Origin: Neophaeotheca triangularis
Taxonomy: Eukaryota
Assembly: GCA_054600435.1 (NCBI GenBank)
Contig: BAAIJX010000049.1
Span: forward strand, 1-64,000
DNA: 64,000 bases
Reading direction: 5' to 3'
This document shows, in pieces, positions 1 through 64,000 of the stretch. The position numbers were made by a program, and so were the translations under genes. The number at the start of each line of letters is the position of its first letter. The stretch's first letter is position 1. The notes under the pieces are model-generated. The model saw only the letters and a program-made list of their open reading frames with translations, was not told where the DNA came from and made no database searches.

Positions 1-1408
1 GGGGGGGTGTGAATAACTTTTGTAATGCCAGTGGAAATCTCATTCTCTTCGTCTTCGGGGCCTTGTTTGGTAATTTATCTATTTCATCTTTCCTTCGTAG
101 TCGATCTTGTTCGCGTAGAATAAAGTACTGCTGCGGCCTCTAGATCGCTTGACGTTTTCTTTCCGTCGTTTGGCTGCTTGCTCGCCTGCTTGCTTACCAT
201 CTCTACACCTCTCATTCGATACATACTAGAGGTCCTTGATCTGATCCAACCTCGCACTCTTGCAAAATATTATTTCCGTAGTTCCCAAATCTCGCGACTT
301 CTCAACAAGCCGCCGTCTCCGGGCTGTCACCCTGCGCTCTCGTTGCCGATGTTTTCTCACCCCTTTGCCTGCACCCGATTGCCAGGCGGGTTTATATCAG
401 GTAGGAAGGGGCTTTTACGTTCCCGGTGGTTTACTGCTTTCTTTGTGATTGCGAACATTTTGGGGAGGGGGGGGGGGTTTTGAGTTCTTCTCCGTCTTGC
501 GTTAATATCGTCTGTTCGGCAAGCAAGCAGGTAGAACTGCCAAGCTCGAACCGGCGTTTTCTATCGAGCTGCCAACATCACTGTGCTCTTTGGTTTGATT
601 GCTGTGTACGAGACTACTGCGATCGTCGCCCTCATCTCGGCTTTGCGAAAGTCAGAAGCGTGTCGGCCGGGGACGAGACCTGGCGTCGACGATTTTCACG
701 CTGGTATGGCCTCCCGGCGCTCGCTTTAGGGGCTTCAAGAACGCGCTTTTGCTGCCTATCTGGATGGGAAGGGGAGACTTCTTGTGGACTTGTGTGTGCA
801 CTGCGAGGCGGGCGAGGGGAGATTGTAGGCCAGGGGCAAACGGAAGATGAAATTGGCAAAGTAGGAGTCGTCGCGTGCTTGCTGACCTCTTCCCGGCTTT
901 GCATTCGACGCAGCGATCACTGCTCCTTAGTAGCTCCCTCCCAGCTCTCTTTCTTGTTTTCTCTTCTTCTTTCCTCTCGTGCTGTCCACTCGCCGTCACG
1001 ATCCGGCCGCTGCACGTCCGCGGCCTCGCAATCTACCGATTCTCAAACCCTCATGTCCTCATAGGCCAGCTTGGCACCTGGTTACAAAATTCAACACATA
1101 CCCCCTCTCTTCTCGAAATCAATATCCCTCTGGCTGCGAACACGACTCCGTTGACAGCAGAGCGGCTTCCTTCCTAGTCAGCGACTTCGCGAGCACGTCA
1201 CAACGCGGAAAATACCACCGTTACAAGGTAGGGGACCCGCCCACGGCAGTCTCGCACAGAAGCGATGGGTATAAAATCCGCAGTCCTCGAGAATAGACCA
1301 CCCTCTTCCCTTTTCCTCCCCAACCAACAAAACCATTATGCGCGACCAACCATCCCCAGCCAACCCCACCAAAGCCCTTGACCCCAAGGCACGCAGACCC
1401 GGACCAAA

Positions 1409-2338
1409 ATGTCACAAAAAAGCAGAACCCGCCGCCCCAACACCCCCACCCCTCCCACAACACCAGCCCCTACTTCCACGAAAAAGAACCCCAGCCGCCA
1501 CCCCATCCTAACCCCGACCCCAAGCCGCAGCCCCAGCCCTTCCCACGACCCTCCCCCCGCTACCTTCGCCCCGAAACCCCCACCCACACCCCCGCCCCAG
1601 CCTAACCCCCTTCACCAGTCTCGAAACCTCCGCTCCCCGCCCCAGCACCCCCTCTTCGCCCCCCTGGTGCAAGATTTACTCGCCTCCACGACGCGGTATC
1701 AGGTTTGTCGAGCCCGGGTTCTGTGGTTGCGGGAGTTGGGGGGTGAGACGGGGTCGGTTTGGGGGGGTTTGAGAGCGGAGTTGGCGGGGTTGGAGGATAG
1801 GGTGTTGGAGGGTTTGAGGGAGATGGTGGGGGTTTTTGGGTGGGTTGGGTGGGTTGGAGGGGAGGTTTGGGGTGAGGGGGGATTTGGTGGGGGCTGTGAG
1901 GGGGTGGGTGAGGGGGGATGTCAAGGGGAGTGTGGGGATGGTGATGACGAGGGTTGTGAGGATGGAGGAGTAGTGGGTTGTGCTGATTCTGGGGTGGGTT
2001 TTGGGGAGTTTGTGGGCCTTGATCAGGAAGGGGGGTGTGAGGCGGGTGCGGACTGGGACGATGGGTCGGCAGGGACTTCCTTCAAGTCCTACCGGGGAGA
2101 AAACCCAGCGGTGGGATACGAGTGCGGAGAGTCGAGTCTGGGGCTCCCGGAGCTATGGGAGGTCTCTGGAGGAAGGTACCTGGCCGAATCCGCTGTGAGA
2201 AGGGCGGAGATAGATGAGATGGAGAGAGTAGTCTGCGAGATTTTGGGGAAGTGGTTCCCCCAGCCTTCTGAGCTTCTCGTGTCATCTAATCGCCAGGAGG
2301 ATGGTCCTGAACTAGCACTTTCAAGAGGCATTGGTTGA
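1409..2338 (+). CDS. Hypothetical protein (Pro-rich N-half, Gly/Glu-rich C-half)
   Basis: 309-aa ATG ORF with no recognisable domain. Its composition tracks the local C-rich then G-rich skew, so it may be partly spurious. Confidence 0.35.
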   Translation: MSQKSRTRRPNTPTPPTTPAPTSTKKNPSRHPILTPTPSRSPSPSHDPPPATFAPKPPPTPPPQPNPLHQSRNLRSPPQHPLFAPLVQDLLASTTRYQVCRARVLWLRELGGETGSVWGGLRAELAGLEDRVLEGLREMVGVFGWVGWVGGEVWGEGGFGGGCEGVGEGGCQGECGDGDDEGCEDGGVVGCADSGVGFGEFVGLDQEGGCEAGADWDDGSAGTSFKSYRGENPAVGYECGESSLGLPELWEVSGGRYLAESAVRRAEIDEMERVVCEILGKWFPQPSELLVSSNRQEDGPELALSRGIG

Positions 2339-2710
2339 TGTGGCCATATATCTTCAGGGTCAGGGTTTGGGTTGGAGTGCTGGTTAAAAGCTTTGGTTTC
2401 TTTTGGGCCATACTATTGGATGCGGGAGTTTAAAGGAGTTTTAAGGTAGTGCGATCACTTATATTTGCTTTTCTGCCTACTTAGCTATTCCTTACAAGTG
2501 GCCTGTTCTTGTAGGTCTCTCTTGTATATATTATAGTGCTTGCATCACAAATCCCGTGACCGGGTGCCCAAGCGTGTCGCGGGGTTGCCCATTGTTGACG
2601 CGACCATACCTTTGTACATTCCAAGGTTACACCCAACTGCACTTTTCACCAGACACCCATCGATACACCGCAAATGCTACAAACTACTCTATTATAGTTC
2701 GAGCCCAATC

Positions 2711-3853
2711 ATGCCGACCACCTCAACCCACAAGCCCGCTCCCCTCGCCGCCAAACCCTCCAAAAACATCTTCGACCCATTCAACTCCTCATCCACCGGC
2801 CACCAAAGAGCAGACAACCGCCTAAGCGGCAGCATCTCCTGGCGCGAAAGCCGCAACCGCAAGTTGCAAGAGCAGTTCGCGCACCAACACGATGGCGGAG
2901 GAAAACGCATGTCCGACACCGTGGGAGCGGGGAGTTTAGACTTTGGAACTGACGGGAGGACGGAGAATGGAGGTTGGGAGCGGGGGGCGAGTGGGTTGAG
3001 GAAGGGCGGGCAGAAGAGTATTCTTGAGGGGTTTGGGGTTGAGAAACCTGAAGTGGGGGAGGGGGAGAGGGGGACGAAGAGGCGGAAGGTTGAGCCCACG
3101 GCTGTCGTGAATCCTTTCACGCCGTGTAAGAAGGCGGATGGCTCGGTGAGGGAGACGAGCTGGACGAGCCGGGAGACTGCTCCATCGCGGCACCTGCTCT
3201 CGCCGATCGATATGCTCTACCCTGTCGAAGACTCTGCCATCTCTTCCCCGGCGCCAGCTCCCTCGAACCAGGAAGCAGCTGCCTCGCTCAAACACCCACT
3301 CTCGACTCTCACGGAAGAAGCCTCAGCACCCACCGCACTCCCCGTAAAGCCCAACCGCCAGCTCGAGCTCGAATCCCAAAACCAAAGCCAACCCCCTTAC
3401 CCGCAACTTCAAGCTCCACCACCCAAACCGCCGCAAATCTTCCAAAACCTCAAAATTCACCTCAACGGCAGCACCGCCCCTCTAATCTCAGACCACGCCC
3501 TCAAAACCCTCCTAACCACCCACGGCGCCCAACTCTCCCTCTCGCTCAGCCGTAAAAGCGTCACGCACGTCATCTTAGGCCACGCTAGCAACAACAACAA
3601 CAACAGCAAGAACAAAACCACCAACACCAACAAAGGCAGCGGCGGCGGCCTCGCGTCCTCCAAACTACAAAAGGAGATAAGCGGGAGCATTAGCAGATGC
3701 AGCGGCGTGAAGTTCGTGATAGCCGAGTGGGTTATCGAGAGTGTGAGAGCCGGGAGGAGGTTGGGAGAAGCGAGGTTCGCAGGGGTGGGTATGAAGGGCA
3801 GTGGGCAGAGGGGAGTTGGGGAAATGTTTGCGCGGAAGAGCAAAGGGGGATGA
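2711..3853 (+). CDS. BRCT-domain protein
   Basis: First ATG at 2711. N-terminal FDPFNSSSTGHQRADNRL motif. C-terminal BRCT-like IFQNLKIHLNGSTAPLISDHALKTLLTTHGA...VTHVILG...VKFVIAEWVIESVRAGRRL. Confidence 0.8.
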   Translation: MPTTSTHKPAPLAAKPSKNIFDPFNSSSTGHQRADNRLSGSISWRESRNRKLQEQFAHQHDGGGKRMSDTVGAGSLDFGTDGRTENGGWERGASGLRKGGQKSILEGFGVEKPEVGEGERGTKRRKVEPTAVVNPFTPCKKADGSVRETSWTSRETAPSRHLLSPIDMLYPVEDSAISSPAPAPSNQEAAASLKHPLSTLTEEASAPTALPVKPNRQLELESQNQSQPPYPQLQAPPPKPPQIFQNLKIHLNGSTAPLISDHALKTLLTTHGAQLSLSLSRKSVTHVILGHASNNNNNSKNKTTNTNKGSGGGLASSKLQKEISGSISRCSGVKFVIAEWVIESVRAGRRLGEARFAGVGMKGSGQRGVGEMFARKSKGG

Positions 3854-4330
3854 TGGGGCGAAAGGGTTGGCTTTTTGCTTTTACCCGTGCTGAGGGCGAC
3901 AGAGGGGAGAAAATCTACAAGTCTCCTTCTTCCCCTCATCCTTCTTACAACGCCCATACCGTATCCTGCTTTGCGGTCGAGCTTCGGAGTCCCGTGCTCG
4001 AAAGTAAACAATTCACGCACTTACTGCCAGCAGAGACTGGTCACTACCGCCAGCCTCCTCTTCCTCGCACCGGCGAAGCGTACGAGGCTCGGGAACAACC
4101 GGTTTGGAAAAAGACGACGCCGGATTCTGCTGGGCCCTTGATGGCACCCGCTGGCTCTCCGGCTCTAAGAAGAGGGGGGAGCACGTTTCGCCACTGTGGC
4201 CGGATACGTACACGTTTGGGCGAGGCGAGCGTAATGGAGAGAGGAGTCTTGTTTGTTTTGCTTTGGAGCGGAGGGGTGGTTGAGCTGGAGAGAAGGAGGG
4301 CGGAAAGAGAGAAGAGGCTAGAGGGAAGAT

Positions 4331-4450
4331 TGCCGGAGAACAGAGAGTCGGAGAAAAGAGTGCCGGAGAAAAGAGAGCCGGAGAAAAGAGAGCCGGAGAA
4401 TCGATAGATGGCCGGGGAAAAAGAAGGCCGGAGAACAGATGGCCAGAGAT
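4331..4450. repeat. 15-bp minisatellite (GCCGGAGAAAAGAGA-like, about 8 degenerate copies)
   Basis: Visible tandem units. Translates as (PEKRE)n on + and (FSGSL)n on -. Confidence 0.75.
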
Positions 4451-4928
4451 TAGAGATTGTTCGAGCTAGAGAGGAAGCCCGCCAGGGAAAACAGGCCAGG
4501 GAGAGTGAAGGCCATATCAAGATGGCCAGAAAGAAGAACGAGGACGGGGCAACCGCGAACTTTACCCTATCACTATAGAGATTTCTAGAGATACCCCCAA
4601 CAAATTCTACCTTATTTCTGAAAAGCCATCTCATTAATCAAAATCCAATCGCCTACCTTGGACAAAGACAAAAAGCATGATTCGACAACAAAGAGCTCAC
4701 ATGGAGGAAAACATTTCCGTGTCGGCTACACAATTTCAATTCCAATTTCATATGCATTTTGTGTCTCCCCATCTATATCTGAGAGTTCATCCCATCCCAT
4801 TCAACCCTTTGTCAGCCCAAGACAGGCAGGACAAAAGAGCCTCAAAAAAATTTCATCAACATTCATATCTGCTGTCTCACTGCCACCGCCACTTCCACAC
4901 ACATGTCTCAAGCTCTTGTAACCAATCC

Positions 4929-6852
4929 TTAAGCAGTGTAAGTAGAAGCGGAAACGTTACCGCCGCGACCGGTCCAGTTGACGTGGTGGTCCTTGCCCTC
5001 GGGGTACTTGTCGCTGGCGTGCTCGGGCTTGATACGGAAGGTGTGGGCGCCGAAGTAGTCGCGCTGGGCCTGGAGCAAGTTGGCGGGCAGGTCCTTGGTG
5101 CGGATGCCGTCGTAGAAGGAGAGGGCGGTGCTGAAGGCCGGGGTGGGGATACCCCAGAGAGCGCCCTTGGAGACGACGTCGCGCCAGCCGGGCTGCGCGT
5201 GCTGAATGGCCTTGTTGAAGAAGTCGCTGAAGAGCAGGTTCTCCAAGTCGGGGTTGTCACGGTAGGCTTGGGTAATGTTCTTGAGGAAGACGCTGCGGAT
5301 GATGCAGCCACCGCGCCACATGAGGGCGATCTCGGGCTTTTGAAGCTTCCAGCCGTACTCCTTGGCGGCCTGTATGGAATTGTTAGTCTTCTTCTATCAT
5401 GACTTGTGGTGGGTACAACTTACGCTCTGCATGAGCATGAAACCCTGGGCGTAGGAGATGATCTTGGAGGCGTAGAGGGCCTGCTCGAGGTTCTTGAGGA
5501 ACTCGGTGCGGTCGCCGTTGAACGAAGGAGTAGGGCCACCGAGCTTCTGGCTGGCGCGAGTACGCTCGCCCTTGAGGGAAGACAGACACCTGGCGAAGAC
5601 GGCCTCACCGATGAGGGTCACGGGCTGACCCATGTCGAGGGCGTTGATTGCGGTCCACTTGCCGGTACCCTTTTGACCAGCAGAGTCAAGGATCTTCTCG
5701 ACGAGAGGGGTGTTGTCGTCGTCGTTGTAGTAGAGGATGTCACGGGTGATTTCGATGAGGAAGGAGTCAAGGACGCCCTTGTTCCACTCGGCGAAGACGT
5801 CACCCATCTCCTTGCTGCTCATACCGAGACCACGCTTCATGATGTCGTAGGCCTGGAAAATGTCAGCTACCCGTTCTAAATTTCGCACATTCGAATATGC
5901 TGTGTCGTCTCACCTCGCAAATGAGCTGCATGTCACCGTACTCGATACCGTTGTGAACCATCTTAACGTAGTGGCCCGCACCCTCGTCACCGACCCATTG
6001 GCAGCACGCCTCGCCGTCAGACTTGGCGGAGATGGCCTGGAGGACATCCTTGATGTAAGGCCAGGCCTCCTCGTTACCACCAGGCATGATGGAAGGACCG
6101 TAACGGGCACCCTCCTCACCACCGGAGACACCGGAACCGACGTAGCGGATGCCCTTGGCCTGCAAGTACTTGGTGCGGCGGTTGGTGTCGGGGAAGTGGG
6201 AGTTTCCACCGTCAATGATGATGTCGCCGGGCTCGAGGCCGGACTCGAGGAGGGCCTCGATGAAGTCGTCGACGGGCTTGCCGGCCATGACGAGCAACAT
6301 CATGCGGCGGGGTTTCTTGAGCTTGGCAACAAACTCCTTCATGCTGTGTGCGCCGACAATGCTCTTGCCCTTGGCCTCATTATCGAGGAAGCGGTCGACC
6401 TTGGCAACGGTACGGTTGAAGGCGACAACGTTGAAGCCGTGGTCGGCGGCGTTGAGGATCAGGTTCTGGCCCATGACCGCAAGGCCAATGAGACCAAAGT
6501 CTCCGCTAGAGAGGGAAGCATGTCAGCAGGTGTGTTGGGTGGGTAGGTAGGTAGGTAGGTAGGTAGGAAGCGAGCGAGCAATGGTTGGGAGTGGGGTGAT
6601 TGAGTGATTGAAGAGGATGGATGAGCCAGCACCACAACCGCATTGTGTCGTATCCTCGCTCTTTCGTAGCCGTTCAGCAGAAGCATATGATGAATGTTGC
6701 CGCTGTTCCGCCACGTCGTTGTATGCATGCCCAAGGCCGGGGACAAAATTCTTCCTCTTGTGACATCAAGCCCAGCAGCCCCCACCACCCCTCCTCCATG
6801 GATGGATGTGCTTGAAGGAAAAAGAAGCAACTTACACAGCCTCAGTAGACAT
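4929..6852 (-). CDS. GND1: 6-phosphogluconate dehydrogenase, decarboxylating; exons 6852-6836, 6505-5914, 5852-5424, 5369-4929
   Basis: Spliced start [24 protein letters not shown]. Motifs [46 protein letters not shown] and [11 protein letters not shown]. Three GT-AG introns with branch sites keep the frame. Confidence 0.97.
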
Positions 6853-8103
6853 GATGGCGGGGTCGTGTTTGTGGGTGGATAAGTGTTGAGAGAGAGATTC
6901 AAGTCGTTGTAGAGGGGAAGAGAGAGAAGTAGTGGTGGCGGTAGTGGTGGTGGTGGTTGTAGTAGTAAGAGGAGGAGGAGGATGTTGCAGAGGTGTCGGT
7001 GGTGATGTTGATGTATCCATAGAAAGTTTGGTTGGGCTCATGGCGGGCTTTTGCGCTCGCTCCTGCCAGCCCGGCCTGCTTGCCAAATTGCCCCACTTGC
7101 CGGAATCGGGCGTGTCTTCTTGGTCCTTTTTGCTGTCGCCTGTTGTACGTTACTAGTGATAATAACTTATTAGACTGCAAGACGGGACCTCTCTCTGTAT
7201 GCGATAACGTGATTGTTTGTTATTCACCCGCGATGAAATGATGCCGGGTTTGTCGCGTCCAATGCATGCAGATATGTAGGTATGTAGGTAATGTAGAGGT
7301 GTACCCTCGTATCTTGCCTGCTCTATACAAGTCGGGTACTTGGACAACAAACACAGATAATAATGAACCCCGAGATCAACGGGAACAACTCTCGACTCCT
7401 TTCCAACGAAGGGAAAAGACACGTTAAGAGTGACTGACCTTGTCTGTCTGTCCAATAGCCGATCGCCGACGGACCCCGAGGCATCAATTACTACCACAGC
7501 ACTACTAGAGTCAGGTACTATGTATGGATGTATCAGTAGTTACCCGGACTTTCTTCACGGAGCACGGACATACTACTACTCAATGCAATCACATAACTAA
7601 CACCAGCAATCACCAAGGCCGATTCTGACTCTGACTCTGACTCTCCTTGAATGCCTAACTGCCAGACCTCTTATGATCTGCCATTTGCCAGCCGTCCGTG
7701 GGTTTTATTAAACTAGGTGCGTTGTATAATCATCCGGTGCAAACAAGACCTGCTCGTGCTCCCAAGCAATAATCCGGCGCTACTCTCCGGCCCTTTGCCG
7801 TCTATCCCCCCCACCGTCCAACAACGCCACAGGGTGGGGGTTCCCGTGGGAGTTCGTCGTCTAGATTTCCACGGGATAAGCGTGGGACGAATAAACATTA
7901 CTATTCACGGCCATGCCACACAGATAAGAATAGCGCAGAGAGTCCATCCTACACACACGTGACACATCCACACAATGCCAGATGGCGGAAAGCAAAGTTC
8001 CGCATACCACAAGAATCCGGATACAGTAGTACATGCAACCCATCGTCTTCCGCCGCTTCTACATCCGAGGCCCACCTCTGCCCACATACCAAACCTACCT
8101 AAC

Positions 8104-10058
8104 CTACCTAACCTCCCAAACCCTCACTTTACCCTGCTCATTCCCCACTGCCAAAACGGCAAAAACATCCCCCTCTGCGTCTCCCTTGCCACCACCGCCC
8201 TCAGCAACAACACCCCCCTCGGCAATCGCCACACTTGTAATCCGCCCCAGAGGCGTCGAACTCGTGGGCCAGTTCTTGAAAACCGTGCAACTGGGCAAAT
8301 GCACCAATCTCATGGCGTCGCGCTTCCATTTGCTAGCCATCGCTAACAGCTGCCCGTCTGGAGAGAAGGTCAGATGGCTGGTCGGGGTTGTAAGGTGGTC
8401 TAGGACGCGGGCGGGCTTGGGGTGACTGGGAATCGGTTGGTCTGTTCTGTTCTTTTTGGTCCTGTTGTCGTTACTGTCCGTGAGCCAGGCCTTGCGGTCG
8501 TAGATGTTGACGATGCCCGAGCTGCTGCCCACCGCTACCCATCTGTCGGTCCCGCAAGCGGCTTTGTTGATACCGTTGTGCCCGCCGAGCGCGAGCACCG
8601 TCGTGCCGACTGCTCCCTCGTCTTGCCAGCGCGCGACCGCCGTTTGCGAGTGCACCGACCACTCTGTCACTTCGCCCCCTTTGCCGACGATTGCTATACC
8701 CGCGCTGTCGCGCCACCACGCGAAGTCTGCGATGCCCCCGCGGCTTTCGATGCGCGCTTGGCTTAGCCATTGGAGGCTTGTGGCCGAGAGAATATTGACG
8801 ACGCCGCCGCCTTTGCGTGCGGAGCCTTGCAGTGCCATGTAGTTCCCGTCTGGGCTGAGTTTGAAAGTCTCCATCGTCTTTTGCTCGTGTTGGTGGCCGT
8901 AAACCCGGGAGATCTTCTCGACTTGTCCCGTTTGCAGGTTCCAGATGTGGAAGTAGCGGCGGCGCGCAGAGAGGAAGATGCGGGAGTCGTTGGGATGGAA
9001 GGCTGTAGTTGTGAGGGGCGTGTTGCGGATGTGGAGGCTAGTGAGGAGCGGGTTTGGTGTAGGCGCTGGTGGTGAGGAAGCGAGCTGGTGGAGGTAGAGA
9101 GTCGAAGAGGGGCCGGAGGAGAGCAGGAGCGGCAGCTGTGGATGGAAGGATAGCGAGGTCACCGCTGAGGGTTGGGTGCCCGCGATGTCCTTGGTTCGCT
9201 GGATTTCGATCACCTCTGGTCGTAGTTTGCGCTTCTTGCCGGTTCCTGGTCCAGATTGACGGACGAGACTTTCCGCATCTTGCAATAGCTGCGCAAGAGG
9301 CTGTACGGGGTCCACCTCTCCGTCCATGTCCATCTCGTCGCCTGAAAATTCTTCTGCGGATGATCCAGCGCCCTCTGATAACCTTCTGCGTTTTGCCGCC
9401 GGTTTCCCCATCGCCTGTCGAGCCCACTCTGGTGCTGGGTTGAGCATCTCAAACTGCCGTCTTAATCGTCTGGCATAGTCTTTGCCCGTAATCACATCTT
9501 CAGCTTCAGTTTGTCTCAGCTTCCGCAACCTAGGTACGGAATTGAGCGAAATCAGCATGCGCTCATCATCGCTGTCTTCCCAAGCTGCCGGCTGTCGCAT
9601 TTGCGCCACATCATCGTCGTCCGAGTCATCGGTCTTTGCAGGAGGTTGGTACGCATTTTCGTCGTCCCCAGTATCGGTAAAGAAGAGCTGAAGAATGTCA
9701 GAACATCCGTCGCAACAGAATAAAAGTACATAGTCTGACCTACTGCTGCATCGTCCAGACCTGCTAGATCTGTGGTGTCGTTGCCTGCGCCTTCCTCTGT
9801 TTCAAACTCTTCCTCTTCGGTAAGCCCAAAGTCTCTCAACCCCTCTCTAAACCCTGCGCTATCACCAAAGACCAGATGCTCCAGCTCTTCCTCAGCAGCG
9901 TCTTTTTCAAGCTCCGATCCATCGCTTTCCTGGTCATCTGCATCCGCGACGTCAACGTCTGAGTCTTCTTGAACCTCGTCCTGAATAGGCGATGCGGGTT
10001 GATGTACGGGTTCTCTCCTGTCAACCTTGGGGGCCTTGTTTGCCTTTGACCGCGCCAT
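8104..10058 (-). CDS. UTP18: U3 snoRNA-associated WD40 protein Utp18; intron 9743-9688
   Basis: Motifs EEELEHLVFGD, LFFTD, AAWEDSDDERMLISL, RLRKLR; WD40 repeats; VHLPSCTVFKNWPTSSTPLGRIT; ends GNEQGKVRVWEVR. Confidence 0.92.
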
Positions 10059-10613
10059 TGCCAATATATTTGAGTCGTTGCCTTCACATGTTCCTCGAAA
10101 CTTTTTGGCAAAGCTCGCTCGCTCAACCTTCCCTTGTTGGTCCTGATCATGCCAAGCTTCTACCGCGCCGGATGCTCGCGGTGTGGGGGCGACAACATCC
10201 AACTCACTTCTATGTCGCAGACAGAGTGACTGACTCTCCCGATCACTTTCACAAAAGACAAACTCCTCTATCCCTTTATCCTCCCTTCCACCACTCTGTC
10301 CCATAACTACAATCACGACTCCCTTCCTTTGCGACAGGCAAGAGCTTTCGCAATCCTCTCCGCGACCAGGCGCCACTCACTCCCGCACCTTTTGAAGGTG
10401 TTCACCTCTCGCGCCGCGCTTCAATCAACCTCTCCTTGCGAACACATTCTACAACCCACTCGACCGCCTACCTTACCGTACACGAGACCGTTTACACCTT
10501 CGTCGCAACGCCCGTACTACGGCTGCCACCAATTGCGCGCAACACCGGGCTCTTCAACCACCAGCGAAGTGAAGTGAACTCAGACCAACACCTCAACTCC
10601 TACAACCGCCACC

Positions 10614-12335
10614 ATGAAGCCCTTCGCCGCAGATGGCGATGTGGCCAGGGAGCTCTCCATGGTCATCCAGAGGGATCTTATCCAGAAGGAAATTGCCCCC
10701 GATGAGAACGACATGACAATGGCCGAATACATAGCTGCTATAATTGGCGAAGGTTCCAAGACCCGCGACCAGGTCACTCAAGAGTGCTCGGAATTTCTTC
10801 CTCTGGATACTGAGCAGCTGTCGCAGTTTTTCGCTTGGGTTTATGAGCAGGCTGGCATCCTTCAGGGAGCTCAGGAACCTACCATGGATGTCGCAAGCAC
10901 CGCCGAAGTTCCAGTTCAGCTCGAGGCAGCGCCTGATGCTGCTGCTGCTGTCGCACCCGCCGAGACAGATGTTGCAATGGATGATCAGGAAAACCTCTCC
11001 AAAATGTATGTTTGCCCCGAGTGTATAGACAGAGTCCCCATCTCTCAAAGGGCGTTCGTAACGACTACTTTGGAGTCAAAGGCTCGACGCCCTTGCTTGT
11101 TGTGCGATGGAACTGACGAGTCCGATCCTGAACTAACAACTTGTCATAGGCGTGCCCCAGATGGCCCAAAGTCGATGCGTAATTCGGGAAGAGGCGGTAT
11201 TGAGGCTGGGCGTGGTAAGCGCGTCATGAACCAGCTACATAAGCACATGGATCGGTCTCAGCCGGCGGGTATTGCAGCGAACAGAATCAGCAACGGCCGG
11301 GTCGACACGAAGAGAGGGCGCCAGCCACCGAGAGGCCCAGCGAGTCACGGCAACAACCTCGCTCAAGGTCTTAGCCGAACGATGCAGAACATGCGCGGAG
11401 GCTTCACTCCACAAATGATGCAAGGTGGAGGTGGCGCAGACCCGATGCAAATGGCACAGTTCATGGAGACGGCGACGGCTTTCATGGCGCAGATGGCGAA
11501 CCAGCAACAGCAAGGCCAGCAGACGGTGTACAACCCCAACTTCCGCGGCGGCCGCGGCGGCGCTCGTGGCAAGAACACCACCCAAAGAGGCAGAGGCGGC
11601 CAGCGAGGCGGCGCGCATATTACCAAAAACGGCGCCGACGCCATGGACGTAAGCATGGACACGCCCTTTGACGACCAAAAAGACCCCTTCGACACGGAAT
11701 GCCGCTTCAACACGCACTGCACCAACCCCAGCTGTCCCTATGCGCACCAGTCCCCGGCCGCCACGGGCAAAACCGCCCTAGACCTCTCCGACACCTGCCC
11801 CCACAAAGCCGCCTGCCAAAACCACAAATGCTCCGCCAAACACCCATCCCCGGCACAACGCACCGCCCACAACGCCTCCACCCCCACGGCCCACACCTCC
11901 TCGTCCGCTTTCCCCAACCCCAAATCCCAAACCAAATGCCGCTTCGACACCCACTGCACCCGCGACGGCTGCCCCTTCGCCCATTCCACCATCCCACCCT
12001 GCAAGAACGGCCCCGATTGCGACGTCCGTGGTTGCAAATTCACGCACTCGGAAATACCCTGTCGTTACGACCCGTGCACTAAACCGGGAATGTGCACATT
12101 CAAGCATCGGCCGGGGCAGAGGAAGGAGGGCGGGTCTGGGGATAAAGTTTGGACGGCTGAAGGGGGAAAGAATGGGACTAGTGAGCGGCTGAAGGGGTTT
12201 TCGGCCGCTGAGGGTGAGGAGTTGATCTTACCCGGCAGGAATGGCGGCGAGGGCGATAACAACGTTGCGCCGAACGGCGGTGGTGTTGGTGCGCAGAGCG
12301 AGAGTCAGGATATGGAGACGCAGATTGTAACGTGA
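10614..12335 (+). CDS. NAB2: Nuclear poly(A) RNA-binding protein Nab2 (PWI-like N-terminus, RGG region, tandem CCCH fingers); probable intron 11006-11149
   Basis: N-terminal MAEYIAAII...FFAWVYEQ, RGG repeats, CRFNTHCTNPSCPYAHQSPAA followed by further CCCH fingers. Confidence 0.85.
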   Translation: MKPFAADGDVARELSMVIQRDLIQKEIAPDENDMTMAEYIAAIIGEGSKTRDQVTQECSEFLPLDTEQLSQFFAWVYEQAGILQGAQEPTMDVASTAEVPVQLEAAPDAAAAVAPAETDVAMDDQENLSKMYVCPECIDRVPISQRAFVTTTLESKARRPCLLCDGTDESDPELTTCHRRAPDGPKSMRNSGRGGIEAGRGKRVMNQLHKHMDRSQPAGIAANRISNGRVDTKRGRQPPRGPASHGNNLAQGLSRTMQNMRGGFTPQMMQGGGGADPMQMAQFMETATAFMAQMANQQQQGQQTVYNPNFRGGRGGARGKNTTQRGRGGQRGGAHITKNGADAMDVSMDTPFDDQKDPFDTECRFNTHCTNPSCPYAHQSPAATGKTALDLSDTCPHKAACQNHKCSAKHPSPAQRTAHNASTPTAHTSSSAFPNPKSQTKCRFDTHCTRDGCPFAHSTIPPCKNGPDCDVRGCKFTHSEIPCRYDPCTKPGMCTFKHRPGQRKEGGSGDKVWTAEGGKNGTSERLKGFSAAEGEELILPGRNGGEGDNNVAPNGGGVGAQSESQDMETQIVT

Positions 12336-13339
12336 GAGCTTCAGGGGCGGGAGAGGCTTCAAAAGCCGTGGAGAATTGTCGCCTTTCACGGCCGGTTCTC
12401 CGGGTGCTTGCCTTTGCCACTTTCGCTTCCGGCCGCACATACGGTTTTTTTTTTCTTCTTGTTGTTTTTACTACTACGACGACCGACTCCGACTCCGACG
12501 TTTGCGCGTCACGACCCGGCCTTTTTGCAAACTATACGTGGGTGATTTCTGAACAATGGAATCGGAATGGTTGGGATTATAATGGCTTGGGGCTTGCAAA
12601 GGGCTGTACCAATCCTATTTCAGAAAAAGAGGGAGAAAATGGGTTCTTGCGAATCGTTTTGCAAGACTGGGCAAGGGTGCCACGCCCGCTTTGTACCCTT
12701 CCATACCGAACTGACTCATGTTTCCCATGGCTTTCCGGGAGAGCCCAATGGAAGGGAAGGAAGGAACGGGTTCCGGGGTTATGGATAAGATAGGACGGGG
12801 TGGTAGGGCAAAAGAGAGAGAGGGAGAGAGAAAGTGACCGAAGGTCGGCTGGTCAGGCTATGCTAGGCTGGGTTATGTATGTAGTAGAGTAGCTTACAGT
12901 GCCCAGCTTAGTCGGTCTATCCCGCCCCCCTTGAATCGGGCCCGTCGTGTACTATTCATCATCCTCACCTCCGTCCCGACTCCTTCTCGCGCAACTCCGG
13001 TACATCAATCATGCTTTTCGTCGGTTTTTTTAGACCCCCCACCCCAAGCGTGGCCTTCCCCTGACCGACCGAATCATCCCAATCCACGGGTCCATAGTCC
13101 CTCCCTTGCGCTCCTCGCGGTTTTCACGGGCTCGGGGCATCTGACACGAGGGCGGGCCGCGGGGTCCTGGATACCGGCTGCCTTGGTCCAAGGGGATCCG
13201 ATAGCTTTGCCACGAGGCTTTGTGTGGTGATTGGGGGCGATTTTCCCCAGCTGCTATCGTCGAGGTTCTGGAGGACAAGGGGGGGGTTTGTTGTTTGGGA
13301 GGTTTCCGGCTGCGAGGAGATGAAGGGCCGTTGTCCGAG

Positions 13340-13430
13340 GTGTGTGTGTGTGTGTGTGTGTCCGTGGCCGTGGCTCGACTTGGCTTGGCTTACTGACTTG
13401 CCTGTCTATCTATCTATCTATCTATCTATA
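13340..13430. repeat. (GT)n and (TATC)n microsatellites
   Basis: Directly visible. Confidence 0.85.
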
Positions 13431-14394
13431 TACCTTTTGCTGGCGGAGGGAATGGTGTTTAGGGCGGCAAACTGCTTTTGTCGATTTCTCGCTGCGATGA
13501 TGGGGAGGTTGGAGACGGGGTGGCCGGTCATTCCTCCCCCCCCCCCCCGGCGGTTTGGGCGTGGAATTGCTAGCGAAGACCGTGGGGGTGTGCGTGCCTG
13601 TGCTGGGTGTGTACGGGTACCTCTCTCTCTCACCCTCCCTCTCTCTTTGGGAATGAGAGAAGACGTCTCACTAGCAGACGGAGACTTGCGCTAGCTTGAG
13701 AAGACATGTTGCAGTCAACCCTCTCCAACATGGTCGTGTCTCGAGGTCGACGCGGCTATGGTGTGTGTGCATGGTGAGTAGGTAGGGCGGTGGTTTTTCT
13801 TATGGGTCCTGTCGTTGGTGGAGTATCGTTGGGAGGAGGGGTTATAGCAGAGGACTCCATCTTGTCAGTTCAGCTAGTTTCGTGTCCGTCTTGGGAAGGT
13901 AGAAGGATGCGGCTAGTTTTCGTAAAGTCAGTCTCTCAGACAGAGGTGAGAGGTATTCTGACATGTGTTTGCTCGCTCTCGACCACGTGTAGAGAGAAGA
14001 GATTAACAGTCCGAGGTGATTTGCGGTAGTTAGTTGAGTATATACACATTATTATTCTACAATGGTTTCACAAAGTTCACGTGCTTGAGAGAGAGAGGAA
14101 GCGAGTCTTCTTCACGTGCTTCAAAACGGCAGCAAGCAAGTTGGACGCACTAGTAAGCTCAACGCGGTCGATGATTGGAAGTATTTTCATTATTATTGTC
14201 ACATGCTCTAGCTTATACTTTCACATGCAAGAGAACAAAACAAAACGCGGCCTCAGCTCCCGTCTCTCAACCAACCTGGGGACGTTTCTTGCCCTGGCCT
14301 GCCTGTTTGAACCTTGATAAACCCTGCGACGGGGTAGGTACGTACACTACGTATACAAGCCAATGCTCTCAACGTTCGTCAAGTCCCGTCTTGT

Positions 14395-14442
14395 CAAGAA
14401 GAAGAAGAAGAAGAAGAATCATAATAATAATAATAATAATTA
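14395..14442. repeat. Compound (AAG)n(ATA)n microsatellite
   Basis: Directly visible. Confidence 0.85.
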
Positions 14443-15089
14443 TCATGTCGATTGTGTGTCATGATGGATGTTCCTGTTGTTAAGGCCTACAACTGTATTC
14501 TATGCACCTTTCAACAATGCTGCTGTGGTAAGATACTAGGGCTCACCATGGCTAATCGTCTATCGGTCTACTATGTATGTGCCAAAGACGTGTAGTATAG
14601 CGCAATGGCGGTAGCAGGAAGCACGAGGACGGGACAGGGAAGGTTGAATGAGAATGAGATGAGATGAGGTGATTGGAAGATAACAAGATACGAAACAGAT
14701 ACTACTGCCCGTACCTCTCTATCACTGCTGCGCCGCATGGCTACATCTGCACCTGTACTGCCAGCACCGCGTTGTTGTACGGTACATGGGTAATAATGTA
14801 CCTACGAGGTAATCTGAGGTATTGCCAAGGAGTGACGTTCCTTGTGCCACTTTCACATGTGATTGAATGGATGGAATGCTCCAGTGAAAGTGCCCGCGCT
14901 GCATGTGCCTCAACCATTCTACCACCTTCCCTGTTCTGCCTGTCTACTACCTAGGTACTGCTACTACTACTACTACCACCACCTGCCTATCTGCGCTCCC
15001 TTCTTCTTTACTCACTCACTCACTCATCCAGAACACAACACCACCCACCACCACCATCACCACCACTCTACCTTCACAACACCGCAGCA

Positions 15090-15951
15090 ATGTAAGCTTC
15101 CACATCATCCACTACCCTTCTCTTCATCATGCTAACCCATACCTCCCTCAAGGCCCCACGCAACCAACAACATGCCCAACGGCGACCACGCCTCAAACGA
15201 CAACCCTACCACCCAATCCGCCTTCCTGAACAAACTTACCTCCTACCCCGTCGTCAACGATAGCATCCAAACCTACAAAACCAACCCCTACGGCGCCAAA
15301 TCCCTCGACCTGACCCAAAACATCTACAACCGCTTTGCCGCCCCACTCAAACCCCACCTTCAAACCCCTCTCTCCTACGCCCAGCCCTACGCCCAGCGCG
15401 CCGATAACCTTGGTGTCTCTGGTCTCGAGACGCTCGAATCCCACGCCCCCATCGTCAAGGAAGACACCGGCAGCCTCGTCGACAGGGCCAAGGGCCTGGT
15501 ATGGTTCCCCTTCCGCAAGACGGGCGAGGCCAAAGACTACGTCATGTCCACCTGGCAAAGCGAGTACGAGAAGACTGCCCGCTACAAGAACCGCGGCCCC
15601 GGCGTCACAACCTCAGTCATGGCCATCGTCTCCACTGAGCTAAAAGTCGCGAGCGATTTCTTCTCAGCCGTGGCCGACTGGTTGGGTCCCAAGTATGAGG
15701 AGGGCAAGGAGAACGCGAGCGAGATTGTCGACAAGGCGCAGAAAAAGGGCGAGCAATACGTCAAGGCTGGCCAGCAGACGGCTGAGGAGTGGAAGCAGGT
15801 TGGTCAGGACAAGGCTGCTGAGTATCAGAAGTATGGGAGGGAGAAGAAGGAGGAGGCTAAACAGGAGGCTGATGGCGCTGCCAAGGAAGCCGAGAAGAAG
15901 GGCGACGAGGTGCAGGGAGAGGTCAAGAAGAGGACTAATGCCAACAAGTGA
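15090..15951 (+). CDS. CAP20: CAP20/perilipin-like lipid-droplet protein; probable intron 15092-15152 splitting the start codon
   Basis: SAFLNKLTSYPVVNDSIQTYKTNPYGAKSL...PYAQRADNLG...APIVKEDT is typical of the Cap20/Mpl1 family. C-terminal charged helical repeats. Confidence 0.85.
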
Positions 15952-16389
15952 GCGTCCGACATAGTTTCGAGGCTCGACGTCGTTGCTTTACAGTGAGCGA
16001 AGATGGTTTCAACGGTACGAATCGGGGTTTGCCGTGAAGCTTTCGCAACCACTGCCGCCACTGCTGCTGCTCCCGCTTGTTTTTGATTGATACCACGGCG
16101 ATTGGTGTTTCAAGGGCGATTTCGTTTCTTTCCTTTAAAATTCCGACATAGCACGGTTATAGAATTATCTCTCAAATGGATGCTACATGCAAAGAACTCG
16201 AGCCGGTTGGTCGAAGAGTCGCACGTACCATCTATCACTATCAGTATCTTTCTCTCTTCCCTCTCATTCATGCCGTCGCTTTCCGTTCTACTACGGTCTT
16301 CTCACCAGGAGGTCACCCTTGCTTCTACGAACCCATCTCCTTTCCCCTCGTCCTTTTCATCACTACCTCCGCTGCTAGTCCATCCTAAC

Positions 16390-16980
16390 AACTCTCACCC
16401 TTACCCTTATCAACCAAGTCTATCCCCTCTCATTCTCCCCGCTAAGTTCACTCTCTTCCTCTCACCCTTATCAACCAGTCTTAATGCCTCTCATTCTCCC
16501 CGCTAACTTCACTCTCTTCCTCTCACCATTACCCTCCCATTTCCGCTAAGTTACAGGCTCCCAGTCCGCTCGTGAACGGTGGATATCGCTCTTCTCACTA
16601 ACACTAGCTCCGACTCGCCTTCTTTGGAAATCCCGCCCCCTTTTTTTCACATCTGCACACTTACTCATTTACGCCTATGAGTGTTTCCCCCGTCACGCAC
16701 TTTTTAACTTTTGCTCTATATGTTTATTTCGTACTCTACTAATTATTCTGTTCTACCTTGTCCAGCTACTCTTTTATTCTATCTATCTATCCTTTACCTT
16801 ACTACTCTTCTATTCTATATACCCGTCCCTTACCCTACTACCCTTCTATTCTATATACCTATGCCTTGTCCAGCTACTCTTTTATTCTATCTATCCATCC
16901 CTTACCCTACTACTCTTCTATTCTATATACCTATCCCTTACCCTCCTACCCTTCCATCCTCATCTCCCTCCTCCTCCTAG
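16390..16980. repeat. Pyrimidine-rich tandem-repeat island (about 61-bp duplication, then about six 36-bp units with 108-bp higher order)
   Basis: The 36-bp unit translates as PYPTTLLFYIPI-like repeats. The island is TpA-rich and G-poor on +. Confidence 0.75.
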
Positions 16981-17522
16981 CCGTGATCCTCTCCCTTTAC
17001 AGTTCGAACGCTATTACATGAAAACGAGGCCGGACTACTAGTAGAGTAGAGTAGAGCAGGCTAGGAAGGAAAAGGAGAGACTACGACTAAAACCTGCCAC
17101 TTTTTTATAATCTCACGCCCCCTGACCATCGTAGACTTCCGACTATAGCGTAACGAACAAGACACCGTGTCAGTATTTGTACCTCAACCGTAATCACTAG
17201 CCTACGTAAGCAGCTGTAAGCTTTTCTTTCTTTCTTTTTTCAATAGGCTGTCTAGCTGGTGGGTGGAAGCGTAAAGCCGCTTTTTTTTTTTTTATAAAAA
17301 ATGGTAAAGTACTACTGGGGCTTTTTCGAAGCGGAAACCCATCTAGCTAGCACTTCCACACTTGAAACAGACAAAAAGGAAAAAGTTGAAAAAAAGGAGG
17401 GAGGAAGGAAGAAAATAGCAAACTGGGAAGTGGATCTCAGGTGCATTCTACACGGTAAAAGCAAAGCAACAGCCCAACCCACATACACAATCGCCTTTAA
17501 ACCCCCCCCCCTCCCCATTCCC

Positions 17523-18916
17523 TCAAATCAACGGCTCCGCTGCCCCCACTACCATCGGCGGCAACATACCCAACCGCGCCAACTCCCCATACGCCTGGAA
17601 CAAACTCTCCCGCGTATCCACAAACCCCGTCCACCCAAAATACCTCGCCTTGTTCATACTCAGCACCGTTCCCAACCCCCAAGCCGCCGCATCGCCGAAG
17701 ACAAAATGCTCCTCGGGCGCCTCGAAAGGATCGTGAGTCAAGCCGTGGTTTTGCATCAACTCCCGCCACGCCGCGTGGTTTTCTTCCCTCTCCGCCCACG
17801 CCGATAGCGTCCAGTGGAAACGCGTCTTGGCCGGGGGGCCGTACCCCAGCGGCGTCGGGGTGTCCGGCGGAGGCGCGAGAGTTGTGATTTTCGCTTCGTC
17901 GAGCTCCGGGCCTTCGGAACCGGGTGTGCCGTACCACCGGGCTAGTTCCGGCCAGAGGCGGTTTCGGGGCAGCGGGGACGAGTCGCTGGCGTTGAATTTT
18001 TGGTTCGCGCACGCCGCCGTTAGCACTGCCCATTCCGAGAGGTGGCCGGTTAGTTTGGCTGTCGAGTGCTCCGATAAGGCTTGCCAGGCTTCCAGCGTGC
18101 CGGGGTAGGCTAGGGGTTGGTTTTTGTGCGCTTGCACGGCTGCGTACACGGCTAGTGGGTGTAGGGCGTTCATTGCTGCGTTGGTCGTTGCTCCGATGAT
18201 CCAGGCTGGCATTATGATGTTCCAGTCGGTTGAGCGGGCTTCGCAGTAGGCGTAGAGAAGAGACTGCTGCGGATAGTAGAAGTTTTGCCACGCCGGATCA
18301 TCGCGTTCGACAGGAGGGTCCGACTCTGTGCAAGGCGTTCGAACAGGGCCCAAGTGAACACCGTAATTCTTGGCGCCAGTCTGAAGCAAAAAGCGCTTGG
18401 GCTCGATATTGGCCTTTGGCAGCGCTTCGAGAAAGTTGCGCAAGAGAGCAGCTGCGTCAAGAAGATCAGCAAAACCGAAAGACCCCTTCCAGCGCCTCGG
18501 GCGAACTCACAATTCACCTCCACCAACTCTTTGGCATTACTCCAAGCACCCGCGCCGGGTTTTGGCTTCGGCTGCGCGTAACTATAGAAAAACACATAAT
18601 CCGCCACGACCCCCGTCTCTGTCAAAACGCGCGCAATCTCCTCCGGGTTTTCCAAAAAATCCAGAGCCACGTGCTCGACCCTCTCGCGCTGCTCGGCGGT
18701 GAGAAGGTCCATCATTTCGGCTGGCGGCGGGCGGCGAGAGGCCGCCCAGACTTTGGTCCAGCGCGAGGGGCTCTCGAGGAGCACGCGCATTGTGTGGAAG
18801 CCGGAGATGCCATTGGCGCCGGTCACGATGGCGGTGAGGTTGTTGAGGGAAGGGGGGTAGGTGGGGAGGGATTTGTAGATGCCTTTGTCTTGGATTTGGC
18901 GGGGGGTGGTGGCCAT
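17523..18916 (-). CDS. PRISE/SirQ-like NAD(P)-dependent reductase (atypical SDR); intron 18510-18452
   Basis: Motifs AIVTGANGISG, SRRPP, VFFYSY, NSALLRNFLEAL, LLQTGAKNYGVHLG, NFYYPQ, KARYFGWTGFVDT. Confidence 0.88.
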
Positions 18917-18995
18917 GGTTTGGTTGGGTGAAGGGGTTGGTGGGTTGAGGGAGTGGAAGAGAGGTGGGTGAATTTCCTACCTTGGGTTTTGTTTT

Positions 18996-19044
18996 GTCGA
19001 GGTCGAGGTCGAGGTCGAGGTCGAGGTCGAGGTCGAGGTCGAGG
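18996..19044. repeat. (GGTCGA)n hexanucleotide microsatellite
   Basis: About 8 copies upstream of the PRISE gene. Confidence 0.9.
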
Positions 19045-19678
19045 GATTCTTGATTATTAATTTTGCTGATGAATTGTTTGCTCATGATCGACCCTCGGGT
19101 CGAGCATGTCCACGTCCAAGGGGCGGGGCGGGTTGGGCGGGGTAGAGTTGTTCTGACCCATTCTTCTCTACGTCTCTGCAGCTGACATTCTGTCAGGCGT
19201 TATTGAGCATGCTCTCGGCGAAAGTGGACAAGATATTTGCGTCCACAACGTGCGCGCCAGAAGCCGCACAGGCAACGTGAAGAGATGAAGTCAATGGTCA
19301 ATCAAGCTGTTGGAGACAAACAAGACGCTCGGAGCACCTTGGAATCTGAACATGGCCGAAACAAGGACCTTCTATATCTTATGGGGAAAGAATATCTTGA
19401 CTGAGACGAAAGAGGCTCGTAAGCAGAGACGGTAAGTATTTCTACGTACGGCATGAAGCCGGCGTATAGTGCAACTGAAAACATAACCAGCAAGCAAAAC
19501 ACGAGAGAGTATTCATAATCCAAGACCAGCACCAACCATACCCATCATATCCATCCCCCGAAACACCTCCCAACCCTTCGGAAAAAGTGCAAAATCTCAT
19601 AAATCACCGATTCAACCCAACCATTCCCCATCACCCCTCCCTGAACCTCTCATCCAACCCCCCATGCACACTCATCAC

Positions 19679-22600
19679 TCACTTGAAATAGTCACCCTCA
19701 CTCCCCGCGCCCCCAACCTGCGCCGTCGGCAAATCGGCTCCAAGTCCACTATCACTGGGCGGAGCAAAAAGCCGTTTCTCCTCGCTGACAGGAGACATAA
19801 CACCAGCATCCGCAACCGGATCGCCACCAGGCGCCGCCTCCAGCTTTAAAGGTTCCGTCTTGCCTTCCCCTTCTTCTTCCTGCTCCCCGCGGTGCGAACT
19901 AGTAGGTCGCGACCCGGGTCCCGTCGACATTGCGTCCTCAGAGCGCGCAGGCTCGGAGGAGCCGCCGCGTTGTTGTTCGAGCGACGAAGGCGCGCCGAGA
20001 GTGCCGTTGATGGTACTGCCGAGGCTGGTGCGGCGGTCGGTTTCGGAGCCCGTCATGTAGCTGCCTGTGCCGTAGCTGCCTGTTCCGTATGAGAGGTCGC
20101 TCGGCCCGTAGCTGAAACGGCGGTCGTCGGTGCCCGGTGTAATGCCGTCGTTGGTTATGTAGCTGCCTGTACCATAGGTGAGAGTTGTGCCGGTGGCCGA
20201 GGGAGCGTACGAGGTGCGGCGCTCGCTGCCTTCTTCGTTGAAGCCTTCGGCTTCCTCCGAGATGTTGTCGTTTTCTTTGTTTTCGGATGGAGGTTGGCGG
20301 GACATGTTGGTACTCAGGTCGCGGCGCTGCTTGCCCCACGAAGGTTTGCGGCCAACGTTCTGCGTGCGCACTGAGTGGCTGCGCTTCATGCTCATGGGCT
20401 GGCTGTTAGCCGTAGCCGATAAGCCGCGGGGTGCGAGCGAGGAGAAGGCCGAGGCGCCTGTAGGGACGTTGTTGTTTATCTGGCTCAGAGACATGATGCG
20501 ACGCTCTGCGGTGTTGGCCGCACCTTTGGTGGAGTTGGGCGCCGCGCGGTTGAGCGGTGGGCGGGATTTCATGAGCGCGTTGTGGTTGGCTTTGAGACCG
20601 GGCACGGAGGAGGTGACAGTTTGGGCGGATTGGGCGGAAGCATCGGAGGGGAGGCGCAAATCGCGGGCTTTGGATTTCTTAGGCGACTGAGGGGCTGCCT
20701 TGTTGTTCTTTTGAAGCAAGAGCGTGCGCGACTGATTCATGACACCTTCGAGCATTCGGCGTTCGATGGCTTCAGCCTTGGAGTCCATGGCGTGCAATTC
20801 GTCGCGACGTATGTGCAGTGCGGTCTCCAGAGCCGAAACATCGGACCTCAGGCCCATCTTCTCGGCAGCCATGGCCTCACGTTCAGCCCTGAGAGCCTCG
20901 ACAGCAGTGCGAAGAGAGTCCTTTTCAGCGTTGAGGCTGGTGATGTCGGACTCAATGGCATCCTTCTGCACCATGCGGCGTTCAAGCAGGAGAGCGACCT
21001 CTTCGGCCTCTCTCTCTTTGCTCTCATGGTCGGCAGTAATTTGTTTGGCCTGCATGGCCACGAAAGCAGAAACTTCAGCCGCGGTTGCCATGACCTTTTC
21101 ATGGATTTGATCGAGGCGCTCTAGCTGCGTCGAAGACTCCTTAGCCTCTTCGGCATGAGACATGAGCTTGTCCAGCTTCTCGTGAACAGGAGCATCGTCG
21201 TACTTCTCCGGCGCAGGGGGAGTCTCTGTCGTCGGCGGCATAAGCGCAGGAAGGGCGGAAAAGCCAGTCTTCATCTCCTCTCGCACACCATCAGTCTGCG
21301 TCTTGCTTTCCTCGGCAATCCCACGGACCTGGTCCTGCAGCTCCTTGACCGCCTGGGCGTGCTCAGCAGCTTGCTCGGACGCCTTTTGGGAGTGCTCAAA
21401 GTGCTGTCCCACAAGCGCCTGCACTTCCTTCAGCGTCATCATGAAGCGTGGATTATGCTCCGTCATGTCACTCTGCACGCCATCAACAGCACCGAGGATC
21501 TTGACAATCTCCTCTCGCGTGACCGTATGCTCGTACTTGAGGCCATCCTGAGTCTCCTCAAGTTTGCTGTACGTGTCCTCCACGCGGTTGAAGACAGTCT
21601 TGGATTCTTCGGTCAACTTCTCCATATTATCGGGGAAAGTCGCGGTAAAAGTCGTCAGCGCGGTACCAAGCGTGTCGATGGAAATCTTGAGCTCGTCGGC
21701 CATGGACTTGGTGTCGTCGAGCAGAGTCTGCTGTTGCGTAGCCTTCTCTTCCATGACCTTGGCCTTCTCTTCAGCAGCGTGCTGGGCGTCGTCGTACTTG
21801 GACATGAGACCGTCGAAGAGGGTATCGAGCTTTTCACCTAGCTCAGTGACGACAGCACCCTTGTGCTCTGCCTGCTTCTCAAGCGCAGCAGAAGACTTCT
21901 CTTCAGTGTCTGTCTTGATAGCCTCGATCGATCCATGGGCACGCTCAAACTCGCTCGCAAGCGTCTCAGCGATGGCCTTGATCTCAGCTGTGACAGCCTC
22001 ATTGCTCGTCTTCTCCTCAAGACCTTTGATAGTTTCCCCGAGCGTATCGACTCCAGACTCGCCCTCGGCAAGTTTGGCCAGAAGTTCAGTCTTGACCGAC
22101 TCGAGCATCTCTTTGACCTCGCCAATTTGCTCGACAGTAGCCTCGTGCTCCTTGGCGCGGTCATCAAAAGCCTTCGCAGTGACGCCGATATCCGTCTCGT
22201 AGCTGTCTTTCATCTTGTCGTGGCTCTCGCGGAAGTCGTCAATAAGACCTTGCAGCTGTTCGATATCTGCTTTGGAAGGCGCCTCGCCCGGGTCCGGAAG
22301 GTTGAGCTCTTCAATCTTGGTCTTGATGTCGGTACAAAGAACACCAAGTACATCGAGATCAGCTTTGGTCATCTGCTTGCCCTCGTCCTCCTCAGAAGGC
22401 GGCGCTGGCATCTTCTCCTTCAGCTCATCGAGAGCATCCTTGACCTCCTGTGCCAAGACCTCGACGACGGCGACGTCCGCTTTGGCAGCCGTGGTGTTTT
22501 CGAGCTTCTCAGCGAGGCCTTCGACAGCCTCGTTGGTCACGCGCACAACAGCTTCAACGGCGTCGAGGTGTTCTTTGGAAACAGCAGTAGCGGCATCAGG

Positions 22601-25600
22601 CAATGCCATCTCATCGAGCTGTGCCTTGGTGTTGCGAAGAAGCGTCTCTAGAGCATCGGTGTCTTCCTTGCGAGCTGCACCTTCGGGGGCGTTGGTGTCC
22701 CTGCCAGCGACCTCTTTGACGCTATCCTGAATCTGGCCAAGGACGACCGTCATGGCGACAAGGTCCTCCTTCATTTCGATACCTTCGGCGGGGGCGCTGG
22801 ACTGTTGCGAAGCAGGCAAGTCCTGCACAGTGGCATCCATGGCCTCGACCTTGATCTGCAGCTGGGCCAGTAGAACTTCGACTTTCTCGAGGTCGCTGCG
22901 CTTGAGGCTGTCCGGCGCAGCCGCAGTAGCAGCTGCAGGGGCGTCGTCTCCAGCTGGTGCTTCCTTCGCATCACCAGTCTCGGCACCCTCGGCGAGAACA
23001 ATCTCACCACCCCGGGAAGACTCAGGTTTCTCGGCGCCTTGCAACTTTTCCATCTCCGACCTCAAGCTTGACAAACCCTCCTTGAGCGTATCCAAGATCT
23101 CGTAGTTTACAGTCATATCCAGCGGCTTGTCGAGAGTCTTGACGACATCGGAGCGCAAGTTCTCCAAGCCCTCATTCAGCGCGTCCAGAACCTCATTGTG
23201 GTGGCCCATCGATCTCTCAGGATCGTCGACCTTTTTAGCAAAGTCAGAGCGCAGGTCGTCCATACCTAAGCGAACAGCATCAAGCAATTCGTCGTTGGAG
23301 CCGGGGTTTCCGCCAACCACGCTGTTGCCGAGGGAGGTGCGCAAGTTCTCAAATTCGCCACGGATCGCCTCCAGCTGATCGTCTGTGATACCGTTGCCGG
23401 AACGTTGAGCGATGGCCTCTTTGATCTCTTCGAGACCTTTGCTGAGGGAGGCGAGCGAGTCGTCGTCTAGAGCTTTTGAAGACTCGGCTCCGGCAGGCGC
23501 AACGAGGGAGCTACCCATGGACTCTTTGAAACGCTCGAGCTCTTCCTTGATTGCGCCTAGAGATTCGGCCGAAGCGTCGCTTTGGTCGGCTGAGAGCTGG
23601 GTGCGGAGGTCATCGATCGTTTGACGCACAGCGGCGATTATGCCGTCCTGCTCTCCATCGGTCATTGGGCTTTTGTTGATACCCTCCTTCAGCAGGGCGA
23701 ACTCTTCGCGCATAGCGGTAAGTATCTCGTCATGGTTCCCGCCGGCAATTGAACCTCCATCGGTACCGTTCAACTTGGAATGAAGAGCACCCATGCTGTC
23801 TTGGATGGTCTCCATGATCTCGTTCTTGTCTGCGTTGCTGGTGTTCAAGACGGAAGCTTTTAGCTGTTCGAATTCCTCCTTCATAGCTTCCAGCATCTCC
23901 TCGGTGCGCTCGTCTTCTTCGTCGCTGCTTTTAGCACCGTCGCGCGACTTGAGGTTCTCCAGAGCTTCCTTGATGTAGAGTATGGCTGCGGCAGTGGTTG
24001 CAGCCGAGGGAGAGGAAGATTCGTTGCCAGCTTCATGTGGCGCACCGCCATCGCGTTCTGCAACAGCCGCATGAAGGTGTTCGAACTCGGCTTTGATGTA
24101 GTCGAGCATTTCGCTCTTTCCACCTTCGGGACCGTGCGCAACATAGCCTTGAACATCGGCTCTCAATTGCTCAAGACCGCCTTTCACAGTGTCAACGATC
24201 TCGTCCTTTCCGGTGACATCCTGTGCTCGGTCGACGTAGCTCTCGATCTCCGCTCTGAGAGTCTCGAGTCCATCTTTGACCGTGTCCAGAACTTGTTCGG
24301 TGTCTCTGCCATTGGCGGCGGAGTACTCCTTGAACTCGACGCGCATGCCATCAATAAGCTCTTTGAGCTGCGACAGCACTTGTTCGCCGAGACCACCAAA
24401 GGGTACCGATGAGCCGTCAAGGGAAGCTTTCACAGCATCGAAGAGGTCGTCGCGACTAATTTCAAGCTCACGAGGGGCATTGGGCCCGTGGTTAGCAAGG
24501 CCCTCCTTGACGGCTTCAACCATTGCCGCGCGGGTGGCCTCCTCGTCCATCGAAGCTCCCTTTGCGGTCTCCGGCTTGAAGTCCGCCAGTGCTTCGCGCA
24601 CACCTGAAAGCAGTTCCTCCTTCATGCCAGTCGTGAGGTCGGCTTTGGAGTAGGGCTGGAAGTCCTTGAGGGCTTGTTGCATGACTTCATACACTTCAGC
24701 CTTGTCAACGCTGACCGGTCCTGGCTCTGCTTTGTTGCTGACATGCTCTTCCAAACCCTCCTTGAGAACAGTCAGGATCTCGTCACGTTCCAGGCCGTAT
24801 TGCTGAAGTTCGATGTTTGGCTCGAAGTCCTTGAGGCCTTCTTGTACAGCCTCGAGGATGCCATTCCTGTCGATGTTGACGTTCTCGGTGTCTGGCTCGC
24901 GTTTGACAAGGCTGTCTCCGTGCTCGGCGAGGGCGTGCTTGACCATTGCAAAGATCTCGTCACTGCTTGGGCCAGAGTTTGCTACGGCAACCTGACGAAA
25001 AGCGTTGTCATCCTGCTCGGCGCGTTGCTGCATCACTGTGTTGAGGTGCTGTTTCAGCTCACCCATACTCTCTTCGACAATCTGCTGGACGTCTTCCGGG
25101 CTTATTTTGTTCTGGCCCTCCTCAATGGATCGATCCAGAGTACTGGTGAGTTGAGTTTCGCCTATTTGGTCGAGTTTTTGGCCCAGCTCTCTACCCATTC
25201 CCAGGATTTCACCTCGAAGATCGTGCACCTTACCCTTGACTTCAGAGGTCATGCCTCCATTCGTCGAGACCGAGTCCTTGATGCGCTGGAGGATCTTCAT
25301 GACTTCATCGGTCAACGGTACGCCTTTCTTGTGCTCCTCCTTCAATGCTGCTCCTCGAGCTGCAGCGACCGCATTCGGATTGTCGAAATCGAGCTCCAGT
25401 TTGGGAGGCCCGCCGTCTGCGCTTTGGACGGGCACGAGCGCGCTGCACTGAGATTTCTCCTTGATGAAGTCCGCCAGCTCTTCCACCTTCTTCGTAGCAT
25501 CGCTGTTGTCTTTGCTGCTCTTTTCCATGAGTTCACTGAGGGTGCTCAAAAGCCGCTCCTGCCCTTCTTTGGTGACCATTTCCCGGATGATTTTTTCAAG

Positions 25601-26647
25601 CATCGCTACACTCGCTGCGCCTTCAACGGAGTAAGGTGACGGTGATCCCATTCTGCCCTCTTCCAGAAAGCCGTGTGCACTTGCCGCTCTGGGGCCAAAC
25701 GACTTTGACGCTGAAGGCGGAGAGCTGAAGCTGTCGAAGTGATTTCCGGCGTAGCTACTAGTACTCCGCGACATGCCCCCGGGCGGCAGCGGTGGCCCCA
25801 GGAGTCCCTGACCGCTACCAAGATTTCCCACCAGCCTTCGCAGGCTGTTGCGGATATCTTCGTCTCGCGCATTGGTGGCATCTTTGAGAGAGATGAGGTC
25901 TGTCGCGTTGTCCTTGCTCCTTCTGCTGAGATTGGCCATCTCACGCTGTAGACTGGTAGCAATCGTCGTCAGATGGAGGATTTGCGCGTTGAAGTCGTGC
26001 TGGTTGTTGACACGCTGGGGCGTAGGCGTGCCAGGGTTGCTATTCGTAACGTCATTGAAGGGTTGGTCTGGTACCTGCATGGTCTGTAGTGCGAGCATCG
26101 TGGCGGACGGTGGTGTGTTCTCCCCGTAGATCGACCGGGTCGCATGTCTTGCGGATGGTCGGAGATTGGGTGTGTCCTTGAACGCGTCGCGCGCACCCGG
26201 CGTAGGCGTAGTCGACCTCTCAGGAGATCGCTCTGCCGGTCCAAAGTAGTCCCTGCCCCCCGCACTCGAATAGGGAGTCTCTCCACCAGTCCTTGAGGCA
26301 GGACGTTCGCGCTCGGGGGACTTCTCAGGCGACCTGTTCCCGTCCAAGTAGTTCCTGAGATCTCTGACGTGTCCGGGCTGTAGCGACTGCATGCGCCTGT
26401 GGTGTGCGCCCCTGATCAAGCTCCTATCTGGCGAAGTCTCGGGCGTCGCGTTCCTGGTGTAGGAGCTCAGCGGCACGTTCTCTCGCGCCCTTTCGGACAG
26501 CTGCTTGGCCGCTGCCGCGATGTTGGCCGACGTGTTTGCCTTTGTAGTCGGGCTCCCAACGCCAGGGTTAATTGGCAGCGGTGGTGGCGCGCGTTCCGGG
26601 TCTGAGCTGTCCCACCTGCGTTTAAACTTGGTCAGCGCACTCTTCAT
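19679..26647 (-). CDS. Large acidic coiled-coil protein (2322 aa) of unknown function
   Basis: Uninterrupted 7-kb ORF. N-terminal WDSSDPERAPPPLP motif, long Glu/Leu-rich heptads, C-terminal coiled coil and disordered tail. Confidence 0.9.
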   Translation of the reverse strand: MKSALTKFKRRWDSSDPERAPPPLPINPGVGSPTTKANTSANIAAAAKQLSERARENVPLSSYTRNATPETSPDRSLIRGAHHRRMQSLQPGHVRDLRNYLDGNRSPEKSPERERPASRTGGETPYSSAGGRDYFGPAERSPERSTTPTPGARDAFKDTPNLRPSARHATRSIYGENTPPSATMLALQTMQVPDQPFNDVTNSNPGTPTPQRVNNQHDFNAQILHLTTIATSLQREMANLSRRSKDNATDLISLKDATNARDEDIRNSLRRLVGNLGSGQGLLGPPLPPGGMSRSTSSYAGNHFDSFSSPPSASKSFGPRAASAHGFLEEGRMGSPSPYSVEGAASVAMLEKIIREMVTKEGQERLLSTLSELMEKSSKDNSDATKKVEELADFIKEKSQCSALVPVQSADGGPPKLELDFDNPNAVAAARGAALKEEHKKGVPLTDEVMKILQRIKDSVSTNGGMTSEVKGKVHDLRGEILGMGRELGQKLDQIGETQLTSTLDRSIEEGQNKISPEDVQQIVEESMGELKQHLNTVMQQRAEQDDNAFRQVAVANSGPSSDEIFAMVKHALAEHGDSLVKREPDTENVNIDRNGILEAVQEGLKDFEPNIELQQYGLERDEILTVLKEGLEEHVSNKAEPGPVSVDKAEVYEVMQQALKDFQPYSKADLTTGMKEELLSGVREALADFKPETAKGASMDEEATRAAMVEAVKEGLANHGPNAPRELEISRDDLFDAVKASLDGSSVPFGGLGEQVLSQLKELIDGMRVEFKEYSAANGRDTEQVLDTVKDGLETLRAEIESYVDRAQDVTGKDEIVDTVKGGLEQLRADVQGYVAHGPEGGKSEMLDYIKAEFEHLHAAVAERDGGAPHEAGNESSSPSAATTAAAILYIKEALENLKSRDGAKSSDEEDERTEEMLEAMKEEFEQLKASVLNTSNADKNEIMETIQDSMGALHSKLNGTDGGSIAGGNHDEILTAMREEFALLKEGINKSPMTDGEQDGIIAAVRQTIDDLRTQLSADQSDASAESLGAIKEELERFKESMGSSLVAPAGAESSKALDDDSLASLSKGLEEIKEAIAQRSGNGITDDQLEAIRGEFENLRTSLGNSVVGGNPGSNDELLDAVRLGMDDLRSDFAKKVDDPERSMGHHNEVLDALNEGLENLRSDVVKTLDKPLDMTVNYEILDTLKEGLSSLRSEMEKLQGAEKPESSRGGEIVLAEGAETGDAKEAPAGDDAPAAATAAAPDSLKRSDLEKVEVLLAQLQIKVEAMDATVQDLPASQQSSAPAEGIEMKEDLVAMTVVLGQIQDSVKEVAGRDTNAPEGAARKEDTDALETLLRNTKAQLDEMALPDAATAVSKEHLDAVEAVVRVTNEAVEGLAEKLENTTAAKADVAVVEVLAQEVKDALDELKEKMPAPPSEEDEGKQMTKADLDVLGVLCTDIKTKIEELNLPDPGEAPSKADIEQLQGLIDDFRESHDKMKDSYETDIGVTAKAFDDRAKEHEATVEQIGEVKEMLESVKTELLAKLAEGESGVDTLGETIKGLEEKTSNEAVTAEIKAIAETLASEFERAHGSIEAIKTDTEEKSSAALEKQAEHKGAVVTELGEKLDTLFDGLMSKYDDAQHAAEEKAKVMEEKATQQQTLLDDTKSMADELKISIDTLGTALTTFTATFPDNMEKLTEESKTVFNRVEDTYSKLEETQDGLKYEHTVTREEIVKILGAVDGVQSDMTEHNPRFMMTLKEVQALVGQHFEHSQKASEQAAEHAQAVKELQDQVRGIAEESKTQTDGVREEMKTGFSALPALMPPTTETPPAPEKYDDAPVHEKLDKLMSHAEEAKESSTQLERLDQIHEKVMATAAEVSAFVAMQAKQITADHESKEREAEEVALLLERRMVQKDAIESDITSLNAEKDSLRTAVEALRAEREAMAAEKMGLRSDVSALETALHIRRDELHAMDSKAEAIERRMLEGVMNQSRTLLLQKNNKAAPQSPKKSKARDLRLPSDASAQSAQTVTSSVPGLKANHNALMKSRPPLNRAAPNSTKGAANTAERRIMSLSQINNNVPTGASAFSSLAPRGLSATANSQPMSMKRSHSVRTQNVGRKPSWGKQRRDLSTNMSRQPPSENKENDNISEEAEGFNEEGSERRTSYAPSATGTTLTYGTGSYITNDGITPGTDDRRFSYGPSDLSYGTGSYGTGSYMTGSETDRRTSLGSTINGTLGAPSSLEQQRGGSSEPARSEDAMSTGPGSRPTSSHRGEQEEEGEGKTEPLKLEAAPGGDPVADAGVMSPVSEEKRLFAPPSDSGLGADLPTAQVGGAGSEGDYFK

Positions 26648-27327
26648 GGTACCACTGGCCCCCTATCGTTGCTGCGAAGCTTCGCAGAGCAGAGCGGGAG
26701 GTGTATTCTGGGAGCTACTCACATTGGCACGCTCGACCTGCCGCTCTCGGAGATGGAATGTGAGTGTCTCTCGCGAGAACCTTCTCTCGAAGGTGTAGTC
26801 ATGGTTGTGTGGTGTGCTGTCGTATACAAGTCCAGCCGAAATGGCGAGGAATGTGCCCAGATATGCGGTTTAGTTTGTGCCGCGGTGGGCGCACAATTGC
26901 ATTGTAGTCTTTGCGCGTATAAGGTATGTCGCTCTCTTCAACGATCGTGAAAGGTAATGTGGCGAAGGAAAGTTAACTGTGCGGTCGTGGAGAGTAGTGG
27001 TATTGGTGATTGCGAGGGTGAGGTGCTATGCGCTGGCTAGCCGTTTCCTAGCTCGAGTAAACACTGAAAGGCGTCAAGTAAACAATGCCCGGGATCGGAG
27101 CTTCCAAGCTCTAAACGCCGACCAGTCCGCCTAGTCACGTGTAGTCAAATCTCAGCTGGAGTGATTTTGCGGCGAGATTTCGGCAAGAACTTTCGACGCC
27201 AAGCCAACCCACACTCGGATTTGGCGATTCCTCAACTACCTTAATCTCAGACATTCGCGGTTCGACAGCGACGCAAGAGGAGGACTCGCCTGATAACGAC
27301 AACGCCACACCCAACGACAGCGACGAA

Positions 27328-27937
27328 ATGAAGTGTAAGTATCTTGACGAGCCATACGACATGAGCGTGAGGAACTCCTTACTGACAACCTGGCGCCTGT
27401 AGTCCTCAAGACCGGCCGTGTGGTACGCTTCACGACCAATGCGACAGCAATGTCGAAAAAGATAACATATAGGCACATCATCTAACTTACTCACCCTCCA
27501 GGCCATCATCTCCCGTGGTCGCTACGCAGGAAAAAAGGTCGTCATCATCCAGCCCCAGGACAACGGCACCAAGACGCACCCATTCCCCCACGCCCTCGTC
27601 GCCGGCATCGACCGCTACCCTCTGCAAGTGACCCGCCGCATGTCCAAGACCCGCCAGAACAAGCGCAGCAAGGTCAAGCCCTTCATCAAGGTCATCAACT
27701 ACAACCACTTGATGCCTACGCGCTACACGCTCGAGTTGGAGGGTCTGAAGGGTGTTGTCACCAACGACACGTTCAAGGAGGTCAGCCAGAGGGAGGAGGC
27801 CAAGAAGACGGTCAAGAAGGCGCTGGAGGAGCGGTATGTGAGCGGGAAGAACAGGTGGTTCTTCACTCCTTTGCGTGAGTACAATCGGAGCATTTTGGGT
27901 GGAACGGCAGGCTGACAATTTTTCGCTAGGTTTTTGA
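27328..27937 (+). CDS. RPL27: 60S ribosomal protein L27 (eL27); exons 27328-27334, 27403-27422, 27502-27874, 27930-27937
   Basis: Spliced product [24 protein letters not shown]...[19 protein letters not shown]...[12 protein letters not shown]. Confidence 0.97.
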
Positions 27938-29864
27938 GCGGCTCGCCTTCTCTATGTGGGAGAGGTGGCATTACCCGGCGTCAAGCGTGGATGCTTAGAG
28001 CGGTAATACCTGCTGTAGCACCGAAATGATACTGCTCAAAACCAAGCACACTCTCTTTCAAGCGTTTTATGTTGTGATATGGCGACTTTGACTGTTTGCG
28101 GGAGTCACCAACAACAGGCATCGCGCCTTTATTAATAAGACCAGCGACTACTCGCTTTAGCTGCCTTTAACCTCGTTCCGACTTCTCTCGCTGGTTCCGT
28201 CACCCCTCGACTCCAAAGTTGCCTCAAAGTGGCTTGTTTGACTTGGAAAGCAGCTCGACCGGAAGACGTCCGCCAGCGATTCAGCACGAACTCAACACAC
28301 CCCGATCACGCGATCTTGACCCTATCCTACCAGGCTGCCTCTCAAACCTACACAAAGAAATATTTAGCAGGGCCAATGGGATGATTGCAACCTTTGAAAC
28401 CACCCGTGGAACGCAAGCAACGTATTTGCTACTGTTAGCACTCCAATACCATCGCTGGTGACATCCGCTCCGGTCGTACGACCGCACAGCCCTCGATCGG
28501 CCGGCGTCTACAAACACGTTATGAACGGCATGCTTGTCCACTTAAGGCGCAGGGATCTTGCTAGGCACCGTAGGCTGGTGGCGCACTACATTGACGCGTT
28601 ACGCTACCGCATAGCCCCCCCGGGTTACCAGCGGACGAGTTGCTAGTGCATTAGTCGACCGGTGACACCGAGCGGTTTGCTGGGTTTGTGGTCGTTGCTC
28701 TTAACGGGTGAGTAGGCCGTCGATTGATGAGTGACCTTCAATAGCCAGCTTTGGTGGACTTATAGTCGGTCACCACAACCTGGCCATGGGAGCATGCTGG
28801 CCAAATACACCGTATGGCCAGCACTTGATTGAATACAGCAGAGCACGGTAGACACAGGCATCTGAAGATAGAAGGGTAATGCATTGCTCTTCTTCCTCCC
28901 TCTCCGGCGCTTGGTTGGGGTCTACGGTCATGCGCGGTTAGGCATAGCCTATCTGGGTGTATCACCAGCAATAATGCTGTTCGTGACCCTAAATGGCGCA
29001 GCGCAGGTCTGGGGTCATGGCCGGCGTCCGTAACAGTTTCATCCAGGGCTCATTTTGATCCATTGTTCCTCGCTTTGCTCACGGGAGGCTTTCACCTCGA
29101 CAATATTTCTCTTGGAGGATGAAAACAGACCTGGAGATTCTACACTGTGCACTTCTTGTTGGGGAATAGATGTTTAAATTGGCCAGCGAAACAATTGTCC
29201 CTTTTCCGTATCTCTACAATATCGATACCTTGTTTCAACATCGCTGATAAGAGGACTCCAGGGCCGACACGCTCATGCCGCTTTTCCACGATCAATGCAA
29301 TGGGGATTGCACAGAGCTCATTAGCAGCCTATGTTTGACCAACTTGCCACTGTTCTTATTGCCTATGTCTCTACCAGGCTCTAGGTACCCCGCTGTCCTG
29401 CTCACAGCCCCTTTCACTTCGAGGTGCTAATCTCAACATTTTCTGTATTCGGTATGCGATTCGGTATGCGATTCACTCGGCGCTTCAATCGCCTATCCAT
29501 GCAGGAGGTCTCTTCTATTGGTCTTTGAAATGAGCCCGAGACTCCTTCCAAGGTTTCCTCCGGAAATGATGTGGCTCAAAAGGGTCGTCCCGTCTCTGCC
29601 CTTCCCCGTACCCCGATCTGGTGGTTTTGCGGGGAGTATTACGCTGCCAAGCCCTGACATGGTCGCCCGAGGTGTTTGATCTCGTTTGACCACAGACAGA
29701 CAGCTCCCGTCTGCTCATGGTCCATTCATCCGTGGGCAGAGCTCGAGCATCAATCACTTCCATGTTCTCTGCCCCTCTCTCACACACAACCCGTAGTCTC
29801 GTTGTTCGACAAACGTAGGTACATATCTTCGCTCTTTCTCTCATCATCTCACCCGTCTCTCGAT

Positions 29865-32145
29865 ATGGCACCTCACGCCCAAGACATAGCCTACGAAGCT
29901 TCAATCAAAGACCCTCAGAAATTTTGGGCCCATCAAGGTAAGCAAGTAAATCAAGGAAAATAATTCATCTCTACCACAGCAAAGTCCATTCCAAAGCTAA
30001 CGATAAACGCCCCAGCTCAACAACTAACCTGGCACACCCAACCCTCAACCACCTTCCGCACCTCAACCCGTACCCTCAACGATGGCACCGCCCATCCGAC
30101 CTGGACCTGGTTCCCCGACGGCGAGCTCAGCACAAGCTACAACTGCGTCGACCGCCACGTCGCAGCCGGCCACGGCGCCAACACAGCCATAATTTGGGAT
30201 AGCCCCGTCAGCGGCAGCAAGCAAAAAATCAGCTATGCCGAGCTGCAAGAGGAAGTCGCAACGCTGGCAGGTGTGCTGCGAGAAGAGGGCGTGCAAAAGG
30301 GTGACGTGGTGTTGGTCTACATGCCCATGATTCCGGCGGCGCTGATAGGGATTCTGGCCACGGTGCGGTTGGGTGCCGTGCATGCCGTCGTTTTTGGGGG
30401 TTTCTCATCTGCGTCGCTGGCGCAGCGCATTGAGGCTAGTGGTGCCAAGGTGGTTTTGACGGCTTCGTGTGGCATTGAGGGGGCTAAGGGGCCTTTGCCG
30501 TATCAACCTATGGTGCGCGGCGCTGTGGAGCAGTCGCCGCTTAAGGTTGCTCGTACGCTGGTTTGGCAGCGAGATCAGAGTAGGTGGGACGATTTGAGGG
30601 AGCAGGATGGTGAGAGGGATTGGCAGGGGCTTGTGGAGAAAGCGAAGAAGAGGGGGGTCAAGGCTGGAAATGTGCCGGTGAAGAGCGACGATGGTCTGTA
30701 CATCATCTACACCTCAGGGACTACTGGATTGCCTAAGGGAGTGGTGCGAGAGGCTGGCGGCCATGCCGTTGGTCTGAACCTGAGCATTCGCTACATGTTC
30801 GGCATTCGCGGGCCAGGGGATGTTATGTTCACTGCAAGTGATATTGGCTGGGTAGTCGGGCACTCGTACATCATCTACGCGCCTTTGCTGGCAGGAGCCA
30901 CGACGGTGCTCTTCGAAGGCAAGCCTGTCGGGACCCCCGACGCCGGCACTTTCTGGCGCATATTGGAAGAACACAAAGTCAACTCCCTCTTCACGGCCCC
31001 AACAGCCCTGCGTGCAATCCGCAAAGAAGATCCCGAAAACAAGCTCTTCTCGGCGCGTGGGCGACAAGGTGGGCTCAAGAACCTCCGCGCTCTCTACCTA
31101 GCCGGCGAGCGCAGCGAACCAAGCATCGTCAGCATGTATGCAGATCTCTTGAAAGAGCACTGCGCCCCCGGCGCAACCGTCATCGACAATTGGTGGTCCT
31201 CGGAATCCGGCAGCCCCATCTCAGGACTTGCAATGTTGCCGGCAACGGGGCGAGATTTCCGCGACAAAACTTTCCACCCGACATTGCCGATCAAACCCGG
31301 CTCAGCGGGCAAACCGGCTCCTGGCTTTGACGTGCGGATCGTGGACGATGAGGGCAAGGATGTGCCGCAAGGCGAGATGGGTAATATCGTGCTCGCGATG
31401 CCTCTGGCTCCAACGGGGCTTACGACGCTGTGGAAGGACCCCGAACGCTTTTATAAGGGGTATTTGAAGCGCTTTGAGGGGAAGTTTATCGATACGGGGG
31501 ATGCGGGAATGATTGATGAGGATGGTGAGTCGATTACACCCCTTCCTTTCTCAACTAAGCCATCAGAGCAAGTGCCAAGCGCAAGGAAGAGTCGCAACAT
31601 CCCCTCCAACCCCCCTTCAAAAGCCCACAACTAATTCCCTCCTTCCCCCAAACATAGGCTACATCAGCATAATGTCCCGCAGCGACGACATCCTCAACGT
31701 CGCCGCCCACCGCCTCTCCACTGGCGCTCTCGAACAAACCCTCACAGCTCATCCCCTCGTCACCGAAGCTTCAGTGATCCCTCTCCCCGACCAGCTCAAA
31801 GGCCAAGTCCCCTTCGCCATCCTCGCCCTCAGCGATTCCCATACCGTGCCCAGCAATTCCGAATTGCTTCAGGATTTGAACGCACGGATCCGGCAAAGTA
31901 TTGGCCCGATTGCAGTTCTAGGGGGCGTTATTGTGGGACAGGGGATTATTCCGAGAACCCGTAGTGGGAAGACGCTGAGGAGGGTTTTGAGGGAGATCGT
32001 TGAGTTGGGGAGTAAGGGGGATTGGGAGGGGAAGGTGAATGTGCCGGCTACGGTTGAGGATGCCGGTGTTGTTGAGAAGGCTAGGAAGGCGGTTAGAGAG
32101 TATTTTGAGAAGGGGGAGGGGGCGAAGGTTAAGGCAAAGTTGTAG
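29865..32145 (+). CDS. Propionyl-CoA/acetyl-CoA synthetase-like enzyme (ACSS3/PrpE type) with C-terminal PTS1 (AKL); introns 29938-30015 and 31525-31657
   Basis: Motifs WFPDGELSTSYNCVDRHV, YTSGTTGLPKGV, SDIGWVVGHSY, DNWWSSESGSP, DTGD, SRSDDILNVAAHRL, PRTRSGKTLRR; ends KVKAKL. Confidence 0.92.
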
Positions 32146-32597
32146 GGGGGAGTTTGGCACACGGAGAGCGACATTTTGTACTTATCGATCATCACACGAG
32201 AACGACTATCCAATAACCCAGTGGTACGTGCTGACATCTACGTGCTAGCATCTTCCCGGGTTGTACTGCGCTGCTACCCTTTGTAGTACTACATAGTACG
32301 ATTGATCCGGCAAGCCTACACTCGCCAACCCGGTGGCTACTGTAGGGCCTGGATTTCGCAGCTACCGCCGGGGAACGAAGGGGTTTAGGTAGCCGGGCTG
32401 ACTGTAAGGGTTCCTGGCGGACATCAGTTCCTCTTGATTCGAGACCTAGTTGTGGCGGTAGAGGAGTCTTTAGACTCATGACGGTCGCTTCTTTTAGTTA
32501 CTAAGAGGTGAGAAGGGCTCGTTGTGGCCGAGAGGCTGAAGTACGTAGCATTTTAGCACGGGCGATGAAATAAGAATCGCCTTAGTCATTACCCATT

Positions 32598-33515
32598 TCA
32601 TACCGACGTCCCACTGTCGACAACAATGTTCTGTCCTGTGACCGATTTGCTCAGGGCAAGTACTCTGACTTGATCCGCCACATCCTATCACGAACACATT
32701 AGCACCTGTCCCCCACGGCCCTTCCCCCAGCATAACCCAACCGCATCCAAAACTCACCTCAACAGTCGGCAAACGCTTCAACCTCGTCGCCTCCCTCGCC
32801 TTCTCCCTCTTCTCCTCGGGAAACTGCAACCCCCACTCCGTCAACAACAACCCAGGACTAACAGCATTAACCCTAACCCCGGGCCCGCAAATCCCCGCGA
32901 GCGCCTTGGTCAAATGCACCGCCGCCGCCTTGGTGACCGAATACGCCAACGAGCTACCCCCAGGTTTGACACCGGCCACACTCGCCGTCGTCACGAAAGC
33001 GCCCTCGCTGGCCTCCAACGCCGGCCGCGCCGCGTGCATCAGCCACAAGTGCGCTTTCACGTTGTAGAGGAAGCACTTGTCCCAGTCGCTCTCGAGCACG
33101 TTGTCGTCGAGATTGTTGAAGTCGGTCAGTCGCGTCCAGCCGGCGTTGGAGATCACGACGTCCAGCCGGCCGAAAGTCTGCACGGTTTCGGTCACGAGGG
33201 CTTGCAGGGCCGGGCGCGAGCCGACGTCTGCGCGGATGGAGTGAAAGCGGGGGCCCGAGGGGGTGTTGCCATTGGGGTTGGAGGTGACGGGGATTTCGTG
33301 GAGTTCGCTGAGCAGTTCTTGGGCTCGGGTGGTGTTGTTGGCGTAGTTTATGCACTTTTTGTTGGTGGTTTTGGTTTTAGTGGAAGGTCTGTGGCGGTTT
33401 GGCCGAGTGTTTTGGTGGTGCTTACGACTCGGAAGTCTGGTGCTAGTACTCGTGCTATTTGAGCTCCTAGACCTGCTGTTCCTGCTGTGATTAGCGCTAC
33501 TTTCTGAATTGCCAT
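32598..33515 (-). CDS. Classical short-chain dehydrogenase/reductase; exons 33515-33426, 33354-32758, 32684-32598
   Basis: Motifs ALITAGTAGLG, DVVISNAG, catalytic YSVTK, VRVNAVSPG, SVTGQNIVVDSG. Confidence 0.9.
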
Positions 33516-34865
33516 TTCTCGTGGAGTGCCGTGCGGTGCGATAATGTTGACTCGTATGTGTGTGAGGAGGCACAAGGCAGGATCGATTGTAGAGACAGAG
33601 CTGTATGTCCCCCTCATCTACCAGCGCCAATTGTGCCGTTGTCGGAGAAGACCAGGTGCTCTCACAGAATCACCTGTCATGGTTGATCACAACGCTGCTG
33701 GGATAAGATCAGGAACTCAAGGTAGACTGTTCGATCGATCCGAAAGTAAGCAAACTGCATGCTCTTAATACAGTACCAGAAAACACGAGTACGACAATAG
33801 TCTCTACGGCGCGTACAAGTCAATGTTGCCTCAGAGTAGTCGCTCTGTCTGTTCTCCTCGAAGTCTCTTGACGTTTCATGACCAAGTAACGAGGGATATA
33901 GCAATGTGATCGCAGTTTCAAACGGTTCGTAAAGATTAATATAAATCGTCTGTTGTCCAGTCTAATCGGGCCTCGCCGCTAGCTCCTAAGAATTGTTTCC
34001 ATCGGCAAGACCGTGCCAATTGATTGTCTACATGCGATGATTTGAAGCGGTATGCAACGACAACAACCTCCGTAGAGTGACCGGCCACGGATGCCTCCCC
34101 CGAAAACGTGCAATACTGCCCTGCTTCGCTTCCAGAAGACCCGGAGATAGGGTGCTTGACCGCCCACCTCGGCTCCACCGACGCCCTTGTCGATCGAGGC
34201 ACCCCTGCTCAACGCCCCAATCCCGGGTCGTCCAAATCAGGTGACTTTACCGAGATGCACCCCAACCGTCCTAGTCTCCTAGACTCTAACAGTCCTTTCT
34301 GCCGGGACCGAACGCTAGGCCGCCTTGTTCCAACACAACCGGCTTCTTGGTTCCCCTCACGAATCCTCCGGAGGTGCGAAAGAGATGTTCAACTGTTTGG
34401 GTTCGTATCTCGACTGGCGCCTGTCCCGCAGCCAACTGGGCGCAAGTGTAGATTGCCCGTCCGGGATGGGAAATGTCCTATTCGTCGGCTGCGCAGTACG
34501 CAGGCTGGCGGTCTGCCGGAGGCATTGAAGGATTCTTCGGGCTGTAGATCCGAGTCCGACGGATAAACTCGAGTGTCGATCAGGCACGAAGCCATTGGTT
34601 TGGGTAGGAACGGAGGTTCATCTTGGGCCTAAAAGCATAACTCGGTCTGCAGTATGCATGAATTGCAATGGGTCCTTACAGACCAGCTCATAGAATTGTG
34701 CTCGACTGAACGCGTTCTTCAGATGCTTGTCAGCATGCAAGCCCAATGCACGCGTGCGCAACCGGTGTGGTAAGATCGTAGGGCCAAACAAAGCGGTTCC
34801 GCGACTCTTGGAAGGTGAACACGTTGCTGAATGAAAGATGTTTGTCCATGATCGGGCCGTGTCTT

Positions 34866-35653
34866 TCACAAGATGACACACTTGTTACTTCGGCTATGGC
34901 GGTCCCTCGTGCGAGTTCGACCTTTGGGGTAATATCGTGACTTCTCGCCATTCTCAGTCTTGGACCTTGGGTAGTGCTTCGAGTCGCTGCCACGGTCCGA
35001 TCGAGGCATGCTGCTTCGTTGACGCCGTAGTTGCCTCACCACGTCGTAGAAAGCCTTTTCCACGTTGACGCAGTTCTTAGCGGATGCTTCGACGAAATCG
35101 CAACCGAGCTGTTTGGCGAGCGCCTGGCCTTCTTGGGTCGAGACCTCCCTCTCCGTCACTCTGTCGCATTTGTTGCCAACAAGCATGACCGGTGCTGGAC
35201 CTTGAGAGCTCGGTGTCGTTTGCGAGAGCGGTGAGCCTGGGTATGTGGGCGAGCTGGCGGCCGCCGACTCCTTGACTCGCTGGATCTGAGAATAGAACCG
35301 CTGGATGCGTGAGAAAGATGATCGTGAAGAAATGCTGTAGACGAGGACAAAGCCCTCCCCGTCTCTTATCCACTGGTCGCGCAATGCTGTGTACTCCTCT
35401 TGTCCCGCTGTATCCAAGACTTCTAACATGCACGATTGCCCATCTATTTGAACTTGCTTTCTATACGAATCTTCGATGGTGGGGTCGTACGTTTCGACAA
35501 AGTGGTTCAGGCACAACTATGATCTGGGTATTAGCCTTGTGATCACAGGACACAAGTTTAGACGGAAGTGCATACCTGTATGGTGAGCGCGGTCTTTCCG
35601 ACACCACCGTCTCCCAACACCACCAGCTTGTACAGCGTCATCATCTTCGACAT
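34866..35653 (-). CDS. RAS2: Ras small GTPase (Ras2/RasB type); intron 35575-35517
   Basis: Motifs [59 protein letters not shown], EASAK; CaaX terminus CVIL. Confidence 0.95.
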
Positions 35654-38600
35654 TTTGGTGGGATGCAGCGAGTTGTCTGCAGGTCGCTGATGTTAATGCG
35701 CTCTCCTGGAGTTTTGGAGTTGGACCGTTGGGCAGGAATTCCCCACCAATAGGTCCAAGCAGAATCGGGCTGGAGGCTTCGTAGGGTGAGGCTGTGTCCG
35801 CCCTGTTGCTGGTCGATGCTGTTGTCTTGATCGAGGTTGGCCACGCGTAGCGACGGCGACACGAGTTGGGTGTACGAATACTGCGGTGTATCCAAGCGAA
35901 TGACAACGAAGCGTAACAATATCAAGCCGGTGCGCCCATTGCACCAAGATGCTGAAGCTCTAGACTTTTCCGGTATGCAAGTGGTCCGCGCAGCTGTTTC
36001 CCGAGAGCCGTAGTGTCCTGACAAGTGCAGTATTTGTGGTCTGTCTTGCGCAGAAGACTAGAGCTCGACGGTGAGTAGTTGTTGGACTGTCTGATTGTAA
36101 ACGACGACAGGGACCATTCGGAGCTGGAAAGATGGCCGTTGAGGATACTTCCGGGGAGCTGGTGGCCAGGTGCTTGGATTTTAGTGCGAGGCGGAGGGGT
36201 CAACGATCGTCGACCAGCTTTCGGAAGCAGAGGAACCAAAAAAAGCGCCGCCGGAGCAGTGGAGGATGCTTGAAGCAGCAGTTCCGCTGTAACACCCTGG
36301 CACCGAGCAGGAAGAAGTCGGGTGAATTGCTGATGATCTGACAGTTTGCCTGAGAAGGGGCCGGTCTTGTTCCCCGATGAGAGGATACGCTTGGGCCGAG
36401 GGTGCTATATTGTTCCCACGTGCTTGCACATGGAAGTATATTAAAAGTGTAGAGCCTGCTCTCGGCAATTGATGTATGCCCGACTTCGGGTCTATCGTTA
36501 CTGATATGGGTTTGAGGTACTGCCTATCAAGGGGACGAGTCTGAGCTGTGTGTGTGGTCAGATAAAGACGTACGGATGTTGAAGAAGTGGGCGATGGAGA
36601 AAATGCAACTGGGAAGGATGGATGCGAAATCGTTTTGGTGCCGGGTGGGCAGCGTGCTCGATGGCTGATGCCGAGCTCAGCAAGGTTAGGTTACATGGCT
36701 ATCTGCATGAAAACAGTCCTGAAATGTGTGGGCCACAGACGCTGCTGTTGTACAGTGGATGCGTTGTTGTGCTGCGGCAGCGTACCCATTGGCTAGATGG
36801 GAAGTCAACTGTGTGCCCTCCACGAGCCGTTTCTCGAGTTAAAGTCCAGCAACGAGTTTGCATTTGCACATTGGTCGGATTGTTGGTGGGAGTTCGTCAC
36901 AGTGTTTTACTTCCCCACTCGCCCACTGAACACCCCGATGTCACTGGCTGCAGGCTGCCACCAACGGTCAAAGAGCCTGCTGGCAGGACGAGACGCATGC
37001 ATCCGAGCACGATAGATCACAAGCTCGCAGCCGCGCCATATCTTTTACAGCGTCGGTGGTCGGTAATGCTTGACATGGCATCACCCACGATAGATCGCCG
37101 CACAGAGACGCTTCCAACCCATTGAGGCAGATGGTACATAGTCTGTGGACCGATGGGGTGCGCGACGCTAGTCATGCTGGCACCGGTGCTGGGGGGAAGT
37201 GCGGTAGTGCCGCTAGTCACGACGTCTGGCGGCTGCCGGTGAAGCGCTCACTGCAGGAAAGCTTCCCCGTGAGACCCACGCGTGTCACGGTGCGCACGAT
37301 GCATAGAAAAGCGCTAGATGGCTCACCCCCAGCGCTGTTGTTACTAGCCACATCTTCATTGAGACATGCTTTTTGACAGCACTATTCCTGCTCGTTTAGG
37401 TCGTCAACGAGCGGACACTCCCCTAGAGGGTTTTGGCGTCTAGCCGTGAAGCACAGAAGCCGCCCAAGCCCCAAACCAGAAGTGCCACCACAGTATGATT
37501 AGCAGTCTCTGTGAAAGATCTAACCTTTAGTCAAGGCAAAGGCCAATCAGAAGCAGTAGCCTGGACAAGTCGAAGCGAAACAACCCACTCGGACACCTGC
37601 TCGCCGCTCTCCTCCGCAAGCAACTCCAGATCCACCGGAACGCCTAGTGTCAGACATCTTGATCGAGATCCAACGTATAGCTTGCTGCATCGTATGGCAA
37701 GCCGAGATGTTATCATCAAGAAATGGACTCCGTCCCGTTGGAAAGAGCACTGGCTCTGGTTCGGTACCATAGGTGGTAAGACTGTCGTGTTTATTGACAC
37801 TGCGCGAGAAGCGGGCATCGTTGCAGCAATAGTGCCACATGAACACGTGGACTTCGCAGTTTGTGATTGATCGCGCATCGGTAACAAAGTCCTTGACCGG
37901 TCCGAACGAAAGGAACCGACTCGGCTATCGAAATAGATACTAGATGCCCTTGGATCGGTGCCACAGGTAGTAAGTGAACTGCGAGTTGATGCTCTAGTCG
38001 CGACTGTTGGTTGGAAAGCTCTGTCGGAACACGCTGTGGTGGGACTCGGACCTTCTAAAAGCAACGTAGGAGAGTTGTCGGCTTGCGATATAATCTACCA
38101 GCCTATCGATTTAGTACAGCTCACACGGATGCAGCTGGGAGCTGATGGGATGTAGCCACACGTACGTCTGCTCTCGTATACATACCCTGCTCTCTTGGCG
38201 ATTGCGCTTCTACTCCGAGAAACGCTTCGGGTGTAGAGTTGTGACGGCTCTCGACGCCTCTCAGGCCACGAGTGCATCCCTTTAATGCCTCGTAATAATT
38301 GAGGCCGAGGACCACAAGGATCTCCATTACTCTTTCACGTCATATTCTGCACGGCACCCAATTCTGCTCAAATCGCATGCTTTGGAGCGCCGACGTTGAA
38401 CAGCGCACGGGGGGGGCGTACCTAATGCAAGAAGATCGAGCAACTTAGCATATTGTGGGCAATGCCTCCTTGTTTCTGACCCAATGGTTGCATCAATTGC
38501 CGTGAAATCTTCGTTCGAGGGAAACGCCGAGTTTACGTCCACTGGCGATGTATGTATACATACGCATTATCCGTTAATAATCGGACGAAGATGCAGGGCC

Positions 38601-38853
38601 ATTTCCACCAAAAATGCCGGGAGATTATACAGTTGCCATACCAAGAGCCCCAAAGCGCCTCTGAGGTCGCCGCCTCGCCCAGATGATGTTCACGGCCCCA
38701 TGATACAATCAAACACCGTGCAATGCCGCACATGTACGCCTAAAGCATCCCTGCGGCACACATCCGTCTCCTGACGACACCCAGCGACCCTTAATTGTGT
38801 GTATACGCCATGTAAAAGCCACCGTGCAAACAGGATCATGTCCTCCTTCCTAA

Positions 38854-39252
38854 TTACTCCCCCTGCAAGGCAGGCGAGCTGACTCGAGATCGGGATCCAG
38901 CCTTCCGCCGCCTCTGCCTCTTAAGCTCCATTTCTGCCTCCATTAGCCGTGTCTGAACCGCCAGCCTCGTTTTGGCATCCCTCTTCACGCTCTCGGAATT
39001 GAGCAAGTCTGTCAAGCTTGACTTGATTTCGTGGTTGGCTTCCGGGGAGTCGACTTCCTCTACCGGCGATTGGACGTCTGCGACGGCGTCTTCGGGTATG
39101 GGCGTTATGGGTGAAGAGCGATGCTGATACGATATGGATCGGAAGTAGGACGGTAACGGATGGGCAAAGACGAAGCTTGGTCGGTAAGTCGATTGATCGC
39201 TTTGGCTTCTTGCGATGGGTGATGAACCTGTTGCACAAGGTTCAGAAGCCAT
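38854..39252 (-). CDS. Small hypothetical protein, probably conserved in Pezizomycotina
   Basis: C-terminal helical motif IKSSLTDLLNSESVKRDAKTRLAVQTRLMEAEMELKRQRRRK resembles, from memory, a fungal hypothetical family. Start codon uncertain. Confidence 0.6.
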   Translation of the reverse strand: MASEPCATGSSPIARSQSDQSTYRPSFVFAHPLPSYFRSISYQHRSSPITPIPEDAVADVQSPVEEVDSPEANHEIKSSLTDLLNSESVKRDAKTRLAVQTRLMEAEMELKRQRRRKAGSRSRVSSPALQGE

Positions 39253-40506
39253 CTTTTCGAGGATGCTGTTGTCTGCTATCGTTGTCGTAGCTGCTGTCCT
39301 ATCTCCTGAGGTAGGTTAAGGTTGTACTTGAACCAAGATGACAAGCGACGTCGCTGATGAGACCCGGTCGGCTGGTTACAGTTGAAGAAGATCTGTCTTG
39401 CTGTGAAGAAACCGTTAGAGGTGCCATAACTTTCTATATTTCTCATCAACTTCGGTACGCCATTGGTAAGAGTAAGTATTGACAATAGTGGTAAACTATG
39501 TATAGCCAGCTGCAATGCCGGACGGGACGTGGACGGAGCGTCGCGCAAGGGCCCTTCGAGGGTGGATCCATCATGGGACTCGCTGAACTCGCCTTTCCCG
39601 ATGGTGATCGGCGAACCTTTTTGCTATTAAGCAGTTGACGTCGACGTCCATCGATGTTCAACAGTTTGAGTGAGCATTCTGCGTATTTGAAGGTATGCGA
39701 TTGATTATCGATGAGTTTGGAGTGATTTTGTCATTCCTGGAGGGTTATCGAATCGTCGGATTCGGCTTGATTTTTCGGGTCCCAGAACGGGTGGCTTTCA
39801 TCAATAGTTGGCACGTTGGTTTCCGAGGTCTGCGACACTAAACCTTCAGCGCAAAAGAGGAAATCTACTTGTACTTTCAAGGAACGTTGCCGTGTTCTGA
39901 AACTGGAATTCATTAGATGGGCTCACGGTGTCGACGGCGGCCGCAAGTTGTACTTGGCTGTTACCTGGTAGTTAATGTCTACCTTCGAAGATACTGTGGG
40001 CGATGAATCGTGCGAAGTCGTTTTAAGCGTTACTTACACGGCGATTTCAAGCTGGACTTGACTTGTCGTGATTTCGACACTTCCGGAAGCAGCTTTGCAG
40101 AAATACCTCTGATCATCTTTTAGGATTTACACAAGAGCATGAAGCCGAACAGTGTGTAATGAAGTGGCGTGACGTCGGATCGTCTCCAGTTCTTCAAGCC
40201 AGTTGTCCATCATGCCCATCATTAGGAGATTTTCGATCGCGCGAACTTCGCCGATGAGACCTTGGTCCTTCCTTCCTGCCAAAATAGGCCACCCGAGGCC
40301 TTCTGTCACGCGCTGTCACGCTGAGCTGTCTGCCACCGAGAAAATTAGCCATGTGGTCAGTCTGCCGGGATACAGAAAATCAGGTCCGCACCGAAAACGA
40401 CCCGATGTCCATTCAGCATTGATTGCATTTGTGCGCAATTTGCATCCTGCCAACTACAGGCGCTCATTTTGGTCTAGTCGTCTTGCACATTCCAGCGACA
40501 ACAATC

Positions 40507-41232
40507 TCAGCCTTCTAGAGCAGCCTCAGCGATCCTCAACATCTCCTCGTCTTTTCGGAAACTTGCCAGAGTCTTGCGACCTTCCCAATATCCCTTGCCA
40601 TAGCTCACCAAGATCTCCTGGCCGGCCTTTACGCCAGCTTTGCGCTTGCCAGCCTTGCCAGCAGACAATACAAAGATTCCCACTCTGCGCTCCCACTTGC
40701 GCCCACCTGCACGCTTGTCGCTGGGCACTTGGATCAAGCAATCTCTGAATTCTGCATTTGGCCTCTCGGCGATGCCTCTGTAGTCGTTGCAGAAACGGGC
40801 TTCATTGGAAGCCTTTGCCGCGTCAACGCTGAGGCCCAAATCCCTATCGAGGCTCAAGTCGTAATCGCTGTGGGGATCCGTGTCTGACATGGAATTCGTG
40901 TGGACAAGCCCCAGATAGAGGCAGATGAACTTGTCGGGGGGGAGGTTCGTCGCAGCGAATAGTCCTCGTTGGCCGTGAGCCGGGTGCTTCGCGTCGTCTA
41001 TTGTAGTAATGGCCACGGTTGGTGCGGGCGAGATGATCTCTTCTTTCGGCACCTTTTCCCATGTCTCGCCTTCACGCAATGGTCGGCTGAGATCTGCACG
41101 CTGGTCGAGGGTGACTTTCTCGGAGAAGGTGATGTCCGTGAGCCATTGCACGTCTTCTGGCCAGCTTATTGGTTGTGGGGAGGCATCTTCGGAGTTTGAT
41201 GGTTCAGGTGCCAGAGTTGCTGCGGTAGTCAT
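40507..41232 (-). CDS. Small SET-domain protein (putative lysine methyltransferase)
   Basis: Motifs HPAHGQRGLFA, ICLYLG, DAAKASNEARFCNDYRG, GQEILVSYGKGYW. Confidence 0.88.
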   Translation of the reverse strand: MTTAATLAPEPSNSEDASPQPISWPEDVQWLTDITFSEKVTLDQRADLSRPLREGETWEKVPKEEIISPAPTVAITTIDDAKHPAHGQRGLFAATNLPPDKFICLYLGLVHTNSMSDTDPHSDYDLSLDRDLGLSVDAAKASNEARFCNDYRGIAERPNAEFRDCLIQVPSDKRAGGRKWERRVGIFVLSAGKAGKRKAGVKAGQEILVSYGKGYWEGRKTLASFRKDEEMLRIAEAALEG

Positions 41233-41248
41233 TACAGTTACAGAACGC

Positions 41249-41249
<1 letters not shown>

Positions 41250-41299
<50 letters not shown>
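41250..41299. repeat. (GT)n microsatellite, about 25 units, just upstream of the SET gene
   Basis: Directly visible. Confidence 0.95.
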
Positions 41300-41300
<1 letters not shown>

Positions 41301-43271
41301 TTTATTTTTTCCTTCTCAAAACCTGTTGTCTATTTCTAGATCGTACAACGAAATTGTGTGATTTAGTCCTGCGGATTCTTGACGATTGTTGGGGGGCTTT
41401 TTTTTCCTCAGAGGGGGTGGTTCCAAAGCGGGGCTTGTCCACAATGGGAAGCAATTGGTGCGCTGCCACAACACTCAATATTGAGGATATGTACTTGCCT
41501 GTGTACAAATGCTTCGTTGCAGCACCGCCCACGCGCTTCAAGACTAGGTACACTGATTGTTTGCGGGATGTAGAGCGCCCATGTTCGACGCCCCGTACGA
41601 GCAGAAACATCGACGAGCCTGACCGCAACCGGCTTCATACGATACAATAGTTTGGCGCCTTGCGGACGTTCTCACCCATGCGTCTGCCACGCGTGTCGAA
41701 AATTCTAAACAAGCTCAAGATTGGCTTGCGAAGGTTTTCAGAAGACAGAATGCAGTGTCTCAATCACGGCTTCCTCCAAAATGAGGTTTCCACACGTTCG
41801 CTTCTGGGCGGCTTGCAAAAGGCGAAGAAAGACTGTTCTCGTGCGACGAAATACAGAAGGACCAAGATATGTCGACCTACTGAAGTCGTTGCTATGAGAG
41901 CCTATGAGACCATAATGCTGATCATACAGACCGTTGCTTGCCGCATGCTGCACAAACAGGTTTATCCTGCCTCGCAGACACGCATGACGGTTTGTCTCTT
42001 TTAAGAGGCGACCATTTGCACTTCTACCTTGCCCGGTCTGAGCATGCTCGGCTAGACTGTCACACAAATCGCTGTACTGTCTTTCTTGGAGCTGTCCTTT
42101 GGGAAACAGTCACACAGGTAGTTACAGAAAGAGTCAACAAACAAAAGGGAAAATCGAGGTTTAGCATGCCATCACCCCTTGCATGAGCGCTGGGCCAACC
42201 GCAATACACCGTTACAGCCCTGCTGAGTGCTAACCGCCCGGCCGCCACCAATTTCGGTAAGATCGCTAAGTCTGACGACGCCCACTGCACGGCCTGTTCA
42301 AACGGTAAGTATTGGCGATGTCCACGGCTGAAGAGTTAGTGCTATCTTGGGTGGCATGTGAGCGTCAACAAATGATGGCTTAGCTGTTGGTCAGCACATT
42401 GACTTGATGAAGTGGCGTGCTGCGGCGGGAAAAGCGAGATGAAGGCGGCTTTCGTAGTCGTACACACAGCATGCCTAACACCCATCTTCGATGGTCACTA
42501 ACTACGTACGCCGTGCCGCCGTGGCAGACATGGTTTTTGCCAACAAGCGGAAGCTGCAGTGCTGCGGCACGCATTTGGTTGGCCGAACCTGTCATCTCCA
42601 AGTCGAAATGGAACGAAGGCAAGGCTTGGACTGGCATCTTCGCCTGTACTTATGTACTTGTATGCGGCCTCGCTTGCCCACCGATACTGGGCGAGTGGAT
42701 GTTTCTCGGCCAACAGATATTGCTTTTATCAGCAAACGTCGTGGATTGATTGACGACACAGAAAATCACAAGGCCATCGGCGGTGTACCACTCAAGAAAG
42801 TCTGCGTTAAGAGACTTGGTGTCTTGGGACAGACAGAAGATCGCAAGGCGACACGCTTGACCAAGTCGGAGAACAGCACACATCCCTGATTTATTGACCT
42901 ATTATTGTTGTTGTGTCGAAAGAACTGGAGTGCAGAGCCGGCTGACCTTGGCGAGCATGCAAGCCCCCTCAACGCACTACTGTAAGGTACCGTCAGGGGC
43001 AGAGATTAATGATTGGAGGACATTGTGGGAGTGGCCGTGCCAGCCCTGACACTCCATGCTTCCAGACACCCGCCCATGGCGCACAAGTAGGCTGTGTGCA
43101 TGTTTAAGAGCGAAGGGCGCCTTTGGTTTGTTTCCATTCCTCTCCTCTTCTTCTCTCCACGCACAGCATCTTCGTTCAGCAGACAATACAACAGTCGCTA
43201 CATTCTACTCCAACGCCGAACGACCTATACCATCTTTAATACCAACCAAACCCAAAAAACCAACCATCAAG

Positions 43272-43965
43272 ATGCGTTTCACTGCTGCTGCCGCCGCTGC
43301 TGGCTTCGCCGCCACTGCCACTGCCTCCGTCATGGCCCACGAGCACCACGACAACTCTACTGCTCCCGTCTACGTGACTGACGTTGTCACCGCCTACACC
43401 ACCTACTGCCCGGAGCCCACCGAGATCACCGAGGGCGGTGTTACCTACACCGCCACTGAGGCGACCACTCTGACCATCACCGACTGCCCCGGCGGCTGCA
43501 CCGTCACCAGGCCTGCGTACGTCTCAGTCATGAATCTCCAGCTTGTTCGAACACCGGTACTGACTTTCTTTCAGTGAGGAGCACGAATCCACCGTTGCCC
43601 CCGTCCCGGTCGAGCCCACTCCCGAGCCCGAGCACGAGGAGCCCATGAGCTACTCCCTCCCCATTGAGGAGCCCACCGCTCCCGTCGAGACCTACGAGCC
43701 CATTCCCGAGGAGACCGCCCCTGTCGCTCCTGAGGAGCCTGCCCCCGAGGAGCCCGCCGAGCCTGTCCCTGAGGAGACCGAGGCTGCCCCTGTCTACCCC
43801 GTCCCCACTGGCGGAAACGACACAGCCCCTGTCATGCCCACCGGCACCGCTGCCCCCACTGCCGCCCCTACTGGCTCCGAGGCCCCTGTCTTCGACGGCG
43901 CCGCCTCCAAGGCCTCTGTCGGCATGGGCTTCCTCGGCATGATCGCCTACGCCTTCGCTTTGTAA
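43272..43965 (+). CDS. GPI-anchored cell-wall protein (ccg-6/Sed1/Mmc-like); intron 43517-43574
   Basis: Signal peptide MRFTAAAAAAGFAATATA, motif VTDVVTAYTTYCPEPTEIT...TLTITDCPGGCTV, Pro/Glu-rich stalk, GPI signal FDGAASKASVGMGFLGMIAYAFAL. Confidence 0.9.
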
Positions 43966-46346
43966 ACGCTGTCTCACAACGTTTCCCAGCGATGAGCATT
44001 TGCAAAGTTTAACGGCGTCAGCACTGTACCAACGGCCTTGCTTGTACAACCTCATTGGACAGCGGGAGGGCGAGCGAACGCATATTCTCGATGTACCGAA
44101 AATCTCCTCTGCTTCTTACGCGTAATACCTCTTCGTGGATACTTAATGCAGGGCAGCCGAGATCCGGCGACGCTTGACCCCTTTCCATCATGGACAGCAA
44201 AGTCAACGACACTTTTTGCGCGGGCGTGTTTTTCGTTTGCTCGGCTCCTGACAAGTTTTAATCACCGGTTTCACATGTCACTGGTCGCAGGATGTCTGTA
44301 CGTAGTTTATTTAACGCTACGACGGCGGAATGTATACATGCGTGCCGCCTGGAGGCAAACGATTTTTGGCCCGGCACTACCTTCTACCTTAGTCCTCTTC
44401 CTCTTTGAATCTCGTAAATTGGTGTTGCCCTCACGCTCTTTTGATCGAGGCTCACTGCGGCGTTCATCAAATTGTCGTCGAGCCCCACCATGCGAACTCT
44501 CTCAAGCCTCATGCAAGCCCCGGTTTCACAGCATGCATCTGAACCACGGCTTTCTGTGCGCCGACCGCGTCTACTGTTTCAAAAGCGCAAGGGCGTCTCT
44601 TAACTCATCCACTGGTCCGAGACAGACAAGTCTGGAAAATGCCGTCGGCTGTCAAGTCGCTGTGGCACGACGTCTGCGCCAGTCTTCGGCACCCAGTAAA
44701 TTGACCAAGGTCATTGTGCTTACTATTAGTTAAGGAAGGTTCACTAATCAATCTTGTGGCAATTCGTCCCGAGGGTCAGGGTTTGAGTGCTCATGTTGTA
44801 CTCAAACTCGCACCCTAAGTCGAACATCTACCTTCGTAGACATTGCCGGCAGACAGGAAAACAGGAGGAGCGGCTTGTTATCTGTCTGCCTTGACAAGAG
44901 CGCGCACAAAAGACAGACAGACAGACAGCCAAACAAATGTTTATGGTCCATTATTTCTTATCGAAGCGATTGACTTCCGTTGACGGTAATCGGAAAAGCA
45001 CATCTCTTGAACTAACGAGCATGACTTCTGCACGGTTCTCGAGGCATGTATTAGTCTTTTACGAAAAGTGCAATCGGAGAGGTATTGCAAAATCATGATG
45101 TGCTCGTACATTCACGGATAAGTAGCTTCACTTTCAAGAGAATCTTCGCCCTGCGGGAACCAAGACGAGCAGCTACCTTTAACCTGGTCATTCGAAACCG
45201 CGAGACGTGACAGAGCGACATCCGTGGATGGAAGCGACGACGTCTCGTGATGACGAGCAGCCATGGGACGACGGAGACTAGGTAGTGGAGGTAAACAATC
45301 CTCACACTGCGAGCCTACGAACCACGCTGCAAACTGGAAAGAAACATGCTCAGCTGCTTCGAAGAGCTCTCTAGGCAGAACTCGAGAGCTTGTCTGCTCG
45401 CCTTTAGGTATTGCGTTGCCTTCTACATTGATACGTGGTGCATCCCAGTGAATCAGACATCTGGCTCTCAATATGGTCGACCACGCACCTCAAGCCACAG
45501 AGTCCGTGTCAATAATGTGAACAGCCTTCCAAGGTCGCTACTGGCCTCGTTGCGGCGAGATCATCAATCACCGTTCGAGTCAGGGCGTAGGGATTCTGAG
45601 ATCATTTGTCGGATGTGGATACCTCGTAAGTGTGCGCCGTGTGGACATCTATTTGCAGCGTGGCGGTAATCGGAACCAGTCCAAAACCACCCAGGTCTTG
45701 TGGTAACGTTTGACGATCAATTAAGGAATGGGATCCGCAAGATGGCTTGCGCTTGATTGCGCGGACATGAAGAGCACAGTCGGTATTCCACTCTGAGAGA
45801 GTCTCCTTGTTGTGCGCAGGATCGGCCACGGCTCGATGAGAGAACCCTTAGGCTCATGCCATGGTTCTGAGCACCTTCGCGGCCCAGTCCGAAGGACTTC
45901 TTGGTCAATTTTATGATCGCCAGCTTAGCACCACGTCCGCGACCAAATCCAAATGGAACTCCTGTATGTGGAAAGAGTATATTCCACAAGACTTTGAGAA
46001 CGAAGGTTAAATGCGGCGCGGGTCACTTCGCGGAATCGTCGGGGTCGCGGGGTTGCAGGGTTGCATGAGGATCGTCGCTTGTTAGTTATCGAGCGCACGG
46101 CGTAGACCTTACGCAAACTCTGACCAGTATGGTGGAGCCTACCATCGTGGCGGAGGTCTAAAACACATTGCTCGAGGCGCTGGGGCAGCTGCTCGTGCGA
46201 GAAGGAGAATGTCGATCGCAAGGCGCGGCGTGCCTGGGAAAAGAAGTCTTGATCGAGTGCTAGGAACGGGCGTTGTGAGTCGTAGCAATGCACTGGACTG
46301 TCCTCCTAGCCATGCGAGAGTAGCCGCGGAGCTGGAAAACTGTTAT

Positions 46347-47381
46347 TTAGCGTCGCATGTAATCTCTCACATCCCAAACCAGCACCCTCTCATCCCAAGC
46401 GCATGTCGCGCACCACCCCTCGGCGCCGAAAAGGCACCAGTCGACTCCCATGGCGAACTCAGAATGTCTATCCATGCGTCCCATTTCACGACCAAGACCA
46501 GCTCCGCTACCACCTTTGTCGACCTCGCTGCCATCAGTCCAAACACGGCATGTCATGTCGTAGCTAGCACTCAGCAAGACGTCGGAAAGATGGGGCGACC
46601 AGCTAAGTTTGCGTACCGCGTATTCATGGCCCGGGAGGAAGTTTACAGGTCCTGAAGGCATTCGAAGGTCGAAGGTACGGATGATGCCATCGACACCCGC
46701 GGTCGCGAGAACAGAATCACGATACTTGTTCCAGTCGTGTGTCAGACATTCCGTCGGACCGGGAGAAGTCTGCGCCATGCCGGGGTGGGCCATTTTACTC
46801 GGCGCATGTATAGGAACGGCCAAGCTGAGATGATTGTTCGCACTCGGCGGACTCCTCAAATCCCAGACTCTCAAATGGCTATCCCTCGACACCGCCGTTA
46901 TGACATCTGGGTGATGTGGACTGAATTGAGCCGAGTAGACGCAGCTATGCACCGGCAAAGTAACGAGACTATCCTTCCTATCAGGGCTCCAAATCTTGAC
47001 CGTGCCGTCCCAACTACTACTCGCAAAGCGACTTTTATCCACCAGTCCCCAACTCACACTAAAGACCTCCCTCGCATGCTCCTGCCAACCGGCTACGGGG
47101 AACTCTCCCACGCCGATATCGAAGAGTTTAATACTTCCGTCTCCCCCGGCGGTCAGAAGTTGGTTCTCATGCGCCTCGCTCCAGGTGGTGTCGAAGAGGC
47201 AATCTTGGGTTTCGAAGAATTTTTCGCAAACGATACCGTTGGCGGTTAGGGCGAGGATGAAGAGACGGCCATTACCGACGAGGCCGAAGTTGGCGCCGGC
47301 GCTGCACGCAAGGCGTGAGTCGAAGAAGGGGCTGTATTTGACAGTGTAGGGGTTGAAACCCGCGGTGCGAAACTCGAGCAT
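46347..47381 (-). CDS. PEX7: Peroxin-7, PTS2 receptor (WD40)
   Basis: Motifs MLEFRTAGFNPYTVKYSPFFDSRLA...NFGLVGNGRL, WSEAHENQL, CLTHDWNKY, GHEYAVRKLSWSPH, SASYDMTCRVW. Confidence 0.95.
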   Translation of the reverse strand: MLEFRTAGFNPYTVKYSPFFDSRLACSAGANFGLVGNGRLFILALTANGIVCEKFFETQDCLFDTTWSEAHENQLLTAGGDGSIKLFDIGVGEFPVAGWQEHAREVFSVSWGLVDKSRFASSSWDGTVKIWSPDRKDSLVTLPVHSCVYSAQFSPHHPDVITAVSRDSHLRVWDLRSPPSANNHLSLAVPIHAPSKMAHPGMAQTSPGPTECLTHDWNKYRDSVLATAGVDGIIRTFDLRMPSGPVNFLPGHEYAVRKLSWSPHLSDVLLSASYDMTCRVWTDGSEVDKGGSGAGLGREMGRMDRHSEFAMGVDWCLFGAEGWCATCAWDERVLVWDVRDYMRR

Positions 47382-47505
47382 TTTGGCAACGGCGGGTTGG
47401 GGGGCGGCGGTGGTGGTGGTGTATCAGTAGTGGAGGGGGAGAAGCATGTTGTTGAGTGGTGAGTAAAGTAGGAGGTAGGTGGTAGTCGCGGACTCGAGAC
47501 AAACG

Positions 47506-47536
47506 CCGAGGCTATATAACTGATAAGCTGATAAGG
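47506..47536. promoter_or_regulatory. CCGAGG (FarA/FarB-type) motif and tandem GATAAG sites in the divergent PEX7/RFT1 promoter
   Basis: CCGAGG at 47506-47511 and TGATAAGCTGATAAGG at 47521-47536. The motifs are short and their function is inferred only. Confidence 0.35.
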
Positions 47537-47675
47537 TAAGGAAGAAGCTGCCCACCCAGGTGTTGACTTGACTTCACCTCTAGCACTGGAAGCACTGTAA
47601 CGTTGTCTTATTTATCGCGAGCCCAGCTATATCACCCCCCACCCCCCCAAAAAGGTGTTGATGAAAGCGAACGTC

Positions 47676-49478
47676 ATGGCAGACACGAAGCAGACCGCCA
47701 TGGCAGCCTCTGCGCGAGGGGCCAGTTTTCTCATCCTCATCCAGATCGCCTCTCGCGCTCTAACCTTTGCCTTGAACCAGCTCATTTTACGCTTTCTCTC
47801 GCCAACGCTCCTAGGCGCTTCGGTACAATTGGAGCTCTTCACGCAAAGTGTGCTCTACTTTTCGCGTGAGAGTCTACGCATAGCCTGCCAACGGCGCACC
47901 GACAGCGTCCAAGCGGCCATCAACCTGTCCTGGCTCGCCGTGGCTTCCGGCATCCCCATTTCTGTGGCTTTGGCAGAGACTTATCTTCGGAGCGGAAATC
48001 TACCGGATCTTGAATATGCGCGACCGGCGTTGAGAGTGGCACAATTGGCGACTTTGGTCGAATTGCTCAGCGAACCGGCGTTTGTTGCCTGTCAACAGGG
48101 AATGCTTTACAAGACTCGTGCTGCTGCTGAGGCTGCCGCTGTTGTGTTCAAGACTCTTGCCACTACTGGTGTAGTCTTTTGGTCCCGCTATCGTAGCGTT
48201 GAAGTTGGTGTTCTGCCTTTTGCCGTCGGCGAGCTGGCCTACTCTGCCTCGCTCACAGCAGTCTACCTCTGGCACGTCTCAGCTATATCTCGTAAAGACG
48301 GCTTTTCCCTACTGCCCCAAAAGATAACCTCGAGGTGCGTTAGCTCTCCAAGCACCCACAACAGTAAGTGGAACATCTCAATTAATACCCGTTTCCTGTA
48401 GCAAAACCACCGAATACATCGTCTCCCTTTTCTCCCGCCCCCTCCTCAGCCTAAGCCTCTCCCTCTACCTCCAAAACGGTATCAAATACATCCTCACCCA
48501 AGGCGACTCGCTTTTGATCGCCGCCCTAGCCAGCCTGGAAGATCAAGGAACCTACGCCCTCTCAGCCAACTACGGCGGCCTAATTGCCCGCATGCTTTTC
48601 CGGCCCGTCGAAGACAGCGCACGCAATCTCTTCGCGGACCTCTGCTCTAAACCCGCCGAGTCAACCCCGAACCCCCCTCCTGATAACGATCCCAAACCCG
48701 ACCTAAAACTCAACCTCCATCAAGCAGCGCAAACCCTGCAAACCCTCCTCCACGCCTCGACCCTCCTAGCACTCTTCGCCACATCCCTAGGACCGACGAC
48801 CGCACCCCTCCTCCTCGAACTAGTCGCCGGAAGCCGCTGGACCGCAACACCCGCCGCCCACGTTCTAGGCACCTACTGCTACTACATCCCTTTGCTAGCT
48901 CTGAATGGCGTCACCGAAGCCTTTGTCTCCGCAACCGCTTCAGGCGGCGATTTGAAAAGACAGAGTGTATGGATGGGAGTGTTTTTCGCTTTCTTCGCCA
49001 CGAGTGCGTGGGTTTTCATCAGGAAGCTGGGGTGGGGCGCTGAGGGGGTCGTGTGGGCGAATGTTTTGCACATGGTTTTGAGAGTGGGGTTTAATGTGAG
49101 GTTCGTTAGGGTCTGGTTCCAGGGGAAGGGGATGGTGAGTTTTTTCCAACTTAGTCTTCCCGAGTTATTTGGCGTGCGTTCGTTTCTGATTTGATTCTCC
49201 AGGAATTCGAGCTCGCGCCCATTTTGCCGAACCGCTACGCTGTCGCTATCGCGCTCGTAGTACCGGCTTTGCTCAAGCAGACGCAAGGCTTGCTAGGACA
49301 GTATGGGCTGCTTGGTGAGCTAGTGCGTGTGGGCTGCGTGGCAGTGGTATTTGCCGGCTTTGTGTAAGTCTTTTCTGTGTTCGATGCCGCAGACAGATGT
49401 GGCTGACGTTCGTTACATGACAGTGCCTTCACCGAGCGTCGCTTCCTGGTCGACACTTACCAGAGGTTCGCCACCTAG
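47676..49478 (+). CDS. RFT1: Man5GlcNAc2-PP-dolichol translocation protein Rft1; introns 48335-48401, 49135-49202, 49364-49423
   Basis: Motifs GASFLILIQIASRALTFALNQLILRFLSP, LYFSRESLRIA, KYILTQGD, QGTYALSANYGGLIARMLFRPVEDSAR, YIPLLALNGVTEAF. An alternative ATG lies at 47661. Confidence 0.93.
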
Positions 49479-49715
49479 CTTAGATCAAAAGTCCACACCA
49501 AAAGCTTATCAGTTTCGGCTAATAGAGCTTCCAGCTGTTGCCATGAGACTAACGTACCGACTCTCTGCACTGAATGATATAACTCCGTTGCCTACCAATT
49601 TACTAGCAAACATGAAAGTCATGGCAACATACATCTTCCTAGCGCTATCCCTAGCTACACCGAACCTTCCTACCCAACCCTCTTATCGTTGGACAACAAA
49701 CCAACTCAACCAACT

Positions 49716-50093
49716 CTACTTGCCCCTCGAACGCCCTTTGGACGGCGACTTGCTCCACTTCTCCCTCGCCACTTTGAGCAGATACAACCCCACTGGTTTT
49801 ATGAACGGACGTACGAACGAAAAGGCCTGTTGCGCTTGCTCGCGGGTGAAGAACGGGGGTTTCTTTGAGCGATGCTTTTGTCCCTGGCGTCGGCGACTTT
49901 GCCGGTTTTGCTGGTTTCGGTGGCTGTGGCGGGCTTGACTCGGGGTTCTGTGATGATGAGAGGCGCGGTGGGAGGTATGGTGGTGGGGGTTACGATTGCC
50001 GTGATGAAAACGAGGGGCCCGCCGCCTGTGGTATGAGTAGCTCGAGGAGCTGGAGAAGCTGGATCTGGAGCGACTTCTGGAGTGGGCCGGCAT
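49716..50093 (-). CDS. Small basic Arg/Ser/His-rich hypothetical protein (125 aa)
   Basis: ATG ORF with a low-complexity basic N-half and a short amphipathic C-terminal segment. No homology recognised. Confidence 0.5.
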   Translation of the reverse strand: MPAHSRSRSRSSFSSSSSYSYHRRRAPRFHHGNRNPHHHTSHRASHHHRTPSQARHSHRNQQNRQSRRRQGQKHRSKKPPFFTREQAQQAFSFVRPFIKPVGLYLLKVAREKWSKSPSKGRSRGK

Positions 50094-50465
50094 GGTTGAG
50101 ATGTTGAGTGGAATAATTCGGAAATGGGGAGATGGAAATTCTCGGCTGCGGGCAAGGAGATTTAGAAGTGCTTAGGGAAATACGGGAAGGCCGTGGCCTG
50201 GATATAGAAGAAGAAGAAGATGGTCTAGTAATTCAGGATCAAAAGTGACTTCTAGGCCAATGATGGGACAAGCGATCGCAATGAATACAACGCTATCCTT
50301 GATCTCTAAATCCAGTCACCTAACTGAAAGACCAAAGCCACCCATTCTCCAGCAGGCCGTACTGTCAATCAAACCGTCCTGAAAAACATTCGTCAGCAAA
50401 CAAATCCCCACCCATGAGCAACACCAAAAACCGCAAACAGCCCGGCCAAACCCCAGCACCAGTAA

Positions 50466-51095
50466 CTACTTCCCACCGCCCTGCTTCTGGCAAACCCAGC
50501 CCACCCACTCCCTCGGCAGCTCCGTCTGCGCAATGTCCGCGAAACCCGGAAATGTCACTGGACCCGCTGGCTCGCCATCGCAGCTAAACTCCCTGCAAAG
50601 AAAAATCAGCAACCAAGCTGCACCCTCTCACCAGCCCCGGCGAACCGCTCGAAACTTACGTGTAAACCAAACACTCGAGCCCATGATCCGGCCCAGCAGA
50701 ACCCACGGCAATCCTCCCACCTTCAGGCACCGTGACTAAACAACACCCGCCCGTTAGCTTCCCACAACCTCCTCACCATCTCGAAGGCAAGTTGGTGGGC
50801 ACTTACCGCACGCCCCCAGCGGCACTTCGTAATTGACGCATCGCCCGCGCCACTGGTCGTAAGGGCACATGTAGAAGCGACCCTTTGCTTCTTCTTCTTG
50901 TTCTTTTTCCCGGGCGGTGGTGTCGTGGACGATGGGTTTGAGGGTCGTTGCCGCGGTAGTTTCGGGGTCGAAAGCTATGCCCGGGATTGGGACGAGTTGT
51001 TTTGGCGGGGCGAATGGGAGGGTGGTGGTCGATGGTGTTTGGAGGGTTTGGAGGGCGGCGGGGAGGGTGGCGGTTAGGGTTGAGAAGAGATGCAT
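50466..51095 (-). CDS. Small Cys-rich, probably secreted protein (163 aa, beta/gamma-crystallin-like pattern); exons 51095-50807, 50735-50660, 50592-50466
   Basis: Two GTAAGT...YAG introns join in frame to give FYMCPYDQWRGRCVNYEVPLGACVTVPEGGRIAVGSAGPDHGLECLVYTEFSCDGEPAGPVTFPGFADIAQTELPREWVGWVC (6 Cys). Confidence 0.75.
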
Positions 51096-51618
51096 TGCGA
51101 GGGTCGGTTAGGGGTTGGAAGTGTTGGTTTGGAGAGGGGTGTTTGTTGTTGATTAGTTAGAGGGGGATGGGATGGGATGGGATGGGATGTGATGGGATGG
51201 GATGGAGAAGTGATGGAGAAGTGATGGGCTCGCTGATGCCTGCGAGATGTGATGACGTTTAAGTCGGAGGCACAGTTGACGATATAATGAGCCTGTCAAA
51301 GGACCGTTTAGTTGTATCGGATGGGTCGTAGATCTGGTCAATGGATCGCATTCCATTTGTTTGCCTCCTTGAATGGACAAAAGACTACAATGATCGAACA
51401 TCCTCCGTAACGGGAAACGTCGTTCTGCGGCTAGCCAAGACTATTCAGGACTTTTGAAAAGTGTACATGAGTGTAGTCCTGTAATGAGATTGTTGTTTGA
51501 CCCAGCATTGAAGACAAAAAGTGAAACCGTTGTTGTAGCATCGTCGAACGCGTATCACCACTACGTTCCCACTATAAAACCCAAAACTAAGCAGACTTCT
51601 AGCAAAACCGTTCCGCAA

Positions 51619-51768
51619 TGTTGTAATGAGCCGTACTGCGCAGCACGTGACAGATACCTAAGGCATTAGCCGGAAGCCGCAACCTGTCTTTACAGGCTTT
51701 GCTGTAAAGCACCTAGTTTAGTCCTTAGTAATCAATTAATTGAGTTTGTGCCGCTATATATTACAATA
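51619..51768 (+). repeat. 5' LTR (150 bp) of the Copia element
   Basis: Terminal inverted repeat TGTTGTAAT...ATTACAA(T)A, followed immediately by the PBS-like GGTTATAAGCC. Confidence 0.75.
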
Positions 51769-54299
51769 GGTTATAAGCCTAGCACATTAATCTATATAAG
51801 CGAGCACGAAACTAGCTAATTACAATTCCTAGGATAATTATCCCTAGTTAAATAAAATAGACATAAACAATAAGGGAGCTAAGGACAATAAAATCCTTAA
51901 GAAGAATACAACCTTTAGTATCTAAGAGGCTATCCTAAAGAGTAAGCTACTTAATAAGGACTATCTTAACTATATATTTCATAACCTTAAATAGCTACTA
52001 AGGGTAGTCTAACTAGCATTATCTATAACGGAAGCTATAGTTAAGTTCTATAAGAAAGATATACTTATATATAGCATTATTATAGAAAGGCTATTAGACG
52101 AATATAGGCCTAACTATAGTATATTATATAAGATAGCTTATAAGCTATTTAAGCATATTAAATCTATCTACTAGCCTAATATTATAATTACCCTCTATAA
52201 GGCTATCTCTAACCTCTATAGTATTAAGCTATAAGGAATAAATACCCTAAAGTATTACTAGGAGTTTATAGTAGCCTATTAGACCTTTAAGAGAGCTATT
52301 AACTAATAGATAGCTCTAAGGAACTAGATAAATATAAGAAGTATTAGTCTCTTAGATAACTATATTAAGATCCTCTTTAAAGGGAGAACTCTAAATATAG
52401 AGTAGCTTAGGACTTAGAGATATAATAACCTCCCTTAAAGTAGGAAATACTTAGAGGATATAATTACTAGCCTTAGGTCTAAGGCCCTACCTCCCCTATC
52501 TTAGTAATAGAGAAGGATATAGGGGTTTATAGGTATAGTAAAAGATGATATCTATACCTAATGTAATTACTACTAATATACTAATGCTAAATGCTTTAAG
52601 TAGTACCTAGAGTAGGTATCTAAATAGTATAAGAAAGGTAAGGATAGTAAGAAGGATAGGTAGGAGAAGAAGAAGGATATAGGGAAGAATAAGAACACTA
52701 AGTCTACTAAGAAGAAGGGGAGAAAAGCTACTATAGCTATTAATAATAGTAATAATAATAATACTAAGTTAATCTTAGCCCTATCTTTAGGAAGTATATT
52801 AAGTATTACTCTATCTCTCTCTATAGTACTATAAGCTATAGTACTAGAAATCACTATTATCTTAGACTCTAGATTATCCTTCTCTTTCTTTAATAAGCTT
52901 AAGCACTTTTAGGATATTAAGCCCCTTAAGAAGCTAATTACCTTTAGCTAGGCTATTAGATAAGTATCTATTACCTACTCTAGAATAGTTAAGCTCTCCC
53001 TTAGATATAATAATAAGATCTTTAGTATTACCCTAAAGAATATCCTATACTCCTTAGGATCCTCTACTAACCTAATTTATATAGATATACTATACTAGAA
53101 GTATAGGATTACTCTAGATAAATATACTAATAAGCTAAGGTTTAATAAAAGCACTATTAGGATAGTAAAGCAAGTTTATAAGGTAGATATTATATAGGAT
53201 ATTAAAATCCTTCTACTACCTTAATAATAAAGCCTACTATTAATAGTAGTAGCTATACTAAGATTACTAGTAGTACTAGTAGTATTAGGGCTAAGGGTAG
53301 ACATAACTAGATAGTACTAAAGATTAGGCTATATTAGTAGTAGCATTCTTAACGCTACTAAACAATATATAACTAGGCTTAAAGTAGTAGATACTATAGC
53401 CCTAAGCTACTATAAGGTCTATAAACTCTTAAAGTCTTAAAAGGTTATCTTAAGAATCCTAAGAGTAAGGGCTAGTTAAGCCTTAGATAAGATATATATT
53501 AATATAGTTAGCCCTATTATACTAACCTCTAGTATTAGTCTAAGGTACATTATCTTCCTAACAGATTCTAAAACTAGGTTTAGGTAGCCTCTCTTTATAA
53601 GAAATAAAAGTAAGGTACTATCGCTTATTAGGAATTTTATAGTAAGAACTATAAATGCCTATAATAAGGTACTAAAGATATAGTTCTCTAATAGTAGCAG
53701 GAAGTTTATTAACTATAATTTAATTACTATAGTATAGTAGATAGGGATAAGATAGGATATCTTAAGCCTAAAGACTCCTAAATAGAATAGCCTTATAGAG
53801 TTATCTAATAAAACTATCCTAGCTAAGGCTAGGGTAATAATAATTAACTCTAGTATTCTTAGAGATCTCTAGCCCCTAGCTATAAACTATATAACCTATA
53901 TTACTAATATAGTCTATAACCTTAAGACTAAGAAGATCCCCCTATAAAACCTTAAAGAGGATTTAGGGGTATCTAAGGACTTAACTATTAACCTCTCTAA
54001 CCTTAGAAGATTTAGTTATAAGGTATTCCTATATAACTAAAATAGGATTACCTTAGAAAAGTTTACCCTAAGAGCTACTATCTACTAGTTTATAGGATTC
54101 TAAGATAACTCTACTACTAATTATCTCTTAATAATACTAACTAGATAGGGCCTATCTAGCATTATTTAGAGCCTATATATAACCTTTAATAAGGATACCT
54201 ACTTTAGGCCTATTTAGGCTCCTATAGTTTAGGGAGAGTAGTTAGCCCTTTATATCCTAGGGCTTTAGGAGAACTCTATTAGCCTATAATAGGAGTAGT

Positions 54300-54590
54300 A
54301 ATAATAATAAGCCTCTCCTAAGGGAGAGTACTATTACTAGTAAGTCTCCCCTAAAGAGTAGGGAGAGTACTATTACTAGTAAGTCTCCCCTAAAGAGTAG
54401 GGAGAGTACTAACCTTCTCCTAAGGGAGATTTCTAGTAAGCCTCTCTTAAGGGAGAGTAATAGTAAGCCTCTCCTATAGAATAGGGAGAGTAAGAAGCCT
54501 CTCCTATAGAATAGGGAGAGTAAGAAGCCTCTTCTCCTATAGAATAGGGAGAGTACTAAGAAGTCTCCCCTATAAACTAGAGAGAGTAAT
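54300..54590 (+). repeat. Tandem 30-39-bp repeats in the Copia IN-RT linker
   Basis: GAGAGTACTATTACTAGTAAGTCTCCCCTAAAGAGTAGG twice, then AGTAAGAAGCCTCTCCTATAGAATAGGGAG about three times. Confidence 0.85.
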
Positions 54591-55303
54591 AGTAGCCCTT
54601 AGTTAACTAAATAGAGGAAGATTAGGGAGACACCTTAATAATACTATTCTTCCCTTAACTAACTACTAGTAAGAGGAAAAGATTACTATCCCTCTAGCCC
54701 TTAATATATATAAGGGTAGGTAGGCCTACTATAAAACTATAAAATTATAGGTAGTTATATATAGGAGCTATAACCTAGGCTACTAATAATCCTAAGGACT
54801 ATTACGATATATTTAGTAGAAAGGATATAAGCTAGTAGAAGGCTATAATAATTAAGGAGATTAAAAGCCTTAAATCTACTAGTACAATTACTTAGATTAA
54901 GTAATTAGAGCTACTACCTAGTAGAAGAGCACTTATAAGGAAGTAGGTATTTAAGCTAAAGCTTCTCCTAGATAGCTCTATTAATAAGTATAAGGCTAGA
55001 TAGATAGTAAGGGGATTCTTATAGAAACAAGTGTTATAACCGTAGCGCTAGTAGGACATTAGTAGCCTAAGCTATAGAGTAGCTCGGTAGTACTAAGCGT
55101 ACATACTACGAAAGTATATAAGATAGCTAATAGTAAAGTCTCCTATCTACTATCGAATAGTTTCTATATTAAAGGACTATCACTATTATTACTATTATTA
55201 TGTTCCGCCCTCGCTATACTATAATCCTAACCGAGTTATAGTCTCGGTCTTATAATTCTATTCGATCTTAGAACCTTTTCAGGTTAAGATTCGCTTAGAC
55301 ATT

Positions 55304-56461
55304 ATAGTACTATCGCGCTCGCTACGCCCTTAGGTCGACAATACTAACCTAGCGGACTCCCCTAACACTATTACTAGAGTTAACACCCTATAAGAATAAG
55401 AAGAGGCAGCGACGGACTAATACACGGTTCTTACTACCGCTATTACGGAACTCCGATAACAATTAGTAGAGCGTATAGCGCCTATCTAGCGAGCTACTAA
55501 TAGAGCGATAGTCCCCTATAACGAGTCTAAAAGAGGACATATTGAACTAGAGGACCTAGCGGACATTACCCCTACCCTAGTAACATATAAGTAGATAGTA
55601 GACGAAGATCTACCTACTAGCGTAACGATAAAGGAGCGAAAGTCTTATATCGATATTGAGAAAGCTTTTCGCTTAGCCGAACTAATAGTTTATAGGAGTT
55701 ACCCTAACCTCCTAAAAGTATAGACGTTTATCTAGTAATATAAGCGTATGTTTAAAACGTACCCTTATGTTTACTTTTACTAGTACGAGTATATCTAGTA
55801 CGCTACAGGCCGTCTATATAGCCGTATCGGCTAGAACTAGGAGAGTAAAGAATTATGACTTAAACGCGAAGAGATAAAATAGCCTATGTTTAAAGAATAG
55901 CTACTAGATTAGATCCTCGACCCTAAAAACTACGCTATAAACATAGTATTCCGAGGCTTTAGACATATTTAGGGAGCGACCTAATCTATTCATAACTACC
56001 TCTCGTATATCGAAGACTCCCTCTACGAGGCCGACGTCGCTCTACTACTAGAGTACACGCTCCTAACCCTCGTTAAGATAGGTCTATAGGAAAATCTTAA
56101 GGCTAAGCTAAATGCCTAGCTAATAGTGCTAGACAACCGGTATAACCTCGTCGCGCTCTATATATACCTCGACGATTCGAGCTGTAGTAGCTAGGACGCT
56201 AGAGGCGAGATAGCAGATAAGCTATATAAGACTAACTTAAAAGGTTCTAGCTATAAGAAAAGAGAACAAAACTAGAGCATAAGCGATAACAACTCTAAAC
56301 CGCGCTACTAGCGTACTAATAGGACACTAGCGACTAGTATAAACCGTATAGGTACGACTAATAGTAGCGAACAAAACAATAAAGCCCTCGAAGAAAACCT
56401 CTGTTTTAAGTATAGTAATAAAGGCTACTAGCAAGAAAATTGCCGAAAGGGAAAAGCTTAG
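55304..56461 (+). pseudogene. Gypsy gag relic with CCHC zinc knuckle
   Basis: Largely one frame with RIP stops. LCFK(C)(G)NKG(H)xQENC at 56399-56443. The start ATA at 55304 is inferred to be a RIPed ATG. Confidence 0.8.
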
Positions 56462-59400
56462 CCCTAGGTCATTTAATTATTAGCCTTAAAGGCTTAGGGC
56501 AGTAAGTACGCAGTATATTAATAGAGCGTCTATAGGCGGTCGTAAAGATATACGATCGTACTCGCGACGGGCTACGCTTCGAGACCTATAGGCTTATTAA
56601 CATAGGAGCGTATTATAACGTTATCTTAGAAGACATCGCGGTCTAGTATAACCTACCGATAAAGGGTAACCGGATTTGTAGGCTACGAGCCTTCGGCGAT
56701 GTCGAAGCCCTAATAGTAGGCCGATATTAACTCTATACTAAAGTCGCTAATTTAGACAGTATAGTCTAAACTATCCTATAGATATTCGAAGTAGTAAACT
56801 AGAAGGATTACGAAATAATTCTTAGAATACCTTAGATCCAATCTGCGAAAGCATAGCTTAATTTCGCGTCGCTACTAGTGTAATAGCGCTATAGCGGTAT
56901 ATACAATAAAGAAGAAGTCGAAATCATCGAGGCCGAAGAACTAGCCCGAGATATTAACGGTAGAGTATCTATCCTTACTATTAGCGTAGAAGACCTATAT
57001 AGGACCCCGGTAGAGCTACGGGTACCTAAGTAGTTAGTAGAGTATGCTAAGGTGTTTAAATTAGAGAAGGCGAAAGAGTTACCTCTATATACGCTTTATA
57101 ACTACTATGTTAAACTAGTCGAGGGAAAAAACCCTCCTAGTAGACCGATCTATCTATGTTCCGAGCTAGAGCTCGAGGAAATGTAGTTATAGATTAATAA
57201 CCTACTCGTAACAGACCGTATTAAGCCTAGTACTAGCCCTACTAGTATACCGTTACTATTCGTTAAGAAGAAAAACGGCAAACTTTATATATATGTCGAT
57301 TACCGAGGCTTAAACGAAATTACTATTAAGAACAAGTATCCTTTACTACTTATTAGTAAACTCTTAGATAGAGTCTACAGATTAACATAGTTTTCGAAAA
57401 TCGATTTAGTTAAGGTATACTACTGTTTATGTATCGCCTAGGGCGACGAGTAGAAGATAGCGTTCTACTATTAGTATAGCTATTTCTAATGTAAGGTTAT
57501 ACCTTTTAGACTCGCTAATGTACTAGCGTTATTTCAGGCCTTTATTAATAAGGTGCTTATAGAGCTAGTTAACTACTACTATATAGTATATATAGATAAC
57601 GTTCTTATCTATTCCCATACTAAAGTAGAACACCGCGAACACGTTCGAGCGGTCTACCGTTAGCTCGCTAACGCTAAGCTATATACTAGTCTCGAGAAAT
57701 GCGAGTTTATAGTCTAAGAGATTAGATTCCTTAGTTTTGTTATTAACTCTACTAGAGTAGCGATAGAGCCCCTATAGGTAGCTATAGTATAAGATTAGCT
57801 AATACTAAAGTCCTTAAAAGAACTCTAAGTGTTCCTAGGATTCGCAAATTTCTATCGTCGCTTTATCGAGGGATATATAAAGATTACCGCTCCCCTTACG
57901 GACCGCCTATAGTATAGCGGCAGTAAATTGTAGCTACTAGGTAAAGATGCCTAAACATCCTTCGAAAGGTTAAAGTATAGCTTCATTTTAGTACTAGTGC
58001 TATAGCACTTTAACGCTACGCTAGAGACCCGCCTTAACACCGATACATTAGGATATATATTAGGAGGCATACTCGCGTAGAAGTACTTAGACACGCTATA
58101 GCATCTAGTCGTATACTACTCTAAGAAGCTTAAAGGGCTAGAGTTACGATATCTAGTATATAATTAGGAACTACTCGCTATCGTCGAGACGACACGCTAA
58201 TAGCGGCACTATATATTGTTAGCTAAGAGTAAAGTTTAGGTACTTATAGACTATAACAATCTAAAGTACTTCCTATTAATAAAGAAATTGTTAGGCCGCT
58301 AAGCGCGCGCTACGGAAGAGTTATCGTAATACGACATCGAGATTACATACTATAAAGGTAAATTAAACCCTAGAGTAGATAGGCTATCGCGCTATCCTAA
58401 TATAGAGGCTAATAGAGAATTAAGTAGGGCGGAAATGCTACCTATATTAACTAGGCTTTTCGCTCCCCTAGTAGGCTACTATAAGGCCGCCAAAGTTCTA
58501 GCGAGTAGCTACACGATAGCTGCCGAAGATAGAGTAGAGATCCTATCTATATCGCTAGGGTACATAATGCTAGTAAACTACTAGGCGTTAGCTGCCTCGC
58601 TAGTAGTCTACACGATAGCTACTAGAGATACTAGTCCTCTAAACAATAAGCTTTAGAGTAATAATACTATATACACTAAGCGAACGCTCTAAGGGGGAGG
58701 TAAACTAAACCTAACTAGCTCCGTCGCTATAGTAGCGCTAGCCTATTATAACCCTATAGGTAAGTAGCTAGGTATTCTTACTATTACTAAGCTAGACATT
58801 AGAGAACCTAACGTAGCGGTAGACCGAATTAACCTTAGAGCGGATATGTTATATATATAGTAGGGAGACCCCTCTACTAAACGTATTCATAAAGAGATCG
58901 ACGAGGGATAGTACTATAGAGACGCTAACGGCGCTACGCCTATGTAGTCGGTTAGGTTTATAGGACTTCTTAAGATTAATAAAAAGGTATATATACCGCT
59001 AGTAGAAAGCCTACGGGCCGCCGTGCTAAGCTACTACTACGAGGACCTATTAGTAGGACACCTAAGAGTAGGGAAGACTAAAGCCGTTTTCTATAAGGAG
59101 TTTTAGTAGCCTAAGTAGACTAAGGATGTTAAAGAGTATGTCCTTAGGTATAATACCTACTAAAGACACAAGTCGCGCTACTACTAGCCCTACGGCGCAT
59201 TATAATCGCTAAGGGTTCTAGGTACTAATAAGATCTTTAAGCATTAGTCTATAGACATAGTGGTTAAGTTGCCTATCGTAGAGACATATAAGGGTAAAAC
59301 AGTCGATTCTGTATTAGTTATTATTAACCGCTTCTTAAAGTTCGTAAGGTATATCCCTATTAGTAAAACAATAGGGGCCCGCTAACTAGCTAATATTTTT

Positions 59401-60357
59401 GAGCACGAAATTCTTACTAAGTTCGGTAAGCTAAAATCGATTGTAACTAATAGAGGCAGTATATTTACCTCCGCGTTTTAGATAGAGCTCCTTTAGTATT
59501 AGAAAACCGAGCGTAAGTTATCGACAGCATACTACCCTTAGTCTAACGGGTAGATAGAGAGGTAAAACTAGATAATAGAATAATATCTACGATGTTTTAT
59601 TAACTTTACACAAATAGATTAGCCTTATTACCTCATATAGGCTAAATTCGCCTATAATAATAGCATAAGCACATCGACTAAAGTGTCGCCGTTCTTTACC
59701 GTCTATAGGGCGGAGCCCTAACGGCCTAGTAGCGTTACGGATAACGCCGTCGGAGAGGGAGGTAGCAAACTGACAATCCCTAACCTCTAAGAAAGAACTA
59801 AAAACTAGAAAGCAATTCGCGAAGTCGTCGAGGAGAACATTCAGCACGCTATTAGCAAGTAGGTAGAATACTATAACCGAAAACACGATCCTATAGTATT
59901 TAGTGTCGACGATAAGGTTCTTATTTCCGCGAAAAACCTAAAAACGTTAAGACTAACTAAAAAGTACTCCTCGCGGTATATAGGGCCCTTCCGAATCATA
60001 GTAAGGGTTAGAAAACAAGTATACCGATTAGCCCTACCTCTATACCTTAGAAAGATCTATAACGTCTTCTACATCTCCCTCCTCGAACTATACTACTAAC
60101 GCGCCGACTTCATACTACTAGTAGAGCGAGAAGTCGATAGAGGGGTGCTATAATAGGTTATCGACGAAATAACGGTATCTAGTCTCGACAATAACGGTAA
60201 TAAGATGTACTATATTCTTTAGAGAGATTAGCTAATAGAAGAGGGTACCTAGGAGAAAGAGAAGCATCTAAACAACGCGAAAGAAGCGATCGTAGACTTC
60301 GAGTAATACTAGTAGACCTATAGCGGCATGAAAAAGAAGCGTAGAAAGAAAACATAA
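56449..60357 (+). pseudogene. Gypsy pol relic (PR-RT-RNaseH-IN-chromodomain)
   Basis: De-RIPed motifs: LIDTGA about 56593; [17 protein letters not shown] about 57295; YxDDVLIYS about 57590; TDASG about 58040; HHCC integrase; TDRG; STAYHPQSDGQTER; GPFRI; IHNVFHISLLE; chromodomain YxILWRDWPxEEGTWEKEKHLDNAKEAI about 60150-60300. Confidence 0.93.
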
Positions 60358-60520
60358 AGCCTAAAGAAAAAGAATGTTGAAAATACACAACTAGGAAAAA
60401 AGAAGAAAACTATAGGAAAAGGACGTAGTACATAAGCTTCTTAATTAATAGCTACTACGGACGGGCTAGCGATAGGACAACGGCGCTCGTAAAGAGTACG
60501 TAAATGATTAAACATAACGA

Positions 60521-62250
60521 TTAAGCCCTAGTGTCTACTACCTTCGTAACCTTAGCAATATTAGCTTATAGCTAATCTTTAGTACTAATAGACTCCTCTA
60601 TATTCTCCCCTACTAACGGAGCGGCGTCGTTCCTACTACTTATCTAAAATAAACCCTTAACCTCCGTTATATACCTAGGAGCTACTACTAGTACCTTGGG
60701 AACCTCGTCCTCCTAATCCGACTCTAGTAAAGAAGAGGAATCCTCGTTAGAAGACACCTCTAGTAGCGTACCGGCGTCGTCCCTACTACTCTTCTGAACC
60801 GGAGCCTTAGATGTTAATATTGTCGTAGTAACTCCCGTACTACATTTATAGGCGTACTAGTTTTACGGTATTTGCTTTATCATTACCCCCTTCACATACC
60901 TATACCTCCCCCTATACTAGTACTTATATCTTAGACACCTACCTACCTAGACAGACACACATGGAATAAATTGCGACTAATTGAATTAGCCTCTATGTAC
61001 TATAACTAACCTAACCGATTTCTAACCCCGACGCATTATTCGTAACCGTTACGAACAATCCCTAATCCTCGACTATACCTGATTCCTAATCCCGTTACAT
61101 TATTCGTAACCGTTATAAACAATACCTCCCTAAGTAAAACTAGTCTCCCGGCTTCTCGAGTGTTCTCGCCACTCGACAATATTAGCGCCTTAAGGGCCTC
61201 TACCGGTATACCGACGGTCTTATCGTAAGGCGGCGACATACTAACACTAGGAGTCGCGCGTAGCGGCGAAGAAGAAGATATGGCGCGATAGCGGCTAGAC
61301 ATCTCGTTAATAAGCATAGACATTTCTATGTAGTAGATAGCGATAAGCCTCTCGATAGTATTAGTAACGATTATAGCGAAGTCGTAGGTTTGATCCGTGA
61401 TTAGGCGTGCTATGTCGTATAGAGTCAAGATCTTATCGTTATTAGGACCGGAACGACGAAGGCCCCCTATTAGGATAATAGCGCGGTTATTCTTATAGAA
61501 GTACTAGGAGACCTTAGCGTTAACTTCTAAGACCTTAAGGTATATTAGCGAATCGGTAGCGCTACTACTAGCGCGATTAGCACGATAGAGTATAGCGGTA
61601 TGGTTTATCTAGACACGGTAGCCACGCTAGCTTACGAGGTTAGGAACGATCTAAAAAGACATTAGTAAAAACTCGTAACGACGACGGAGTAATAGTAGGC
61701 TTACCTCGATATAGGACTACTTTATATCCTAATAGGTATTATATACCGATCTAGTCGTAGAAGACACTATCTAACATAGTAGGACGAAGTCGACGGACCT
61801 AGCGAGAACGTTACTTAAGAGCTCCTTAATATAGCGCGAATAACGAGAGCGATTAACATTAGGAGGATTAAGCTCTATACCCTTATCGATGTCGGCGAAG
61901 TGATAGAACGCCGGCATATCCTTGTCGGAACTACTCTCCTCCCTATTATTACCTATAGCACGCTTACATTTCGAGCCTATACCCTTAGTAGCCGTAGTAC
62001 GCTTCGTACTAACTCCCTCTAACTTTAAACCCTTCTTAGTAGACTTCGATTCGTTAACTAGATCCTTTAACTCCTCTTCTATAAAGCTACTAGTATCGAT
62101 CTAATAGTGGCCCTTAGTCATAAAGACTCCCTTAGCGACGATCGCCCCGTCTATAGTAAAGGTACCCTTACTATTAATAGCTATAGCGCTAACGCTATAG
62201 TCGACTAGCGCCTATTACGGTAGGAGGGTCTACGCTAGCTTAGGTAGGCT
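60521..62250 (-). pseudogene. RIP-mutated spliced gene antisense to the Gypsy pol, with two predicted Cys6 clusters
   Basis: The minus-strand frame is maintained across introns 61704-61651 (GTAAGC...ACTAAT...TAG), 60899-60840 (GTATGT...TAG) and a tentative 61026-60977. The Cys pattern is recovered by reverting TAT/TAC to TGT/TGC. Confidence 0.6.
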
Positions 62251-62419
62251 TAGGTAGGCACTACCTCCTTAGTATTGTTTACTTATACTTTAGCCTTATA
62301 GATAGTTACATAATGCTACTTTGCTTACACTATACATTAAGACCTATACCCTAGATCTTAACATCTAGTAGCTAAGAAGAGAAAAGATCATTAGGTAAAC
62401 CTATCCCTAAAAAGTCTTA

Positions 62420-62850
62420 CTTATAGTCCCTAGTCTACCCGACCGGTAATAGTTAGTATAAAGGAACCTAGTCTGCCTAATCTACTATAGTCTACTCGAC
62501 CTACGACGGTCTACCTAGCCCTTCACTATCTACTTAACCCTCTAGGGTCTACTCGCCTAGTAGTAGTCTACTCGACTCGTCACGAGTCTACTTAACTAGC
62601 TATAAGTCTACCTGACTAGCTATAAGTCTACTTGACTAGCTATAAGTCTACTCGACTAAGGATAGTCTGCCCTACTCATTTTAGGCCGATAGACTAATTA
62701 GGCTCCGGCCTACTCTCTACGGTCTAACTACCGAAGTCTACCTAACTCGCGCTAGTCCGAATCCGAAGTCTACCTAACTTATCCTAGTCTAGTTAACTTA
62801 CTAATGTCGACGTAAACCGCGCTACTCTACTCGAAGTCTATTAACTCTAG
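62420..62850. repeat. Degenerate tandem array built on AGTCTAC, including a 20-bp unit AGTCTACYTRACTAGCTATA
   Basis: Near-perfect 20-bp copies at about 62586-62660, with many diverged AGTCTAC cores around them. Confidence 0.8.
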
Positions 62851-62929
62851 ATGATTTGCCGGAAGACCTTTCCCTTATCCGCTAAATTTAATAAGAGCCG
62901 GTAGAGCCTATCGTAGTCTCGTTTAATTA

Positions 62930-63987
62930 CTATAGTCTCGCCTACCTATAACTAAGAGAATAAAGGGGAATTTACTATAAGCGTCGTCACACGCGTCTAG
63001 CGAAGACTAGTACTTGTCCTATTAGCTCGCTTAAAACCGATAGCTACTTAGTAAGACCCGATTACATAGCCCTTATAATACTACCTTATAATCCGTAACC
63101 CTACCTTTTCTCTACGAGAATTAGTCTAGTCGGGAACAATTAGGCTTTAAGCGCCTACCCTAGAGCCGTTACTAGATCTTATAGAGTTCTTAATCGATAT
63201 AGCCTATTACCTTTTAAACTTCTATAGTAACGAGCGGAGATCTAAGGCTATCTATAGTAGGAACCTACGGATATAGTCTATAGCTAACAGAATTGTCGCT
63301 AGATACCCTCGCCCTAATAAAGACTATAGAGAGTTCGGTTTCCCTCCGTAGTAGTATATAGACAAGACGTTAATTAACCCTAAAGTGAAAGACCTACTTA
63401 GCGCTTATAAGGGAATTAAGTACTACCCCCTACTTAGAATCGACGAACCTAGCCCGGCGATTATAGGAGTACTAGTAGCTACCTACGCCCTACGACGCCT
63501 ACTATCTAAATCTACGGTAAGGATACCTTCTAAAAGCTAGGCAACTGTCCTAGTAACCCCTAAGCAAACCCCTCTCCTAGAAAGCGAAAGCCTACTTAGT
63601 TCTACTATTAGCGACGACATCGTCTAGAACCAAAAGCCAGTTTTCGCTAGTTTTAAGTCTATAAATCACTAGACCCCTTTACCTAAAACCGAAACCACTC
63701 CCGTAACTAAGAACTTATCGCGATCCCTATCGCCTATCTCTAGAGAGTTCTATAAGGAGCTATATACATTTATCGAACCCTCTAGGCCTACTATTACCCT
63801 CTCTAAACATAACCCTAAGCCGGGTTATATTACTACTCTCCTACGTAGCATTCTACCTCTATAAGAGCCTTTTACTATTATGGCATTAATAATAGAACCT
63901 AATAACAACTAGGAGTACGACGACTATTCCCCCGAGCCCGGGCCTAGTAATAGATAAGGGAAGTAGCCTACTAACTACGCCCCGTAA
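62930..63987 (+). pseudogene. RIP-mutated ORF relic of unknown product
   Basis: One + frame gives long protein-like, Pro/Ser/Thr-rich stretches with sparse TAG/TAA stops. 5' end uncertain. Confidence 0.45.
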
Positions 63988-64000
63988 ATGCTTAACCTTA

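Follow-up and report, generated by a model that had tools for sequence, protein, structure and literature searches.

A multicopy antisense open reading frame downstream of pol, probably part of a RIP-inactivated chromovirus, in Neophaeotheca triangularis

Antisense open reading frames (ORFs) located between pol and the 3′ long terminal repeat (LTR), termed aORF-3R, occur in the plant retrotransposons Grande, RIRE2, Retand, and PvRetro13, and Boty of Botrytis and Sclerotinia likewise has one (PMC7264820 and PMC8365987). The plant genes of this kind are Grande gene23, that of RIRE2, Retand ORF4, and PvRetro13 ORF2. As reviewed in PMC7264820, aORF-3R proteins have no known function and no described database relatives, the Grande gene has a promoter of its own and encodes a nuclear protein, and HTLV is known to have antisense LTR promoters. 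The additional antisense gene of Boty, brtn, is mentioned in PMC8365987, PMC4227169, and PMC5987419. In the literature searched, no fungal antisense ORF was found beyond brtn. This gene of Boty-like Ty3/Gypsy retrotransposons from Botrytis cinerea and Sclerotinia was reportedly described by Zhao et al. in 2011 (Virology 417:248). The plant examples come from lineages other than chromoviruses, and their 3′ internal regions are very long. Among retroviruses, HBZ of HTLV-1 is an antisense, spliced gene, which is driven from the 3′ LTR and encodes a protein with a bZIP domain.

Here we analyzed a 64,000-nucleotide stretch of N. triangularis DNA (contig BAAIJX010000049.1, positions 1 to 64,000), referred to as the window. 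An initial annotation had proposed that the 3′ region of a chromovirus in this window encodes, on the minus strand, the element's own spliced DNA-binding or regulatory accessory protein. Of this proposal, a multicopy antisense ORF 3′ of pol was retained; the zinc clusters and two of the three introns were not. Probably, the ORF is the antisense additional ORF of a chromovirus, and positions 55,032 to 62,29x represent one RIP-inactivated, 3′-truncated Ty3/Gypsy copy. The following features were distinguished:

55,032 to 55,254, plus strand: predicted 5′ LTR of 223 bp, placed by contig joints, a depth peak, and its position ∼130 nt upstream of the gag frame
55,390 to 56,700 (approximate limits), plus strand: gag frame, from translation, in a frame different from that of pol
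57,262 to 60,357, plus strand: pol, with reverse transcriptase (RT), RNase H, an integrase zinc domain, SH3_Tf2-1, and a chromodomain-like end
60,472 to 60,476, no strand: LTR insertion site in another family copy, with two joints and a probable 5-bp target duplication
60,713 to 60,814, minus strand: last part of the antisense ORF, which encodes a tail rich in Ser and acidic residues and stops at TAG 60,715 to 60,713
60,815 to 61,170, no strand: dispersed repeat of ∼0.36 kb inserted in the ORF, skipped by three contigs and by P0004, a protein from another copy
61,171 to 62,241, minus strand: first part of the antisense ORF, with eight in-frame stops and with firm homology to other copies starting at 62,211
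61,651 to 61,704, minus strand: candidate intron of 54 nt, with GTAAGC, a CTAAT branch-like site, 9 nt, and a TAG acceptor
62,267 to 62,297, no strand: repeat end, where depth drops from 1,692 to 133 to 149, with single-copy sequence beyond in sequencing run X1

The six frames of positions 51,001 to 64,000 were read with X in place of stop codons and then compared with Pfam. All matches fell into a single plus-strand frame, and the other five frames had none. This frame contained RVT_1 (∼57,262 to 57,741; E value, 2e-16), RT_RNaseH together with RT_RNaseH_2 (∼57,943 to 58,332; 9.5e-16 for RT_RNaseH), Integrase_H2C2 (∼59,005 to 59,178; 3.4e-05, slightly under its curated cut-off), and SH3_Tf2-1 (∼59,911 to 60,093; 1.4e-12). 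RT, RNase H, and integrase followed one another in the order of chromoviruses; the C-terminal chromodomain was recognized by eye only, as a stretch through which the frame continues past SH3_Tf2-1 before it decays. PF00385 was present in 2 of 13 more distant relatives. The last 393 codons of pol contained 27 stops, the final one at 60,355 to 60,357, in agreement with the end of pol assigned originally (60357). The gag frame gave no Pfam match. At 56,402 to 56,443, it carries what we take, from the familiar pattern, to be its CCHC knuckle, which now reads C-x2-Y-x4-Y-x4-C; in the window copy, RIP has turned one Cys and one His of the knuckle into Tyr. Scans of the region for tRNAs and Rfam families found none.

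The G+C content was 50 to 61% up to ∼51.5 kb and 29 to 44% from there to the window end. In this AT-rich block, TpA/ApT was 1.9 to 2.5 and (CpA+TpG)/(ApC+GpT) was 0.19 to 0.26, whereas the corresponding values over the first 51 kb were 0.75 and 1.16. Both indices were alike in the Gypsy body (2.01 and 0.26) and in the block containing the ORF (2.0 and 0.26), confirming the proposed RIP damage in both.

Of the words sampled from the stretch, a fraction of 0.71 was present in sequencing run X1, its probable source; none of the runs listed for the stretch was an RNA run. Repeat borders and abundance were estimated by placing the X1 contigs on positions 51,501 to 64,000 at ≥80% likeness (single-copy depth, ∼133). 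Runs X2 and X3 bear the same organism label; 0 and 1 of their contigs, respectively, could be placed on these 12.5 kb, and the family is apparently missing from them. Joints within X1 contigs set the LTR start at 55,028 to 55,039 and its end at 55,254. The LTR starts with TG and ends with TA where CA is expected, after RIP. The bin with the highest depth (54,837 to 55,253) reached 6,368. Positions 55,032 to 55,254 would be the LTR of the Gypsy family, to which the window holds no second LTR. Neither a repeat finder, nor blastn, nor transition-tolerant alignment detected an LTR pair in the window: blastn of 60,358 to 64,000 against the whole window (word size 7) yielded only a 47-nt internal duplication, and transition-tolerant alignment of the DNA behind pol with the 5′ LTR region reached z values of ≤2.4. 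The lack of a 3′ LTR after pol, noted at the outset, was therefore borne out, and the truncated window copy does not show two LTRs with a target duplication. The block containing the ORF was also considered as an LTR or part of one and rejected, as it resembles no part of the 5′ LTR region.

On the minus strand, the cleanest frame was that of phase 62,298, with 0 stops per 100 codons in 61,201 to 61,500 and in 61,801 to 62,100. Its read-through translation (P0001; 397 codons) contained 14 X, of which 8 fell into the part homologous to other copies, and the start codon of those copies was not recognizable in phase. Word-indexed searches covered near and shorter protein lengths. At near lengths, 5,652 candidates from 5.8 billion proteins included one match (P0002), and at shorter lengths, 537 candidates included two (P0003 and P0004). 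All three proteins came from Logan contigs and represent other copies: P0002 (283 amino acids [aa]) was identical to the window ORF at 205 of 273 residues (75% over 273 aa), P0003 (156 aa) at 119 of 146 (82% over 146 aa), and P0004 (112 aa) at 72 to 76%. An HMMER profile search of 1.84 billion representatives had a single match, which was P0003, a copy of the same family. Neither the word-indexed searches nor this profile search, for which the query was RIP-mutated, revealed ORF relatives outside the family itself. Metagenome scans with the queries A2 and P0004 gave 219 and 598 pattern matches, none of which was confirmed by tblastn.

Pieced together from the copies, the ancestral frame comprises ∼388 codons, from a Met located 10 codons before window position 62,211 to the TAG at 60,715 to 60,713, which is common to the window and the copy encoding P0004. 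An open ancestral frame of this length would be far beyond chance. The minus-strand frame of the initial annotation is hence long and real, but its length of ∼500 codons has to be reduced to ∼388, up to the stop common to two copies. Beyond 60,713, the frame is also low in stops down to 60,521, and the original ORF was possibly longer. All copies seen were RIP-mutated, and none was intact. With the ORF on the minus strand (62,241 to 60,713) and pol on the plus strand (up to 60,357), a multicopy antisense ORF just 3′ of pol is real.

Depth sums in run X1 were 5,592 to 6,368 over 54,837 to 55,670, 2,280 to 4,137 over pol, 1,692 to 4,559 over 60,258 to 62,342, which contains the ORF, and 133 to 149 over 62,343 to 64,000, with two-fold variation between bins. 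A contig of 8,112 nt with a depth of 133 begins at 62,267. This depth pattern indicated that the DNA behind pol is a repeat about as abundant as pol, which ends at ∼62,267 to 62,297. Conservation was 72 to 82% identity for the ORF pieces and 85% for a pol piece from another copy (P0006; 71 of 84 residues identical to window 59,893 to 60,144). The Logan contigs given for P0003, P0004, and P0006 all measure 4,151 nt. From this equal length, the only link between them, it seems that pol and the ORF share one contig in a second copy; the ORF thus seemingly adjoins pol in at least one more copy.

Two joints were found at 60,472. One leads from 55,254 to 60,472, and the other leads from 60,472 through 11 letters to 55,039, each in one contig at single-copy depth (129.7 and 132.9). 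Compared with window 60,473 to 60,476 plus 55,032 to 55,038, the 11 letters showed 6 identities, 5 transitions, and 0 transversions, and the 5 nt at 60,472 to 60,476 were present on either side of the inserted LTR. We take the joints to be the two ends of an LTR, either a solo LTR or one of a nested element, that probably inserted into another copy; the sequence from pol to the ORF would then have been continuous in that copy already before the insertion. The possibility that 60,472 is the regular 3′ LTR border of the family was rejected, since each joint was represented by one contig at single-copy depth; such a border would also need a base-exact deletion of the LTR in the window. The similar depth, the 4,151-nt contigs, and the LTR insertion at 60,472 to 60,476 tie the ORF to the Gypsy unit. 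A 3′ LTR behind the ORF is absent from the window and was seen in no copy, so its placement inside the element is inferred. Among the joints listed for run X1, none leads from ∼62,27x back to the LTR start, which is weak evidence against this placement. The block containing the ORF was also considered as the continuation of a Copia-like fragment located left of the LTR. This was rejected: the plus strand had no coding signal, the three plus frames of 60,473 to 62,299 had no Pfam match, and the depths differed.

In the window, the ORF is interrupted. P0004 joins the residues encoded at 61,188 to 61,171 straight to those encoded at 60,814 to 60,797, and three X1 contigs skip 366 to 403 nt between 60,810 to 60,814 and 61,181 to 61,214. 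Because these contigs and P0004 skip 60,815 to 61,170, we conclude that a separate dispersed repeat landed in the window ORF. Unrelated sequence stands before 60,821 in eight X1 contigs and behind 61,178 in five. The insertion includes a 64-nt tandem duplication (61,012 to 61,127), and two further contigs skip 125 to 128 nt, equivalent to two 64-nt units. At the insertion borders, a RIP-diverged direct repeat of some 10 to 14 nt was visible by eye. The window copy is dead: it combines eight in-frame stops, an unrecognizable start, this 0.36-kb foreign insertion, and the lack of a 3′ LTR.

Several parts of the gene model drawn up initially fall into the insertion. The second of two proposed cysteine motifs (motif 2; 61,045 to 60,900), which had been likened to DUF3716 and overlaps the 64-nt duplication, and the introns 60,899 to 60,840 and 61,026 to 60,977 are located within ∼60,815 to 61,170, which is lacking in other copies, and do not belong to the gene. 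For the third proposed intron (61,704 to 61,651), the good signals listed above hold. On the other hand, such patterns also turn up by chance: GTAAGY/CTAAY/YAG at 45 to 100 nt was found four times when both strands of the RIPped block, 25 kb in all, were scanned. Two of the four lie in pol, and another, in the ORF, has a length that would disrupt the frame. Since 54 nt is a multiple of three and P0002 reads through the candidate in frame and free of stops, the ORF stays in phase with or without splicing; the intron, though possible, is not required for the frame.

We regard it as extremely unlikely that the locus is a spliced antisense gene with three introns and two CxxC...C...CxxC...C zinc clusters erased by RIP. 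For motif 2 and two of the introns, this reading is already largely refuted by the insertion. The candidate intron of 54 nt would fit it, as would the gag knuckle, in which RIP did make Tyr from Cys and His, and the depletion of CpA/TpG (0.26) could have left few TGY codons in the window. Motif 1 reads as the initial annotation had written it, and position 61,776 is Cys in two of three copies and Tyr in the third (P0002). The other five of its six positions, supposed to be former cysteines, were however Tyr in all copies seen: 61,842 and 61,833 in three of three, and 61,743, 61,734, and 61,713 in two of two. The least mutated copy is that of the P0003 contig, whose pol piece has His (three of three) and Arg (one of one) at places that are Tyr or a stop in the window; even so, P0003 has Tyr at the first two positions of motif 1. 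Across the ORF, Tyr alternates with another residue in 10 columns (Arg, 7; His, 2; Cys, 1), and 14 others show nothing but Tyr in the copies seen. Zn2Cys6 clusters follow the pattern C-x2-C-x6-C-x5-12-C-x2-C-x6-8-C, with which the motif 1 spacing (x2, x18, x10, x2, x6) does not agree, above all in x18. Pfam gave no match to Zn_clus or DUF3716 with four versions of the protein (P0001 at E values up to 1; P0002 to P0004 at up to 10). The other copies thus do not restore the cysteines, as had been expected of a consensus, and a zinc-cluster reading of motif 1 is unsupported, with the last three positions resting on two mutated copies. In RIPped DNA, Tyr-rich "ghost cysteine" motifs come cheaply, with Tyr arising here more often from Arg than from Cys, and so do intron-like signals, as seen inside pol. 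The ORF protein might, at least in part, be a captured host gene fragment instead, and residues ∼221 to 277 resemble ribosomal protein eS21. In a PDB profile search with three copies, eS21 chains were the best matches (57 aligned residues, 14.4 bits), with an E value of 0.16 that is not significant, and the many eS21 rows represent one family. Pfam's own models found nothing at E values up to 10. More generally, Pfam had no match to any of the four versions of the ORF protein or to the minus-strand frames across the AT-rich block; the ESM Atlas returned no usable match for whole P0002 and, for residues 205 to 283, nothing above chance level (best row, 0.85; no Pfam family shared among the rows). 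Moreover, eS21 was not among the results of the profile search of 1.84 billion proteins, and no similarity extends beyond the 57 residues by eye. Such a capture is thus very unlikely. An AlphaFold2 model of P0002 from a three-row alignment was unusable (mean pLDDT, 32.6).

A more serious alternative, though one we still consider rather unlikely, is that the block 60,473 to 62,29x is not retrotransposon DNA, but another repeat or a former gene beside a Gypsy copy that lost its 3′ LTR, such that either the composite or two separate families multiplied. Besides the missing 3′ LTR behind the ORF, the X1 contigs are in line with this alternative, as they show the AT-rich block to be a mosaic of truncated pieces with differing depths. 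Purine runs typical of an LTR border occur at 60,366 to 60,428, directly after pol, whereas no clear polypurine tract is found next to 62,267, after the ORF; and the two-fold variation between bins makes equality of copy number approximate only. Yet a composite with one LTR cannot retrotranspose, while both parts are present at ∼13 to 34 times the single-copy depth. Pol and the ORF seem to adjoin in a second copy as well, and the flanks of the LTR inserted at 60,472 to 60,476 in another copy are continuous in the window. Finally, the ORF nearly fills the block, with only ∼26 to 56 nt before its start, which leaves no room for ends of the block's own. We therefore favor the ORF as an additional gene of the chromovirus.

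As an additional ORF of a chromovirus, it compares most closely with brtn. In both cases, a single additional ORF that has no known domain lies antisense behind pol of a fungal chromodomain Gypsy element; in Boty, this ORF precedes the 3′ LTR. In contrast to brtn, all copies seen of the ORF described here are RIP-mutated, and no copy with a 3′ LTR behind it was seen. No sequence similarity to brtn was found, in a comparison for which the query was RIP-mutated and the BRTN content of the HMMER library is unconfirmed. With the plant aORF-3R genes, the ORF shares the antisense position 3′ of pol and the lack of clear database relatives, and it may likewise be present across family copies. It differs from them in its fungal host, in the size of the extra region, which measures only ∼1.8 kb including the insertion, and in the lack of homology. 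Like the nuclear product of Grande, its protein may be nuclear: it is ∼390 aa long and has, by eye, several Lys/Arg runs resembling nuclear localization signals (NLS) in the first third and a Ser/Asp/Glu-rich end. As for HBZ, the ORF begins right where the 3′ LTR would adjoin, which makes an antisense LTR promoter the natural model; the bZIP domain of HBZ has no counterpart here, and the intron is a candidate.

The arrangement of one opposite-strand ORF of ∼390 codons after gag-pol, where the 3′ LTR should come, would correspond to the aORF-3R layout. With an ORF start ∼26 to 56 nt inside the repeat end, an intact element would have a promoter in or at the edge of its 3′ LTR that fires in the antisense direction. 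The basic NLS-like runs and the Ser/Asp/Glu-rich tail would suit a nuclear accessory protein which modulates the element's own cycle. More tentatively, the family may have been active until RIP, with a lineage-specific antisense gene unrelated to brtn that started at the 3′ LTR border, used an antisense LTR promoter, and kept a spliceosomal intron of 54 nt, because antisense introns survive reverse transcription. In that case, fungi would have gained such a gene independently a second time.

The layout at this locus matches a known kind of antisense ORF, and the sequence matches nothing. If the ORF is truly internal to the element, fungal Gypsy elements would include a second lineage that carries an antisense accessory gene, which would hint at the repeated emergence of such genes in chromoviruses. 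The short and simple extra region might then serve as a handy fungal model, provided that an intact copy exists.

Tyrosine codons of the ORF, the minus-strand frame just 3' of pol in the RIP-mutated Ty3/Gypsy chromovirus copy, stood where other copies encode arginine at window positions 62,106, 61,905, 61,386, 61,332, and 61,290. P0002, a 283-aa protein fragment from another copy of the ORF family, likewise carried Tyr versus Arg in other copies, at residues corresponding to window positions 61,686 and 61,617. Since replacement of Arg by Tyr (CGY to TAY) requires both CpG bases to change, CpG and CpA sites have therefore both been hit in the ORF family. The "ghost" Tyr residues of the ORF are thus mostly former Arg. 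The gag CCHC knuckle at 56,402-56,443, which at present reads C-x2-Y-x4-Y-x4-C, is a clean in-window case of Cys and His turned into Tyr by RIP. Residues 221-277 of P0002 (window ~61,580-61,410, minus strand) weakly resembled ribosomal protein eS21 (E 0.16, 14.4 bits), a likeness that gained no backing from Pfam, Atlas, or a large profile search.

Repeat features in this part of the window:

54,314-54,602: imperfect direct-repeat array in the AT-rich block, units of 49 to 62 nt, 65 to 84% alike
60,815-61,170: dispersed repeat of ~0.36 kb, inside the ORF
62,482-62,658: 20-nt tandem array

The dispersed repeat contains a 64-nt tandem duplication, and its other contexts in X1, the sequencing run that is the probable source of the window, appeared as loose ends at its borders (8 + 5 contigs). 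By eye, it is bordered by a RIP-diverged direct repeat of 10 to 14 nt; such borders would suit a SINE-like or LINE-fragment insertion. tRNA and Rfam scans of the interval returned no match.

The right flank (62,268-64,000) was single copy in X1, yet had the strongest RIP indices in the block (TpA/ApT, 2.49; [CpA+TpG]/[ApC+GpT], 0.19). Its plus-strand frame from ~63.3 kb to the window end held just 3 stops per 100 codons, and searches of the flank against Pfam and PDB found no relative. This flank may represent an old, diverged element that replaced the Gypsy 3' end or split it off. Directly left of the inferred 5' LTR, one plus-strand frame at 54,780-55,031 looks by eye, from its motif, like the beginning of a Ty1/Copia reverse transcriptase; Pfam gave no match to it, and the neighboring bin (54,420-54,836) had a depth of ~4x single copy. 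Farther left, the interval 51,900-54,000 is another degraded repeat: it had the lowest G+C of the window (29 to 30%) and a depth of 4 to 14x single copy, and its stops were sparse (4 to 6 per 100 codons) in one plus-strand and one minus-strand frame, neither of which matched Pfam.

At 80% likeness, the 12.5 kb from 51,501 to 64,000 was matched by 0 contigs from X2 and 1 from X3, two further samples with an identical organism label. Because of these counts, the transposable element families of this block may be strain specific, or far more diverged in X2 and X3.
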